Positions 1-64,000 of a stretch of DNA of 64,000 nt are shown here, one piece after another. The stretch covers positions 1 to 64,000 of the forward strand of contig KZ538044.1 of assembly GCA_000934665.2 (NCBI GenBank), given 5' to 3'. This DNA comes from Catajapyx aquilonaris. Taxonomy: Eukaryota. The first letter of the stretch is position 1, and the number at the start of each line of letters is the position of its first letter. The notes under the pieces were generated by a model. That model worked only from the letters and a program-made list of their open reading frames with translations. It had not been told where the DNA came from and made no database searches. The translations under genes were made by a program, and so were the position numbers.

Positions 1-424
1 TATTTACTAGTTACAGAAACCGCCGCAGTAGCGCTTTCCCATGTTAAACTCGCATAGACGGTGGCGACACTGCGGAATTTTTCCATGAGGCTCCGTACTA
101 TGCCGTGGACAACTACTCATTTGCATCACCCTATATACTGTAGTTGAGCGTGGAAACATGCAAAACATTGAAAATTGGCATTCCAACTGTGTGCTCATTA
201 GTACCGTGAGGTGACAAGTCGCCTATATACCAACGTCGCGATATTTTCACATATCTGCATGGGAGGTCAATTTTGAAATGTGACATGCAGGACGTGAGGT
301 AGAAATATGTTTTGATGACATACACATGGCTCAACTTAGAGACATGACATCAGCGTTGCAAATTCCGACAGATTCTTTGTCTTCTTTTTCTCAACTAACA
401 ATTTCCTATAGTAGCCTATACATA

Positions 425-1024
425 TAGTAAAACTTCCATAAGTCGAACTTCCCTAAGTCGAAGTTCTCTATAAGTCGAAGAAAATGACGATCTTGGTTGG
501 TCACAATGTAAAATAATAGGAAATAAACTTCCCTAACTCTAATTTCTATAACTCGAATTGCTGGCATGGCCTTACGATGGGATATCAATGCATTTTCAGT
601 CTCCCTAAGTCCAAGTTCGTGTTGGCGAGTACGGAAAATTGTCTCATTTCCCACCGGAAGGGTCGAGAGTAGGTCAAGTGTGCCACATGTAGTACAGAAA
701 GGCTCAATTTCCTGATCTCCATCTACCAGACGTACCCAAAGAAGTGTTTGGCTCGATTGTGACAATTGAATCCTTGAATCTAAGAGTAGGCAAATGTCCA
801 TAACGCAGATTTTTTTAAACACCAAACCAACGAGGAACATTGTAAGTGTGATAGTGACAGTTATTTTAAAGTTTTGAACACCATTCGTCGCTGGATATAA
901 AGGTAGGAGGTTTCCTCATAGAGTTCTGTGGTTTAAAAAATCCAAACTTATCTAACTCGAATCTTCCATAACTCGAAGTTTTTTCCCCGGTCCCATGGAG
1001 ATTCGACTTATAGAAGTTTTACTA
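425..1024. mobile_element. pogo/Tigger-like non-autonomous DNA transposon (MITE), ~600 bp
   Basis: 23-bp terminal inverted repeats TAGTAAAACTTCCATAAGTCGAA (425-447) and TTCGACTTATAGAAGTTTTACTA (1002-1024), 1 mismatch. Several internal TAAGTCGAA/TAACTCGAA subterminal repeats and GGTCCC before the right end, an architecture typical of pogo/Tigger-type MITEs. No transposase ORF. Confidence 0.7.
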
Positions 1025-1130
1025 CTGGCATAGCTCCGGCAATAATAAAAAACTGATTGGCCTCATATACAGTGACGGTCGCCATACACTCCTTCTGTAA
1101 TAGAGACATAGTATGCATCAGTAATCTATA

Positions 1131-1556
1131 CAGGGTGTATCTGAACTCAGTGCCCCGACGTATATGACTGCCTTCCTAGCCACCAGAGGATCGATTTAAG
1201 TATAGGAGTCATATGTCTGGGCAGCCTCATTACTGAGATACACTCTTTAGCGATTTTTGCCTAATCGCTCCTTCTGACTTTTAAATAGAATTTTCTGGTG
1301 TAACTAGCCAAAGAGGCCTTATACCACCTGTGGGCAACAAACCAACAAAGTCCCGCCCCCAGACCTTCCAGAGCCTTCTGACTGAGGGAGGGTTCGATGG
1401 GTGGCCTAACCGACAGGATATTTTGTACTACATGTTTGCGGCCAATTATCTCCGTAATGCGGCGGCCAAACATAATGACTCCTATACTTAAATCGATCCT
1501 CTGGTGGCTAGGAAGGCAGTCATATATGTCGGGGCACTGAGTTCAGATACACCCTG
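1131..1556. mobile_element. Tc1/mariner-type MITE, 426 bp, TA target-site duplication
   Basis: TA|CAGGGTGTATCTGAACTCAGTGCCCCGAC... at 1131 and ...GTCGGGGCACTGAGTTCAGATACACCCTG|TA at 1556. Inverted repeats of about 110 bp, nearly identical over the outer ~80 bp. Confidence 0.88.
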
Positions 1557-1815
1557 TATACGGTACATGGTGATGGTGTACATGATGTTCCAATTGAAAT
1601 GCCCTGAGCGGTAAGCGATTATTTTTGTAATAAGTAGTTGCGAATGAATGCGAAAACAGAATTGAAACAACATCAACAACTAATGATTATTTTCAAAATT
1701 TACACCTGGTTAATAATTATGTGATCTCTCATGCTTAAACGAGGCTCTGCCTTATTACCTCACCAGTGCCAGTCATATATCTTACCAACTAGTGCAGATA
1801 GTTGAATTTCGTAAC

Positions 1816-1866
1816 TATAAATCCCCGAAGACATCGTAATCTGGTTAGTGTGCACACTAACCAGAT
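1816..1866 (+). promoter_or_regulatory. Putative globin core promoter: TATA box (1816-1822) plus Inr-like TTAGT (A at 1847)
   Basis: TATAAAT starts 31 nt upstream of the A of TTAGT, the canonical TATA-Inr spacing. The ATG at 2260 is directly preceded by an acceptor-like TTTTCAG (2251-2257), which implies an upstream non-coding exon. Confidence 0.5.
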
Positions 1867-2259
1867 GCGTGTAAAGAAATATAGTCTACGGTACTTTTCA
1901 AATGAACTGATGTATAAGTTACATTATGTTCACTTCTGCTTAAAATTCCTGCAACTGAAGGTATACGGAGGGAATTTATTAAAGCGCCATTTTGAGTTTT
2001 ATCTCATGTCGCAATACTATTTGTAAGTACTCGTATGTGCATAACTTTTTAATACCTCTAACAAACCATGCCCTTCATAGCATGGCTGACAAAGAAAACT
2101 GATTAATTTTATTAACACTATAGGCTTCTGCCCCCCTTTGAGTGCCGCAATGGAATAGAAAAGAACAACCCGAATGCGACAATACCCAGGGAGATTATTT
2201 TTATTGTGGGGTATTGTGTGGAGAACTGCGCACTACACTGTCGAGGAAGCTTTTCAGTC

Positions 2260-2322
2260 ATGGCATCCACGATGCACTCCAAGCGTTACTGCCTTCTTCT
2301 CTGTGTTTGGCTCTTTTCGTGG
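2260..2322 (+). CDS. Globin coding exon 1 (signal-peptide-like leader MASTMHSKRYCLLLCVWLFSW)
   Basis: ATG at 2260, 21 codons, donor TGG|GTAAGT at 2323 (phase 0). Joins in frame to the exon at 2629. Basic n-region followed by a hydrophobic core. Confidence 0.72.
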
Positions 2323-2628
2323 GTAAGTTGCACAGGTCTACTAAAATACCTTTCTGCTGTGTGCAGTGCATAATATAACACTTCATAGACATATTTTATA
2401 ATATAGCAAAACCAAATACTGTACTGTCAATATTATGTAGCTTCATATTATGTGTTACAGGGGCATTCGCTTAACAAGAGTAACTTGCTTTAGTTCAACA
2501 CAATATGTAGCTATATGAATATATGATGTACACATTACAGTATATTATTACATTGGAAAAATACTCAATAACTGTCAAAATAAAATTACCCGGTTGAAAA
2601 CATGCATACTTGCACTCTTTTGCTACAG

Positions 2629-2747
2629 GTGCACTTGGGAAGCTGTGGTGAAGGAACTCTAGATCGAAATGACATCCGTGCCGTTAGAAAAATTTGGCGC
2701 TCAATAAAAGAAATCAAGAAGAAAACTGGATCCGCTATCTTTCTAGG
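2629..2747 (+). CDS. Globin coding exon 2 (end of leader, helices A-B)
   Basis: Acceptor CTCTTTTGCTACAG|. Encodes VHLGSCGEGTLDRNDIRAVRKIWRSIKEIKKKTGSAIFL(G), with the A-helix Trp and the B-helix G-x-x-I-F motif. Ends in phase 2 at GG|GCAAGT (GC donor), the conserved globin B12.2 intron position. Confidence 0.85.
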
Positions 2748-2792
2748 GCAAGTATAATGGTGAACGGAAGACGATGACTATTTTTTGTGTTA

Positions 2793-3302
2793 CAGGGCAT
2801 TTCATAATGACTCCGGCAGAGTTCTAAGGAGAACTCCTAGGCACCAAAGAATAATTGTATTATTATGTGGACGTGACATTTAGTGCTGGCAATCCGAGAT
2901 AATTCGCATTGAACAGAATAATACTTTACGCCATCTCCTGTGTCGGAGATATAGCCTCTGATACGTCCATCATCGTCTCCTTTTACACCTAATGAGATAA
3001 CATTCAAAATGGCATGATATATTTCAATTTGAAAAGTTACACGATGTTTTACACCTTATTGTGTTGAATGAAGCCCATTATCTCGGAAAGTAGAGCCAAC
3101 TGAGAGATGTATGCCTGGTTGCACCAACAAAATTACCGGTCCGATAGCTCCTAACAGACCGATAGCACATGTTAAAAGGTCTACCTATCTGTCCATTAGG
3201 AGCTATCGGACCGGTAATTTTGTTGGTGCAACCAGGCATTAGAGATCCTTAGTCCCCGGGAGTTCCACTAGAATGTTGCAGGAATCATAATGGAAAAACC
3301 TG
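2793..3302. mobile_element. Old, degenerate Tc1/mariner-type MITE inside the globin B12.2 intron
   Basis: TA|CAGGGCATTTCATAATGACTCCGGCAGAGTTCTAAGGAGAACTCC... versus the reverse complement of the right end, TA|CAGGTTTTTCCATTATGATTCCTGCAACATTCTAGTGGAACTCC... Alignable over about 55 bp with many mismatches. TA on both flanks. Confidence 0.55.
3111..3239. mobile_element. Young foldback MITE (perfect 44-bp inverted arms), possibly PIF/Harbinger-derived
   Basis: ATGCCTGGTTGCACCAACAAAATTACCGGTCCGATAGCTCCTAA (3111-3154) is exactly inverted at 3196-3239. Spacer of about 41 nt with partial further pairing. The superfamily assignment is tentative. Confidence 0.75.
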
Positions 3303-3344
3303 TATAGTGCTGTTTCCCATTAAACAATGTCAAATATTACATAG

Positions 3345-3570
3345 GTTATTCAATAAGTATCCGACATACCAGAAATTATTTTCCCACTTTGCTGACGTCC
3401 CGACCAATGAACTGGAAAATAACGAAGGTGTTCTCGTCCATGCTAATGCTATCATGACCATGATCTCTAACTGCATGGACAAATTGGATAAGACGTCAGC
3501 TCTGAAGGCACTTCTGGTCACATTGGGTCGACAACACATTTCAAGGAAAGTTGGGGTGCAACACTTCCAG
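3345..3570 (+). CDS. Globin coding exon 3 (heme-binding core, B12-G6)
   Basis: Acceptor ATTACATAG|. Encodes LFNKYPTYQKLFSHFADVPTNELENNEGVLVHANAIMTMISNCMDKLDKTSALKALLVTLGRQHISRKVGVQHFQ, with Pro C2, Phe CD1, distal His E7 (VHA) and proximal His F8 (RQH). Donor CAG|GTAAGT at the conserved G7.0 position. Confidence 0.95.
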
Positions 3571-3673
3571 GTAAGTTACACCTGGTATAGTGGCAATATA
3601 CCGTATACGAGTATGTATCTCTCGCCATGGCGCAGCAAAAGTGAGAATAATAAATCTTTATTTCCAATCATAG

Positions 3674-3844
3674 CATTTGAAGGATGTGTTCATCGAAGTT
3701 TTGAAGACAGTAAAAGGCGTTAAGGTTACAGATAAAGATGAGAAAGCATGGAAAAATGTGTTGAATTTTATCGTTGGCTTCATCAGTGAAGGACTTACCA
3801 GCAATCAGCCCCTAATATTTGCAATCGACAAGGAAGAATCCTGA
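3674..3844 (+). CDS. Globin coding exon 4 (helices G-H, stop)
   Basis: Acceptor TTTCCAATCATAG|. Encodes HLKDVFIEVLKTVKGVKVTDKDEKAWKNVLNFIVGFISEGLTSNQPLIFAIDKEES*, with the H-helix AW motif. TGA at 3842-3844. Spliced CDS is 579 nt (192 aa). Confidence 0.92.
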   Translation, partial: HLKDVFIEVLKTVKGVKVTDKDEKAWKNVLNFIVGFISEGLTSNQPLIFAIDKEES

Positions 3845-4009
3845 AGCAAGGTAAACTAAGGGTACAAAGTGTACAATTTTCTGAAAGATTTGCCAGTAAT
3901 GTGCGCAGCAATGTGTGGAAATAGAAAATAATGGGTTCTTGTAGTGTCTATATGTATTTAAAATGTCATATATTTATGATGTAATATTATAACCTGATGT
4001 GCAGTCTTT

Positions 4010-4157
4010 TACTTCTGAGGTCCTCCTTCCGATCCCCGGCTGAAGATATGAATTTTTCATGGATCAATAGTGTCAACTGGTTCTCTCCGTGTTCGCAGAC
4101 GACTTTCTCGAGGTTCTCCAGTTTTCTTTCACTTAAATTTCAGCCATTAAAAATAAA
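4010..4157 (+). mobile_element. Decayed tRNA-derived SINE fragment downstream of the globin stop
   Basis: GAGGTCCTCCTTCCGATCCCCGGC resembles a tRNA T-arm/B-box region (GAGGTCCCGGGTTCGATCCCCGGC). GACTTTCTCGAGGTTCTCCAGTTTTC resembles the GGTTTTCTCCGGGTACTCCGGTTTCC core shared by many metazoan SINEs. Ends in an A-rich tail containing AATAAA. Confidence 0.4.
4152..4157 (+). terminator. Putative poly(A) signal of the globin gene
   Basis: First AATAAA seen downstream of the globin stop, followed by a T-rich tract near 4199-4208. Confidence 0.5.
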
Positions 4158-4202
4158 TGTCAGACTTATTTAAACAAGCAAGATTGAATCAGACAGTATT
4201 TT

Positions 4203-4208
4203 TTTATT
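4203..4208 (-). terminator. Putative poly(A) signal of the hexamerin-like gene
   Basis: TTTATT on + (AATAAA on -), about 70 nt past the stop codon at 4278. Confidence 0.7.
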
Positions 4209-4277
4209 GTCACATGAAAGGGCACATGTTCAGGTAAAACAGTGTGTGGAAAACGTTGGCTTGTCGGCAACAAGTGC

Positions 4278-5821
4278 TCAGTAGGCGGTTTCAATGTGCT
4301 TGACGACGACGTCAACGAACTTCATGTTCTGGGTCTGGAAGGCAGACTTGACGTATTGGCGGATGGGACGGTCGAAGGGGTAGCCCATGCTCCTGGCGAA
4401 GGGATAGGTGCCGTCGACCAGGCCGCACTGGGCGTAGGTGGGGATGTAGTGCTCCTCTGAGGCACTGACCACGACATCCTTCTCTTGCTGTTGCTGCTGG
4501 TAGAAGCGAGCCTGCTGCTGGTACTGCTGCTTGTAGATTGGCTGGTTCAGATACTGGTGCTTGTAGTGCTCCACGATCTCCTTCTCGGCATCGGTTACCA
4601 TGACCAGGAGGTTGAACTTGATTCCCTCTGGGGTGCCACGGGGCAGGAGGATGCTGCTGGGGATTCCGCAGCGGGGCTGGTTCTCCTGGACGTAGAAGAC
4701 TGCCTTGCCCTGCTTGGCGGCGACCACCTCCTCGATCAGCTGCTTGAAGCCCTGGCTCTCGGGGACAGTCAGGCTGGAGTCCTTGGAGGAGCGGCGGATG
4801 ACGGTCTCGCCCTGCTGGATCTCGGTGATAAACTTGTCCAGCTCGACGTAGTGCTGGCGCTGCTGGCTCAGGGGGATCTCGGCGCCATAGTGGTCGTACA
4901 CGGGGGCCAGGAATATGCGGACAAATGCCTTCTTCGCAGCGGTGGACCTGACCTTGATCACGTACTGGAAGCTCTTGTGGCGTAGGCGCTGGGTCTCCAG
5001 CTGCTGCACTGGACTGATCACGTTGTCCTCAGCAGGAACGGTGTTGGCGAGATCCACGTTGAACTTGTCCATGTAGGTAGTCAGTACGTTGCGGGTGGCC
5101 TCCTGCTCTCCAACGACCTCAACGGTCTCCACCTCAACGCCAGGGAACTCAAGCTCCTCGCGAGTGTATGGGGTCTGCTGGTTCTGGTAGCGCTGACCAA
5201 GCTGGTTGATGAGCTCGGCAATTCGGTAGTAGGCAGGCTCCCTCACAAAGGACTGGAAACCCCTGGCCTGCTGCTGCTGTTGCTGGGCATCACTGGTTGC
5301 GTAGAGAGCGTTGCGCAGGCTGCCGTAATACGAAGGATTAGGGCTGTTCTCGCAGGCCTGGACCATCTTTCCAAGAACGTCCATGCCACGGGTCTGGTCG
5401 AAGTAAACTGACTGGCCGTAAACGTCGCGGGCGTAGCCACTGTCGATGGCCTCCTGAATGCGACGCTCCCACTGCTGGATCTGCTGCACCTCCTCTGCTG
5501 GATAGCGAGTGTAACTGCCATAACCTTGCTGCTGCTGGAGCTGCTGCTGGATCTCAGTCTTCTGGACGGGGCCAATGACACCCTGACGCTCCAGCTGCTG
5601 GAGGAGCTGGGTCTGATCAACGGGGCTGACGTATCCCTGCTGCTCCCTTTCTTGTTCCTGGCGCTGGACCTGCTGGAGAAGAGAGGCCTTTTCGATGGAG
5701 TTGATTGCACCCTGCTGCTGGAGGCGCTCCAGGACCTCTGCCTTGGCAATGGGGTTGATGGCACCCAGCTGTTGCAGAACCTTGCGCACGATCTGTTCCT
5801 TCTGGACGGAACCACCAAAAC

Positions 5822-5912
<91 letters not shown>

Positions 5913-8900
5913 ATCAAGCTGCTGCTGGTACTGCTGCTGGGCTTCTTCCTTCTGGTTGGAGCCAATCACACCTTCCTCCTGAAGCTTCTGCAGGTAGGCG
6001 AGTTTCTGGATGGTGTAGTAAGTCTGCTGTTGCAGCCGGCGGTTGTCATTGTCAGATGCAGAAAAGTAGCCATTCTGTCCTTGCTGCTGCTGCTGGAGCT
6101 GCTGCTGGATCTGAACCTTCTGGACGGGTCCAATGACACCCTGACGCTGCAGCTGCTGGAGGAGCTGGTCCTGGTCCACGGGGCTGACGTAGCCCTGCTG
6201 CTCTCTTTCCTGCTCCTGGCGCTGAGCCTGCTCCATAAGTTCGACCTTCTCAGGGGAGCTGATGGCACCCTGCTGCTGAAGACTCTCCAGAACCTGGATC
6301 TTGGCAACGGGGCTTATGGCACCCTGCTGCTGGACGACTTGACGCACGATCTGTTCCTTCTGGACGGAGCCAGCAAGACCCTGCTGCTGTTGCTCCTGGA
6401 GCTGCTGTTGATACTGCTGCTGGGCTGCCTCCTTCTCGATTGAGCTGATCTTGCCTTCCTGCTGCAGCTTCTGGAGATAGGCGAGTTTCTGGATGGTGTA
6501 AAGAACCTGCTGTTGCTGGTATGCCTGCTCCCTTCCCGCTGGGTATCTGGATGAGGAGCCATAATAACTGCTAAATCCTTCATTCTGCTGCCTTTGGAGC
6601 TGCTTCTGGATCTGATACTTCTCGACGGGTCCGATCACACCCTGGCGCTCGAGCTGCTGAACAAGTTCGGCCAGGTCACCACGACTGACATAGCCTTCAT
6701 CCCTTTCCTGCTCCTGGCGCTGGACCTGCTGCAGAAGAGCTGCCTTCTCAGCAGGGTTGATGGCACCCTGCTGCTGAAGACGTTCCAGAACCTGAATCTT
6801 GGCGACCGGGCTGATGGCACCCTGCTGCTGCACTACCTTGCTCACGATCTGTTCCTTCTCAACGGAGTCACCCAAACCCTGCTGCTGCTGCTGCTGATCA
6901 AGCTGCTGCTGGTACTGCTGCTGGGCTTTCTCCTTCTGGACGGGACCAATTACACCTTCCCGCTGAAGCTTCTGCAGGTAGGCGAGTTTCTGGATGGTGT
7001 AGAAAACCTGCTGCTGCTGCTGGTATGTCTGCTGAAAGCGCTCCTCATTGCCAGAGGAAGGGAAGAAGAATCCTTTCGGTCTCTGCTGCTGCTGGAGCTG
7101 CTGCTGAATCTGAACTTTTTCGACGGATCCGATGAGACTCTGGCGCTCGAGCTGCTGCAGAATCTGGGCCTGATCAACGGGGCTGACATATCCCTGCTGC
7201 TCTCTTTCCTGTTCCTGACTCTGGACCTTCTGGAGAAGTTGGACCTCCTCGACACGAGAGATGGCACCCTGTTGCTGGAGACGTTCCACAACCTCAGCCT
7301 TGGCTTTGGGGCTGATGGCACCCTGCTGCTGCACGACCTTGCTCACAATCTGTTCCTTCTGGACGAAGCTGCCAACACCCTGCTGTCGAAGCTGATCCTG
7401 AAGTTGTTGCTGGTACTGCTGCTGGACTTCCTCTTTCTGGAAGGAGCCAATCACACCTTTCTGCTGAAGCTTTTGCAGGTAGGCGAGTTTCTGGATGGTG
7501 TAGTAAGCCTGCTGCTGTGGTACCTCTCCTTCGGTGGTGTAACGGTAGTAGCCATTGTAGCTGCCATATCCTTGCTGCTGCTGTTGCTGGAGCTGCTGCT
7601 GGATCTCAGTCTTCTCGACGGGGCCAATGACACCCTGACGCTCCAGCTGCTGCAGTATCTGGGCCTGATCAACGGGGCTGGCGTATCCCTGCTGCTCCCT
7701 TTCCTGTTCCTGGCCCTGGACCTGCTGGAGAAGAGAGGCCTTCTCGACGGAGTTGATTGCACCCTGCTGCTGGAGGCGCTCCAGGACCTCTGCCTTGGCA
7801 ATGGGGTTGATGGCACCCTGCTGTCGCAGAACCTTGCGCACGATCTGTTCCTTCTGGATGGAACCACCAAAACCCTGCTGCTGCTGCTGCTGATCAAGCT
7901 GCTGCTGGTACTGCTGCTGGACTTCTTCCTTCTGGTTGGAGCCAATCACACCTTCCTCCTGAAGCTTCTGCAGGTAGGCGAGTTTCTGGATGGTGTAGTA
8001 AGCCTGTTGTTGCTTCCGGCGGTTGTCATTGTCAGAGGCAGAAAAGTAGCCATTCAGTCCTTGCTGCTGGAGCTGGAGCTGTTGCTGGATCTGAGCCTTC
8101 TCGACGGGTCCAATGACACCCTGACGCTGCAGCTGCTGGAGGAGCTGTTCCTGGTCCACAGGGCTGACGTAGCCCTGTTGCCTCTCCTGCTCTTGGCTCT
8201 GGACCTGCTGCAGAAGTTCGTTCTTCTCGATGGAGTTGATTGCACCCTGCTGCTGAAGACGCCCCAGGACCTCGACCTTGGCTATGGGGCTTATGGCACC
8301 CTGCTGCTGGAGAACCTTACGCACGATCTGTTCCTTCTGGACGGAGCCATCAATATCCTGCTGCTGATCAAGCTGCTGCTGGTACTGCTGCTGTGCTTCC
8401 TCCTTCTCGATTGAGCTGATCTTTCCTTCCTGCTGCAGTTTCTGGAGATAGGCAAGCTTCTCGATTGTGTACAGGGATCCACGCTGCTGGTTTATCTGCT
8501 GCCTGAGCTCTTCCTTCTCGATGGTATTGATGATACCCTCCTGCTGCAGGCGCTCCAGAAGCTGCTCCTTCTCGATATCAGTCTCCAGCCCCTGTTGCTG
8601 CTGCAGTTGCTGCAGAAGCTCCAACTTTTCAATGGGGGTAGTAAAACCCTGATTCTGAGAATAGTATCCAGTGGAATAGCTCTGTCCGATGGAGGAAAAG
8701 TCGCGGGGGTCGTATCCGAAGCTCTGGACGAAGGGCAGGTTGCTGCTCAGGCGGGCCTGGTTGTAACGGGCGAGGGTCTGCTGGATGAAGTGGTAGAAGA
8801 GCTCTCCTTGGCGCTCCTGGCTCTGGCAATTCCAGAAGGGGAACTGCTTGTGGAAGATGTCGTGGAGCTGACCCAAGCCAACGTCGTCGGAATGGTAAGC

Positions 8901-8963
8901 GACAAAGCGCTGCTCGGGGTTGTAGTACTTGTAGGCGAAAGAGGTGGGGACCACCACTCCGTT
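4278..8963 (-). CDS. Hemocyanin-superfamily (hexamerin/pseudo-hemocyanin) exon 4: Hemocyanin_M domain split by a Gln-rich repeat insert, then the Hemocyanin_C domain
   Basis: Acceptor TTTTACTTCTAG| at 8964, then a 4686-nt open exon. Motifs: EQRFVAYHSDDVGL..HDIFH..FPFW..RQGELFY..QQTLARY..RLS (CuA region); WERRIQEAIDSG; YYGSL; REPAYYR; PYTREELEFPGV; RLRHKSF; VRIFLAP; VELDKF; CGIP..LLPRG; MGYPFDRPI; NMKFVDV. Confidence 0.96.
5510..8471 (-). repeat. Six coding tandem repeats (~474-510 nt; ~158-170 aa), Gln-rich
   Basis: Units start with YTI(E/Q)KLAYLQKLQ at 8471, 7997, 7502, 7001, 6500 and 6017. A partial unit lies at about 8472-8640. Confidence 0.95.
5823..5912 (-). repeat. Uninterrupted (CAG)30 coding microsatellite (poly-Gln)
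   Basis: 90 nt of pure CTG on + inside repeat unit 6. Confidence 0.95.
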
Positions 8964-9278
8964 CTAGAAGTAAAACCGTTTCGTTGTTATTAACTTAATT
9001 GCGGACAATTTTCCAAAGTTATACTTATTAAAATCTCAAATGATTCATATTAAATGCGTTAGTTGAGCAACGCATTTTAAGTAATTAAGTTCACTTTATT
9101 TCTGCAATTTGAACTTCTAATCATCAGTGCTAACGTCTTATATATTTTTTAACCTGCACAAAAATATTAAATGTAACACTCATCATTGATCAAAATAATG
9201 AGAAGGAACCAATACTTTCAGGGTGCAAAAATAGTTACTGAAATAACCAATTGAGTTACTGAGAGTTACTGAGCTCAC

Positions 9279-9623
9279 CTGTCCTGCTCCAGCAGCACCG
9301 TAAGCCTGACTAAGGGCCTCAGGACCGAAGTAGTTTCCAGGAAGGACCTCGTAGGTCGGAGGGATCTTGAAATCCTGAGAGTCAGCGCGGTGCAGCAGTG
9401 CGGTGGTGTACGCGTACACGAACATGTACTCGTTCACACGCTGTCGGGCCCAGGCGGCAGTCTTGTGGAAGGTCTCCCAGTCCTTGGCCTGGTGCAACAT
9501 CTGGAAGAGGGTCACCATCTCCCGACGGTGGGATTCCTCCAAGACGTTGAAGGCAACGCCCCGGCGGAGAATCTGGCCCTGTTCCACCTGCTGCACGTAC
9601 TGCTGGATACGCTGCTCAGGTAC
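9279..9623 (-). CDS. Hexamerin-like exon 3 (Hemocyanin_N domain)
   Basis: Acceptor GGCATGTAG|, donor CAG|GTGAGC, 115 codons: VPEQRIQQYVQQVEQGQILRRGVAFNVLEESHRREMVTLFQMLHQAKDWETFHKTAAWARQRVNEYMFVYAYTTALLHRADSQDFKIPPTYEVLPGNYFGPEALSQAYGAAGAGQ. Contains the classic AKDWETFxKTAAWARxRVNExMFVYA motif. Confidence 0.95.
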
Positions 9624-9883
9624 CTACATGCCAAAAGCCATCGATGCACATTCAAAAAATGAAAGTTACATTCGGACCAGAAAGCTTAATCAAGGACAAA
9701 TAATAATTAACTTTAATTTGAACTTCTACAGTCATATGGCAGTGTAAACAGCCATCCAGCAGTAGACAAGCATAAAGAAGTGACGGATGATGTTAAGTAT
9801 TTAAATATTGAATATAATGACAGTTCATGTACATTGTAATTTACATTGTCCATCGAGAATTTACATCGAGAATTGTAACTTAC

Positions 9884-10017
9884 ATTGTAATAGCTGGAGT
9901 AACGGGTGGGGTTGTAAGTGTCGGCGATCTCCCTCAGCTCTGCGTCCTGGATGGCCTGCTGGGGTCTGGTCAGAAGCTTGTAGATGGCATGTTGCCTGTC
10001 CAGGAAGTCCTGGTCGG
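9884..10017 (-). CDS. Hexamerin-like exon 2
   Basis: Acceptor TGTTCCACAG|, donor AAT|GTAAGT. Encodes (A)DQDFLDRQHAIYKLLTRPQQAIQDAELREIADTYNPTRYSSYYN, matching the ADxxFLxKQ-type start of hexamerin/hemocyanin domain 1. Phases (1 in, 0 out) fit the neighbouring exons. Confidence 0.9.
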
Positions 10018-10093
10018 CTGTGGAACATAGTTAACCATCATAGTGAACAATGCATGGTTTGGCCGCTAGAAATAAATTAGTGAGGACACCTAC

Positions 10094-10163
10094 CGATGGG
10101 ACGGGCCCACTGTCCGACGGCCACTCCGACCAGGAGGGCAAGAAACGCAACTGTCACTTTCAT
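10094..10163 (-). CDS. Hexamerin-like exon 1 (signal peptide)
   Basis: ATG at 10163. MKVTVAFLALLVGVAVG|QWARPI is a typical signal peptide. Donor G|GTAGGT, phase 1. Total CDS is 5235 nt (1744 aa). Confidence 0.9.
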
Positions 10164-10227
10164 ATTCGCCTAAAAGTCAACAACTCGAGAGTTATTGAGG
10201 GGCTACTTGGACTTGTTGCCGCAGCGA

Positions 10228-10400
10228 AGATTGAGAACCTGTCCGGACCATTTATACCAGAGGGAGGGAAGGGCCGTGTGCAGCATCTCATCCTGTTCCA
10301 GTTGTAATCTGCATGTCTTTGACACTTCGGTTATCGTAATGAAGTAGTATGGTTCATTGAGAACTTGAACCTGACCAATAAAGTGAATTTGTTATCGTCT
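10228..10400 (-). promoter_or_regulatory. Hexamerin-like gene promoter: TATA box with upstream GATA and nuclear-receptor-like half sites
   Basis: TATAAAT on - at 10256-10250, about 90 nt upstream of the ATG. GATAA motifs (TTATC on +) at about 10331 and 10393, and another at about 10642. GGTTCA/TGAACC/TGACC half-site cluster at 10351-10376. The TATA call is well supported; the other sites are short and tentative. Confidence 0.55.
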
Positions 10401-13354
10401 GTTTGATATGTACTAGACATCTAAAGTACTAAGATGTTATTTTTTCTCTCTCCCCTCCCCCAGCCCACAATGTTATAAAAGCAGTAAGTAAAAAAATAGT
10501 GCAAGTTCTGAGCATATTAATTCAAATAGGTAGGATTGACTTGTTTTAAATGTATAACTTAAACACCTCTTTCAGAACATGTTGATAAACAACTTCGGCG
10601 ATATTTTTAGATACAAATGTCGTAGGGGTGAGGTTCCGTCGTTATCGTTTCCTCGATTGCATATTCAATTCACATACTCATAATTTTACGCTTGACTTGG
10701 TAAAACAATAATATGCGTTATGAGTCAGTAAAAGTGATCATTCGCGTAGAATGAACCAAGGTTATTGTCAAGTGATGTGTGTATATGCATGATGAGATCA
10801 GTAACTATGTCCATCTCTTTTATGCAGCCAATGAATCACAGTGTTTTATTCATCCACATACATATCTTTAATAATTGCGATAAGTTTATTATTGTATGCT
10901 TTTGCACAGGTGTCCAAAGCAGCGTATGTACGGTAACTCGTATACGGTAAGTTCATGCTTTATTATTTTGCAATGAATTTCTAAGCAGTAGAAAATAACT
11001 AGCTGGTGGTTCAATTGCCTGTTTTAATCCACATTTCCCCCTGACACTTGCAATCTCAGGAAATGTACATGTGACCATTGTTTGGGCCGAGACCCCTAGA
11101 TTTGGATTCACTGTTAGAAATAATGTAGTCTTCACAAATGAATGTTAGCATAATGTACTGTACAGTACGTAGTAAACATGACGGGGTGGATTAGGGGACA
11201 TGAACATTGTATAATAGCAATGCTGGACAGGTATAGTCTATGAGAAATCAGCTTATCAGCCTATGTCTATACAGATTGGCCTATAAAAAACCTTTATTTC
11301 ATGGGGCACACAGTTTTAAAAAAAGTAAAGGACATTGCCATCATGAAAGCAGACAGTGCTGTAAAAACCCAATCAGTGAGTCGAAAACAGAATGTCAGGA
11401 TTAGAAACTTTTTGTATACGCTTTTTATAAGTAAAATCACTTTGATCAGTGCATGGTGAACATATACCTGATCACGAGATTTACGTTAAAAAATAATTCA
11501 ATAAGTTGCTAATTATTACAGTGATTAGAAGTTGAATGAGTACTCACAAAATCAAACATCATTTTGCGACGGCATATGCAACAGGTATAAGTTTCAACCT
11601 AAAATATTTTAAAGGAAGTATTATTTTCGCTTTACTCGTATATGCCCTACAAAAATGTACAGCTCCAATGCTGATTCTTCTGATGAGCATGATTGCATCA
11701 GCACAGTTTTACATGATTGTATAGGGAATGAAATGCACTTTACGTAATATACCATATACGTAGCCTACAATAATAGTTAACAATGTTGACAATCTTGTGA
11801 TACGTTTGTTCTGAAATAATGTTTATTATGTGTCATCAATTATTGCAGTAAAGGTATGTTCATCCTATAGCATTTCCGTCCCTTCCAGAGAAGATATGTC
11901 GCAGCATTACTTTACCTTCAAGTAATTTTGCGCATCACAAAGTATGGGGAAAAACTGAGTCAGTTTTAAGTTATTGGCAAAGTTTATTTCAAAATAAAAT
12001 AGTAAATTTCGAACATCACCTTTCTACCTCCTCCAACAAAGTAACAAGTCTTATTTTTGCATCATTTTATGTTGCACGTGATCAGAAGGAGGATCAGAAT
12101 GACGTGCAGTTCGTACCAAAGCGGATTAAAAATCACGAATCATTGCGTAACGTTTGCATGATGAACATTATCATTCTTTAGGATACAAAGTGCAGAGCTT
12201 AATGCATTCTACAAGATACAAGGTAATGACATCCCACAATCAATTAAGATACACATACACATAAGAAAACCGCTAATGCAAATTATTGTAAGGCTGACGG
12301 AGGCGAAAGGGTATTTAGAAAAATACTCGCCAAGGTGCAAGATATTAGTAAGCAATATAATTAATGCCAGTTTGGATAAAATATTAACATGAAATGCAGA
12401 ATGATCAGAACTCTGATGTAATCATATGAAGGTGAAAGTGATATTTTGGTGAAAATCTAGTAAAGAAATATATTTGTGTAACGTATAGTCCACGAATCGT
12501 CTTTTAAAGTATTTTCTGCTACAACAGTTACAATTGGGAAAAGATCATCCCACAAAGGATTATGCAATCTTAATACTTCAAATTCCCCTATCTCAAAATA
12601 AGTATGTGACTCTGATCTCTCTGAATTTTAGGTTTTAAATATGGTGCATTTGAGCAAAGTGCCATGAATTCAGAAAGTGAGAATTTTGAGTTCTGATAGC
12701 TTTGATAACGTCACACGTATACCTCACTAGCCATTCAAATCCATTCCGTGAAAATATGCCGTGTCGGAAATATTCTTATTTTCGTTTTAGACGACAGAAG
12801 TACACTACAGAGAAAATAGTACCGTATAGGCTACAATCGCTACATCCTAATAAAGGAAAAAATAAATTTCCGTAATTGATAACTTGCAGTCTGAAGAAGA
12901 TAAGGTCAGTTACAGGCAGCATGTCGCGTTTTTGGCAATGTTTTCTGGATTATAACATTATTTTCATTCCTCAAAATATTTATAAGAGATCACAGATAGC
13001 ACTGTAACCTTGGAAAACAGTACGAAAGCACATAATCCTTGCATGTTTTTAACCTTCGTTTGAACCAAGCGTCACATCTGTCAAATACATTTACAAGTAC
13101 AAGTAGTTATTAATTCAAAAGGTTCATATCTTTTGTACGTCCCATTTACATAATTATCTTAGACATTATTTTCTTCAATTATGTATTTTTATTTTGCGTT
13201 TTGAGCAAGTATAGTCTCGCTGCAGTTTCATTTTTATTTTATATTTTTATTCTACATTCTATTCATAATTCAATTTCATACGTTGCTCCTATAATCCACA
13301 AATGGAAACCGGATGTAAGACGATCAGAATAAGTAAAATTCAAGGTACCGTATG

Positions 13355-13423
13355 CAGGGGCGGATCCAAGGGGGGGGGGGNCATGACCCCCCCCCCCCAA
13401 TCGAAAGTCTGGATCCGCCCCTG
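13355..13423. mobile_element. Tiny hAT-like MITE with 8-bp target-site duplication
   Basis: 14-bp TIRs CAGGGGCGGATCCA / TGGATCCGCCCCTG. Identical 8-bp flanks ACCGTATG (13347-13354 and 13424-13431). The interior is poly-G/poly-C with an N, so the true length is uncertain. Confidence 0.85.
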
Positions 13424-15039
13424 ACCGTATGACAAACACATAATGCAGTATGATGCCGCACTTTCATAAGAAGCAGTCCATCCATGCTGCACTCAGTAGC
13501 TAGGGCAAGGGGCGGTCACACATCTAGAAGGAGATGAATATAGCAACCTATTATTTTTTATGCTACATAGATGATCAGACTATCTCAAAAGGCGGCTATA
13601 TGCCATATGAAGACTTTTACTAAAAAATTTCGGCACATAACTGTTATCCTTTTCTGCGACTCTGAACAGGATGCCATCATAATACAGAATTGACATGTAT
13701 TAGCCTACGTCCAAGTAGGGGAGAATGGGCCAGGCAGTGTTGCCAAAATTTGACAACGGGTCAGCTACTAGTAGCATATACCGGTATTTATTTCATAAAC
13801 TATTGTATGCATTTGTGCCTATATTTATTCCACAGGCATACTTAGTTAGTTGAGGAATGATTATTTTTATATGGGAATAACAGTTTTAGAGATGTCAGGT
13901 GTGCATGCACATGTACGTATATTGTCAGCCAACAGTCTATCTTTAAGAAATCTGCCCATACATGTATGCATTGGTTATACCGTAATCACCAGCTTTACCG
14001 AAACCTGAGAGAAATGAAGTGCGATTCCCACTGAATATCAAGAGAGGAAAAGCGACAGAATGACATATATTTTTGAAAACCGACTGAAAGAAATTTGCTC
14101 AGTCCAACATTTTTGTTTCAAGTTTTCATTCATACTGCCCATACTTGTCACGTACCTGATTGAGAGTTGATAAAACTAATTAAAATCACTTCATTACTAG
14201 TTATCTGGTTACGATTATTATTTTAATGTCGGACTATAATTGGTGTTAGATCGCTTGATCCACACGTGCTGCATAGTAAGTAGTCTATGTAATATGCAGA
14301 TACTCAAACTGAAGTGCAAATAATGACTTCACAGTTTAGTCTGCATATGGCTTATGTGCATATTCTCATTTACATCCACAGATAAAAATATTTTCAATAT
14401 AGGCCTAACATTGTCGATAATATGCGGCATAGATGCGGCACGATGTTCTATCAATGCCAGCCAAGCGGGAGTTCCGGACTTCAAATCCAGTTCCCCTCAC
14501 CTTTGCTTAGTCCGGTCTTTTTCAGCCTTTGTACCGACGTGACCGTGCAGAACTGCCTCCATTCCTTGCCCCATTCTCTCCCCAGGACCATGAGAAAATA
14601 TCTGACATTTCGAAATGACTCGAAAACTACCTAAGTTCGTTGTGAACCTTCCCATCTCCCCTTAACTTCAGCAGATTACATATTTGTTATTATTTTCGCA
14701 ATCCTACTTCACACATTTTAAAGCACCAGTGTACCTTTAAAAATCGCTTAAAAATGTACCAATCGATCAGTAGAACTCTCGAACGATTCCCTCCCCATTT
14801 CTCATCATTCCCCTAAGAACCCCGATGTCTCTGACCTGCTGCATCTTCCATCCCGATATGAAATAGAGCCAACTCCTCGGTTATCAATCAGAGCAACGTG
14901 GGTGGCGCATCCCCCTCCCGGGCACCACCCGACCCAACCAGTGTTTCCCCCTACCGACCCACACCCAAACCTTTCTCTCTTATACCCCCCACTCCATGCC
15001 CCTTCCCCCAACCACGCTCCGGAAAGCCCGGCGGCCAAG

Positions 15040-15309
15040 TTGAGTCTGTAGATCACACCGGGTCGGGATCGCGACCGCTCCGGTTGGGACTGGATCTCTT
15101 TACCATTCCGTCCGGGACTGCTCCGGATAAACATTGCACCATCTCAGGACCACCATATTATTAAAATCACGCGGTTGGACACTATCCCGGATCGCAATTT
15201 AATATCAGGACAATGCCGCATATACAGTGACAAATGCATTAAGTGCAAAAAAAAAAAAAACTGGCAGAAGACAACGATAAGGAGTTTTTGGCCACGCCTC
15301 TAGATACAG
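15040..15309 (+). other. Candidate promoter and non-coding first exon (possibly of the LRR gene at 63.7 kb)
   Basis: CpG-rich block preceded by a pyrimidine/C-rich tract (14.8-15.0 kb). Inr-like TGAGT near 15041. Ends at a perfect donor CAG|GTGAGT (15309/15310). No credible ORF. Confidence 0.35.
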
Positions 15310-18300
15310 GTGAGTGCACTCTGCTTAATTTAACCCTGGCACAATGGGGTTCCTCATGAGTCATATTCATTGTTTTGCAATAAGATTAGTGAAGGTTCTG
15401 TGTATGGAGGTCTGAATAGAAGAGGTCCTTACTCACCCCCCCTTCTATACAGAGTAAAAGCAGAAAAAAGAGGGTTAGCAGCTGTCTAGAAGTAGGGGGC
15501 CCAGAGTAGAAGAGGGCACACAATCTGCCGCGTGCCGCTTGTTAGGAACCACAGCTTACTGCAAATTCTCCAAGGGTGAAAGGCTGGCACGTTCATTTTA
15601 GGGAAGGATCTGCTTAGAGTCAAACTCGACTCAGAATTAATTAGTCACGTCCGTTGCCAGTTCCATGATTCGGCGCCATTTTTGGTCGCCCGCGAGACTA
15701 TTTTGGCCTAAAGTTGGGGAAATGTAGTGTCAACTTGGGAGAAGTTAACGCAATTTAAAGAGTTATATGGGACGGCAGTCTAAAAGGGTCTGAAATGGCT
15801 TCAAAACGAATGGTTCTAGTTACGACATGATGTCACGACCTAGAATATATTAAAGTGAGGGCAAGATGCGATATTATGTATATGGCAGAACAAAAAAGAG
15901 GCAGATGTGCAACCTTTCTATTATGCTATTCTCTCATAACCTAACCTAACAGAGCCTGCAGTGGGACAAAAGTGTGGAGTGAGGGGTGAAGGACAATCGG
16001 CTTTGAAAGCACCTGACAAATAATAGGGTTGAATTTTTGAGCAGGTTCGGCTACTATGTGACGTGATGGCAATACAATAGGGGAAAAGCTAATAACAATA
16101 ACTGTCAATTACCACCCTCGTTTTCATTTTCATACGAATTTTAATAATGACATTTCCAGTGCCGGCTTTTTTAAAATACTTGGGCCTATACTACTTGTAA
16201 CCCCATTATACCTTCATATAAACGAGAATCTGAACACAATACTTGTTTCGCTGCATATTGCAGCCTCAAGCCTCAAACATGTGGACTACCTGGAAGGAAA
16301 CCTTTACTAGCCAAAAGCACACCGGAATAATAGAGAATCGATTGATTAACCATACACACAATGATAGACATTCTCCTACTACCTCCCGTTAAGTAAATAT
16401 TTGGCAGTACAAATGCACACCATACCATTTAATATTACATTAGTTCTTTCAGACACCTTTTGTTTCTTGGAAATAAATTCGAGTGTAGGCTATTCATTGA
16501 CAATGAGAACAATAGTCAGCCCCTAATATTAATACAGGAGGCAAGAGGTATAGGTTAGCTAACTTCCAGGATAACTACACCATTTTCTAGTCAATAATTT
16601 TCCATCAGAAGTATGAATATTAGGTGACAGTATTACATGAATATAGTATAGGGTCCAACATCAGCCATGACAAAAAAAGCCTTATCCAGCTGGCATACAT
16701 CACACGTCCGTCCCCAAAAAGAAGGCGTGTGGGACCCACCCACCCGGCTTCCCAGGAAAAGCTGTCCCGATTACCCCGGCGGGTCAAACTCTCCCCATTT
16801 GACACCCGACAGATCGGCACACTCTTGGAATTGCAGGCCCCGACGTAATTTCATGGTGCAGGATTCGACTTTCCGGTTAGGAACCGGGGAAGGGGCGATT
16901 ATTTAAGGCGGAGATTGTGAAGCCTTAAATGAAGGGCTGGGAGCCTCTTTTTCCACCTCCTATTCGCTGTGATAGCAGCGCTAGTGAGAGATTGGGGGCT
17001 CCTAAAACCCGGGGCCCAAATGGGACCCTGGAGAGCTCGATCCATTGCAGCACCGCTTGAAAGCTCACAGGTGTAACTGCGGCACACATTCTCATGCACT
17101 TGCATGCGAGGGTGGGGTAGGTGAGGTGGACTCAACTCCGACGGACCTACCCCACGTCTATTGGATTAGGCTCCTTTCATGGGCACAAACTCGGGGAAAT
17201 ATTAGCCCAAATTAGGCGCAACTTGGAACTACCGATAATACTGCTCTGGTGCTTGCACAATGTCGGCTCTGGGAGTTGGCTCACTACATATTTCATTGGG
17301 GATGGTCAGTATTGTTTCATTCTGACCTGCCCTGCTGCATGGTATACGGAGGGTTAAAACCAGCCGGTTCGTTTGGGGATATTGTAATCATTTACTGGAT
17401 AGCTGCATTTTTTTTGACAGACCTGCTGGTTATCATCTGTAAAGGGAGGTGCTTTGTTCTACAGTGCTACAAAAATAGGGCACATTTTTAAAATGAATAA
17501 TTCAGGCGGTGTTATAATGCTTGTTAAATATTCTCTGTGCAAGTGACAGCGGAGTATGCATATTAGGAACACGTTTCGTGCATAGTTTCGCATAGTTGAC
17601 TGCGAGGTACAGAGCTCAGTTTGATTGTTGCTTACTTACCACCAGTGCATATGGCACCTCCCACGCATATGCTGATTGTAACTCTAACTATAAAGCCAAA
17701 ACTCACACCGCTTCACTTCCCAGCGGTATAATTTGGTGGCTTAATAACAGCCCGATCAAAGTGTGAATCCAAACCATGACGGATAATTTGAAGTGACTTT
17801 GACCATGACCGACATGGTTCGTAGACCGCTTATCAATACAAGTGCAGAGGGTACCCACGCCTTGCTCTTGTATTCCTCCACGGTGGAATGAGCCTGCTCC
17901 ACTGATGCAGCAGTAGAAGGACAGGAAGGAGGCACAAAATGGCCTGATTAACTCCCGGTTACAAGAACAATTCTGGGGGCCATAGTTTGGAGTGTAGAGA
18001 TCCCTTTGAGAGAGGGCGCATCTGCAGGAAATTGTTCGGATAGGGGTGGTCCAATCAGAAACATAATCACGCTGCTAATGACTAAGAGAGGGGGAGATGA
18101 ATGCGGGAGGGGCGTTTTAGTTGATCATGCTTTTGACACCAAAGTTGCATCCAACTCGATTGCATCAAAGTGAGAGGTATCATTTGGGCGTCACTCGCCA
18201 GGCCATGGAGCTGCAATAATGCACCGTTATTTTCTCAACAACTTCATACAAAGATTATCGAGGCAGCAAGTGTGTAGGAGGCTAAACTTGGTAATTACCG

Positions 18301-19813
18301 CGGGCCAGGCCACTAATTGGGCTTTTTAGTGATTAATGGTCAGTAATGAATATGTAAAAGTTGAAAACGCGGGCTCGCCTGCAGCCTGATAAAAAAAAGG
18401 GACGGCTCTAGCTCTTGGAGGGTCGCGAAATTGAAGGTTACACTGTGTTACCACCTTTCCAAAATGCTACCATTTGCAGCGTAACTGGAGTAATTACATG
18501 GGAGAAGTTGGAGGTAATGAGCTGATCATAAACTAGGTTGCATAAACAAAAAAAAGTGACGTGCATTGCGGCGTTTGGATCTTTTGCTGTGCAGGTACAG
18601 AACAAATTTACGTTGAGCGTAGTTGCTATTTTAAAATCGCATGATAAAGAACCCGAGTGGTATGAGTTATTTAAAAAAGGATGCATTATGCAAGTTCATG
18701 AATAGAAACTGACATTTTAAAATTTAGTGGAGGTACAGTATAGTGTGCATTACGTTTGCACGTTAAGCATGATAATGCCGTGTGAATATGAGCCTACTTT
18801 AACGCGTGAGATAAAGGCTACTTGAGCTACGTTAGCCATGCTAGTCTGCGAGCACACTACCCTACTGGTAAGGTAAATTTAAAACCAACATCACTAAAGT
18901 GCTACGAGGGACGTAAGCGCACCTATTAGAGAATACTCGCTGCCTCTAATGCAGTATTAACTTATCTGAGAACACACTCTCATGTTGGAGAAAGTAATTT
19001 TTAAAAATTTCGACTGTCAATGACATAATTATAAATACATTGCCATTAAAATATTGAAGCTCTGTAAATGGTTACAGAAGTTACATAATCTGAATATTAT
19101 TATTTAACAATTATGATACGGTGCAGTTGCACTACAGGCCAGGATGCAGGATGCACTGTGGTCATACACATTGCATTGAGGAAATGCCAGATTACTACCT
19201 AACAATGCGAAGTCCACGGCCATGGACTGGTTTTAACGTGGCGTGGCGGCGGGCTCGGCCTATAATTCGGGAACGCCACCGCTCGTTAGGCTTGTCGCTG
19301 TCGTCTCCAACAAATGGCGTGGGTTAAGCAGCGTTCCGGTAACCAATCGGAAGACAATTATCAGGCAGAGTTCTTGGGGACAAGCACTGCCATTAGTAAT
19401 GGGGCGGGTTTTAATTCCCGGCAGCAACAAATTGGACTCACTTGATTGGTGGGTCGCGGCTGGGAAGTTGGCGCCGGTCGCCCCGGGGCAGGAAGCCCCA
19501 AGGGCCATTTGACCCTTTGGCATGCAGTAATGGATCGCCAGGGGCAATGCCATTCTACTCCGACCCCAATTGGGATCCCGCAGAGTTGCGGCGTCTTTTG
19601 CACTCGCTGGGAGGTAAATGGAGTTTGACACTTTTGCAATCCTGCAAAAGGAGGGCTGGATGCTCCAAATGTAATTATTTCCCAAGATTGTTTTACCTTT
19701 TCCAATCTCAGCGTGTCGTACATAGCCTATGAGAAGGCAATGAGCTATTTCACTGCAACAAAAGAAGTTTTTAATTACATATTATTATTATTATTCGTTA
19801 AGGACTGGGGCGG

Positions 19814-19816
<3 letters not shown>

Positions 19817-19872
<56 letters not shown>

Positions 19873-20155
19873 CGACACCGCCCCGATCAGTATTGTAGAA
19901 GCAACATTGCACCTAATCCTAATTTTGGAACCTAAACATTTTGGTTTTTTCCCCGACCCCTTGCGAGCCCTCATGCTGAGCTTATTCACTGGGGTTTTAG
20001 GGAGTATCAGGAAACGGGAGAATCCCAGTAAAACCTGCACAATAAAGTAGCAGGACAAATCCCCTAAAACTCACCCGTGCATATGGAAAATCCTCTGCTG
20101 AGAATCGAACTCGCAACAGTGAAGGCGGATGGCCCAAGCATCACCCATAGAGCCT
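19817..20155 (-). mobile_element. tRNA-derived SINE with (ATT)n tail
   Basis: On -: B-box GAGTTCGATTC (~20102-20112), then GGTTTTACTGGGATTCTCCCGTTTCC (~20010-20035), similar to the common SINE core. Ends in the (ATT)18 run at 19818-19871. Confidence 0.5.
19818..19871. repeat. (AAT)18 microsatellite
   Basis: Perfect trinucleotide run read directly. Confidence 0.95.
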
Positions 20156-23100
20156 GTGACCATCGGACACCTTTGTTCCGTTTAAGTCATCCGCTAAACC
20201 CATGTAATCTGATACTGCAGATTGTAACGACAGAAACTACCAATAACCGCTTACCACGAGTGGTGAAATATATAGTAGTAGGGCAAATTAATGTAGACTG
20301 TCTGTTGTATCCATAAAGCCGATATCTACTGGCCGTGTATACAGGATATAAAGCAACAATTTTTTGCATACTGTGGGCCAAAGTACAACCTACAGAAATT
20401 TTAAATAACGCTCGAAATAATATTAACGCTTCATTTAACAAGGTATACTGTACATGGCGTACCCGTATATCAGGCACTGCTCTACAAGGCAGGCCTAAAG
20501 GGTATATACTCTACCTTTCATAATTTAGCTTACATGCGATCGGCAGAAATGTCACCTACGCACACAATAAAGGCACGGACAAGATGTCTTGGTCAGTAAA
20601 ATCGTGTCATTTGGATTCCTATAATAAGTAACACGATTGCATATCACGCCCGTGCTTTGACTGTCAACGCCGAAACCTTACACGCAGGCATACCGTACAT
20701 GTCAAGAAACTAACTCTAAAGATTAGACACTATGCACATTTCACAAGCAATGAGCTGTGTCGAATATTACTGTAACTTAATATTATACCTTGAAGCTACG
20801 ATTCGTCTATATATTCGACACTGCAAACGATTCCATCACGGAGCAGCCTGGTGTATGAAATTCCGCGAAAATAACATATCAAGCGCATTTTCGACGTCGT
20901 CACGTTCCAATCAATTTTCTTCATATTTCCAGCCGCTGCGAGATTTAAAGTTGGCGTGCAAATAATCAGCCAGACATCTCGGCCAGGTATCACGTTATTG
21001 GTGCAATATACCCATAATAATATTGTCGGGCGGCATTGTGTGCCCGACGATTTTACTGCAGAGAGCCCGATAATATGAAGGATGAAAAAAATGCCGAAAA
21101 AAAAACGTAATTGATCAGTATATGCCCACAACTTTACTACCAAAACACACGGCGCTGAAAGAAAGTCCTCCGATATCAAATCCGTCAAAACGGTACATAA
21201 TTCCGGCAGCTAATCACAGTGGTGTTTGCAATCCACTGCCCCACTATTTTTCCACTCCTTTTTATGCCAATAATCGGCCTGGACCCAGAATTAGTAGTCA
21301 GCTAAATATTATGATTGGTAATGAGTGGTTGAGCCAGGCCGCGTTTTTTGTCCGGCTGATTTGTTTCATATTTTTGCCCACTTGTCACACTTTGTACGCG
21401 CGAATTCCAAATGGGACTCGAGCATTTTAGCATTGATTCAACTTCATCAGAGCTTGTTATGGATTCTGTTGGGCAAACAGTTGCTCAATTGAATCCCACT
21501 GGGTTGGGTGCCGCCCTACCCATCCCCAATATATTTTTTCTTTTACCAAACACACTTTTCCATCACGCTGAGAACACTATTTTGGATATATGGGAGGGTT
21601 GCCTAATGACATATGGGAATTTGATTAATCAAGTGGTCGCTGATTTCTTCTTTTCCAGTGGGATTTCGAGGGGCTGTCATGAAACGAATATAAAGTGGGC
21701 CGCCAATATGACACTGGTTTCAATTCGGTCAGTCATTTTACATCAGGATGTGACACCATTGTCCATTTGGATAATTCGCCCCACAGTAATGACAAAAAAC
21801 ATGGCGTTTTTAAACGTTCCTGGTCATTATTTTGTCATTTGTTATTACAACGCTTTGAAACAGAGTCAAACAAAAGAGGAACGTGATCCCAGAGCTTTTC
21901 ATATCCTGGCTCCATTTTCTTTTTTTCTGTGGCGACACGCGTTGTAGACCGGCTTAAATTTGCAGTGTTGATGTCATATACGTGATCCGGGGTGGGCCAT
22001 GATACGGATGCAGAAAGGGTGACCATGAGGGGGCCATGGGGTGTTCAGCATAGGGGGAAAAGAGAAGGACCGGTTTCCCCCCTTTCAGATGTTGTCCGGA
22101 TGGATGGATGGATCCGGGAACAATCATTCAAAAGAGGAGGGCGGAGGGGGACCGGATGGCTTCCCTGCTGCATTGTTGCCACCTCTTCCGTCAGGACATT
22201 TCGATTCGTATGCAGACAAGTTTCATCTTGCATCTAAGTGCTTGCTGGGGGTGATATAGGGCCATTGGTTGCACTTCCTGGTCTGGCCATTCGGATGTAA
22301 TGCGGTGGGTCAATACGGAGTTGGGCGTCACTTGTTTACAATTGATTGTCATGCCTTGTTGGATGCTAGGAGCGACGAGCCGACGATGCTCCTCAGAGTT
22401 GGTTCTGTACGTGTCATGGTTCTAACACCTAAGATAGGCTTATTGCATTGAATGTGCATGGGTGCTCCTTTTGATTTCGTCCAAAGTTAGCTTTTAGCAG
22501 ATGTCCTAGGCAACAGTCAACAGATGTGGCAAAAATCTGTCTCTCCGGACTTAATCCGCACCTTTTGAAAAAAAAATGAAATCAAATTGCGTCCCTTCTG
22601 TTTGCAAAGTTTACCGCGGTGAACCGGAGCAAAATATTTAAAAAAACAGGTCCCGTGCTGTTTCGTAGGAATTGCGTGTAGTAGGCTCCTACAGTAAGTT
22701 CAAAATTACTTGAAGGCTAACTGAATTCACAATATGAATACTTTCCCCTGTACATTACAAGATTTCAGGAAAACAATGGAAAGTATAGGCCCACTAGATA
22801 TTTCTACTTCTGTTCACTGGACCTGACAAATATTGCATTCAAAAAAGTAATGCCTTGCTGTATAGTATAGGCGAAATCATACGCATTAAATATTGCGTAC
22901 GATAATTATGCAGTCTATATGTATGCATATAAAATAATATTGCACTCCTCTATCTCTGCTGCTGGTACTGATACATTGGTGATGAAAATACACCTCTCTC
23001 CACAAGAGTAAAGGCAATGGACAAGCTTTCATTTGGACCCTTCATTAATCACGCGCGACTGTCTTGTGTGGTGTCGTCTTAACCTAAATATTCTTAGTAG

Positions 23101-26100
23101 AAAGACTAGCACCTCAAGAACGATGTTATTCCAATATGACCTCAAAAATAAGCCCACACTTACCAACTTCGTGTCACACGCACATGAAATTTTAAATCCA
23201 GCCGGCAAGAACAGAAAATATCAAAAAATAGTAATTTGGCTAGGGCCTCCTACAGGGAAGCCCCCTCCCCCAATCAGATTATAAATCCTCATACACATTA
23301 GTCACAAGGCCATAAAGAGTGACACGTGAAACCAGATTATATGGGAACGAGTACTTCCTAAAATCGCTATTGATAAATTACGAAAATTGTCTTTAAGCAT
23401 CTCTTTACTTCACTTCATCACCTCTCGCCTACGACAACCTCGATAGGCCCTATCTTTTAATTACATCGCATTATAAAATGAAGTATTGTGCCTAATGCCA
23501 AGCGGAAATATTACGAACAATAATCGATCGACGTGACGATGAGGTCCGTAACTGGAGCGGAATCAGATTTTCTTCCTTCTCAAGTCAAAGAGTTTCCATG
23601 AAGATTCATTAGCAGAATTCTAGTAGGTAACCCACCGTCTCTCCACATCCGGATTGAGAACATGGCAAGAAATTTGTGAAGCCCTCCCCAAGTGATGATT
23701 CCCACTTCCTTCGTCTCGATAAAGCGTTTTCTGGTGTGGAAAAGATCCTCTGGAGTTGAATTCCCTACGCGTTTCCTCTTGTGGACTGTTTCCTGCGATT
23801 CCAAGCGTAAAGTGCAACCCGGACGCTTTCCGCCCGGATTCGGTTCCGTTCTCCACGCTTGATTTAGCCCTTGTGGGAGGGAAAAGGGGAAGGCACCCAT
23901 TCACGCTGCTGCTCCTGAGGAAAAAAAAAAAAAGGTGAGCTAAACGTGAGCTGGCAACGGTGATTCACTCACATTGCCAGGAGCAGAAGTATTATCCCAC
24001 CCCACAGATGGATAGATTACCACTCGACCTGGTTTTCTGCTCAAAAATATTCCTTGCTGTTGGCATCACTCTTGTTGAGGATTTTGTGTCAACAGTGTGG
24101 GAGCCATAGCCCTGGAGGGGTGTATATACGTCGCGTGGTGTCTTCTTGGCAGATGTCGACTCCACCCAGGTTTTCAGGGTATCTGCATAGTCACGGGAGG
24201 AATGGCGGGTGGTATATCCTTCGCGTGTGTATGTGCCTTAATGAGAGGAATTATATTCTGTAAGGAAATACCACGGTTGGAATAAAATTTTGCAAGAAAC
24301 TTTGAAGTTGCTTTATATATAAAATATTTCTGCCATAAGTATCAGCCGAAAAGTACAAAAAAAAGTCATTATAAAGAGATTGAGATGTACCATCTTACGA
24401 AAAATGGCATTACGGACTGAGCAAAAAAATATGTTGTAGTAAGGGGATTGAAAAAGTTTTTTTTTTGAATTCCCCTTAGGAAATTTAAAGGGGGATTTTA
24501 AAAGTTGCTTTCTTTTCTGAAACTGATGCAGATTTGTTAAAAAACGTTTGAGATTTTAGCATCAGAGACCTATTTAAATCATTTATATACAGTACTTAAA
24601 ACAATGCCTGCAAGTACTAAAATAAGTGACATTTACAGCAATAAAAAATCAGGGCCTGCTCGGAACAACATATTCTTCCATTTTTAGACCAAATTTGGGA
24701 AAAGTGACAGTTACAATAATATAGTCTGCAAGCTGAGTTTTTACATATGAACTGTGGGGTTGCATAAATTCGCATTTTGATACGATTCGTGGCCGTCATG
24801 AATTTTTCAAACCCTGTTATTAACACGCCTCATTATGTGAGTTATCAGCGTGTTAAAAGGCTATATTACTACCACTGCGCACGCCATTAATTACTCCCGC
24901 GTGTAAAATTGTCAGTAAATAATGGGACGGAAATGAATGGATGATGTAGGGATGAAAGTGAGCACTTTTTATTCCGACCATGTACAACAACAAACTTGTG
25001 TCAGAATCTCTGAAGTGAACCGGAAGTAAATAAGCCCTCAAATTGTCTATTATGTTTGCCCTTTTCATTCTCAAAAAGAAGCCCAAAAAAACTGCAAGTC
25101 CTCCAAAGTTGAAACATTGTCTGCCGAGCCAACTTTAGGCCAGTTTTGATGAAAAGCCAGCGGGAGACACTCTTGACCTCAGTTCTTTCTCTCTATTAGT
25201 CTCGAGATTGAGGTTGTGGTTATTTCAGCTCATATTTTTCTGACTATATACTGAACGTCTTATTGTTTTCCCATATAAGGGCAGATACTGAAGCGGTGAC
25301 TGTACACAGGAAATCTTTTGGCAGAATATCGAGCTACTGTATGCTTTTAAGATTCTGAATACACACTATATTTTTTGCTATGACGTGCTTTTATTTATTC
25401 AGTTTTGCATTACAGTACTTCTCATATGCTATCCAAGAAGGTGAGTGGCATGTTTGCCCACACCTCAAGAATTGTTAAGGAGGTGACAGAAGGTGTGAGC
25501 ATTGGGGCCTTCCGTCAGACGCCAAGTTACAAAAAAAAACGGGTAAAAAAATTACCTTTCCCGACCTTGTCACATTCCGTCAAAAGAAGCCGTTCGTCCC
25601 TGGAAAAAGCGTGCGGCGCCCTTTAATGTTTGTCCCGGTTAGGGTTTTTGATGTGAGGCCTAGTCGAATGGGTCCCAATCCTTCCTCCTTTGTAGCTTGC
25701 CCCAATTCTCGCCGCCATTAAGCTGATTGGCCAATCGTTTCATCCAATTAAATTCCTCTCATGCCAAATAGGTCTCATTGTAAAGCTGTCCTTTGGGGGA
25801 CGGGAAGCCAAAGCCATTTGTCCACCGCTGTCTATTTGCTATTAATGAGTGGGATCGACTCTTAGGCCTTCCTTTTCCCTAGGCCGGACTTGCATGGGTT
25901 ACCGCAAAAAATAGTGGCGGACGTAATAAGTATGTCAGAGAGAACATTTATGCTGGGCTCGGCCGAATGTGCCGTGCAGGACACATTATGAGATTATGTG
26001 TGCGAATAATCCTTCCACACCCTGTCTCACTGGGCATGTCGCTGCATTTTGTAGTGTGTCTCATGGGACGTCCTAATTAAAACGTAAGGCCTAGCGTTGA

Positions 26101-29100
26101 CATGTATATGTTACAAGTGACTTAACACGTCAAGTCACGTTAGGCTGCCTCCTACTATTTTTTGCCACATTAAAAAGTTGGCATGGTGAAAACAGCGGTT
26201 GAACATCGAGGATGACTCAAATAATGATAAGTCACAAAACATGTAGAACTTGCAGTCTGGTTCCACATTGTAGTTGGTATGCATTTCAGGCTGCTTTAAA
26301 AGTCCTGGGGACGTGCCGGGTATTTTCAATACCCGGCGACGTCGAGAGGAATATTTTTGCGTCAAATTGCAAGCCTTTGAGTGTAGCATGAAAATCTGTG
26401 ACGAAAATATTTTTCGAGTGGCGCAGTCATTCCATGAATGTTGTATGAAGCGCGAAGTAAATCACCCGCTTCATTACTGATTTTCCTCACCCCGAGCCTC
26501 TTCGCTATTCAGCACTTATCTTTCTTTCGGAGGGTGCATTTGATGCAACTGAATCGCCATCAACCGGAAAAAGCAGTCATTATCTCCCGGGGTTGTAGCC
26601 GTAGTAATCTTCCTCTCTTGGTAAGATTGGCCCCTGGCAGCAAATTCTCACGGAACATTTAACCCGGTTCCAAATAGGTGTTAGAGGGGGATGGCATGAG
26701 GGTATAAAACCCCCCCTTCGAAAACGCCCTTGATTCATCGTCTCTGCTGGTTTTCTGGGGAACCGCCGAAACGCCAACGCCGCCTGGCGGTCGCGTGATC
26801 CCCTAGCTCTAAGAGGAAAAATGGCCGCCGTCGAATTCTCACGCCTCACCTCCCAAGTTATGTGCCAAATTAGACTAGTTTCGGCGGAGAGTTATGCACC
26901 ATTAAATGCACGGTGCAGGACCTAACGGGTGGCACGATGAATTAGTGCCAGGGTTTTCTTGCTGAAATTATTCTGCAGGCTGTTAGGAAATCACCGAGGT
27001 TGTGCGGTAAAAAACGGAAGGAAAATTAAGGAATATAGTACGACATGCAAGGGTTCATCACTAAAGCAGGGCTATTTTAAAGGACACCTGCTTATCCAGC
27101 TGTTGCTTGGGAGAGTCAGACAGTAACATAGCCGTGTATACTTCCCTAAATGCCGAAAAATGTCGGTTTTTTTTCCTCGTCAGGCCTATGCGGAACCATT
27201 TATCACCGATGCCGCAACTGCACCGCCTGGCCTTTTTTATTATATATCCGACAAGAAAATCTATGGAAGCGCGATGACACCCGACGTCACAGAAGGGACA
27301 TTTCTCCACACAACCGGAGACATATTCACCCGCTCTAAGCTTTCTTGCCGTGGGCTTATTCTTCTGACGAAATTTTACAGAGTAGAACATATTGGTGCAC
27401 TCGTACTTTATGACACTGCGTCGTAAACAGTTTTATTGTGATGCACGTTGCACCAATATTGGGAGTTTTGATGTGTATGGAGTAAGATTGTGTAATGCAA
27501 TGCAGCAATATCGTCTAAGCGGTCCTGGTCATAAAGATGATTAATGAAATTGCACAGTTCATATATAAGTAAGTATTGACGGTTTAATGTAAGACGGATG
27601 CAACATGCCTTTGAAAATATTATTATAATTTAAATAATTTTGCCTGTGGCTTTTGAATAGTTTCAACCTCTTATCCAGCAAGATTTACAGTTGCATCATA
27701 ATCAAAAAATTAAGTTGTGACACTTCTGATCGATAATCGGTTGCACCCACCCCTCCAACATGGAATGTAAACAGCCATAGCAACTTTGGGCATTTCTCCC
27801 CTTATCTATTGGATCCGGAGCAATTAATTTCGGCCAGTTGAGTATAGGTTTAGAAGCCATATAAATCAGAGGCCTGTGTGACCCCTAGGGGGTCACATTG
27901 AGAGGGGCAGGCGAGGGGAATTTAGCGCAACCTTGGTCATGTCCCAAGTCGTTCCAGCAGTTTCGATTAGTCCGGGGCCAGTATCCGGGCTCATCTCGCC
28001 TTGCCAAACCTTTTCCGGGCAAGCAGCCAGCACTTATCGCCCACCAGGAAACGGTTGCCCAAATTTGCTGGACGTGTTCGCTTTCAAGCCGCGGCAAAAC
28101 CGTTTGAAACTATACACTCTCAACACCCTTCATTTTCAGGAATATCATGGACCCAGCCCCTTTTGTGCCAATTGACCGATGGACTCAATCATTGTTCTCC
28201 TTTTTTTCAGTTATCTAACTATTCCGACATTGGTTTTCGATTGGACCATTTCCCGTGCGAAATGGGAAGAATAGCGGAAATGTGCGATTTTTTTTTCTAA
28301 ATTTTGAACTGTCCACTTTTTTTCGGTTCTCCAGAGGGGAAATCCCAAGTCCTTGTTGGTAGGAAGCTCTTCTTCATCCTTTCTGCTCTGAAAAATCCTC
28401 CCAACCGATCGCCCACAATCTCCTTTATTTATCCCCGTCCCGCTTTTTCCGGATAAGGTTCCGCCAACCCGACTTCTTTTCGGGTTTTTTTTTCGCCATC
28501 CGGTTCCTATAGGCGCAATTTCTCAGCCTGCATTGCCGCAAATCCAATCGATGCACTATTTTTGGGGTGGGCCTATATGGTGGAATGAAATGCCACCGAT
28601 TAAGAGGGTGGGCGATTGATTTGGTTGGGATTTTTCATTTGGATCCGCCCACTGAATTTGCTATGTAACATGGGGCTTAGTTGGGGATCCTCTTTGATGT
28701 GATGGGTTTATTTTCATTTATCACTGCTACTGCTCTCACAGTTTATCACTCACTAATTTACTTCATTAATTTTGTACGGCCTTTGAAGTTATTTAGCTGT
28801 TGAATGGTTTGCTGAGTTCTTGCATCAACATCATTAGGCCGAATGACTTATTGTTTGCTAGGTTGAATTAACAAGTACTAAACATCATTAACGGTGTATT
28901 CTATCAACGCGAAGTTTAGACAGATTTTCAGGATTATGATTGTGAGGGACATCAAATTAATCGTTAAAGAATGAGCCATACAGATCCATAGACTATGTTC
29001 AATTAGCTTTTTCATACAGCTTAAGCCAAACAAGTCGTTTGTCACCAGCAATGTAAGTAGTTATTATTAGTTCTCTTCTGACAGTGAGTGTAGTCAATTA

Positions 29101-30564
29101 CAATTAAAGTAGTTGTTTTGATATGATTGCATGATACCGCATCGTACAACTTGACAATCGCGACAGAATGACACGTAAATGAGATGAAGCGAAGGAAAAA
29201 GTGGAACATTGGATGTGGGGTGAAATGGAGGGGGATCCAAGAAAAGGCAGCATGAAAAGGAAATAGAATGTCCAACAAGAAACTGATGATAATTATACAC
29301 CTGCCAGATTCATGCCATTTATTTCTGATGCCTTTCCCCCTTCCGTCCTCTATACACTTATACCTCCCCTCTTCCTCTTGATTTATCAATATCCTAAGCT
29401 CTTCAGCGACCAAAAGTGCATGTTACTTGAAAACGTTGAAAATGAATTAATATTAACTTAGGCAAAATTAAATGCGTATTGATTGTCGATATGGAACTTC
29501 CTGCACAGTGTTTATAAAATAAAGGAGGTCAAAGAAGACGTCACTAGATTGGAGACGCAACACGTCGGATCACAGAGTTGTCTGGCTCCAGCTCTGGAAG
29601 CTCAGATGTTATTAGTTCTGGTTTAGGAGTTGCTGTTCTCCTTCTGAAGTTTGAACTAAGAGCGCAGAAAATATAGTCTCTTCACTCACAGCAGCTGTAA
29701 TGGTGAAAGCAGGATTACAGTATATATTGAACACATTGCATTGACGACCAAAGAAGCAATTGTACTACAGTCCCTGTCTTTTTTTTGAGAGAGGGGGAGC
29801 TGTTAAAGCCTGTGTGACTTTCTGCAGCACGAACAAAATATTTTGTTAGTAGAATTCTAGGGGAAAAGGCGTAATTTTCTCACTGGGAAGTCCATCATCC
29901 GAGTAGTACATCTTTCCCAGAATTTTTGAAATTATTATTACTTGTATTCCTACCATTCACGCTTGTATCACTTCTATAGCGTGATCATGGTAGCGTAGAC
30001 TCAGAATACGTCTTCCCGAAGCTTTTTCACACTACACGTATACACTACACTTGCATAATTATACTGCATACAATGCACTATGCATAAACAAAGTGTCCTC
30101 AGCATTGCAATTTTTATTACAGTAAACCGTCGCACTATGTGCACTTGCTTGTAAATGTCTGTAATGGAGTAAGCTATTAATATTAACTGAAGCAAAACCA
30201 CCCTGCGACATAACCGGCACCGAATGTGATTCACGCCGTTACATCAAGCCACCAAAAAATGCCCCATAAAACATTATGGGTATAGGCCACCATCGTTTTC
30301 ACAGCCACCCTGAAAAGCCTATTTTCACTGAAAGTACTCCCATCCCAACAATTAAAGCAATACATCACCCCCACTAATAGTTACAACTTGAAAAAAAAAA
30401 CGCATAGAAATCAACCAGCTAAATATTTGATACCACCCTGGTTTAGAATCCCAAAGCGGCTTAAAATGTCCGAATCTGTATTACAATTCCACAGGCATGC
30501 AAATTCGACTACTAAGTTCCGTCGAAGATATGTGGTTTGGAGCTAAAAGGAGCGGAAGGTGGAT

Positions 30565-30594
30565 GGGGGGGGGGGGGGNNNNNNNNNNNNNNNN
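30565..30594. other. Poly-G tract adjoining an assembly gap (Ns)
   Basis: Run of G followed by 16 N. Confidence 0.9.
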
Positions 30595-33500
30595 AAGAGG
30601 AAGAGGAGGTTGATCCTCCAAATTCTCCATAGAAGACGATGCTGAAGAAAAACGCGGCTCCTTTCAAGCTCGCCGCAAAAGGAACTTGAACCATCCACCT
30701 TTTAACTCCCCCACAAAATGCTGCGAATGGAAGTTAATTTGCATAGCGTTTCCCTCCTCAAAGCCATGTTTTTCTTGGCAAAACACTCCCGATAATGATA
30801 TGCCTCTTCTCCCCCCCCCCTCTTTTTTTATACCCACCAGATAGGAGCCCCGGAGGCGGAATCACCAAAGAGAAGACCAAAGAAATCTCGTGATTTATAC
30901 GCTTACACAGTTTGGGGTCCGGGATTTCCAGCAGGAAATCGCATTAGGACGGCAGTACCAGACTTAATCACGGTTGGCACAACTCAAAAAGACCAGGCTC
31001 AAGTCTCAAATCTTTAGCCAATAATACGATAGATCCTAATACTGCAAACTTTTCAAATCATGGGATCGAATTTTTTCGAAAATTCGACCCATGGTTACTA
31101 ATTCATTTGAGACCGCAGATAATTTTTTGAAAATGATTCAAGTGTAATGGGATAGTTGCATAAAACAAGTCTTGGCTCCAGTTCACATGAGCTGTCCAAT
31201 CCGTATCCGGAGAATTATCACTCTTTTATAGCCGGGCTTCTCTGGCACTCCCCGGATTCCCTCCCGCCATTTGTTTGCGGTTTAAACCCGGATTCGGCTC
31301 CTCTTTTACAGCGTCATGCATGTCCGACCGTATTTCGCGTCCGAGCTGCTACTTGCCTGGATTTCAGGATTCCAATTCTGGGTTGGGCCAGCACAGATAT
31401 GTACCAAAAAATGACCTGGTTTTTAACATGAAATGTGTAAACACCGCGGGGTGATTTTTAAACATTTCAGAGGGTGGCTAATTGGAACATTGTATGTTAA
31501 TGAGACGGGGCTTGTACCTGTACTGACGATTGGATCGTGAAATTGTTCATAAGTAGCGCGTAATGTGTGCAGGGTCCAATCAGTGTTGGAGTTCAAAAAG
31601 GTCAAAATTCAATTGTGATTAGAACTTTTCATGAATGTATTTTCTACATGTAAACCTTTAGAAATTATTTGTTCCACTATTCCGAGAGTACGTACACTAT
31701 TCATACAGACATAGAGCAGTACCTACTGTACAGTACCTGCAGCCACTTTCGCAGTTGAAAAAAAAGTCTATTTTCTAACAGAAAAAAACTACTATTTCCA
31801 CAACGAACAAATCGGAGAAAAAGCACTCTTTGAGTATAAGGTAAACTCGTTTGAAGCGTGTATGACGTACTGTGCTGTACTAACGCGATGCAGTGCTCAT
31901 TCAAAGGCACACACAAAAAAGTTTAACAACACTGTATTTGCTACGATATAAAGCTGCTGCGCTACATTGCGTTGATGGAATCAGGACTGCCAATACTGTT
32001 ACCGTGAATCCAGTAATTTCATTAGCTTTGCCTGTTTGTCACGAAATGATTATGGACTCTGTAATGGACAAGTTTTTTCCCCGTATATGTAGAGGTGGAT
32101 TTGTGGTATCGCATCGTCACGTATGCACAAGGCTTCAATGATGGCATAGTTAAGTGGGAATGTTCGATGAGGAATAATTTTGATATATTCTTTGTATAGT
32201 ACAAGTTAAAGACTTTATATAGATTAGTTGCTTCAGTCGAGATAAAAACTCCACATTTAAACATAATTCCTCTGAGATAACCTGTCCATCAGAAGGGAAA
32301 TTAAAGTACTGTGTTAGGACGATAATGCCTGAGAGTGAGAGTCTTGCGCCATGTACACGACACGTTTGACACGAACGATTATACACCTGGACACACAATA
32401 CTGTCACCATGGACCAGCAATGTCACTCTGTCCGTTCAACTGAGCTGTCCATTTAACGGTACAGCAGGGACGAGACTCTCCGTGGAGTGACGGCCGACAC
32501 TGAGCCAGACTTAGCCTACCCCGTGTAATGTATAATGGAAGATACTCGTGTACCTCTGAAAAACTCGGCCAACCTGCCCGAGTTAGTTGAGTCATATCGT
32601 GCATCGGGTGCGTGCTTCTGCTGCAAGTGATGGGTGTGGGCTCGAGATAGGCCACATGCATAAATAAATAATGTCCGCATATGCGTATCGTACCGTGATA
32701 CTGTCCAGTCTGTCACTCCGAGTGAATTTGTCTGCCTCAGTATTGAGAAATAATAAAATGGGGGGCGAGGGTCCATGAATCTAGCCCTAGAAATAATAAT
32801 GACCAAAGAAAGGGACCATTACAATGTATTATCGGTTCCAAAACGTTTTTGAACCGATTTTACAGTGACGAGTAAAATGAGTAAGAAATATGCGACGTAG
32901 AAAACTAGCCTAATCTAAAATTGCTTCAACTAAAACCAGTTAACAACTTACTGGCACTAAAGCCGAAAATCTGGGCCATACATACCCGTACAATGTTCAC
33001 GTTACAGACCTAATGCACGGTAGTAGTCCCTAGTCGCCATGAAAAAACCTGCCCGTGCTTGACCTACATTGTCTTTTTTTAATTAGCCATTTTAAAGCCC
33101 AAAGGCTCCAGCATCTCTTGATTTTCCAACTCCTTTGAGTAACCCTACTGAGTAACATCCTAAGCACACAGGCTGTTAGTAACTGAATCCATATTTATCT
33201 ACATCAGGAAGTATAGTCCCGAGCAATCCCAACTGTGGGCTGGTCCTGACCCACATTATATTTGCTCCCAGTTTTACATAGAACCATATTGATCCCACAA
33301 AGTTGGTCGCATTTTGTCCCTCGTATGTTGTGGTCCCGCCATTTATTTTCTCGGGTGATGCTGCTAGGGGATGGATGCCATAGCTCCAGGCAGAATCCGG
33401 TATACTGTAGGTCTTCATTAGGTGGTGAGAGATGGAAATCCTTCCATCTGTGTGCCCCCGGGTCCAGGAATCCGGGTGGGCTCGATTCACCATCCATCGA

Positions 33501-36500
33501 TCGTTCTTTCCCAACAGAATCCGGGCCCAGCTCCTTATCGGGCCCGTTTAAAGTCTCCATTAGTCCTCCCGGAGCATCTTATCTCACGACCAAACCACTT
33601 TTGCTTGGCCTTCCAAAGCCATCCATAACGCAGGTTTTTGGGGAGGTCCAACCCCTCAGGAAAGAAGAGTATCTGGAATTTGCTGGGGGGTGAAGTGTCC
33701 GGAATAAGCAAGTTTATTCGGACGAAGCCTAATTCCAATCCAGGAGATGTCGATGGTGTAGAAATAGAATCAGAAAATCAGAAGAAAATATTTTGGTAGA
33801 GTGATTGGATAGCACTTGGTGCTGCCATCTGAGTCACTTGCAGGGAGTGCTTTTCTGGATTGCCATAGTAAGAGTATGAAATATGGCGTCGGAAAGCACT
33901 TTTTCCCCAGGAGGAGGAGCATTGTAATTCAAATGAGCATTTTTGGGGGGAGCAGTTTTTTAAAGTACTGGTACTGGTGCACCCTCGGGGGTAAGCCTGT
34001 CAAAAATAATAAAATAGCAGCGACAGAGAGGGAAGGGAGAGTTATGTTGGTGCCTGGAGATGATTTCACTCAAAAAATATGGAATGTGTAGGCCTATATA
34101 CTATGTTTGCATAATTAAGCTGTTGCGCATACCTCCTGGGCTAGGAGTTATTTGATGACATCGGATCACTCACCTAACTAGGTAAGGTATATTAATCCTT
34201 CTTAATTCACCGCCTGTACAGGCTAAATCAACAGCGTATCAAATGGTGTACATAGACCACCTTCCTCTGCATTCAGCCGCAGCAGATTGTTTCACCTAGG
34301 GAATAATGTACGTTATAATTACCAGTGAAAGGCAAGACTGCAATGAATTACATAGAGTAACAAAAATAATTTAGTGACGCTCATGATTGCAGCAAGAAAC
34401 ATTAATGCGAAATAATGTAAAATGCACAATTTAAAGTTACTCCTTGTGAAATTTTCAAACCTCTATGGCTGTAAAGTTCTCTGTATGGTCTGTAAAGTTA
34501 CTGGATGTTAAAGAGAAGGGTGTTTAAAGTTCCTCTAATCCTCCCTCCAGGAAAAATTCCCCGTATCAAGAGGACATGTGCAATTAAGTAGCCTACTAAA
34601 ATATTCCGTCATTATTCATTGCGGCATATTTTCAGTGTAATGAGGATATACCTTGGGATATACTGTACCTATAGTTAGACTAGAGCAATTACGGTCAGTT
34701 TAGATTTGACAAGCCTTTTTCAAAAATGTTTGTGTCACAACTAGACTGGTTATAAACACTTACGTAAACACTGCTTTTTCTGAGTCACGTCGCATTTAGT
34801 TACTGCAAGTGCCGGCACATACTGGTATATTTTCAGAGCTTTAGGTTCCAACAATATGTGACTCGCAGCTAACAGTTTTCTACTCCCCAAGCCAATGCAT
34901 TTTATGCAGCTATTCATAACATTTCTAAACCTATAATGCTTCGTGCTTTAATTCCCATGTGTACCTGTACTAGTAATTAATGCTCTAAATATTACATAAA
35001 CATCCAATTATCGCATCTGCGAGCATCATCCTGTTCACAATTCGCCATGGTGTCAGGATACTATACTCTCATAATGCCCCGATCCCCCCAAATGTTGAAG
35101 TGTCCCTTTTTGAAAATTAATGGAAGCAGTGTATAAACTTTTGCGGATACTCAGGACTACATGGCAATAGCCTTCCGGGCTTTTCTGCTGTACCTCCACG
35201 TGCTCGTGGGGTTTGGAGTGCACCGCACCGTATAATTATGTGAACCAAGTGTGTGAAGGCCAAAAGCTTAAAACCACGTTCATACAGTGTAGGCCATATT
35301 ACACTACTATTCAGTTTAACATGATACCTTTTCATAAACCGGTACCAGCGTTAGACCGCTTGCATACTCCTTTCAAACGTTAGAAATTCATATGCTCCTA
35401 GTCATTTATGTTCTGAAGGAACTCCTCCATATTCATTCCTACAACCGATCTCACGGCTCCGAATGGCCAAGTTTGAGTCTTGGAAGCGTAAGGTGGAAAA
35501 AAAAGAGTGTGTTTGGATTTACGTGTCAAATAAGAGGGAGACTCGTGGTTGACATTCCCAAAACTATGTTTGTCCCGTCCACACTCTTGAGTGCTTGCGG
35601 GAACCTGTGGGAAGGAAAAGAAGCCCACCCTGAACTGACCTCGCTGTCCCCACAAAGGTGTTGACAACTCTCGACACTCCGATCAAATGTGCTCCCCAGT
35701 CCGACCACCAGCTCATTCAAACTTCAAGGGGAATTGGGTTTCCCAAACTTGCAGCTCGACTCGAGATTCAACCTCAGAGGCTTCCAGTTTGCACAGTGCT
35801 GGCCTGGGCCGTTACCCCTACCCAAAAGTTGATGGCCACTCAGGATGCAGCACACCAGCAAACGCTTGCCCACATTGTCTGTTGTGGTATTAAACTTGGG
35901 ATTCTCATGGGAAATACACGGATATCGGGAAGCACAAAGGATACCCGTTGTATCATCTCAAGTGAAGAAAATCTCCTATTATGCAGGACTCTGTGCTTTA
36001 AATACACGCACATAATCAGGCAGAATCGCTAATTTGCTTAGACACAACAGGGTCTTAATTATATACTGTACTTGCATTTGTACTTGGAATGGCCTGCCAG
36101 TTTAACAAAAATTACATACGCCCATCATGGATTCAGATGCAAAATGTCAACCCAATTGTATGCATACAATGGCTTGAAACATAGGACAAAAACCCTTTCA
36201 GAAAAAACTACTGCAATGCATATGAGCTAAAAATGTGGGCGTTGACTCTACTCGTTAGGCCTAAGTACAGTACAATTCCGTCGGCCATTTTTATCATATG
36301 CACTGAGTTCTTGACAGTTGACATTCAACGATTGATGCGGAGACAAGTAGACTGTTAACAGCACAACACGCAGCGAGAATGAATACGTCGACAGCACAAT
36401 TAAGCGCCTATAAATTCTGCATGATGAATAACAAAGGCTCTTTGACCGGACCCCTCTTTTTTAACGTGTCATGCGTTTTACATTTGCCGATTTAAACGTC

Positions 36501-37839
36501 GATATTTCCACTGACGCTTCATGAGACAAGATCCTATCCAACAAAAGGCCAGGGGGGGACCCAAATGCCACACGCCAAAAAGATTGCGAGCTGCTACGTG
36601 ACCAGCTTGACCTCACGACAAAATGGCAAATGCTGACGGCCATACTTTGGCCGCAACCCAGCAACGCTCCAGAATATTACCATAAAACTTATCTAACAAC
36701 TTCCGAAACAGGCCTATCTTCACCGAGTTTGGTCCTCCTCTAAAACCGTTACCTTTGTCCGAACTTTCCCCCTAAGCAGGAAAGCCACTTGAAATCCTTG
36801 GTCATGTTAACCTTTGTCTCACGTCATTGACTCTGGCTGACCCCAAATTGGCCGGATAATGGGCCCTTCCTGAGAATATAACCCCTTCCTTTCCTCAAGT
36901 GATCCGGATTCCTGTAGGAGAGAAGCTCGTTCCCCCCTTCCAATTAAACTACTAATGGATAATTGGGTCGAATCCTGAAGGAGCGGCTTCCAAATTAGTA
37001 TCCTCGGGTCAATTGGGATTACTGCCTTCCTCACGAAACCAAGCCGCCGCCATATCTGTATTCAAACCATCCAACTAGCATTCCACACAAATAATAATAG
37101 TTGCGCTCATCCTATGTAAGAGAAGCTTACTGTTCAAAATCTAAGCAGAAAATGTGGAACTACTTTCTTCATCCCCCAGGCGGAAGGATATTTTTAAACG
37201 GTTCGAAAGTTCCCTGAGAGGTCGCGCTGGGTCCAATGATTAAGTGAAACCTTGCAAATTGGAAACCTTGATTAATTAGTAAAATGGTGGCAATACATGC
37301 AGTTTCTTTTGTGCGAAAATTTCACACTCGCGAGTAAGTAGGGCAGCTTCATGACCCTGCAAAAAAAGCGACTTTCATTCTAGACACATTTTGAGTGATA
37401 GCAGGTGTGACCCAGGCCGCACACGGGCCACCTGAACTATGATTGATTGTGGTTGGGCAATTTCATTCCAGAGTTGTCAAGCGAAGTGTGTGAGCACTTT
37501 GGCCCTCGCCGAATTATCCGCGATAACCCCCGAGTCATTCTATCAAGCCAGGCACAATAGAGTCAGCTAGCAATTAATGGAACCGCGGCCCGCAATAGCA
37601 CAAAAAGGACAACATGAATGGGGATATTATTCCGCTCCTATCGGGTTCAACATTGCACGTTTTCCATAGGTCGAAACGGAGGGTGGACCCGGATAGTAAT
37701 ATCCGTTTCATCCTGACATAGGATGCAACCCGCTTTACGCTAATTGTACTCATTACGGGAAATGGCATTTACAACTGGTCTTACACAGTAGGAATTAAAC
37801 CCATAATTTTGGGATAACAGTTCGAGCTCATGCCAAGTA

Positions 37840-38145
37840 CAGGGTGTTTCATAAATAAATGAGGAGGGGTTAGAAACTTGGATGAGGGATGAAGCTGATT
37901 ATACACTCTGCTATAGATAAGGGTGTGTTTTATCCTTAGCCTCCAACCTCGGAAGCCTGGGTGTTGCACAGCTTTGGTGAAAAGATAAACCTCACCCTTA
38001 TCTTATTGACGTGAGTAATCGATCCTGCAGATCCGCACAATATTTCAAACCATGTTGAAAGCCTTACTGTTCACCATCAATACAGGGTGATTCAGTGAAT
38101 CCATCCCAACAGTTTTGCAGGGAGTATGAATCTTGCTTGCCTCAA
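37840..38145. mobile_element. Two relic Tc1/mariner-type left ends (TA|CAGGGTG) at 37840 and 38083
   Basis: Same terminal motif as the MITE at 1131. No clear partner TIR was found. Confidence 0.3.
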
Positions 38146-40365
38146 GAGCTTCTCCACTCCATTGTGGGAGTATTCACTTGGGAAAAGTTCCAATCCGCAC
38201 ATGCTACAGATTTGGATATATTCTCTGAACCAGCTGGTACTATTAGAATAACATTATCACTGTTAACATCATTAATTGCAGGTAATTATAGTGCTGAAAC
38301 TACAACGATCCTCGTACGTCGCTTTTCAAATCGGAATTAGTGCAATTAGTGGCTGTTTAGTTACTCTAGAGCAGTATTTCGACACTATGCGATATTTGCA
38401 AATGCAAAATGTGAAATCGGCCAAGTAGTTCTGCACACAAACTCTGTGCACGGTATAGTCAATTCAATCCCCGAACCATAACAGCTGTTGTGAACCTCCG
38501 AACCGCCGTGTTTGTTATGTCACGCGTCCTAGTTAACACTAATCCGGTACCGGTACATATATCTACAACTGCATTCGGGTTACGACTATCCTCCTTGGAA
38601 CTAAAGTGCGAGATCCTGAGATTGTCTGGGTTTCAAACGAGTCATTTAGAAGGTCGTTTCCAGTGGCACCGTATTCCTTTTATTACCCAATCTTGCCTTT
38701 AACATAAACACTGCACTAAAGTGTGGACTGCAGCCGCACCTTCCCAACTTTAATCTTACTTAGCGTCATTATACATTAACATAATAATCATTGGAGCGCG
38801 TCAGGAACAAAAATGGAGAACAATCTGCTGCTGCGCAGTTTGCAAGTTGGTTACAAACTGCATGTGCTGTCGTCTACACCATGAATTTCATGAGGAAACT
38901 TGGTAAAAAATAGTTTCAAGGAGATGCGACGTAACATACAATATGGCATTAAAATGAAGTTGGCTTCTCCAAATCAGGGGAAAAGTGTTGGTTCAAAATG
39001 TTGCTGCAACATTATTACCTCACTTAATCCGGTAATTCCAATACCACATGTACGAGTACTATAGTTTCCACTCTACAAAAGAAGGTAGCGTAGTCGTAAC
39101 TATTATGTGAGTCATCTAGAGCGTAATTATGCAGAACAAATGTTGTGATAGCGAATGCTATCAATGCCGAATGAAAAATATCTAACAGATAGTGTTCTTC
39201 GCAAGTAGCTGTTTCGCTTTGACATCCAATGTACACAAATTAAGTGAGTTCATGGAGAAAGTAATTGATTTCCATGCAAATGTTTCGATTATAATCATAT
39301 CCACGGTAGGTTTACTTTCGGGTTGATGTGGGCCGCTGAACCATTTTTACTTTGATGATGTAATTTCACCTGGTTTATACGAGGGCATTGCAATATCTGC
39401 GTAGGAAACAATATTGGCTCTCGGAATATATAATTTAATTTAATTTATGTATGGCCTTAACCCACTCTCGTTATGCATGATCGTCATATCCTCTGAAGCC
39501 ATTTTTCATCTCAGCATGGCAAACTAATTCGTGAGTCTCTGATCAGCTTGAAAAAAAAAATCGATGTTCATTTATGAGAGCAAGGAAGGGACGTCCCCCT
39601 TTTCCCAAGTGTGCTGGATTTGCATAATACTTACCACCTAATTTTTTATGGCAGAAAAATGTAAATAACTATTTGGTGAGATAGTGATTTGAGGGTGAGT
39701 CACTCAGCCACCAGACAAACAAAGTTACCTTATATGGAACCTAAGTCATAATGAATAATCTACCACCATCACCCATGCCTTTTCCTTGTGAATAGACATT
39801 CTTCCTTAACTTTCCAAGCCGGAAAATTGGCTGACTAACGAGAGTCGATCACTTGACTGTGATGGTGGAGGTGAAGCAAGTGCAAAACAAAACATTTCTG
39901 CTGGAGACGCTTTCCACCAAGTTTTTTTTGCATGTATAGTATTTTTTATTTCTCACCAAGGCGGGAAAATCATGGGCGGGGAAAGTGATTGATCACTTCC
40001 AACCAATTTGCCAAAAGACCTATTTCGATAATCTCCCTCCGCCCTTTTTGGCCCAACGGCCCCTCCCATCATTTACAGGCGCCACGGCAATTTATCCCTG
40101 GTCTCCACTTGCTAATCTTCATTCGCTAAGCATGCTAATTACAGATAAGTTTCTGAGTCACCCATGAGTTTTTTTTCCCCCTGGAGCGCCTTTAATGCAA
40201 TTCATTTTTTAATGTAAGTAACTGCGAGATAACATTATGTTGTCGGACTGCATTCAGTATGGTGTGATTAGCATCTCTCGAAGGCGAACAATATCACATC
40301 ATCAATAATGTCATTAAGATAATCTCAACATGTCAACGTTGCTATAATTTTCTTTAAAAATCGAC

Positions 40366-40392
40366 AGCGTCGCCTAGCGCCATCTAGCAGCC
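40366..40392. promoter_or_regulatory. CTCF-like binding motif (possible insulator)
   Basis: GCGCCATCTAGCAG (40377-40390) is close to the CTCF consensus GCGCC(A/C)(T/C)CTAG(T/C)GG. It is overlapped upstream by a weaker copy, GCGTCGCCTAGCGC. Confidence 0.4.
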
Positions 40393-43300
40393 TCTGAACC
40401 ATGTCCGGAATAAATCTGCGCTCACAGTCCAGATGAAACATTCTTACAATCATTCGACATGCCGAAATTCATTGGTGCAAATAACGGACATTTTTGTGAG
40501 ATTTTTCAGAGCGTGGATAACGTGAGTGCAATGCAGGATAATCCTAAGCTGTTTCGGCGTCAGGACGTGCAAATTGGCTGTGCACGCATTAGCTGACCCA
40601 TCAGCGGTCATAACCGATGCCCCGATTGGCCACAAACAGGACGACAGGAAAGGTCGCTTATACCACACGACATTTGCATTTGCCGCTACCATCACCTCAC
40701 ATACATCCCAATCGATGATTGGATGCTCTTCCTCTTTTTTTGGGTAGATATAGCTGCGTTTTTTTTTTCTAACCTCTTTGCTGCTGGGATTTTAACCGCC
40801 GAGGGAAATAACATCTAGAGTGGCTTATAAATTTCGATCCAAGTTCACTTGACGGCTTATTGAGTGTTCCCTGACCTAACACGAGGCAGTCTATCAGGCC
40901 CTGTCACGTAAGGTGCGAAAAGTTCGGATGAGTTTTCCACTATTGGCAGTCTATTGCCAGGACACTCCCCAACTTGGTTATTGCTTACACTAATGGAAAT
41001 CGAGCAGGAACTTATAACTATATTCATTAGCCCGGGTTTTCCTTCATCATTACATGTAATATTAAGGTAGATTGAGGGCGAAGGAAGTTGAGTAAATTAC
41101 ATTTTGCGGTTGCACCTGCAAAGTCAAACTAAGCACGTCAGTACTGAACTTTAAGTTTTGCATTACTGTATACCAACACAGAACAGGATTTAAGGCCGCT
41201 TTATGGAGTTCGGTTCTGTTCGGAACTTTACTCACCCCTAACTAGTGAGAAACTCCCAATTTTACACTATAGTTAGTTTATAAATAAATTCCTGCAAAAT
41301 ATATATGGAAGACCTTGCTCATACGCTTAGTATGGCTAACGGGTGTTGTACCATGAATATTAACAACGTGTGCCTATTAATTATGTCAGCGATTTCCTTC
41401 AAGCATCAAACATCACGTCCCTTGAGGCGACTGCCCAGTTACGAACGGTATAAAACAATTATCCTGTCGTGCAGACGTACAAAACCGCGTCCTCAAATAA
41501 CGTCCTCATATCTCCGAATGTCGTCAATAAACGTCTGGTTGGCGAGGTTAGTGACATGTCGCAATATGCCGCAATGGGACAAAGTAAGTCATTTTCCGCC
41601 ACACAGCAGAGGCGAAAACGAGTACAGTATATACGGCGCAATTATTTCCAGGGCTGTAATCCATAGAATTATGACCAATATAGAATACGGAGTGGGCCGT
41701 TAGTTGGGTTTTAATGGCGCTGGCGGGTCCCTGGTCGCTCAAGATGGCTCCATAAAGAACCAGCAAGGCCTGTTATTGCCCTGGCGCTATGAGGAAAAAC
41801 GCTTCTAATTGCTGGAATAAACCGGTGCAGGTTTCGGATAAGACGCATGAGACTAAAACTGATTCTATAAAATTTACCCTTATATTTCCAGATGTGGCAA
41901 GATCTGGATGTGCAGGGCGCTAAGCTGTAATCTGGTAAGTTGGGTCCACATCACCGTGTTAGTTTGAGCGTGTACATAAACCCTCGCCTGTGAAGCACAT
42001 CGCTTTGAAGCCGACTCATTTGCAAAAGCGCGCGGTGGACAAGAGTGCGGCAAAAGTAGAGCATCTTTTTCCGGTTTTAATTTGGCCCAGGAAGTGGAGT
42101 GTATGGGCGTCATTTTGGGGAAGCCCAAGTGCATGGGCGTCGTTATATGAAGGGAAAAAGAGAGGAGGTGCATTTGCAAAATTAAACTCCTGCTGCCTGT
42201 TCTCCGGCGTTGGATAAGGGAATTTTTGCCAAATATCTGCGGGGCCGTTTGTAATTAACCTTTTTTTTCAGTGGGCTATACATGGGGCGACGACTATAGA
42301 GTCTATAACTATGATAGCGGTTGGACCACGCAACAAGGCGTTTATGAAGTAATATTTACGAAATAATTGCGGTTTCACTTCACGAATATATTGCAATATA
42401 GTCCTAATTTGTAATTTGTGTAGGGCCGTTGTCGTTAACATGGATTAAATCTGACTCGGTATTAAGACTAAGTGCATGTACCGTGGTAAACCTCGTGGGA
42501 GCTACAGTACTTTTGGCGCCACTTTATATCCGCAGCAAAGGCAAGCAAGTAGCCTACAGTCACCATGCCTGAAGTTAGTTCAAACTATCCCAAAAGTTCA
42601 GACCGAATTCCATCCCGCCAGGATTAGCGTCTCCTCGGAAAGCTGACCGTACAAGATGTACTGTGCGCAACCTTGCGGTCTGTGGCATGGCAGAGGTTAA
42701 GCGAGCGAACTTGGCAGTCAAGTAAACAAGGGCTGCTTGTGATGGGTACTCTGCAGAGAGTGAGAAAATTGATGCAATTGCATGCATTTTGGGTGTGTCT
42801 CTACCACCAATAAACGTGTCTAATGTTGCGTGCTGAGGTCATATCCTAATCATACCAGGTGATATTTCCGACGCAAAATTTTTGTACAGTGCGTTTTGTG
42901 ACATGTAAGTTTAATTATATGTAACTTGACTCAAACTCAGACTGCTCTAAAAATTCATACCAAATATGCGTGAACAATACCTAAACTTAGAAAAATATTT
43001 TAGCTCAGCCGTTGAAGTGGTGTTGTGTGGTGAATAAGTCCATTCATCCTTTTAACCAAGTCCAAATATTTACAGTGACAGTTTATACAATTCGGCAATG
43101 CTTGCTTATGTTCGCGTCAGTAAAATTTGGAAATTTAATTTCAAATAAATTTATTGACGTCCTTATTGCGTATATGGCTTTGTATTATGACTCAATATAA
43201 CAATAGCATAAACATTCCATAAAATCAACCAGAGCTCATTAGGTGATGGTCGGGTAGCCACTTTGGAGCTCAATCTCGATTAGTTATACTCCAAGCATAT

Positions 43301-46300
43301 AATGGGACAGAGTCGCAATAACCTCGCCTACTCTTCGAATGCTTCGGATGTCGCCGACTCCGCAGTTGGCATCGTGAGAGCTCGTTTCCCGAGGGAATAT
43401 ACACAGTTCCAGGCTCCTATATCCCCGGTATACAATAGTAATCCCGAAGTTCCAAGTTGGTGGGAAACCTGGAAACCATTTGGAAATGCAGTTTCAAGTA
43501 GGGTCGGATCCATCCAATTTTGCAGCAAGTGGTGCCGTTTCCTCTTCTCCTGCTTTAATTATTCCAATTCCCTCCGAGATCTTGAGATTAAGCCCGCGGA
43601 GTCGTTAATTAGCCTATTTCTGAAGGAATCATTGTCCGGCAATGAAAGAGTCCGACTGTTTCCCCCTTTTGAGGAGGTACGACTTTTAATATGAATCTTT
43701 ACGGGGTGCTTAATGAGTCCCGGATTGGTCGGAAAGTTTACCCAATATCTGAATATCCGCCCTACCTAATCCCCATTAAGGGCACATGCTCAGAGCACTG
43801 AAAAGATTAGGTCAAAAGTTGGCCAAAGGTTTGAAATATCTGCATGACATTTTCGCTACGAAAAGGGTACATAGTGTCCACATCACTGAACATGTCAAAA
43901 ATAGTGCGGCCTCATTATTCATTATAAAGTATACACACTGATATTAAATAATTAAATAATAAGTAAATGAACGCTTCATGTAGTATGGGTTTGAGCCTAA
44001 CATGGGCACTATTATTGAATTCTTGATGATTGACAACCGATTAGAAGTTGTCAACTTCTTGTCTTGTCCCCAGTCATTACCAATACTTTACACTTTATGA
44101 AGGTGTGTACAGTAGGTCATACGATTAGTGGGCTAGTAGTGTCGATGTTGTATAAACTTTTAATTGGGAGCAATAAATTTTCAACACAACATTTGGGGCC
44201 CGTTCAAAAGGATCAATGAGGCGCGAAACAAGCTTAAACAGTGCAGTTAGGCGGACAATATGTTTGGCTGGCTAATCTTGCTGATATGGAATTTAAACCT
44301 TATCGCAAATCCAGACAAAATTCGCCTAAAAACGGGTGCTGGCCATGAGTATTCATTTTTGCCCATTGTTCAAATTCTTTATACTGTGCTCGGCTGAACC
44401 CCCCGCGTTTTGTAGCCATGCAGGCCTTTATCTATTGGCGTGCGCGGAGTAAATAATCGGGCTCATTAATAAGGCCTACTCTGCTTTTGTCAAAAGGGGT
44501 GGGGGAATAATTAGGCCTGGGAGTTTGTGCTCGGAAAATGATGGCGGCATTTAATGACATGTAATTGTCCCGACAAGAGTGCGCTCTTTTAATAGCACTT
44601 GCCCCTGATATTAAAGGACACGAGGGGTGAGCGACCACTATTTTTCAGCAATACAAAATGACTAATAAGTGTAATTTCGAAACATGTTTCATTTTTTTTT
44701 GACTAGAAACCGCAAAGTGGCATGCTACCCAGAAATAATTGCACTTAAAACAAACGTACACATTTAGAGCAAAATGTAGCGATTTTTTGCACTATCCGGA
44801 TATTGCTATAGTGCAAACAGGTAATGCTAAATTATTTGCATGATCTGAAGTCCCCAGATGGTATAGCATCGGGGGTCCACTGTGTTTCCTGCTGGGCAGA
44901 GTGACCAGCTCCAGCTGGCAGTCACCAGCACGAGCTCTGCTGAAATTTACGACTCGCCGAAGCAGGCTAAATTTCAATACATGACCCAGGTCTAATTTAA
45001 CCCTTAATAGCTACACGAAAGCATTAATTAAAATCCCTGCTGATGATGAGAAAGGGGAGGCATAATGAACTTTATCTCACACAGTCAGAGGGTTGTAAAG
45101 CTCCACGAAAGCGGTCCAATTGGACCTCATCCTCCGCTTGTTCATGAACATTAAGGGAAAAAACTTTCGATTATATGCTCTTGGTTTGCATGTTCAGTGA
45201 TTTTTTTTGGGCTACTGATGGGAGTCGAACCGCGGACTTTTTTTTCCACCGTTTATACGTCAGTTCTCAAGGGACTCGAGTTCTGCTAACCCACTGAATA
45301 ATTAACGCTGACTGCTGTTGTACCTATACGGCCCGTACAGTGAAGCCCATTTGGGAATTTTCATGCTCCGGTGATTACAACGCATTTCATTGCAATCAGC
45401 CAAGAATGTTGTGTAGGCCCTCTCTTGAATTAAGAGCCCTCAGATTAAGGGGCATAAACTTTTAATTTTTTCCCTTTGAAGGATCCTTCCGAATGTTCCA
45501 CTACCCTGCTATTCCTTGTGATTCAACTTTCATAAAGGGACTGTAAATTAACAGAGTTATGTTGATGTTGTTTAGAGGTTAGTGTAACACAGGACCTTGA
45601 ACCTGTAGGCATATATAAAAGCAATTTGTAGCATCAGCTATCGTATGAGCACAAATTAAGGCAAAAATACACATTTAGGAATTTTAATAATGAATAAATA
45701 CTAATTTAACTTAATTAGTACGGTACATCTAACCATAGGTAAATGGACAAATTTGAACTAAATGTTCAGTAAGGGAAACTTACTCTCTTTGCTAAAGATA
45801 CTCTGAGGATCAGTTTTCACTAGGAAACACTCAAAGGGGCAGTTAGTTGATGGCCATGAAGTGCACAGCAAACGTAAGGAAAGAGTCTCCTGGAGTGTCC
45901 CATCTGACTCCGACATGAGTGTCCTTCCGGGGACGATTTCCGTATTGATTTGCGGAGACTTTCTTCGGGTTTGGCAGCAACGGGCACGTTCCACAAACCA
46001 CGTTGATGGTTCTGGTTCCTCATGGCCAACGTGCCCTTACGAGATGAGAAAATGGCCCACTCGCAAATAACCTTTCCGATCAGATCAGACCCCGGGGACA
46101 TACACCAGCATTCTCATCTCTTCCTTCAAACCCGCTTCAGAAAAGAAGAAGAAGAAAAAAAAATACCTCCGTATCAACCGCAGACGCTGACCCACTTTTC
46201 CTATCTGCTGATCAAAATTGATACCTGTTATCTACTTATAAATTTGAATGTGTCTCGAATCGTATGTAGATTTGGCAAAAAATTTCCGGTCTGTAATATG

Positions 46301-49300
46301 ACATTAGTGGAACAGCCCTCAATTACTATTCCAAGACTGACGGATTGCAGGTTATGGCTCATTGGACTCCGATCCGATTTTTTAGATTCAATTTTAGTGC
46401 CCGTACAGCGGCTCAGTATGAATACCAGAAAAGGCTGCCGAAGGTCTCTTTAGACGGGCCGAAATTAATAAAATTGATCGTAAAATTCGCTTTAGGGCTC
46501 CAGTAAAACCTCGTCAATGTCATGGCAGACTAGCTTTATGAATGTCTCTTGGTTCCCCCACGCTGTCTGCAGATGGAGCCAGCAAGGCAATAGGAAGCCA
46601 TCTTGGTCTGGAATCTTCCTGGTGGCACGTCTTTAACCCTAGGCTAACAAGATGGGGTTGGGCAGGTGAGGCGAGTGGGGGGGAGGAAAATAATTTGTGA
46701 AATATGTTATTTTTTATCTGCAGAGGAACTTTTCATCAGGATGGGGGTCACGGAGGGCAAACGTTGCGCGGGAAGGTTTCGTGATTGGATCTGAGACACG
46801 ATGGCATTGCACGGAATGTGGCGGTTGGGGGGAAAGGACGAGAGTGACACAAGTGCCGTAAAAACCAGCCACGAATTATTCTGCGAAGAGGAAGTCTCAT
46901 ATCAAGAAATGACTGAAGCCCCGTTATAAAAACAATACACTAAAACGAGAAAATTGAAACACGAAACGGGCTAATTTTGTATCGCTTCCACCCAAATGTC
47001 GCATAAATAACGCGATAAACGGCTGATTCTTTTCATGGGGTGTATATTAACCTATCAGATGATAGTATAGGCAAATCTATTGTAAAGATCATCTGCATTA
47101 CCGTATCTCTCATAGGTTCAACAAGGCAGCGTGAAATAGGAGTGCAAATAGCTAAACATTGCAGACGATTTAGATGTCGATAAACGTAGGGCAGTGGACA
47201 GCATTCACGATGCGGATAGAGTTTACGAGATAGGGTGCCATTGCACAAAGCAAGACAATAAAGTAGGGGCACAATAAATGCGTACAACCTGACATACCTG
47301 TCAATGAATGCAAATCAATTGGGGTTGTTGGATCCGGGAGTTGTCCGGGAGCGAGGCAATGATCCATAAATGTTATATACTACCGAAGCTCATGCTGACT
47401 TACACTGTCGATTTTTTACCGTCATAATTGAAGCTGGGTCATTCCATTTTCACGTGCTTTTGTGAAACCCCCGCGTAATTATTGCTCCAAATAATTTCCG
47501 GCAAGTCACCATGTAGTTCTATTTCTATGCCGAAAAGGAAGTCAAACGTCATAAACGTCAAAGCCCTGGCGAGAACACCACTTGAGCATTAAATTTCGCC
47601 TTTACCACTCCTCCTTTATGACATTTGTCAAAAACTGTGGAAACTCCCCGGGAAATCCAATCTAGAACCTCAAATTCATTTGAACCATAAGTTTTGCTCA
47701 AAGCCTCGTGAAAACTTTATATAGAACGTAACTCAACAGGTAGCAGATTGGTTTCGGAGGAAAAGGTCAGAAGAAGACATTCTTGAACGGTAAGCGATTA
47801 CTTTGCGGCCGCCATTCCATGCATCAAGCAATCAAAGTGACGCCAACGCCCTCTATTTTCCAGGCGCAATCTGCGGACTCACCACTTTTAATTAAATGAT
47901 GTGTCGCGGGGAGACTAAACACAAGGGAGAAATGCTTTGCCCCCCAAGCCTAGAAATTCCCCCGAGGGTTAAATTGCTCCACAGACTCATCTCCTCGACT
48001 GTAGGTTTTATCCACTGCGAGCGGGAATTAAAGCAAGCTGGAATTTCATCCGGAGAGGCTGTACTTCTTTACTAGGGGACGACCTAGGAGGCTTTGTCAT
48101 GTAAAAAAGTTTCATTTACAACTCATTACTTTCGCGTTTATTTCCTGTCTCTGGGACGAAAGAATGGGGTGTAATTGCTGTGGGGAAAAATATATTCATT
48201 GCTGGGATTATGGTGGGGATGTGCGATAATCAGAGCTAATATCTGCTCACGGAGGTAAACATATTTTGAGTTATACAAGTATTGTGGGCTTCTAATATGT
48301 TAATGAATAGGCCTACCTTTGAGAGAGTGCCTACACATATAGGCATTGCAAAATAATACATCGGCTATATACTTACTTTAAACTAGTATTTGATCATGTT
48401 GTTAAGCAATTATGCAAATGGCTGTTAATTGCAGTTTGCGTGATGAAATTTCTGCACATGCTTGCCATCAAATTTAAAAAGATATGAATTTTCTGCCTGA
48501 AAGAGTGAATTACTGTATAATGTTATTATGTAAAAATAGGCTTTTAGTAAAAGGCTTAATGCCCCTTGGGAGTACTGCCAGTAATTACTAAATAATTGCA
48601 AAAAAATAATACTGATTGCCAAAGGCTCCAATTTATAATCTTCTCTCCTATAAGCAGAGTAGACTATTCGTAACATTTATGATGTGAAAAACGAGTTAAT
48701 AGAAAAAATAAATTCAGATTATAACATGTGTAACAACCGCTCGATACAATTCCAACACATTATGTCGCTCATTAACTACATCACGCACCTGGAAAATTTG
48801 CTCATTATGTCGCAAGTGCATTTGGCACATGTATAGTAATTTAGCGACACAATGGATAGAGGTCAAACAATATGTATCCTGGCCGCTTACCAAGGCTGTG
48901 AGATTTTAATCAACGTGTAACCACAATATGGGCCACTCAACTGTATAAAGTTGGTCATTCCCACGGGAAATGAAGACATATCACCAATGTCAAATTGCAT
49001 GCTCCGACTGCTTAAATATTGCACATCCCAATGTGTTTCGGCGTCCGCCCTGCCATATATGTTGTATATCTGAAGACCCAGGTCATGTCATGGAATACCC
49101 CAGTGCGCTAATTCACACTACTGAAATTTTTAGTGTATCTGCTCGTTGCTGCCCTCCCTATCCGTGGTAAATCTGTCACAAAAATGCACCGATGGTTTCA
49201 ACTAATGCCTAATTTATTTGGCGTTCCATGACTTCAACAGAAGCAATATAATCTGGCATTTTATTTACGTCACTCTCTGTCGTCGATGTACCTTTTTGCT

Positions 49301-52300
49301 AGCCTTTTTTCCGCAGTGTGACAGCTTGCTCTCCAAAAAAACCGCGCAATTCGTCTCAAAGCCACTGGAAAATTGTTCGTCAATGGCACTCATGCTCACG
49401 CTGCTCGGTTCCCAAAAAATGTCGCTAATTGCTTTTGACCGTGCACGCGCAAAGGCAGTTGAAACCCGTAATTTTACGACCCCTAAAAACCCACGGTAGT
49501 TACGCAGTGTACCAACAAGAAATGCGTGACAGTGTCACCCAGCCAGGTCCCTCCAAGTATAATGACCGTAATCGTAAAACAGTTGTTCAGCAGGTACCAA
49601 AAATGGCTTGCTCGACTAATCACCGGCGCATGCGCTCCTTACTCGAAATAAAGGGGGGGACACCCCGCGGCTCCCAGGAGAAACTACGATAACCTCGGAC
49701 CCCCAATCTTGGGGGGCCATCTTGACACCTAGCGTGCTTGGTGACCACGCGTCCTAAACATTTGTATCAGGACAATTGCATCTGTCCCTGAAAAGAGGTA
49801 GCCCTGAAGGAGAATTAAGGCAGGGGAAGAAAATATGAGTCCCACTCTTGCATGTGGCTGCCAGCAGACACTCGGATTACTGCACCTCGCCACATATAGC
49901 GACAAATTGCAGATAAAGTCGGTGAAAAATGGGACCTCGTTGGTTAGGCCCCTCCTACCTGATTATGAGCCCTGATATGGTCCTGAATGCGAAAAGAAAG
50001 TTTACGAGGTGATATGGAAATATCAAGGTGGTGCTTGTGAATGCAAACGAGTCGCTTCCACCAGGCTGCTGCTCACGCTCAGTCCGGTACACATTGAACG
50101 AACGACTTTCTTGCGAAGATACGGACGGATATAAATTTTTTTTCTCGAACTGGGCCAAGACGCGTCATCGAATAAAACCACCATTCGGATATATCTGGTC
50201 CGAAAATGCAATCATGGTTTTGATTCTCGAGGGAAACCTTGCTTGCGGATGAGTTAGGGAGGCGGTTATTTCTAGGCACCGTTTTAGATTTATGGCTCGA
50301 CTTGGCGTTTTGTTTAACACTGCACGTATGTACCGAATCGATTAGTGCAAGCGGTAAGTGCTGCAATTGAAGTCGCATTGCAGGCAAGAGGGGTTGCTGC
50401 TGGATTTTATGAGTGTGACTCGGAGCTATATCGCTTTACACATGAATTCCTACTCGCTTCAACCATGGGCTATTGTCCTGAGCGACTGGAATATCCAGAC
50501 ACTGAGGCTTATCTTGGATTTCTAGTTAGTCCAGCCTGCCCTTTCTAGCGCAATCTCCAGGGGATGTTCAACTCCTTAGAAAAGATGCAGAACAAAGCTT
50601 TGAGGCTCGAAGAAGCAATCCGCTTGAAATCGGAGGGGGATTAGTTTGATCTCACGGTTTCCGAAGCAAAGTTTATTCGCGGCTGTTGTTTCTGCATCCT
50701 TACTATCGACTTAGCCACAATGACAAGTCGGAACCGGTGGGAAAAGGGCTAACTGCGCCATTTTGGTCGCATCATCGCCATACCACGGTCCAAAACTTTT
50801 TTTTTCTTTTACTTTTTCTTTCCCTCCCTATGGTATCCCATGGAAATCCCATCACTGCGGGACTGCCGCCTGTCTGATATGGAAATATCGTAGTTTGGCC
50901 ATGTTGGCCCTTACCGGTTCGTTTTTATGAGGAGGGGAGAAACTTTGGACTGCCAGAAGCAGCTTCCTCTGGCCCCCGCACTTTTTTTTTCTGGGACGAT
51001 ATCTGCTCGTTTTCTGGCCCCTTTCTGGTTACCACACAGGTACTAACTCAGCGTGCAGGTCTCTGGCTTCCAAAATGCGCAGTGTGGGCCATAAATGATC
51101 TCTGCTACCTTGGCGTTTTATCCTGGTATTTTATGAGGTGGGCGCCTCGGCCGCCATTTTGGTCGTTCAGACTAGAAGTTGCCAAGCACTTCTGAAAGCT
51201 GTATAAATTTTAATTTTGTCCAATAGGCGCCTCGCATATATTTTTAGTAGAAAATCACTTGCGAGCTTCTGCTACTGGCTTCCTTTTCCAAGCACAATGG
51301 AGTGCCACTGAGGTTTTAAGTAACATTCATGATAAGGATCGATAGCGTACTTGATGACGTGGAAATGCATATTCAGTAGCAGGGAGAGGGATACTTGGGC
51401 TGTCATTCCTTAAATACTAACTAAAACGATCCAATTTGGGTGCTACAGCCATTCCTTTCATTCAGATTCAGAAACATGACGGGAGCCATTTGCACTGATA
51501 TGTTTTTCGCCCTCAAGAGTGAGATATGATGGAAGTGGCACATGACATGTCTCATTTTAGGTTGTCCTTTGTATAGTGGAAAAGGGCCGCCGGGGAAGAT
51601 TCCGCCGGAATCTATTTTCATTCCTGCTGATTGTTATACTGTCATTCTTGTGTGTTGGGAAGCTCGTGACATTGATTCGTTCATCGGCTTTGAAGCATCG
51701 GAATGCCAACTATTTCTCAGAACATTGCTACCTTTCAGTTTTCGATAGCATCTTATCGAATTTTTTGTCGGTTCTCCCTCCTCCTCCTAACGTCTGCAGC
51801 AGAGAGTGGTACCCAGATGGTACGAGTTTACATGGCAAAGTCAATAAAACCTGACACTCTGCGCTCCTTTTTCGCAGGAAATTGTCCGAGGTCACTGCTC
51901 GACAGCCACTTGGTGCTGTCATGTCTCTCCCAAGAAGCATGTCTACGTTCTTCTGTTAGTTATGACAAGTGTTGAGATTTACTGGACAGCTGTGAGGCTC
52001 CAAAATGAAACAAAAAAAAACTCGGTCATTTTAGAACCGGATTCACTGCCACGGAACAATAATGCGGCGCAATTATTGTTTAATAATACTTATCAGCGTG
52101 AAAAGGACGCGTTTTGTGGAAGTTCGAGGCTCTCCATCATCGGAAGTAATTAAGGCAAGGATACTGCAGACCTGATTAGCAATAACATTTAATTAATTCA
52201 AACACCTCATATTAGTTTAACGGGCTTGCTCTCTGATCCCTTGCTTCTTAAGTACCAAAGCTTCCAAGTTGGGCCTGAATTGGAGCGAGACACGCAAAGT

Positions 52301-55300
52301 TGTGGGGTGGGGTAAGCAGAAAGGAGAACCTTCCGTCTGATGGATGGCTTCTACTCCTCCTGTCCTTCGGCCCTTGTCTGTCCAAATTGTGCAGGGCCAC
52401 CGCACCACTCGGCCCAAAAATACCTCCACTACCTTCTGGCTGATAAATAATAACTGGGATTATTTTAGGAGAAGGTTTTTGGGAGTGTCCACTCAGAATT
52501 TCATGCATATGTTTGGCCAGTGCAGTGTAAAGTGTATGCTTGGAAGCGTACTGTAAATTGCTGCAGGTCTAACGCGTTAGACGGAATCATATATTATAAT
52601 GTAACCACTGTGAGCTAGTGTAACAATGCAAGTAGGCTCACAGTACAGTAACAGTGTGGGAAACCATATTTACAGTATATATACAGCAAGATAATTTGAT
52701 CCGGGATTATGTTACCATTTGGTCATGCGTCGAATATTTGCACGAGTTGAAACTATCACGTTTGTGTAGGACTGTAGGTTATATAAGCGTAGATATTGTA
52801 TTCTAGGGATTTACATTTTAAACATACTGTATGTTAACTCGTGACGCAAGTTTGATACAGAAAAGTTTTTAAAAAACATATTGGTATGCAGCAATGTGCT
52901 GTACTTTGGTTTTATCTGAATTTTAGATGTCTGGCGCAGATACTCTGCACAAAAAAATGGATTTCTGATGCCGCATGCACGTACTGTACTCTCCATCACG
53001 GTACACCGTGCAGTAGTCGAATTATTGTAGTGTAGGCCCTACTGAAAAAAATAGATTATGAGCTTGTCCAGACTATACGCCACCGTGATTATTATTCTTC
53101 TTTTTATTTCTTTCCCATGCTTGCGCCATTAATCATTACGTTGCTAAGCCGTGGTACCGTACCAGTTGAACATAACTCTGAAGGACATTTTTACACGACA
53201 GTAATTTGTACACGTGTCTATGACAGTGAGAACAAAACAGGAGTGAAATTCCGCTTCTGAAAATGGCCCACTACAGAATGCATTTGATTTCCTTCCAGAT
53301 GGGTGTGGTTCCGCCAGAGAAGTAATCAAGATTTGAATCTGAGCATCGCATAACGTAAGTATCTCCCTTATATCATCATTGAAAGGAAGACGAGAGAGAG
53401 AAAAAATCCAAGTCGAAGATGAAATGAAATTAGAGTCGAAAACTGCCGAGGGTGGGAGCCTGGAAGTCTCTCCTCGTTAGGGGAAAACTGAAGCTCTGAT
53501 GGATCTTATTACGGACATTTATGTTCTTCCGAGAGAGGAATTAGACGCCTTTGGACTCCACTCCCGAGATTCTATTGCACCATATATTTATGGCATCTCC
53601 TTCAGCTGTCCAAATTACCCTTCTCATTTACGACCCTTCCTCGCTTTTACATTTTTATTTCTCGCTTAAAGCCACTTTGGTGGAACTCACTAGCATGTCA
53701 AACATATGGTTGAGTACTGGTAATTTCTAGTTAGTTGCACACAAGTCAGGCTATTACTTGCAGAGAGTAATTTGGAGAAAATTCAATGTTCAATGGCCAT
53801 TTCGTGCATAAATACCAGAAAAATTGACTATAGGTATAAGAAGCAACAAGAAAATGGTGGTTGTAGTGGTTGCCAGTGTCCGGCATATGCCTGCGTCCAA
53901 TATTTATCTGATTTTCGGTGGCATAATAGTCTGTATGTCAGCATCCCCTTTTTCTCCATTTGCCTCCCTCCCGCGTCTTGGTTGCTAGGTAACAGAATGT
54001 ACACCCCCAGAACAATCTAAAGTAATGGGCATAAACCGGGTCTTAAAATCCCAACTTTGGCTCCAGGCCACAACTAAGGATGAAGGCACACCACGCTGAC
54101 CCCAATATGGCCGCTTCTTGATCGTGATCTATCACCTTACAACACTTGGTGTCACCTGCATAGCCCACACGGCCACTAGTTAATTTTAACCAGCTTCTTA
54201 CTACCTCCTCCTACATTAAACAAGCACAAAACAATTATTTACTTACACCACAATGAGTCCCCAGTCCACATGCCCTCGAGCCACAAAATGAAAATTTAAT
54301 TGCCACGCACCTCCCAATGATAGCAGCGCAGTACAACCCCCTCTTCTGCATAATAATGGCTCATTGTTGAGCCCATCAGCATGGCACAAAGGCCTCCTGT
54401 CTCTTTTCCAATAAGGAAGTCTCACGTAAAGTGTCAAGCACCATTCCGACCTTTATATTGCGCTGAAAACCCCCCATCCCCATCTAGGCTAGAATTGATG
54501 AGTGCTGGATCCCCGTTGGACACGCGGTTAGAAGCAACATGGCGCCTAATTTGCAAGCTTAATTCAGGTGTAAGGCAGGCTTATCTTGTCTCCGGATTGG
54601 ATTTGGGTTCTTGGCACCGGAAGAAAAGATCCGGGGGCTAGGGAGGGGAAGATGGAGTGCCATTCGACAGGAGATCTCAACCCCAGGGGCATGCATGTAA
54701 CTCACTTAGCCCCGGCTTTTCAAATGCAGTAATCGCTTTCCTTCTATCCCTTAGTGAGGGGATGTTGAAGGGAGGCTTCTGCTGCAGCAATCTTTCCGCC
54801 ATCTTGGTTGTTCCATTACGATCATCACAGAATTAGCGCTTGGTTCGGTAAGGTTGTTATCCCACTGGGAAAATTGTATCGCATACCTCTCTGCACAACC
54901 ACTTTGCTGTGCGGCATTACCCAGAATAGTGTGCATCAGAGTCTCCAATTAAATGGAGGCCCAAGTTAATCCAAGTTGGAGAAGAAGACGATTTTATGAC
55001 GCGGTTGGAAACGCGTATGGTGAGCAATTTCCACTCCGAAATTGGAAACATCTTTCATTATCACTTCCTCTCTGCATATGGAACTTTTCCAGCAAAAAGG
55101 AAGTTTTAATTGAATCCGGGGGAAAAGCTCTGCAATATTAAAAATCCCTACGAGACTTGAAAAAGCTACACTGAATATTTTATGTCTCGACTTCCGTTTC
55201 CAAATTCATTTTCGGCAGACTTTGTAACTGTGACGCAGTAGAAAAATCTCCCCAGTGTGTGTTTCTACTTTGACTTGTCAAATCCTATATGACCTGGAAA

Positions 55301-58300
55301 TAATTTCGCATAATGCACTGGCGCCAGCGTGAAGATAAATCTAGGTCCAATCACGAATAGATGATGCGGGCCGAAAGCTTCATCAGACTGATAAGGCCAC
55401 TCCCAAAATGTACATTATGGGAGAGCAAGCATGTGTGCCATCATTCCCGCCACACGCTGACCATACACAACAGCACATGCCCATGTCCAATAATTTCCTC
55501 CGCCATGTTCCCTCAAACCGACTGGAAAAATTGTATTGGACATGGAAAACAAATTTTGTCCATTTTCCAAAAATGTAAGATATTATGAGTTTGAACATAC
55601 AGTATGTCCAGAAATTTCATCACCTGTACCAAACATTCTGAGGCTCAAAACCTCCCCAGCGGTTTTCTTAACAAGTTAGTCGTATCTGTTCCCTAGCCAT
55701 AGCAGAACCACTTAATTAGCAATTAATAAGATAATTTCCTGAAACTCATTTGCTATTAAAAGGCTGAGACTTTCGCTTTTTTATTCCATCCAGGTTCCTT
55801 GGAATAACTAAGTGGAAAGTTCCTCGAGGCCAGAAATGGCCAACCGCAAACCAAATTTACCCAGCAATGCAAAAATCCTTCGAGAGCGTCTGAATTTATT
55901 ACACAGGAATGAATTTCATGCAAGATTTTTTTTTGCGGTATTCCGGAATCAGGCCCATAATGTGAAAGCAATCAAGTGAGGCTGGGGATGCTGTTAGCTT
56001 GAGTGTATACATATGCTGTACGCGGAGCGAAAGGTGAGTGGCGGACTAATCAACGTAATCAATAGTGCTGATGATTTATTGAAGAGAAGTAAGTTCTTGG
56101 CGAAGACTTGAAATTTTAATGCGGACAAGGAGCAGAAGTGGCGCGCAACAAGAGCGCAAGGCATCTCGCCAGCTTCATCAGCATCGATCCGATGTGGAGA
56201 AGAGATGACGGAGAGACGCTCGGGTACACGGCCTCTTTCGTTGAGGGTGGGGTTGGGTTTTGGGATGCTGGGTTGGGGTAGGGGAGAAACATTCATCTCC
56301 GGAGAAGATGGTAAGAGGGGGGAGGGATGCTGTCGAAATCGCATCCAGGCTCCTCTTTTACATCTCATGCTCTTCATCTTTTAGCCAGAGGCAACCAACA
56401 TTTTCTACTTGAGTACATTGGCACGTGGGTGTTAACTTCGGGGCGATGGTATAACCCGGGGGTTAGTGGGCAGGTGATGGGAATAAGTGGTTGGCATTAA
56501 TGTGGGGTCAGAGCTGCTGGCCATGATGTACTTGAGTGGTGAAAGATTAATGACACGTTAAGTAATTGGTAGAGGAGGATAAGTATCTCTTAGGCATTCT
56601 AGTCTGGTCACTCTGGGTAACTTCTCCAGTGGGTTATTACCATGGCAACGTGTATAAAAATGATGGGAGAAAACGGCCAATTACTCAAGTGGGTAGGCTA
56701 ACCAGGGTGAGCTTAGATGGGGGGAAAAAATGTGGAATGCTCTGATGTGTAATAAGAAAAGCTTCACATACCAGACATCGTGTTAATGTAGATCGGACAA
56801 TACAAGAACAAAAATCGGTGTACATAATCTAATACAGTGTATTTTACAGAGTATTTGTTAATGATTTCACTTACAAGTACAGTAGCAGTACGCATCATTT
56901 TGCAGAGGAAATACTGCGAGTTATGATCTGTGCAGCGCACTGTACGTGGAAGCAGCAATTAAACAATACGAACATTGCCGAACCAAAGTACCTGTAGGCC
57001 TACTAGAAGTTGGTAACATGCAGTAATTGTAATAAAATGTGAGCGTTAATTATGGCTCTCTGTGACGGGAATATCTTTATCCTGATTTAATCTGCAACTT
57101 GTGCGCCACCATTGTACACCGGGGAGTGCACATTGCAGGGGCAATAAGTTTCGCTCTTCACGCTCGTTAGTGTCATAACCGCTTGCTATACAGCTCAATA
57201 AATTAATAATAATCGATTGGCCACCGCCGGTACTTGCTGACCACATGTCATTATGGTTAATTTGTATGAAAGGAGTAAATAGTAAACATAGTCAACCATT
57301 TCAATGAAGTAGGTTCATATTCTGACTGTACGGCATATTACCGCTAGCAGTGTGCAGAGATTTGAATATAGTGCTAAACATGCACACGTATCTTACTCTA
57401 AATAAATATTGTAACTGATTTTGCTTACGACTGTTAAATATTAATTTCCAATTACAGTGTAGCATGAATATTATAAAGCATACAGGGTAATGCATTTCCA
57501 AAATCCACAGTTCAAGAGCGGGGCAAAGTTATGAATTGTGCCTAATAACCAGTTTAAAGGGAAGCAATCCGTTGTCATGATTGATGTTTCTCTTTAAAAT
57601 GATTGCTGGAGCAAAAAATCCATAACTTCCTCGCCTACCCCCTTTTGTGAATTGTAGACTTCGGCAATGCACCAGCACTCTAGATTTATATTCCTGCCAG
57701 TGCAGTAACACACTGCTTTCCTTTATTAAGTGAATTTCCCAAAGCAATTTTGTTAATGATTAACTTCTAATTATGGCAGTATGTGAAATGCGTTAATTTA
57801 TTTACATAAACTGCCTGATTCTGTACAGCAAATGCAGAAGCAAATTAACATAAGGAAATAAGCACTAAAACGACTGTGCGCATTACAAGAGATGCTGCAC
57901 TTGGATCAGCATTGCATAATATGCGGCGAAGGTCCCAGGGCCAGTTATCATTTTCACTTAGCCAACAAAATAATGAGCAATTACAGGTACTGATTGAGTT
58001 AAGTAGACCCAAATGAATGCGTGTCAGACAAACCCTAATGTTGTGTGTTGCTTTGCGCTGGATTATCCCAACAAATTGGACAAATCTGGCCAGTCCACCG
58101 CGATAATTGCAAAGGTATAATAGTTTCCGTCTATCTGGCCTACGTCAGCTGGAGGATTAGCTGGCAGATCGGCATTAAGAAAGCCCGATTCCAATCTGAA
58201 TTAAATGCAAATCGGATACTAATGATGACCACAAATGAGTGAAATATGTTTGACGTAACCGAATTATCTGGGCGAGTTTTTGTAAAACTATGTTCCCCCT

Positions 58301-61300
58301 GCCCCACTGTTCATTATTATGTAAATGGTCGGATTAAACCAATTTAGAGTTATTTATATCGCCGCATCATGATTACCAATGGGGCGCAAGCCGTGAGTCA
58401 TCATTACGTGCATTCAAATTGCGCCTAAATATGGAAACTGCTTTTTTAAATTTTCATTTATATTGTTTTGGAATTGCGGCTAATAATGTAGGGCTGGGAT
58501 GTACTGTATATAGTGCCGATTACATCGATTAGTAAAATAATTACCAAGTAGATTATGTTAACGCCTTTTTTGTTGCAAATACATATATGCCGCAAAATGA
58601 AAGGTAATACATTGTTTTGCCGCAATACAAGCACCGCAGATTATGGTAGTGTCAGAGCTATTTAACGTGCATACCTTGTTTCATGACGTTCCTACTGTTG
58701 CATTTATAGGCCTGTTTAGCTATATCGTTTATATCGTCGGCATAAGAATTTCAACCGCATTTCAAATATGTAGTGAATTTAAATGCAATTACTGCAAATA
58801 ATGTAGTTATTGCAACTGCCTTCGTCCCAGTTGCACTATGAACAAAATCAGCCTGACTAGTTGGCCTGTAGAGTTACCTTTGTCCACACACCAACACCAA
58901 ACCTCTCTTATTGGCATTTTTAGCCCACATTTTCCCTACACATAATGACACCGAAGCGACAGGTTTTCACCGCGGCCACATTTATGTTCACCTACTTAAT
59001 TAGTTTATGGCTTGTCCTCCCCATGATCGGTTTCATAAGCAAGCCTTTGTTTAGCGTATACCGGACTCACACATTAAATGCGGGAACAAGCAGCTAGTTA
59101 AACAAAATTATGCAGCTATATGCATACTAGAAAAAAACCAGCATTACTGACATTGGGAAGAGTCTGATGAATATAAATATTTTTTCATCCAACTACAAAA
59201 CTAACATTGGGCTTAATGCTGCTCTCACTCCGTGTTAGCCATTTGGTCTGCGAATAAATTATTCTTTGGGTGTTGGTTGGCAAACAGTTAACACACACGC
59301 AAGCAGACTCTCTGCACATTATTTTTCCAACCTCTCTCTCTGGCCGCAAAAAAACAACTCTCCCCCCTACCCTCCTACCCATAACCCACTCCCCCTCGTC
59401 CCACTAAACTCCCATCCGTTGGTTTATTCCGGGTAATAAATTGATGAACCCCAGCTTACAACTCTAGGTAATACAGCGGGCCCACACAGTTAGCTGGTAT
59501 CTGATCGATAGGTTGTGAGAGAAAAAGTTCTTCATTGATTCTCAAGGGAAGAGAAGAAATATTGGAAAAGAGCAAAAGGGAAGTGAGACCGTCTCGGGAA
59601 CCTCACAAGGACTTTTTTTCCGGAAGTTTTTTTTTTGACCAAGCTAGATCGCAGTCGTTTTTCCTAATTGAGTAGGTTTTTTTTTTTCTCAAGAAGAGCT
59701 AGAATGATTGATTATCTGTCACCGGAGGTAATTTTCTCTGAAGCGTGAGAGGGAGAAAATATATATATATAAGTTCAAACTGTACATTTAGCAGGCTTTT
59801 AGCTTTCATGTAGGTGCGAAAGAAACAGAATCTCACGTAGAATTAAGTCTCAAATATTTTCCGTTACAAATTATTGCATATTGTAATGTCTAGTTCGGAT
59901 GGACAGGCCCAAACATGGCGGCCCACCTTGCCACCTCGCGACTTATGACCCTTGTATCTTAACTGTCAGATGCCCTATGCTCCCAAAAGCTATCTTAAGC
60001 GATACCTGGCGAGTGAACCTTCCGGGTGTTATGATCATTTGGAAGGTGGGTGGAAGGGAGGGCAGAGCAAACCCTTAATTTGATGCAAGGTGAGAAACGC
60101 GCGACGTCTGAATCTGCGGAAGCGCATCGCTTAATCCCGAGCGGAGACTTGTGGGCTTGGACCTTAATGCATGTTTATTTGTCCCATCAAAGCGGAGGCC
60201 TGTGGCAAGTGGAAGTGGCTGTAATTTGGGGGCCTCTCTCGCCGCACTTCTAGCCTCCCAAACTAAGCCATTAGTGCAGGAAGTGCGGCCTAACTCTATC
60301 TTGCCAAGGGAATATATCCTCTCTCCTAAATTCCTTCTTCCTGCATTCGTCGCATTAATGATACGCCACGATACGACGACACCCAAAAAATCAACACTGA
60401 TGTGATAGTGCACCATTCTATGCATGATAGCTAGCCCTTTTTTCCTATTCGAAGCGCAATTACTCACAAAGTACTTGCAGAATCCATTGTGCCTACTTGA
60501 GTCAGCGTTAAACTAAAACCGCTAGGGCGGCTGCCAAGCACGCTTACAAAGTTGCTTTTTTCCATCCAACTCGGTACTTTTCAACTGCGTGAATAGCATA
60601 AAGCCACGCCCTTCTGTGCTTTCAGAACCTGCATGCTATATAACCAGAAAAGCAGTGGCTCCAATTCACAGGGAAGAGTAGAGGGGGACTTGAAGTGTTT
60701 ACAATGCCTCCATTTTTAGTGCACAATGTCGGAAGACTTGGAACGTTTGCACTGTTTTCCAGGGCAATGAAGGAAAACACGGGACTTCCCCGCACTTTGC
60801 CCAATTTATCCGGAGTGATATTGGGACCGGAGAGAACCAACTGGGTTCTGAACTGGGATTTGAAAAGGACAGAGAGGCAATAAGGTTGCAGACAAGTGGC
60901 TGCCAAATAGTTAGGAGGCCCATTTATCTCAAGTCCTAAGGGAGTGACCCCCTTTTGCATCCCATCATTCCAAGACAATAGGGATTCATCGTCCCGGTGG
61001 CGGTCCTGCCACTTGTTTACCAATAGAATCTACCCTAATAAACTGCGGGTTTTGAGCCATAAGATTACAAATTCGCATGCAAAGTAGGAGGAGCCTTCCT
61101 TGTTGTTTAACTCTAGATAAGAAAGTACGCACAATTCAAGGCCTATAGCAGTCGATAGGTGAATTATGGCTCGGTTAAGAACGCCCTTCCAGCAATTAGT
61201 GGCTGCGTGTGTGTAATTTGGGCCATGTTTTCTGGGTCAAGGCTCAGTTTGGGCAGGCAGTTTCCGGGAGGTTGCCTCGTAATGAAGTGCTGCGAGGTGG

Positions 61301-63751
61301 CAAGTTGGGCTTAAATGGTCCAGTGCTGTCGGCGGTTTCAGCAGACTGGAGGCTTAGCAGGCGGTCTCTTCCGTTGCTCCTACACTCATTTCCATGCGCC
61401 TTTCATACCACAAGAGCAGCCGTGCTCTCTAACTCGGCCAACCTTCAAAATCTTTATTCATTTGGTGGGGGTCCATCAAAAACGGGAGGTTTGTATGTAG
61501 GTTTAATTAAAATGCAAATTTTACTGACCACTTGCACCACCCGCGAATGGCAACCGTACAGTCCAAATGAAGTTGTTGACTGTTGGTAAGCAGAAAAATG
61601 GATGCCCATAGTGGAGGATGCATTATGCATGGCCTTTGCCAAAGTGAATCTAAGTGAGTTACTTGGCCCCTATCTCTCCCTTCAACAAACTTTGGGCTCA
61701 ATAGAGTTGCAGAAACTTTTTATCAGACTAGGCGTTCCCTGGAATTTCCTTGCCGATATGTCTCATCTCACCGACTGTGGCACACTGTATTTTTTTTTCA
61801 ATTTAGGGCCAACAACCTTTAGAAAAACTTTACTTTCCGACTACCAACTATAGAAACTTGTTTTGGTTTGCCATGTACTTTTTGATGTCATGTAGCCTGC
61901 TCTAGGATCTCTGTGCAATTAGCGCAAGAGAGAATCAGCTGCTCCAAACTTTGACATTAGGCCCAAGAAAAGTTTGTTGACCTAACAAAAGTGTGCTCTT
62001 CAATTAAACTCGGGCAAAACCCCGCTGTTTTTTCTAGGATAGAAAATAATGCTGCTAAAGCGCAGAGAGTGCGCTCTGATGATGCAACGCAGTTGTTTGA
62101 GTTGATGCAAATGCGCAGCAGTTCTCAAGTTTCATTAATTAATAGGCTCAGGCCCGTGTGACCCTTTAGAACCAGATAATTGCTGGAAACTTGTAAATTA
62201 ATTATGCAGCTTGCTTGCAAAGGAAGGATTTATTGCAACAAGATTTTGCAGGTTAAGTAATTTCTGAGGGATGGAGTAATTGCAGTGTTAGCGGTTGGTG
62301 GTAGTAGTAATTGTAGTAATTGTGCAATCATTAATCGATTGGAGGAGTTTCATTCATAGCTTTTGTGCCTGTATATGTGCAGTTAATTTAAACATACAGT
62401 ACTGTTATGTTTAAAATATCATCAACCCATTCAATGTTCACAGATAATTTCGACACTTCAGTGCCAGTTCTCTATACCGCATATATGTCTCACGACATTT
62501 TTGCAGTCTTCTTTGGCCCTTCTTGTGTATTCTACAGCATCCAATATTCTATTTGCATTCTATAGCCAACCCAGAACTGTATCGTAACCGGCATATATTT
62601 TTCACTATCCAAGTCACATAGAAATGAAAGGTATCCATCAAATCCCGCCCTTTGCAAGCCCATGCATTGGCCACTAAATCAGTCCTCTACTCCCTGTGCC
62701 TGTTGACCGTATGATTAGTTGATGATCTATTTGCCGGAAAAAAGTAAGCGGCTCTTCCATTGCTCATATTATAGGGGGCTCTGATTTATGCTGGTCACAG
62801 CGTGGTGAATCTTTCATGAAAGTGGCAACAGTGGCGTGCACCGGAACGAGTCATCGACGTCACGCAACATTTCCCTGCTGTGCAAAATTGGGGGTGGCCT
62901 CTAGAGCACAATCTCCGCGCATGTAAATAATCGAGGTAATAGTACCTAATGGTCGAAGGTGTCCGATGTTGGAGCCTGTATAGTAGAGGGGGGCACGAGT
63001 GACGCAATAAGCATATCTGAATTGGGGGTACCCATGTTCACATAATTATCTTGTGTATCTCGGGGCCCAGATTTTCATGGCGCCGTTTGTGTGTGCATTG
63101 CTAAAAATATGGCCTCGTCACGTAGTAAATAGTTACCACAACATTGCTCATTCTGTCGTGCGGGGAGTGTGAGGTCTGCTTCAATTATGTATATGTCCAG
63201 GTATTTCACAAATGGTGTCTTGCTGCATGGTGCATCATTTGATGTGATGGGGAGGGTTTTTTTTTAAACAGTGGTTAAGTGGTTGTTCATGGAAATGTGT
63301 CATTTGATAATTGCGTACCAAATAAGATGTCACTTTTGTAACACCAATGGACATGCCTTGCAATTATAATAATATGTGGTGCGCCATACATAGACAGTGA
63401 TGAGGCTTTCATTGTGTGACAACTGCATTTTTAAAACCAAAAACTACACCAAATCAGTGCAACTGACTGCCATCGCAGTAACAAAGTTCCATGATTGACA
63501 ACTGGAAAAATAAAGCTCGCTAACGATTTTCAAAGTGCAACTCCAGTCATATCAAAAAGTAGCCCAAAATCGCAATGGGAATTTTGGACGCAAACTAATA
63601 TTGGTTGGTGAAACTCATTCCAAGTTTGGAACCAATTAGAGGCAACAGTAATGGGTCTCCAGTTTGCAGTAAGAAAGATTGACAACCAGTTGCAGGCTGG
63701 GAAATTGAAACTGATGGCCTTCTTTCTCTCCTCCTTCTCTGGCAGGTTACC

Positions 63752-63889
63752 ATGACAAGAGGAACGGTGGGTGTGTCCAGCATAGGGCCCTGGAGGACGC
63801 TGCTGCTTCTCTTTGTCTTCATGCCACCTACTTTAGCCCTTTGCCCTGCCAAATGCACTTGCTCCTTGAATGGACGTGGACTCAAGCAG
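63752..63889 (+). CDS. First coding exon of a secreted or transmembrane leucine-rich-repeat-type protein (signal peptide + LRRNT-like cap); gene continues beyond the window
   Basis: Strong acceptor TCTTTCTCTCCTCCTTCTCTGGCAG| (exon starts 63746), ACCATG at 63752, donor CAG|GTAAAT at 63890. Encodes MTRGTVGVSSIGPWRTLLLLFVFMPPTLA|LCPAKCTCSLNGRGLKQ. A hydrophobic leader followed immediately by CPxxCxC is the hallmark of extracellular LRR proteins. Confidence 0.8.
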
Positions 63890-64000
63890 GTAAATAAAAC
63901 CACTGCACGTGAGGCAAAGCAGAAAAGGGAGGGCAACTGAAGAACGCAAAAGTGAAGAAAGTGCAGTGTTGTAATTAGGCACAAGGCACTACAATAATTC

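Follow-up and report, generated by a model that had tools for sequence, protein, structure and literature searches.

Related gene pairs and protein families

Convergent genes commonly have close 3′ ends, and pairs of this kind separated by a short intergenic distance have been described as a class (PMC6993858, PMC10491648, PMC2851598), represented in the available text of these papers by yeasts, Arabidopsis and a software survey. Like the known pairs whose 3′ ends abut or overlap, the pair analysed here lies on opposite strands with a short stop-to-stop gap (433 nt); only its globin end was seen, at 4179 at least. Its minus-strand member resembles the insect hexamerins and the crustacean pseudohemocyanin/cryptocyanin, which share N, M and C domains, have lost most copper histidines and carry a leader. 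The honey-bee HEX 110-type hexamerins are likewise storage proteins of the hemocyanin family enlarged by a Gln/Glu-rich insertion. The plus-strand member can be compared with the arthropod HbL globins (Prothmann et al. 2020, PMC7457136), with which it shares, going by the available text, the globin fold, the E7 and F8 histidines and introns at B12.2 and G7.0.

We analysed a 64,000-nt stretch of the genome of Catajapyx aquilonaris (contig KZ538044.1, positions 1 to 64,000; hereafter the window). A globin gene on the + strand and a hemocyanin-family gene on the - strand stand tail-to-tail in it, with coordinates read from the sequence and checked by script. We regard the locus as probably an ordinary pair: two independent, intact and transcribed convergent genes that meet in one compact termination zone and are adjacent by chance. 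The adjacency would then serve nothing beyond a common termination. A search of the 64-kb window found no additional copy of either gene. Between 10.3 and 64 kb, Pfam matches occurred in 0 of 210 stop-to-stop ORFs of at least 65 aa (24 of the 26 of at least 110 aa and all 186 of 65-109 aa were scanned), and an Rfam scan of the same stretch gave no match. The gene-free neighbourhood claimed in the preliminary description thus held over 53.7 kb, though genes made of short exons could still lie there.

A divergent globin with a leader exon

The globin gene runs on the + strand from an ATG at 2260 to a TGA stop at 3842-3844 and encodes 192 aa; its spliced coding sequence of 579 nt contains no internal stop. 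Transcript evidence came from the contigs of one public run (X1), the sole run found to contain the locus. It is not catalogued as RNA but includes spliced contigs, among which one of 760 nt, the length of the model mRNA, bears out every joint. The parts of the gene are:

2245..2322, + strand: globin exon 1; contig start near 2245, ATG at 2260; codes MASTMHSKRYCLLLCVWLFSW, a signal-peptide-like leader
2629..2747, + strand: globin exon 2; pre-A segment and helices A-B, ending after base 2 of codon B12
3345..3570, + strand: globin exon 3; helices B-G, with His E7 (VLVHANAIM) and His F8 (TLGRQH)
3674..3850, + strand: globin exon 4; helices G-H, the stop (3842-3844) and 6 nt of 3′UTR after it
3851..4019, + strand: globin 3′UTR intron; 169 nt, GT-AG (GTAAAC...TCTGAG), 6 nt past the stop
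4020..4179, + strand: globin terminal 3′UTR exon; ATTAAA at 4146-4151 and AATAAA at 4152-4157; the contig covers 4018-4179

In the contig, the joint 2322|2629 has 77 nt on its exon-1 side and spans a GT-AG intron. The joint between exons 2 and 3 falls at 2746/3344 with two ambiguous letters and fits a GC-AG intron at 2748-3344 (GCAAGT...ACATAG), and the joints 3570|3674 and 3850|4020 were observed as well. The 3′UTR intron had been absent from the preliminary description and was found through this contig, which skips 169 nt between GT and AG. By our assignment of helix positions against the myoglobin numbering, two introns lie at B12.2 (2747|3345, splitting a Gly codon behind its second base) and at G7.0 (phase 0, 3570|3674). 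These positions, as defined in the available part of PMC7457136, are the standard arthropod globin intron architecture.

Exon 3 alone matched the Pfam Globin family (PF00042) at 4.2e-15 with a bit score of 56.7 (cutoff 22). Its distal His E7 and proximal His F8 aligned with the histidines of the solved globins 1hlb, 6q6p and 1hlm, and the earlier identification of the plus-strand gene as a globin is borne out by both results. Judged from these alignments, the product is a divergent haemoglobin-like globin with all hallmarks of the haem pocket. We recovered 132 globin relatives at E<=1e-3, the best of which reached 42% identity over exon 3, while a word-indexed search with exon 3 against longer proteins confirmed 0 of 25 candidates at E<=0.001.

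We infer that the globin belongs to the HbL class. Like HbL globins, it has no central intron, and its low identity to any relative (at most 42%, exon 3) fits a class that is described as fast-evolving, in the available text of PMC7457136. Unlike them, it has an extra 5′ exon whose hydrophobic leader stands where they have an acylation motif; its B12.2 intron is of the GC-AG type, and its 3′UTR contains an intron. Several of the best database matches carry MG-type N-termini, a likeness to the membrane-bound, acylated globin X and globin X-like (GbXL) proteins, and GbXL shares the B12.2/G7.0 architecture. Unlike globin X, the protein starts with MAST..., has no MG start and lacks the E10.2 intron. 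A globin X/GbXL orthologue was rejected, given the missing acylation motif and an identity of at most 42%, far under the ~67% that the cores of arthropod GbX/GbXL reportedly share (PMC7457136, available text).

The chironomid and branchiopod extracellular haemoglobins likewise carry a signal leader on a globin, as is predicted here. Branchiopod haemoglobins are multi-domain, and the globin of this locus has a single domain. The chironomid-type structure 1x46 aligned with it only at E 0.0076, and no close similarity to chironomid or branchiopod haemoglobins was seen among the globins compared. Chironomus globin genes, as far as the available text of PMC7457136 describes them, for the most part lack introns or carry them in the E helix, unlike this gene.

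The hydrophobic N-terminal leader occupies an exon of its own, and this exon is present in the mRNA contig. It consists of a basic K/R n-region, a hydrophobic core of ~12-15 residues and then the small residues G-S-C; its top Kyte-Doolittle 11-mer scored 2.39, and that of the hexamerin leader 2.89. The leader exon probably sends the globin into the secretory pathway. Alternatively, the N-terminus could be a membrane anchor or go unused, so that the protein acts at membranes like its acylated relatives. Nine relatives were fetched, seven of them single-domain globins, and several of the seven start with or contain MG-type acylation motifs while none has a clear signal leader. Membrane attachment has also been proposed as ancestral for arthropod globins (PMC7457136, available text). 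We nevertheless consider a non-secreted globin rather unlikely, as the core with K/R before it and G-S-C after it has the layout of a cleavable signal peptide, is shorter than a 20-residue anchor and stands in a protein without an MG start.

A copper-less hemocyanin derivative

The hemocyanin-family gene runs on the - strand from an ATG at 10163 to a TGA stop at 4280-4278 and encodes 1,744 aa (201.5 kDa) without an internal stop. A TATAAA lies at 10246-10241, ~80 nt upstream of the ATG. Its exons are:

10094..10163, - strand: hemocyanin-family exon 1; codes MKVTVAFLALLVGVAVGQ..., a signal-peptide-like leader; read from the sequence
9884..10017, - strand: hemocyanin-family exon 2; start of Hemocyanin_N; Pfam 0.003, under the curated cutoff; its frame joins exons 1 and 3
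9279..9623, - strand: hemocyanin-family exon 3; Hemocyanin_N, all-alpha; Pfam 3e-28; GT-AG introns on both sides
4278..8963, - strand: hemocyanin-family exon 4; 1,561 codons and the stop in a single open frame

Exon 4 codes, in order, for the CuA part of Hemocyanin_M, an insert, the CuB part of the M domain and Hemocyanin_C. It matched Hemocyanin_C at 1.5e-61 and Hemocyanin_M at 5.6e-28 in two stretches, and aligned with PDB 6l8s at 1.7e-59; the best solved relatives are crustacean (decapod) hemocyanins. The best named relative is hexamerin 1 of the dipluran Campodea (33% identity). Only 2 of the 6 copper-ligand histidines are kept, with H, H, I, R, Y and A at the positions of H190, H194, H220, H340, H344 and H380 of 6l8s. 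We presume the ligands to be those of the Panulirus numbering, from which a constant offset of -4 hits His at all six positions. A fragment with 67% identity (P0003) has the same R, Y and A at the three CuB positions. With N, M and C domains present and four copper histidines replaced, the earlier view of the minus-strand gene as a copper-less hemocyanin was right.

The product appears to be a ~200-kDa storage-type hemocyanin derivative without copper, similar to hexamerins or pseudohemocyanins, and it is presumably secreted via its leader. At 1,744 aa it is ~2.5 times the size usual for these proteins (~680 aa). Exact-match contigs of run X1 cover 4314-4403 and 4951-5556 of exon 4. Over the final ~725 nt of the hexamerin coding sequence, matching contigs reached depths near 9e4, and the very high transcript abundance of the family is a further likeness to hexamerins and pseudohemocyanins. 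Since just one contig, of modest depth, is listed over 5004-5556, these high values seem to come from paralogues. As a side observation, a hexameric haemolymph storage protein is hinted at by the leader peptide together with the depth of the family's contigs. A metagenome scan with the C-terminal 415 aa of the hexamerin gave 596 pattern stretches, 0 of which were confirmed.

The probable shared termination zone and the adjacency of the two genes

The preliminary description had put the stop codons about 430 bp apart and the opposing AATAAA signals about 45 bp apart, in agreement with the measured 433 nt (36.7% GC) and 45 nt. Within the 433-nt gap, AWTAAA occurs on the + strand only at 4146 (ATTAAA) and 4152 (AATAAA) and on the - strand only at 4203-4208 (AATAAA). 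There is thus one AATAAA per strand, and the minus-strand signal is the sole one from the hexamerin stop to the body of the globin gene:

4203-4208, - strand: presumed hexamerin poly(A) signal AATAAA, 69 nt past the stop

AWTAAA was not enriched in the whole window (174 against 150.8 +/- 12.7 in shuffles) and the gap is AT-rich, so that one hexamer per strand in 433 bases is not improbable by chance. The weight of the two AATAAA lies in their correct orientation and position for their own genes and not in their rarity. Folding of 4135-4220 on both strands gave z values of -0.35 and +0.26, and a hairpin in the zone was rejected.

The globin signal is backed by RNA-derived sequence, as the 760-nt contig ends at 4179, which is 22 nt beyond the globin AATAAA and 24 nt before the opposing one. 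The depth in the bin 4157-4277 is fully accounted for by two contigs, this one and another that starts at 4264, and 4180-4263 is free of contigs. The latter departs from the window there with a 21-letter loose end, which was absent from the window when sought with up to 3 mismatches. The loose end was accordingly rejected as a 3′UTR exon of the locus and more likely derives from a paralogue or an allele. The signal at 4203-4208 would be the one used by the hexamerin gene, although the true 3′ end of its transcript could lie elsewhere. Each AATAAA, read on the opposite strand, would form a T-rich tract just past the expected cleavage site of the other gene. Such tracts beyond the expected cleavage sites would bring the mRNA ends within ~15 nt of each other, touching or with an overlap of a few bases, and the hexamerin cleavage site would fall near the globin 3′ end. 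The earlier claim that the cleavage sites abut or overlap therefore stands for the globin side, where the contig ends at 4179, and not for the hexamerin side, where no end was observed.

So close an arrangement could also be antagonistic, if read-through or 3′ overlap from the hexamerin gene acted against the globin, either as transcriptional interference or by forming an mRNA duplex. We think this quite unlikely. In its favour, the opposing AATAAA are 45 nt apart with a globin mRNA that reaches 4179, the family is very highly expressed, and yeast convergent genes with a short intergenic distance form mRNA duplexes (PMC6993858, available text). On the other hand, no overlap was observed; no antisense contig is listed over the globin 3′ exon, although contigs carry no strand information; the strong signal apparently stems from paralogues, given the modest depth of the one contig listed over 5004-5556; and the RNA structure of the zone is unremarkable. 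The corollary that globin output falls when storage-protein synthesis peaks is improbable to the same degree.

The preferred reading, chance adjacency of two independent genes, has to be set against several observations that would fit a haemolymph locus coupled under selection, by co-regulation, by take-over of O2 carriage by the globin or by a globin riding on the hexamerin. Both products have secretion-type leaders and so a possible shared haemolymph context, and run X1 contains contigs that match each gene exactly. Of the six copper ligands the hemocyanin relative lacks four, while the haem pocket of the globin is complete. Neighbouring positions for members of two such small families are nominally unlikely, and a globin beside a hemocyanin-family gene, at ~1% per genome by a rough estimate that was not computed, may speak against pure chance. 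The pair was, however, seen in a single genome, convergent genes have no promoter in common, no known haemolymph O2 carrier is among the nearest relatives of the globin, and a literature search gave no paper connecting the globin and hexamerin families. Copper-less hemocyanin derivatives are moreover common as storage proteins in arthropods without a respiratory globin (PMC2861669, in the text available). We therefore hold functional coupling to be very improbable, and the functional proposals of the preliminary description (co-regulation, a hand-over of O2 transport, the hexamerin as carrier of the globin) gained no support in this analysis. Very improbable as well is a conserved pancrustacean respiratory/storage micro-locus, in which an intracellular globin, once associated with membranes, would have turned into a secreted haemolymph haemoglobin by acquiring a signal-peptide exon, its neighbour at the 3′ end, a hemocyanin gene that gave up copper, was rebuilt into a giant glutamine store, and a shared 45-nt terminator alternates their outputs with moult or oxygen state.

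Were the linkage conserved, two unrelated oxygen-carrier superfamilies would be physically associated, a rare situation and a possible route to study respiratory-pigment switching among arthropod lineages. As it stands, the value of the locus is descriptive: a verified model of a single-domain globin with a leader, a GC-AG intron at B12.2 and a 3′UTR intron, and a hemocyanin derivative enlarged ~2.5-fold by glutamine-rich repeats at a site unlike that of bee HEX 110.

The glutamine-rich insert

An insert of ~1,036 aa with 30.4% Gln, which the preliminary description had not mentioned, interrupts the M domain, separating the CuA site from the CuB site, and stands in place of ~36 residues of shrimp hemocyanin. 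Its bounds follow from exon-4 residues 8-85 and 1159-1466, which aligned with residues 165-245 and 282-592 of 6l8s:

5490..8708, - strand: Gln-rich insert; exon-4 residues 86-1158, at the limits of the alignment with 6l8s

HEX 110 has 20.9% Glx and an insert of 291 aa in its C domain (PMC2861669, available text). In the gene of this locus, by contrast, Glx is 30.8%, and the insert has ~1,036 aa, lies in the M domain and is built of six ~165-aa units. An insert of the HEX 110 type, within the C domain, was rejected, since the insert found here lies inside Hemocyanin_M, between residues 85 and 1159. Ant hexamerin 110 (P0002) was recovered as a relative with 27% identity; at so low an identity, we take the enlargement to have been acquired independently. 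No Pfam family matched the insert, and an ESM Atlas search with it gave no usable match. An AlphaFold2 model of 181 aa around unit 3 has eight helices with a mean pLDDT of 43.6, too poor for a fold search. Unit markers and identities between units place the six repeats at 5523-8468, and Tandem Repeats Finder (TRF) detected a (CAG)39 tract at 5823-5939 within the insert.

Convergent 3' ends of the two genes

Coordinates of both genes were taken directly from the sequence and re-checked by script, and the tail-to-tail arrangement was confirmed. The TGA stops of the globin gene (3842-3844, +) and the hemocyanin-family gene (4280-4278, -; hereafter the hexamerin), described as about 430 bp apart, have 433 nt between them (36.7% GC), and the opposing AATAAA signals at 4152 (+) and 4203 (-), described as about 45 bp apart, have 45 nt between them. 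The only AWTAAA motifs in the 433 nt are those at 4146 and 4152 on the plus strand and 4203 on the minus strand. Across the window the motif was not enriched (174 vs 150.8 ± 12.7 in shuffles), and one AATAAA per strand is unremarkable alone; it is the orientation and placement that fit.

The preliminary description had expected the cleavage sites to abut or overlap. This stood on the globin side, where the contig ends at 4179, 22 nt past its own AATAAA and 24 nt short of the opposing one; on the hexamerin side cleavage is predicted. If the minus-strand AATAAA is used, cleavage 10-30 nt downstream would fall at about 4193-4173, so that the two 3' ends would meet or have a few bases in common. 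Ends this close raise transcriptional or duplex interference as an account of the pair, which we consider unlikely. Opposite each AATAAA region the strand is T-rich, just past the other gene's expected cleavage site, and the zone may therefore terminate both genes; no unusual RNA fold was found in it.

Transcript contigs came from one run containing the locus, the kind of which is not on record. Depth in the bin 4157-4277 was wholly accounted for by the globin contig and a contig starting at 4264, which runs on with 21 letters absent from the window; this divergence points to a paralogue or an allele with a different 3'UTR. Over 4278-5003, contigs 95-100% identical reached depths of up to ~9.4e4, vs a depth of 59 for the single contig listed over 5004-5556. 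Very highly expressed paralogues thus seem to share with the hexamerin no more than the final ~725 nt of its CDS, and this sharing could reflect gene conversion or partial duplication. As contig depths cannot rank genes, the observation bearing on co-expression is limited to the presence, in the same run, of exact-match contigs for each of the two loci.

Globin gene model and relatives

The plus-strand gene had been called a haemoglobin-type globin, and the analysis bore this out: exon 3 (3345-3570) matched Pfam Globin at 4.2e-15 and aligned with sea-cucumber haemoglobins and a cytoglobin, its two histidines falling on distal E7 and proximal F8. Four joints in a 760-nt contig (2322/2629, 2747/3345, 3570/3674 and 3850/4020) give a model of five exons, with a CDS of 579 nt encoding 192 aa (21.8 kDa, pI 9.35). 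Intron 2 (2748-3344, +) has a GC-AG boundary (GCAAGT...ACATAG), confirmed by the spliced contig, and interrupts a Gly codon after base 2, while intron 3 is phase 0. The two sit at B12.2 and G7.0, ancestral globin intron positions according to an excerpt of PMC7457136, and the central intron is absent. A 3'UTR intron missed by the preliminary description (3851-4019, +; 169 nt, GT-AG) begins 6 nt past the stop, and its removal leaves a mature 3'UTR of 166 nt. The spliced contig had a depth of 61, and bins over this intron and intron 3 one of ~9; the intron signal could represent unspliced or retained-intron RNA.

Exon 1 encodes MASTMHSKRYCLLLCVWLFSW, followed by VHLGSC/GEG. Together these residues follow the n-, h- and c-region pattern typical of cleavable signal peptides, from which secretion is predicted as likely; the best 11-residue hydrophobicity of the leader was 2.39 vs 2.89 for the hexamerin leader. 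Whether the globin is membrane-anchored instead is a question separate from the gene pairing. Among nine retrieved relatives (seven single-domain), MG-type acylation motifs begin or occur in several, and a clear hydrophobic leader was found in none.

These relatives are among 132 proteins returned at E<=1e-3 when 1.84 billion representatives were scanned in full with HMMER; the best single-domain matches were 36-42% identical over exon 3. Cluster names, examined for 10 of the 132, included a pseudoscorpion 'CYGB', scorpion and tick 'globin-like' and mealybug 'cytoglobin-1-like' proteins; longer multi-domain matches in the same ten included an uncharacterized protein of 1,842 aa and a Mytilus protein, one member of whose cluster is named 'extracellular globin-like'. 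Arthropod GbX/GbXL cores are reported to be ~67% conserved (PMC7457136), and at 36-42% best identity a GbX/GbXL orthologue was rejected. We infer a divergent HbL-type globin with an acquired leader exon.

The hemocyanin-family gene

The minus-strand gene was modelled with four exons and GT-AG introns, exons 1-3 on the basis of frame, Pfam and splice signals alone:

Exons of the hemocyanin-family gene
10163-10094, minus strand, exon 1 (frame and splice signals)
10017-9884, minus strand, exon 2 (frame, Pfam, splice signals)
9623-9279, minus strand, exon 3 (frame, Pfam, splice signals)
8963-4278, minus strand, exon 4

The predicted protein has 1,744 aa (201.5 kDa, 22.8% Gln, 8.0% Glu). Pfam assigns it the Hemocyanin_N and Hemocyanin_C domains and, divided into two stretches, Hemocyanin_M. 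Among 24 distinct sequences, the top solved relatives were decapod hemocyanins (6l8s, from shrimp, 1.7e-59; 1hc1, 1.4e-58), with chelicerate hemocyanins, phenoloxidases and insect storage proteins ranking below. We took the copper-ligand positions to be those of the Panulirus numbering, and a constant offset placed a histidine of 6l8s at six of six. In the alignment the six positions read H, H, I, R, Y and A, so two of six histidines are left and none at CuB, and the description as a copper-less hemocyanin held. The closest database protein, a 425-aa fragment (67% identical), likewise has R/Y/A at three CuB positions, and the best named match is a dipluran hexamerin (33% identical). By its sequence, the protein is a copper-less hemocyanin derivative, putatively of storage type, and may belong to either the hexapod hexamerin or the crustacean pseudohemocyanin lineage.

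Interpretation of the pair

The gene identities were supported and sharpened. A functional link between globin and hexamerin is unsupported. Chance adjacency with a common termination zone is probably the best explanation, because convergent genes have no common promoter, copper-less derivatives are widespread irrespective of globins, and short-spacer convergent pairs are a described class (excerpts of PMC6993858, PMC10491648 and PMC2851598). A selected functional pair is very unlikely: it is opposed by the lack of a common promoter and by the wide occurrence of copper-less derivatives as storage proteins in the part of PMC2861669 consulted, and our search found no literature connecting a globin with a hexamerin. 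Each gene adds a new member to a known family, and the arrangement is likewise of a known kind.

A Gln-rich insert in the hexamerin

The most unusual feature of the locus lies outside the tail-to-tail finding. A giant insert (5490-8708, -) places 1,073 residues, 30.4% of them Gln, where the shrimp protein has ~36, between exon-4 residues 85 and 1159; the net gain is ~1,036 aa, and Hemocyanin_M is split at a point between its CuA and CuB sites. The insert comprises six units of 158-167 aa, each a run of ~20-residue helix-like sub-repeats. DNA identity is 96% between units 2 and 6, 88% between units 1 and 5 and 76-85% in other pairs, which suggests recent duplication of a multi-unit block. In unit 6 a coding-strand (CAG)39 tract (5823-5939) gives a run of >30 Gln, where near-identical unit 2 has just six; the expansion is likely young and possibly polymorphic. 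An exact-matching contig (4951-5556) spans the 3' boundary of the insert, which is therefore transcribed in frame. The insert had no Pfam match and no usable ESM Atlas match, and AlphaFold2, applied to 181 aa around unit 3, gave eight helices at low confidence (mean pLDDT 43.6).

Honey-bee HEX 110, a hexamerin with 20.9% Glx, has a 291-aa Glx-rich insert within its C domain (excerpt of PMC2861669), unlike the present insert in Hemocyanin_M. P0001, a 1,716-aa hemocyanin-family protein of metagenomic source, represents a third, independent route, its N-terminus being extended by ~1,100 aa of Gln-rich repeats. The different sites indicate that Gln-rich enlargement arose independently.

Surroundings of the pair

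The window is eukaryotic DNA; its GC content is ~42%, and a GC-rich block lies at 4-9 kb. In this window tblastn found no second copy of either gene. In the remainder of the window beyond the pair (10300-64000), no ORF of at least 65 aa matched Pfam (0/210; 24 of 26 ORFs of at least 110 aa and all 186 of 65-109 aa, the two omitted, 19361-19726 and 33204-33578, both overlapping scanned ORFs), and Rfam had no match. The flanking stretch can fairly be called gene-free at this resolution; its length is ~53.7 kb, not the 48 kb first given.

MITE-like inverted repeats lie at 416-1033 (37-nt arms, 81% complementarity) and, upstream of the globin gene, at 1127-1560 (114-nt arms, 91%), and a MITE-like 129-nt hairpin at 3111-3239 within globin intron 2 (55-nt arms, 95%). 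Contigs over the latter (depth ~43, T>C difference at 3204) probably come from copies elsewhere in the genome. At 13340-13425 lies a palindrome in which inverted arms containing GGATCC enclose a poly-G run, an N and a poly-C run; it resembles an assembly join or the hairpin of a repeat element.

Follow-up and report, generated by a model that had tools for sequence, protein, structure and literature searches.

Gene structure

The stretch of DNA analysed here (the window, 64 kb of Catajapyx aquilonaris contig KZ538044.1) carries on its minus strand, at 10163..4278, a four-exon gene that encodes a protein of 1744 amino acids. Exons 10163-10094, 10017-9884, 9623-9279, and 8963-4278 are joined at GT..AG borders into a CDS of 5235 nt with one terminal stop, in agreement with the length proposed in an initial annotation of this DNA, and the calculated mass of the mature product is 199.8 kDa. 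In the direction of transcription, the features of the gene are the following:

10251..10256, minus strand: TATAAA box lying 88 nt before the ATG (read by eye, no tool score)
10094..10163, minus strand: exon 1, ATG and signal-peptide-like start (MKVTVAFLALLVGVAVG...); intron 1 (10093-10018) skipped exactly in a contig of the RNA-like run X5
9884..10017, minus strand: exon 2, mature protein start and lead of the N domain, aligning to the relative P0016; intron 2 (9883-9624) skipped exactly in an X5 contig
9279..9623, minus strand: exon 3, Hemocyanin_N domain (Pfam PF03722, 5.7e-28), 77% identical to P0016
8643..8963, minus strand: 5' part of exon 4, encoding the first half of Hemocyanin_M (Pfam profile positions 44-127) with the former CuA site, two of three His kept
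8472..8642, minus strand: start of the insert, three helix-turn motifs ahead of the first full unit (residues 291-347)
7998..8471, minus strand: repeat unit U1 (158 aa)
7503..7997, minus strand: repeat unit U2 (165 aa)
7002..7502, minus strand: repeat unit U3 (167 aa), its junction with U4 spanned by DNA contigs 6973-7503
6501..7001, minus strand: repeat unit U4 (167 aa), its junction with U5 spanned by DNA contigs 6343-6903 and by the X5 contig 6110-7002
6018..6500, minus strand: repeat unit U5 (161 aa), 89% identical to U1 in nucleotides
5472..6017, minus strand: repeat unit U6 (182 aa), 94% identical to U2 in nucleotides, with a CAG run at 5823-5939
4281..5471, minus strand: 3' part of exon 4, encoding the second half of Hemocyanin_M, whose former CuB site has lost its three His, and Hemocyanin_C (Pfam; PDB sequence matches to hemocyanins, best 1.7e-59)
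4278..4280, minus strand: stop codon TGA
4203..4208, minus strand: AATAAA polyadenylation signal, some 70 nt downstream of the stop (read by eye)

The last exon corresponds to a stop-to-stop open reading frame (4278..8963, minus strand) of 1561 codons, the single 4.7-kb exon without stops that had already been described. Because the window has a G+C content of about 42% and family-level Pfam matches lie on both sides, an open frame of this length is far beyond chance. The GC3 of the gene (0.72-0.82) resembles, against this background, that of heavily expressed genes. The protein is probably secreted, as its N-terminus, judged by eye, has the appearance of a signal peptide.

A copper-free member of the hemocyanin superfamily

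The giant protein holds the three domains of the arthropod hemocyanin superfamily in the usual order, Hemocyanin_N, Hemocyanin_M (PF00372, 5.6e-28), and Hemocyanin_C (PF03723, 1.5e-61), as had been recognized from the sequence. The M domain is matched as two stretches, one before the insert and the other after it (profile positions 151/156-265), and the core formed by N, M, and C with the insert removed comprises 687 aa. All 24 PDB sequences found at E <= 1e-10 are hemocyanins, phenoloxidases, or hexamerins, except two entries titled 'TK receptor', and the best matches of known structure come from crustacean hemocyanins (6l8s, 1hc1).

In the six columns that we take to hold the copper ligands (CuA H-x3-H...H; CuB H-x3-H...H), only H217 and H221 are kept, and the other four positions are I243, R1400, Y1404, and A1432. 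The same pattern is found in P0005 and P0016, relatives that are 67-79% identical to the giant protein. A functional hemocyanin or phenoloxidase is ruled out by the loss of four of the six ligands, and oxygen or phenoloxidase chemistry is, to judge from these residues, lost.

The best named relative found is hexamerin 2 from Octostigma sinensis (35% identity). In a tree of 10 rows, whose sampling leaves out the hemocyanins of crustaceans and hexapods, cryptocyanins, and FBP1, the giant protein and P0005 form a long branch of their own (support 100/100), outside the sampled clade that joins a Schistocerca hexamerin-like protein, P0003, and Hex110 (99/98). Their placement relative to Octostigma hexamerin 2 and the copper proteins is weakly supported (56/35).

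A nested Gln-rich repeat array

The insert spans residues 291-1347 (1057 aa), between ...GYYSQNQGF and WERRIQEAIDSG, the site indicated in the initial annotation, and splits Hemocyanin_M between profile positions ~127 and ~151, in the interval that separates the former copper sites. It triples the protein to about 200 kDa, the array itself accounting for 122 kDa. Gln makes up 30.2% of the insert and Glx 39.1% (22.8% and 30.8% in the whole protein), while Lys represents 5.5% and is regularly spaced in the motif [IV]-[EQ]-K-x-x. The six Gln-rich units of about 165 residues that had been reported are delimited by the anchor YTI[QE]KLAYLQKLQ at residues 348, 506, 671, 838, 1005, and 1166, with lengths of 158-182 aa, and a repeat search on the DNA likewise returns 6 copies, spaced by 483-558 nt. 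The repeat is nested: a helix-turn motif of 18-19 residues occurs about seven times per unit of ~165 residues, and the unit six times.

The unit appears to be an orphan among the collections searched: its profile gave 0 matches in 1.84 billion representatives, nothing above the cut-offs was obtained in Pfam, and no usable match in the Atlas. AlphaFold2 modelled one unit with a pLDDT of only 48.4. The codon bias of the insert resembles that of the core (GC3 0.72, with CAG as 92% of the Gln codons), and the CAG run inside U6 is pure and consists of 39 repeats.

The units differ from each other by 6-26% in DNA (74-94% identical), with dN/dS of 0.16-0.33 in all 15 unit pairs and dS of up to 1.23, from which it follows that this is an old array with a constrained protein sequence. 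These between-unit comparisons show purifying selection acting on the array at the protein level. The strictly kept order of the motifs, together with dN/dS values well below 1, suggests more than a compositional requirement. There is also a hint that the array is conserved in a relative, as two protein fragments 67-79% identical to the giant protein both end at the same loop.

Support from RNA and DNA reads

The RNA evidence comes from one RNA-like run, X5, produced in another study and year than the DNA runs. In its contigs, introns 1 and 2 are precisely removed, and stretches in or across the array are covered at 4951-5556, 5571-5726, 6110-7002, 7170-7503, and 7623-7778; among the X5 contigs listed, no joint skips the array. 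Intron 3 (9278-8964, with GT..AG borders) is crossed by none of the RNA contigs listed and, since none of these covers 7852-9349, both this intron and the 5' border of the insert are without RNA support. The insert/core border at 5472 is bridged by contigs of both kinds, 4951-5562 (DNA) and 4951-5556 (X5). Re-assembly of the DNA runs yields contigs that reproduce the borders between core and insert and the U5/U4 and U4/U3 junctions at a single-copy depth of 28-36.

Taken together, these data demonstrate that this arthropod gene of four exons is real and transcribed, and that its product of 1744 residues is a copper-free hemocyanin superfamily member. X5 contigs unique to the gene have a word depth of about 5-10 in the array and the 5' exons, and of 59 at 4951-5556, while others of 95-99% similarity, which seem to derive from one or more paralogues, reach a depth of 10^4 over 4214-5069. 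Although contig depth is a poor measure of expression, the values in this sample hardly suggest a dominant storage transcript.

Relation to other enlarged members of the family

Among the nearest precedents is HEX 110 from Apis mellifera, a storage hexamerin which, in the portion of PMC2861669 consulted, is described as having a signal peptide, a 291-aa Glx-rich insertion that interrupts the C domain, and 20.9% Glx. Both proteins are copper-free and enlarged by a Gln-rich insertion, and both carry a signal peptide (by eye in the giant protein). The overall Gln content of P0004, the hexamerin 110 from Temnothorax americanus, is 21.6%, very near the 22.8% of the giant protein, whose Glx values also exceed the limit of >15% that defines very-high-Glx proteins in the same portion of that source. 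However, the insertion reported for Hex110 is 291 aa long and placed in the C domain, whereas here an ordered nested repeat of 1057 aa splits the M domain. The extra residues of the ant protein align at residues ~1488 and ~1700-1704 of the giant protein, and its Hemocyanin_M is unbroken, so that the account in the initial annotation of Hex110 as far shorter and lacking a long ordered array at this site proved right, as far as that source describes it. The cores are 27% identical, and in the 10-row tree the ant protein is placed with other hexamerins of insects, apart from the giant protein. Membership of the Hex110 type by position or orthology is ruled out by the location of the insert in M instead of C, the core identity, and the separate branch.

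A second case is represented by P0003, a 1716-aa cluster representative, together with Agrilus planipennis XP_018330543.2 (LOC108740651, 2708 aa). P0003 shows an N-terminal extension of ~1040 aa, repetitive and with 28.2% Gln, ahead of an intact N/M/C core. It is thus also a giant hemocyanin-family protein with some 1040 Gln-rich residues, but these precede Hemocyanin_N instead of lying within M, and the cores are 31% identical. BLASTP between the Gln-rich parts of the two proteins revealed no similarity (best E 3.2). XP_018330543.2 is annotated only as uncharacterized and, by eye, its 2708-aa model fuses two tandem genes. To judge from their listing, the papers that mention both this species and hexamerin seem to concern other matters.

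Other enlarged proteins with a high Glx content are Drosophila FBP1 and Nasonia HEX102 and HEX109 (102-116 kDa, 14-20% Glx, according to the available part of PMC2861669), about half the size of the giant protein. In view of these and of Hex110 and the Agrilus protein, the 'new class' suggested initially was overstated. Beyond insects, decapod pseudohemocyanin/cryptocyanin, diplopod CleHcBI2, and dipluran and collembolan hexamerins have lost copper His and are presumed storage proteins in the sections consulted of PMC6034248 and PMC6850205. The sizes given there are ordinary (about 400-690 aa, including several partial sequences), the insertions measure 9-16 aa and lie elsewhere in the protein, and no repeat array is reported for any of them.

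Proposed function and alternative explanations

The reading favoured here, tentatively and at somewhat less than even probability, is that the giant protein would be an independently evolved extreme of the Gln-rich storage hexamerin theme, its function being argued from family precedent and composition. The loop between the former copper sites has expanded into the 122-kDa array by nested tandem duplication, from the 18-19-residue motif to the ~165-residue unit and from this to six units, the youngest step being a duplication at a four-unit offset (1980 nt). The N, M, and C scaffold would still fold, probably still as a hexamer, and would bear the array as a flexible and largely helical arm. 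The product would be stored in the haemolymph or fat body as a reserve with an unusually high content of amide nitrogen; sawfly-genome work has linked the Gln enrichment of Hex110 to nitrogen management, in the part of PMC7455281 consulted. The same solution as in Hex110 and the N-terminally extended Agrilus protein may thus have been reached independently at a third site of the fold.

The main rival, which we consider unlikely though well worth weighing, is a transglutaminase-crosslinkable clot, wound-plug, or matrix protein, in which six Gln-rich, Lys-bearing arms would act as a multivalent gelling substrate. The Gln and Lys content of the insert and the regular spacing of Lys fit this proposal. 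In Drosophila, the consulted text of PMC2820530 lists hexamerins and the hexamerin receptor FBP1 among the humoral procoagulants and names hexamerin as the protein that transglutaminase chiefly labels on microbes. A structural role accounts for the constant order of the motifs and the low dN/dS better than a purely compositional one does, and the modest RNA depth is compatible with it. Nevertheless, the unit has no similarity to known clotting or matrix proteins in any of the three collections searched, and the nearest precedents for Gln-rich enlargement in the family are described as storage proteins.

It is improbable that a minor hexamerin paralogue has undergone runaway expansion of a surface loop, leaving an array that is tolerated but largely without function. 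An RNA depth that is low next to that of the paralogue-like contigs, a unit without relatives and with a low-confidence structure prediction, and a CAG run that reflects ongoing slippage all agree with such an origin. However, the 3.2-kb frame has stayed open despite the between-unit dS, all unit pairs bear the mark of selection, and the codon bias is like that of the core.

Slightly more improbable still is that the number or order of the units, or the whole array, is an error of short-read assembly. The similarity of U1 to U5 and of U2 to U6, with a 300-nt stretch 95% identical at 1980-nt spacing, would favour such an error; the DNA-run contigs break within the array, no contig among those listed bridges U6/U5, U3/U2, or U2/U1, and the DNA runs may be the assembly's own source sample. 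On the other hand, the six units all differ from each other, and unique pieces of the array have the same single-copy depth as the flanks. The near-identical segment of U1 tail and U2 head (7852-8065) has roughly double depth (64-86, three DNA runs) and its twin (5926-6139) almost none, as expected if two real copies are placed at one site. X5 independently reproduces 6110-7002 (U5/U4) and the insert/core border, and the gene contains no N, those of the window being at 13381 and 30579-30594.

A hexamerin-receptor-like protein, binding and importing other hexamerins as in Diptera, is very unlikely: FBP1 is an enlarged family member (116 kDa, 20% Glx, in the available part of PMC2861669) and the apparent, highly expressed paralogue could be a ligand, but PMC6034248 (sections consulted) treats the receptors known so far as a dipteran group, and in the 10-row tree the giant protein falls outside the sampled insect hexamerin clade.

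Implications for the hemocyanin fold

The descent of storage proteins from hemocyanin is a textbook example of new uses found for a respiratory protein. The giant gene would be the largest in-domain expansion of the hemocyanin fold among the sequences examined, and a natural test of how much foreign sequence is tolerated in the loop between the copper sites. This loop would be the third independent site of Gln-rich grafting, after the N-terminus (Agrilus) and the C domain (Hymenoptera), a convergence which argues that the hexamer scaffold may be a general carrier for polypeptides rich in amide nitrogen.

The orphan helix-turn motif poses a separate question, since its strict order and the selection on it hint at a property beyond composition. 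It is conceivable, if rather doubtful, that the protein forms a six-armed multivalent particle, with ~45 conserved amphipathic helix-turn motifs per 122-kDa arm, which would self-associate or be crosslinked through Gln and Lys into a curable gel, a cement, or a condensate-forming reserve. A function of this kind would be new among the proteins described so far with the hemocyanin fold.

Gene structure and hemocyanin core

The gene under study is dominated by a stop-to-stop open reading frame of 1561 codons, located at 8963..4278 on the minus strand of the window, which is preceded by three further exons. Its features are the following:

Features of the gene under study
10163-10094, 10017-9884 and 9623-9279, minus strand: upstream exons, joined through GT..AG borders to the 8963-4278 reading frame
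88 nt upstream of the ATG, minus strand: TATAAA box, located by eye
N-terminus, minus strand: hydrophobic, signal-peptide-like start, judged by eye
Gene 3' end, minus strand: TGA stop, located by eye
About 70 nt 3' of the stop, minus strand: AATAAA, located by eye

The spliced coding sequence of 5235 nt specifies 1744 residues followed by a single terminal stop, and the interval of the gene contains no N. Comparison with Pfam identified Hemocyanin_N (5.7e-28, in exon 3), Hemocyanin_C (1.5e-61) and a split Hemocyanin_M, whose profile positions 44-127 precede the insert and 151/156-265 follow it. All three hemocyanin profiles were thus matched on the spliced protein, as had been anticipated, and the reading frame, the splicing and the Pfam results agree with every element of the anatomy described in the initial annotation (1744 residues, N, M and C domains, insert site, six units and a single long exon). 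The core, that is, the protein without the insert, holds 687 residues; for the whole mature protein, a mass of 199.8 kDa was calculated. Judging by the signal-peptide-like start, the product is probably secreted.

Anatomy of the repeat array

The insert spans residues 291-1347 (window positions 8642-5472), 1057 residues in total, and is composed of 30.2% Gln and 39.1% Glx, with Cys, Trp and His all absent. It includes six units (U1 to U6) of 158-182 residues, which start at residues 348, 506, 671, 838, 1005 and 1166. At the DNA level, a repeat search recovered the six copies with a spacing of 483-558 nt, as well as a pair of 300-nt stretches that are 95% identical and lie 1980 nt apart. Identity between units ranges from 65 to 91% in protein and from 74 to 94% in DNA, and the closest pairs in nucleotides are U1/U5 (89%) and U2/U6 (94%); the last step in the growth of the array was therefore a duplication at a four-unit offset. 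In U6, CAG is repeated 39 times without interruption.

Each unit is in turn built from about seven copies of the motif [IV]-[EQA]-K-x-x-[ILV]-[LQ]-x-x-L-Q-x-Q-G-[AV]-I-x-[SP], three more copies of which are found ahead of U1. When 13 clean copies were combined into a profile, this recognized 32 stretches in the protein, all but one of them (31 of 32) within the insert, and it found nothing real in 11 other proteins of the family, where two negligible partial matches were obtained. Modeling of one unit by AlphaFold2 with the six-unit alignment yielded seven helices, one per motif, with a mean pLDDT of just 48.4, too low a value for a fold search.

Codon usage was also recorded. GAG accounts for 60% of the Glu codons in the insert (5472-8642) versus 86-97% in the two parts of the core, and CAG accounts for 92-94% of the Gln codons across the whole coding sequence.

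Genomic and transcript support

The read evidence consists of contigs from three DNA runs (out of four, all from one sample and study) and from X5, an RNA-like run from a different study and year whose kind is unrecorded; none of the runs listed as containing the stretch is on record as RNA. The initial annotation had considered that the array might be an artefact of assembly. Contigs of the DNA runs span 30 of 30 bins and reproduce both borders of the array, core/insert at 8642 and insert/core at 5472, with 0-1 mismatches and with a depth of 28-36, similar to that of the flanks. The U5/U4 and U4/U3 junctions are likewise reproduced with 0-1 mismatches at a single-copy depth of 28-36, but U6/U5, U3/U2 and U2/U1 are unbridged among the contigs listed. 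A segment formed by the tail of U1 and the head of U2 appears at about double depth in the DNA runs, and its near-identical twin at almost none, a pattern consistent with that expected for two real copies placed together. The assembly itself may have been built from these DNA runs, which are thus not independent of it. Because of this, and of the three unbridged junctions, the number and order of the units still rest on the original assembly.

A contig present in all three DNA runs at single-copy depth joins 7894 to 7083 through 34 other letters. An alternative order of the units was considered for this joint and was rejected by hand translation, since nothing unit-like appears in any frame of the 34 letters and one frame contains His, absent from the insert; the contig probably derives from another CAG-rich locus.

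Contigs of X5 skip 10018-10093 and 9624-9883 exactly, which correspond to introns 1 and 2, and this splicing at two GT..AG introns is the reason why we infer that X5 represents cDNA. They cover 4951-5556 (including the insert/core border), 5571-5726, 6110-7002 (including U5/U4), 7170-7503 and 7623-7778, and none of those listed has a joint that skips the array. The possibility raised earlier that transcripts splice out the repeats thus finds no counterpart in the stretches covered, but cover of 7852-9349 is just a trace, so that neither intron 3 nor the 5' edge of the insert has RNA support. The X5 contigs unique to the gene are shallow, with depths of about 5-10, rising to 59 at 4951-5556. 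The gene is transcribed.

Copper sites and relatives of the core

At the six alignment columns that we take, as established, to be the copper-ligand positions, the protein keeps two of the His residues (H217 and H221) and has lost the other four (I243, R1400, Y1404 and A1432). The same pattern is found in both fragments of its closest relative, and the protein is accordingly not an oxygen carrier, nor is it a phenoloxidase. These fragments, known by their UniParc numbers alone, are P0016 (263 aa), 79% identical over the N-terminal part, and P0005 (425 aa), 67% identical over the C-terminal part. The end of P0016 lies seven residues past the loop's YYP and the start of P0005 19 residues ahead of WERR, so that both break exactly where the array sits in the gene under study. 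This is a hint, rather than evidence, that the relative may also carry something hard to assemble at the loop.

Among the relatives found that bear a name, the closest (35%) is hexamerin 2 from Octostigma sinensis, a dipluran; the taxonomic assignment given by the ESM Atlas is Arthropoda. In the PDB, the best matches are crustacean hemocyanins (6l8s, 1.7e-59; 1hc1, 1.4e-58), and insect hexamerins follow at 1e-41 and weaker; in the alignment, the loop corresponds to chain residues ~246-281 of 6L8S and ~250-285 of 1HC1. A 10-row tree groups the protein with P0005 on a separate long branch, which falls outside the clade of the insect hexamerins sampled and whose position has weak support (56/35). 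As its placement inside or outside the hexapod hexamerin clade is weakly resolved, it is safest to call the protein a copper-free hemocyanin derivative. The locus of the relative was also sought in metagenome contigs, where 595 pattern matches and 0 relatives came out of a first scan, and 150 pattern matches and two loci at 31-33% identity out of a second. One of the loci observed in these contigs (L001, 1345-3554) is an intron-bearing hexamerin-like gene of ordinary size, 33% identical to P0016, with a loop that lacks an array.

Comparison with other Gln-rich members of the family

Enrichment in Gln has been reported before in this family. In HEX 110, a hymenopteran storage hexamerin with 20.9% Glx, a Glx-rich insertion of 291 residues breaks the C domain, and the trait is common to Nasonia HEX102/109 and Drosophila FBP1 (116 kDa, 20% Glx); its significance is given there as unknown (PMC2861669). 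Elsewhere, the Gln enrichment of Hex110 has been linked to nitrogen management (PMC7455281).

A search for long relatives retrieved two proteins from 4570 candidates, P0004 and P0003. The first is the Hex110 of the ant Temnothorax americanus, in which the extra residues fall in the C domain according to the alignment and the M domain is unbroken according to Pfam, whereas here it is the M domain that is split. P0003, with 1716 residues, conserves unbroken N, M and C domains, and it carries an N-terminal extension of about 1040 residues, 28.2% of them Gln, that shows no similarity to the insert (best E 3.2). The cluster of P0003 includes XP_018330543.2 from Agrilus planipennis, annotated as uncharacterized. 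By eye, this protein of 2708 residues (P0017) looks like a model in which two tandem hexamerin-like genes have been fused, since another signal-peptide-like stretch appears past residue ~1716; the extension of the first gene has ~1040 aa and 28% Gln, and that of the second is shorter.

Given P0003/Agrilus and Hex110, a giant Gln-rich member of the hemocyanin family is not new as such, and the proposal of a new class was not upheld. What appears to be new is the site of the insert, in the M-domain loop between the copper sites, together with the size of this in-domain insertion and the strict order of its nested repeat. In the open literature we found no protein reported to bear this insert at this position; such a report would have spoken against the initial annotation. 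The main interest of the gene is that in it the hemocyanin fold has been enlarged by Gln-rich sequence for a third time, independently and to an extreme degree; to this an orphan, ordered motif is added.

Origin of the motif

Two possible links of the motif were considered. Derivation from the native helix that follows the insert (…VQQIQQWERRIQEAIDSG) was rejected because the motif profile has no match to that helix, and a resemblance to the bacterial SHOCT motif was unsupported, as Pfam searches up to E 10 returned no SHOCT for the insert or for U2. By BLASTP, the tails of the units (…YGSSSRYPAGRE…) align to the native loop of P0003 with a non-significant E of 3.2.

Similarity searches with the insert alone had been suggested. 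All Pfam rows for the insert and the unit fell below their cut-offs, a six-unit profile gave 0 matches at E <= 0.001 against 1.84 billion representatives, and the ESM Atlas returned no usable match for the unit. These results agree in showing no relative, but they count as weak evidence, because the libraries under-sample this organism and its own protein is absent from them.

Possible functions

Tentatively, and with somewhat less than even confidence, we favor a storage role. The core would still fold and form hexamers, the array would hang from this scaffold as a flexible, probably helical appendage, and the protein would act as a reserve rich in amide nitrogen, similar to Hex110. This reading is preferred because three independent Gln-rich grafts suggest a common selective cause and because the documented role of the family is storage. 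The strong codon bias (GC3 of 0.72-0.82 against about 42% G+C) fits a gene that would be heavily expressed at some stage.

The main rival, which we regard as unlikely, is a clot or matrix protein crosslinked by transglutaminase. The array supplies 30% Gln plus Lys at regular spacing, its motif order has been preserved, which suggests a structural requirement, and Drosophila hexamerins and FBP1 are described as procoagulants and transglutaminase substrates (PMC2820530). A functionless expansion that is simply tolerated is improbable. In this regard, dN/dS is 0.16-0.33 in all 15 unit pairs, with dS of up to 1.23, values that indicate that the array is old and has been preserved as protein; it is thus more than a mere open frame or a recent product of slippage. 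An erroneous number or order of units, on which the junction evidence bears, is quite improbable, and a receptor-like role for the protein is given hardly any weight.

Paralogues and neighborhood

At 4214-5069, contigs of X5 that are 95-99% like the C-terminal coding part reach word depths of about 10^4, and a contig of the DNA runs that shares their variant letters (at 4744, 4767 and 4784) shows about twice the single-copy depth. The pattern suggests that one or two paralogues, very highly expressed and with a near-identical C-terminal part, are located elsewhere in the genome, contig depth being a poor measure.

Between 10400 and 64000 there is no reading frame of at least 200 aa, Pfam gave no match on the two longest frames tested, and Rfam detected no family in the window; judging by its sequence, this region is a gene-poor flank, as in large genomes. 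Immediately downstream of the gene, a globin exon in convergent orientation occupies 3253-3723 of the opposite strand (+; Pfam Globin 7.4e-17); its PDB matches, to cytoglobin and to haemoglobins of invertebrates, are weak. A 760-nt contig of X5 with a depth of 61 matches only 4018-4179 of the stretch compared, and this segment may be a further exon of the globin gene.
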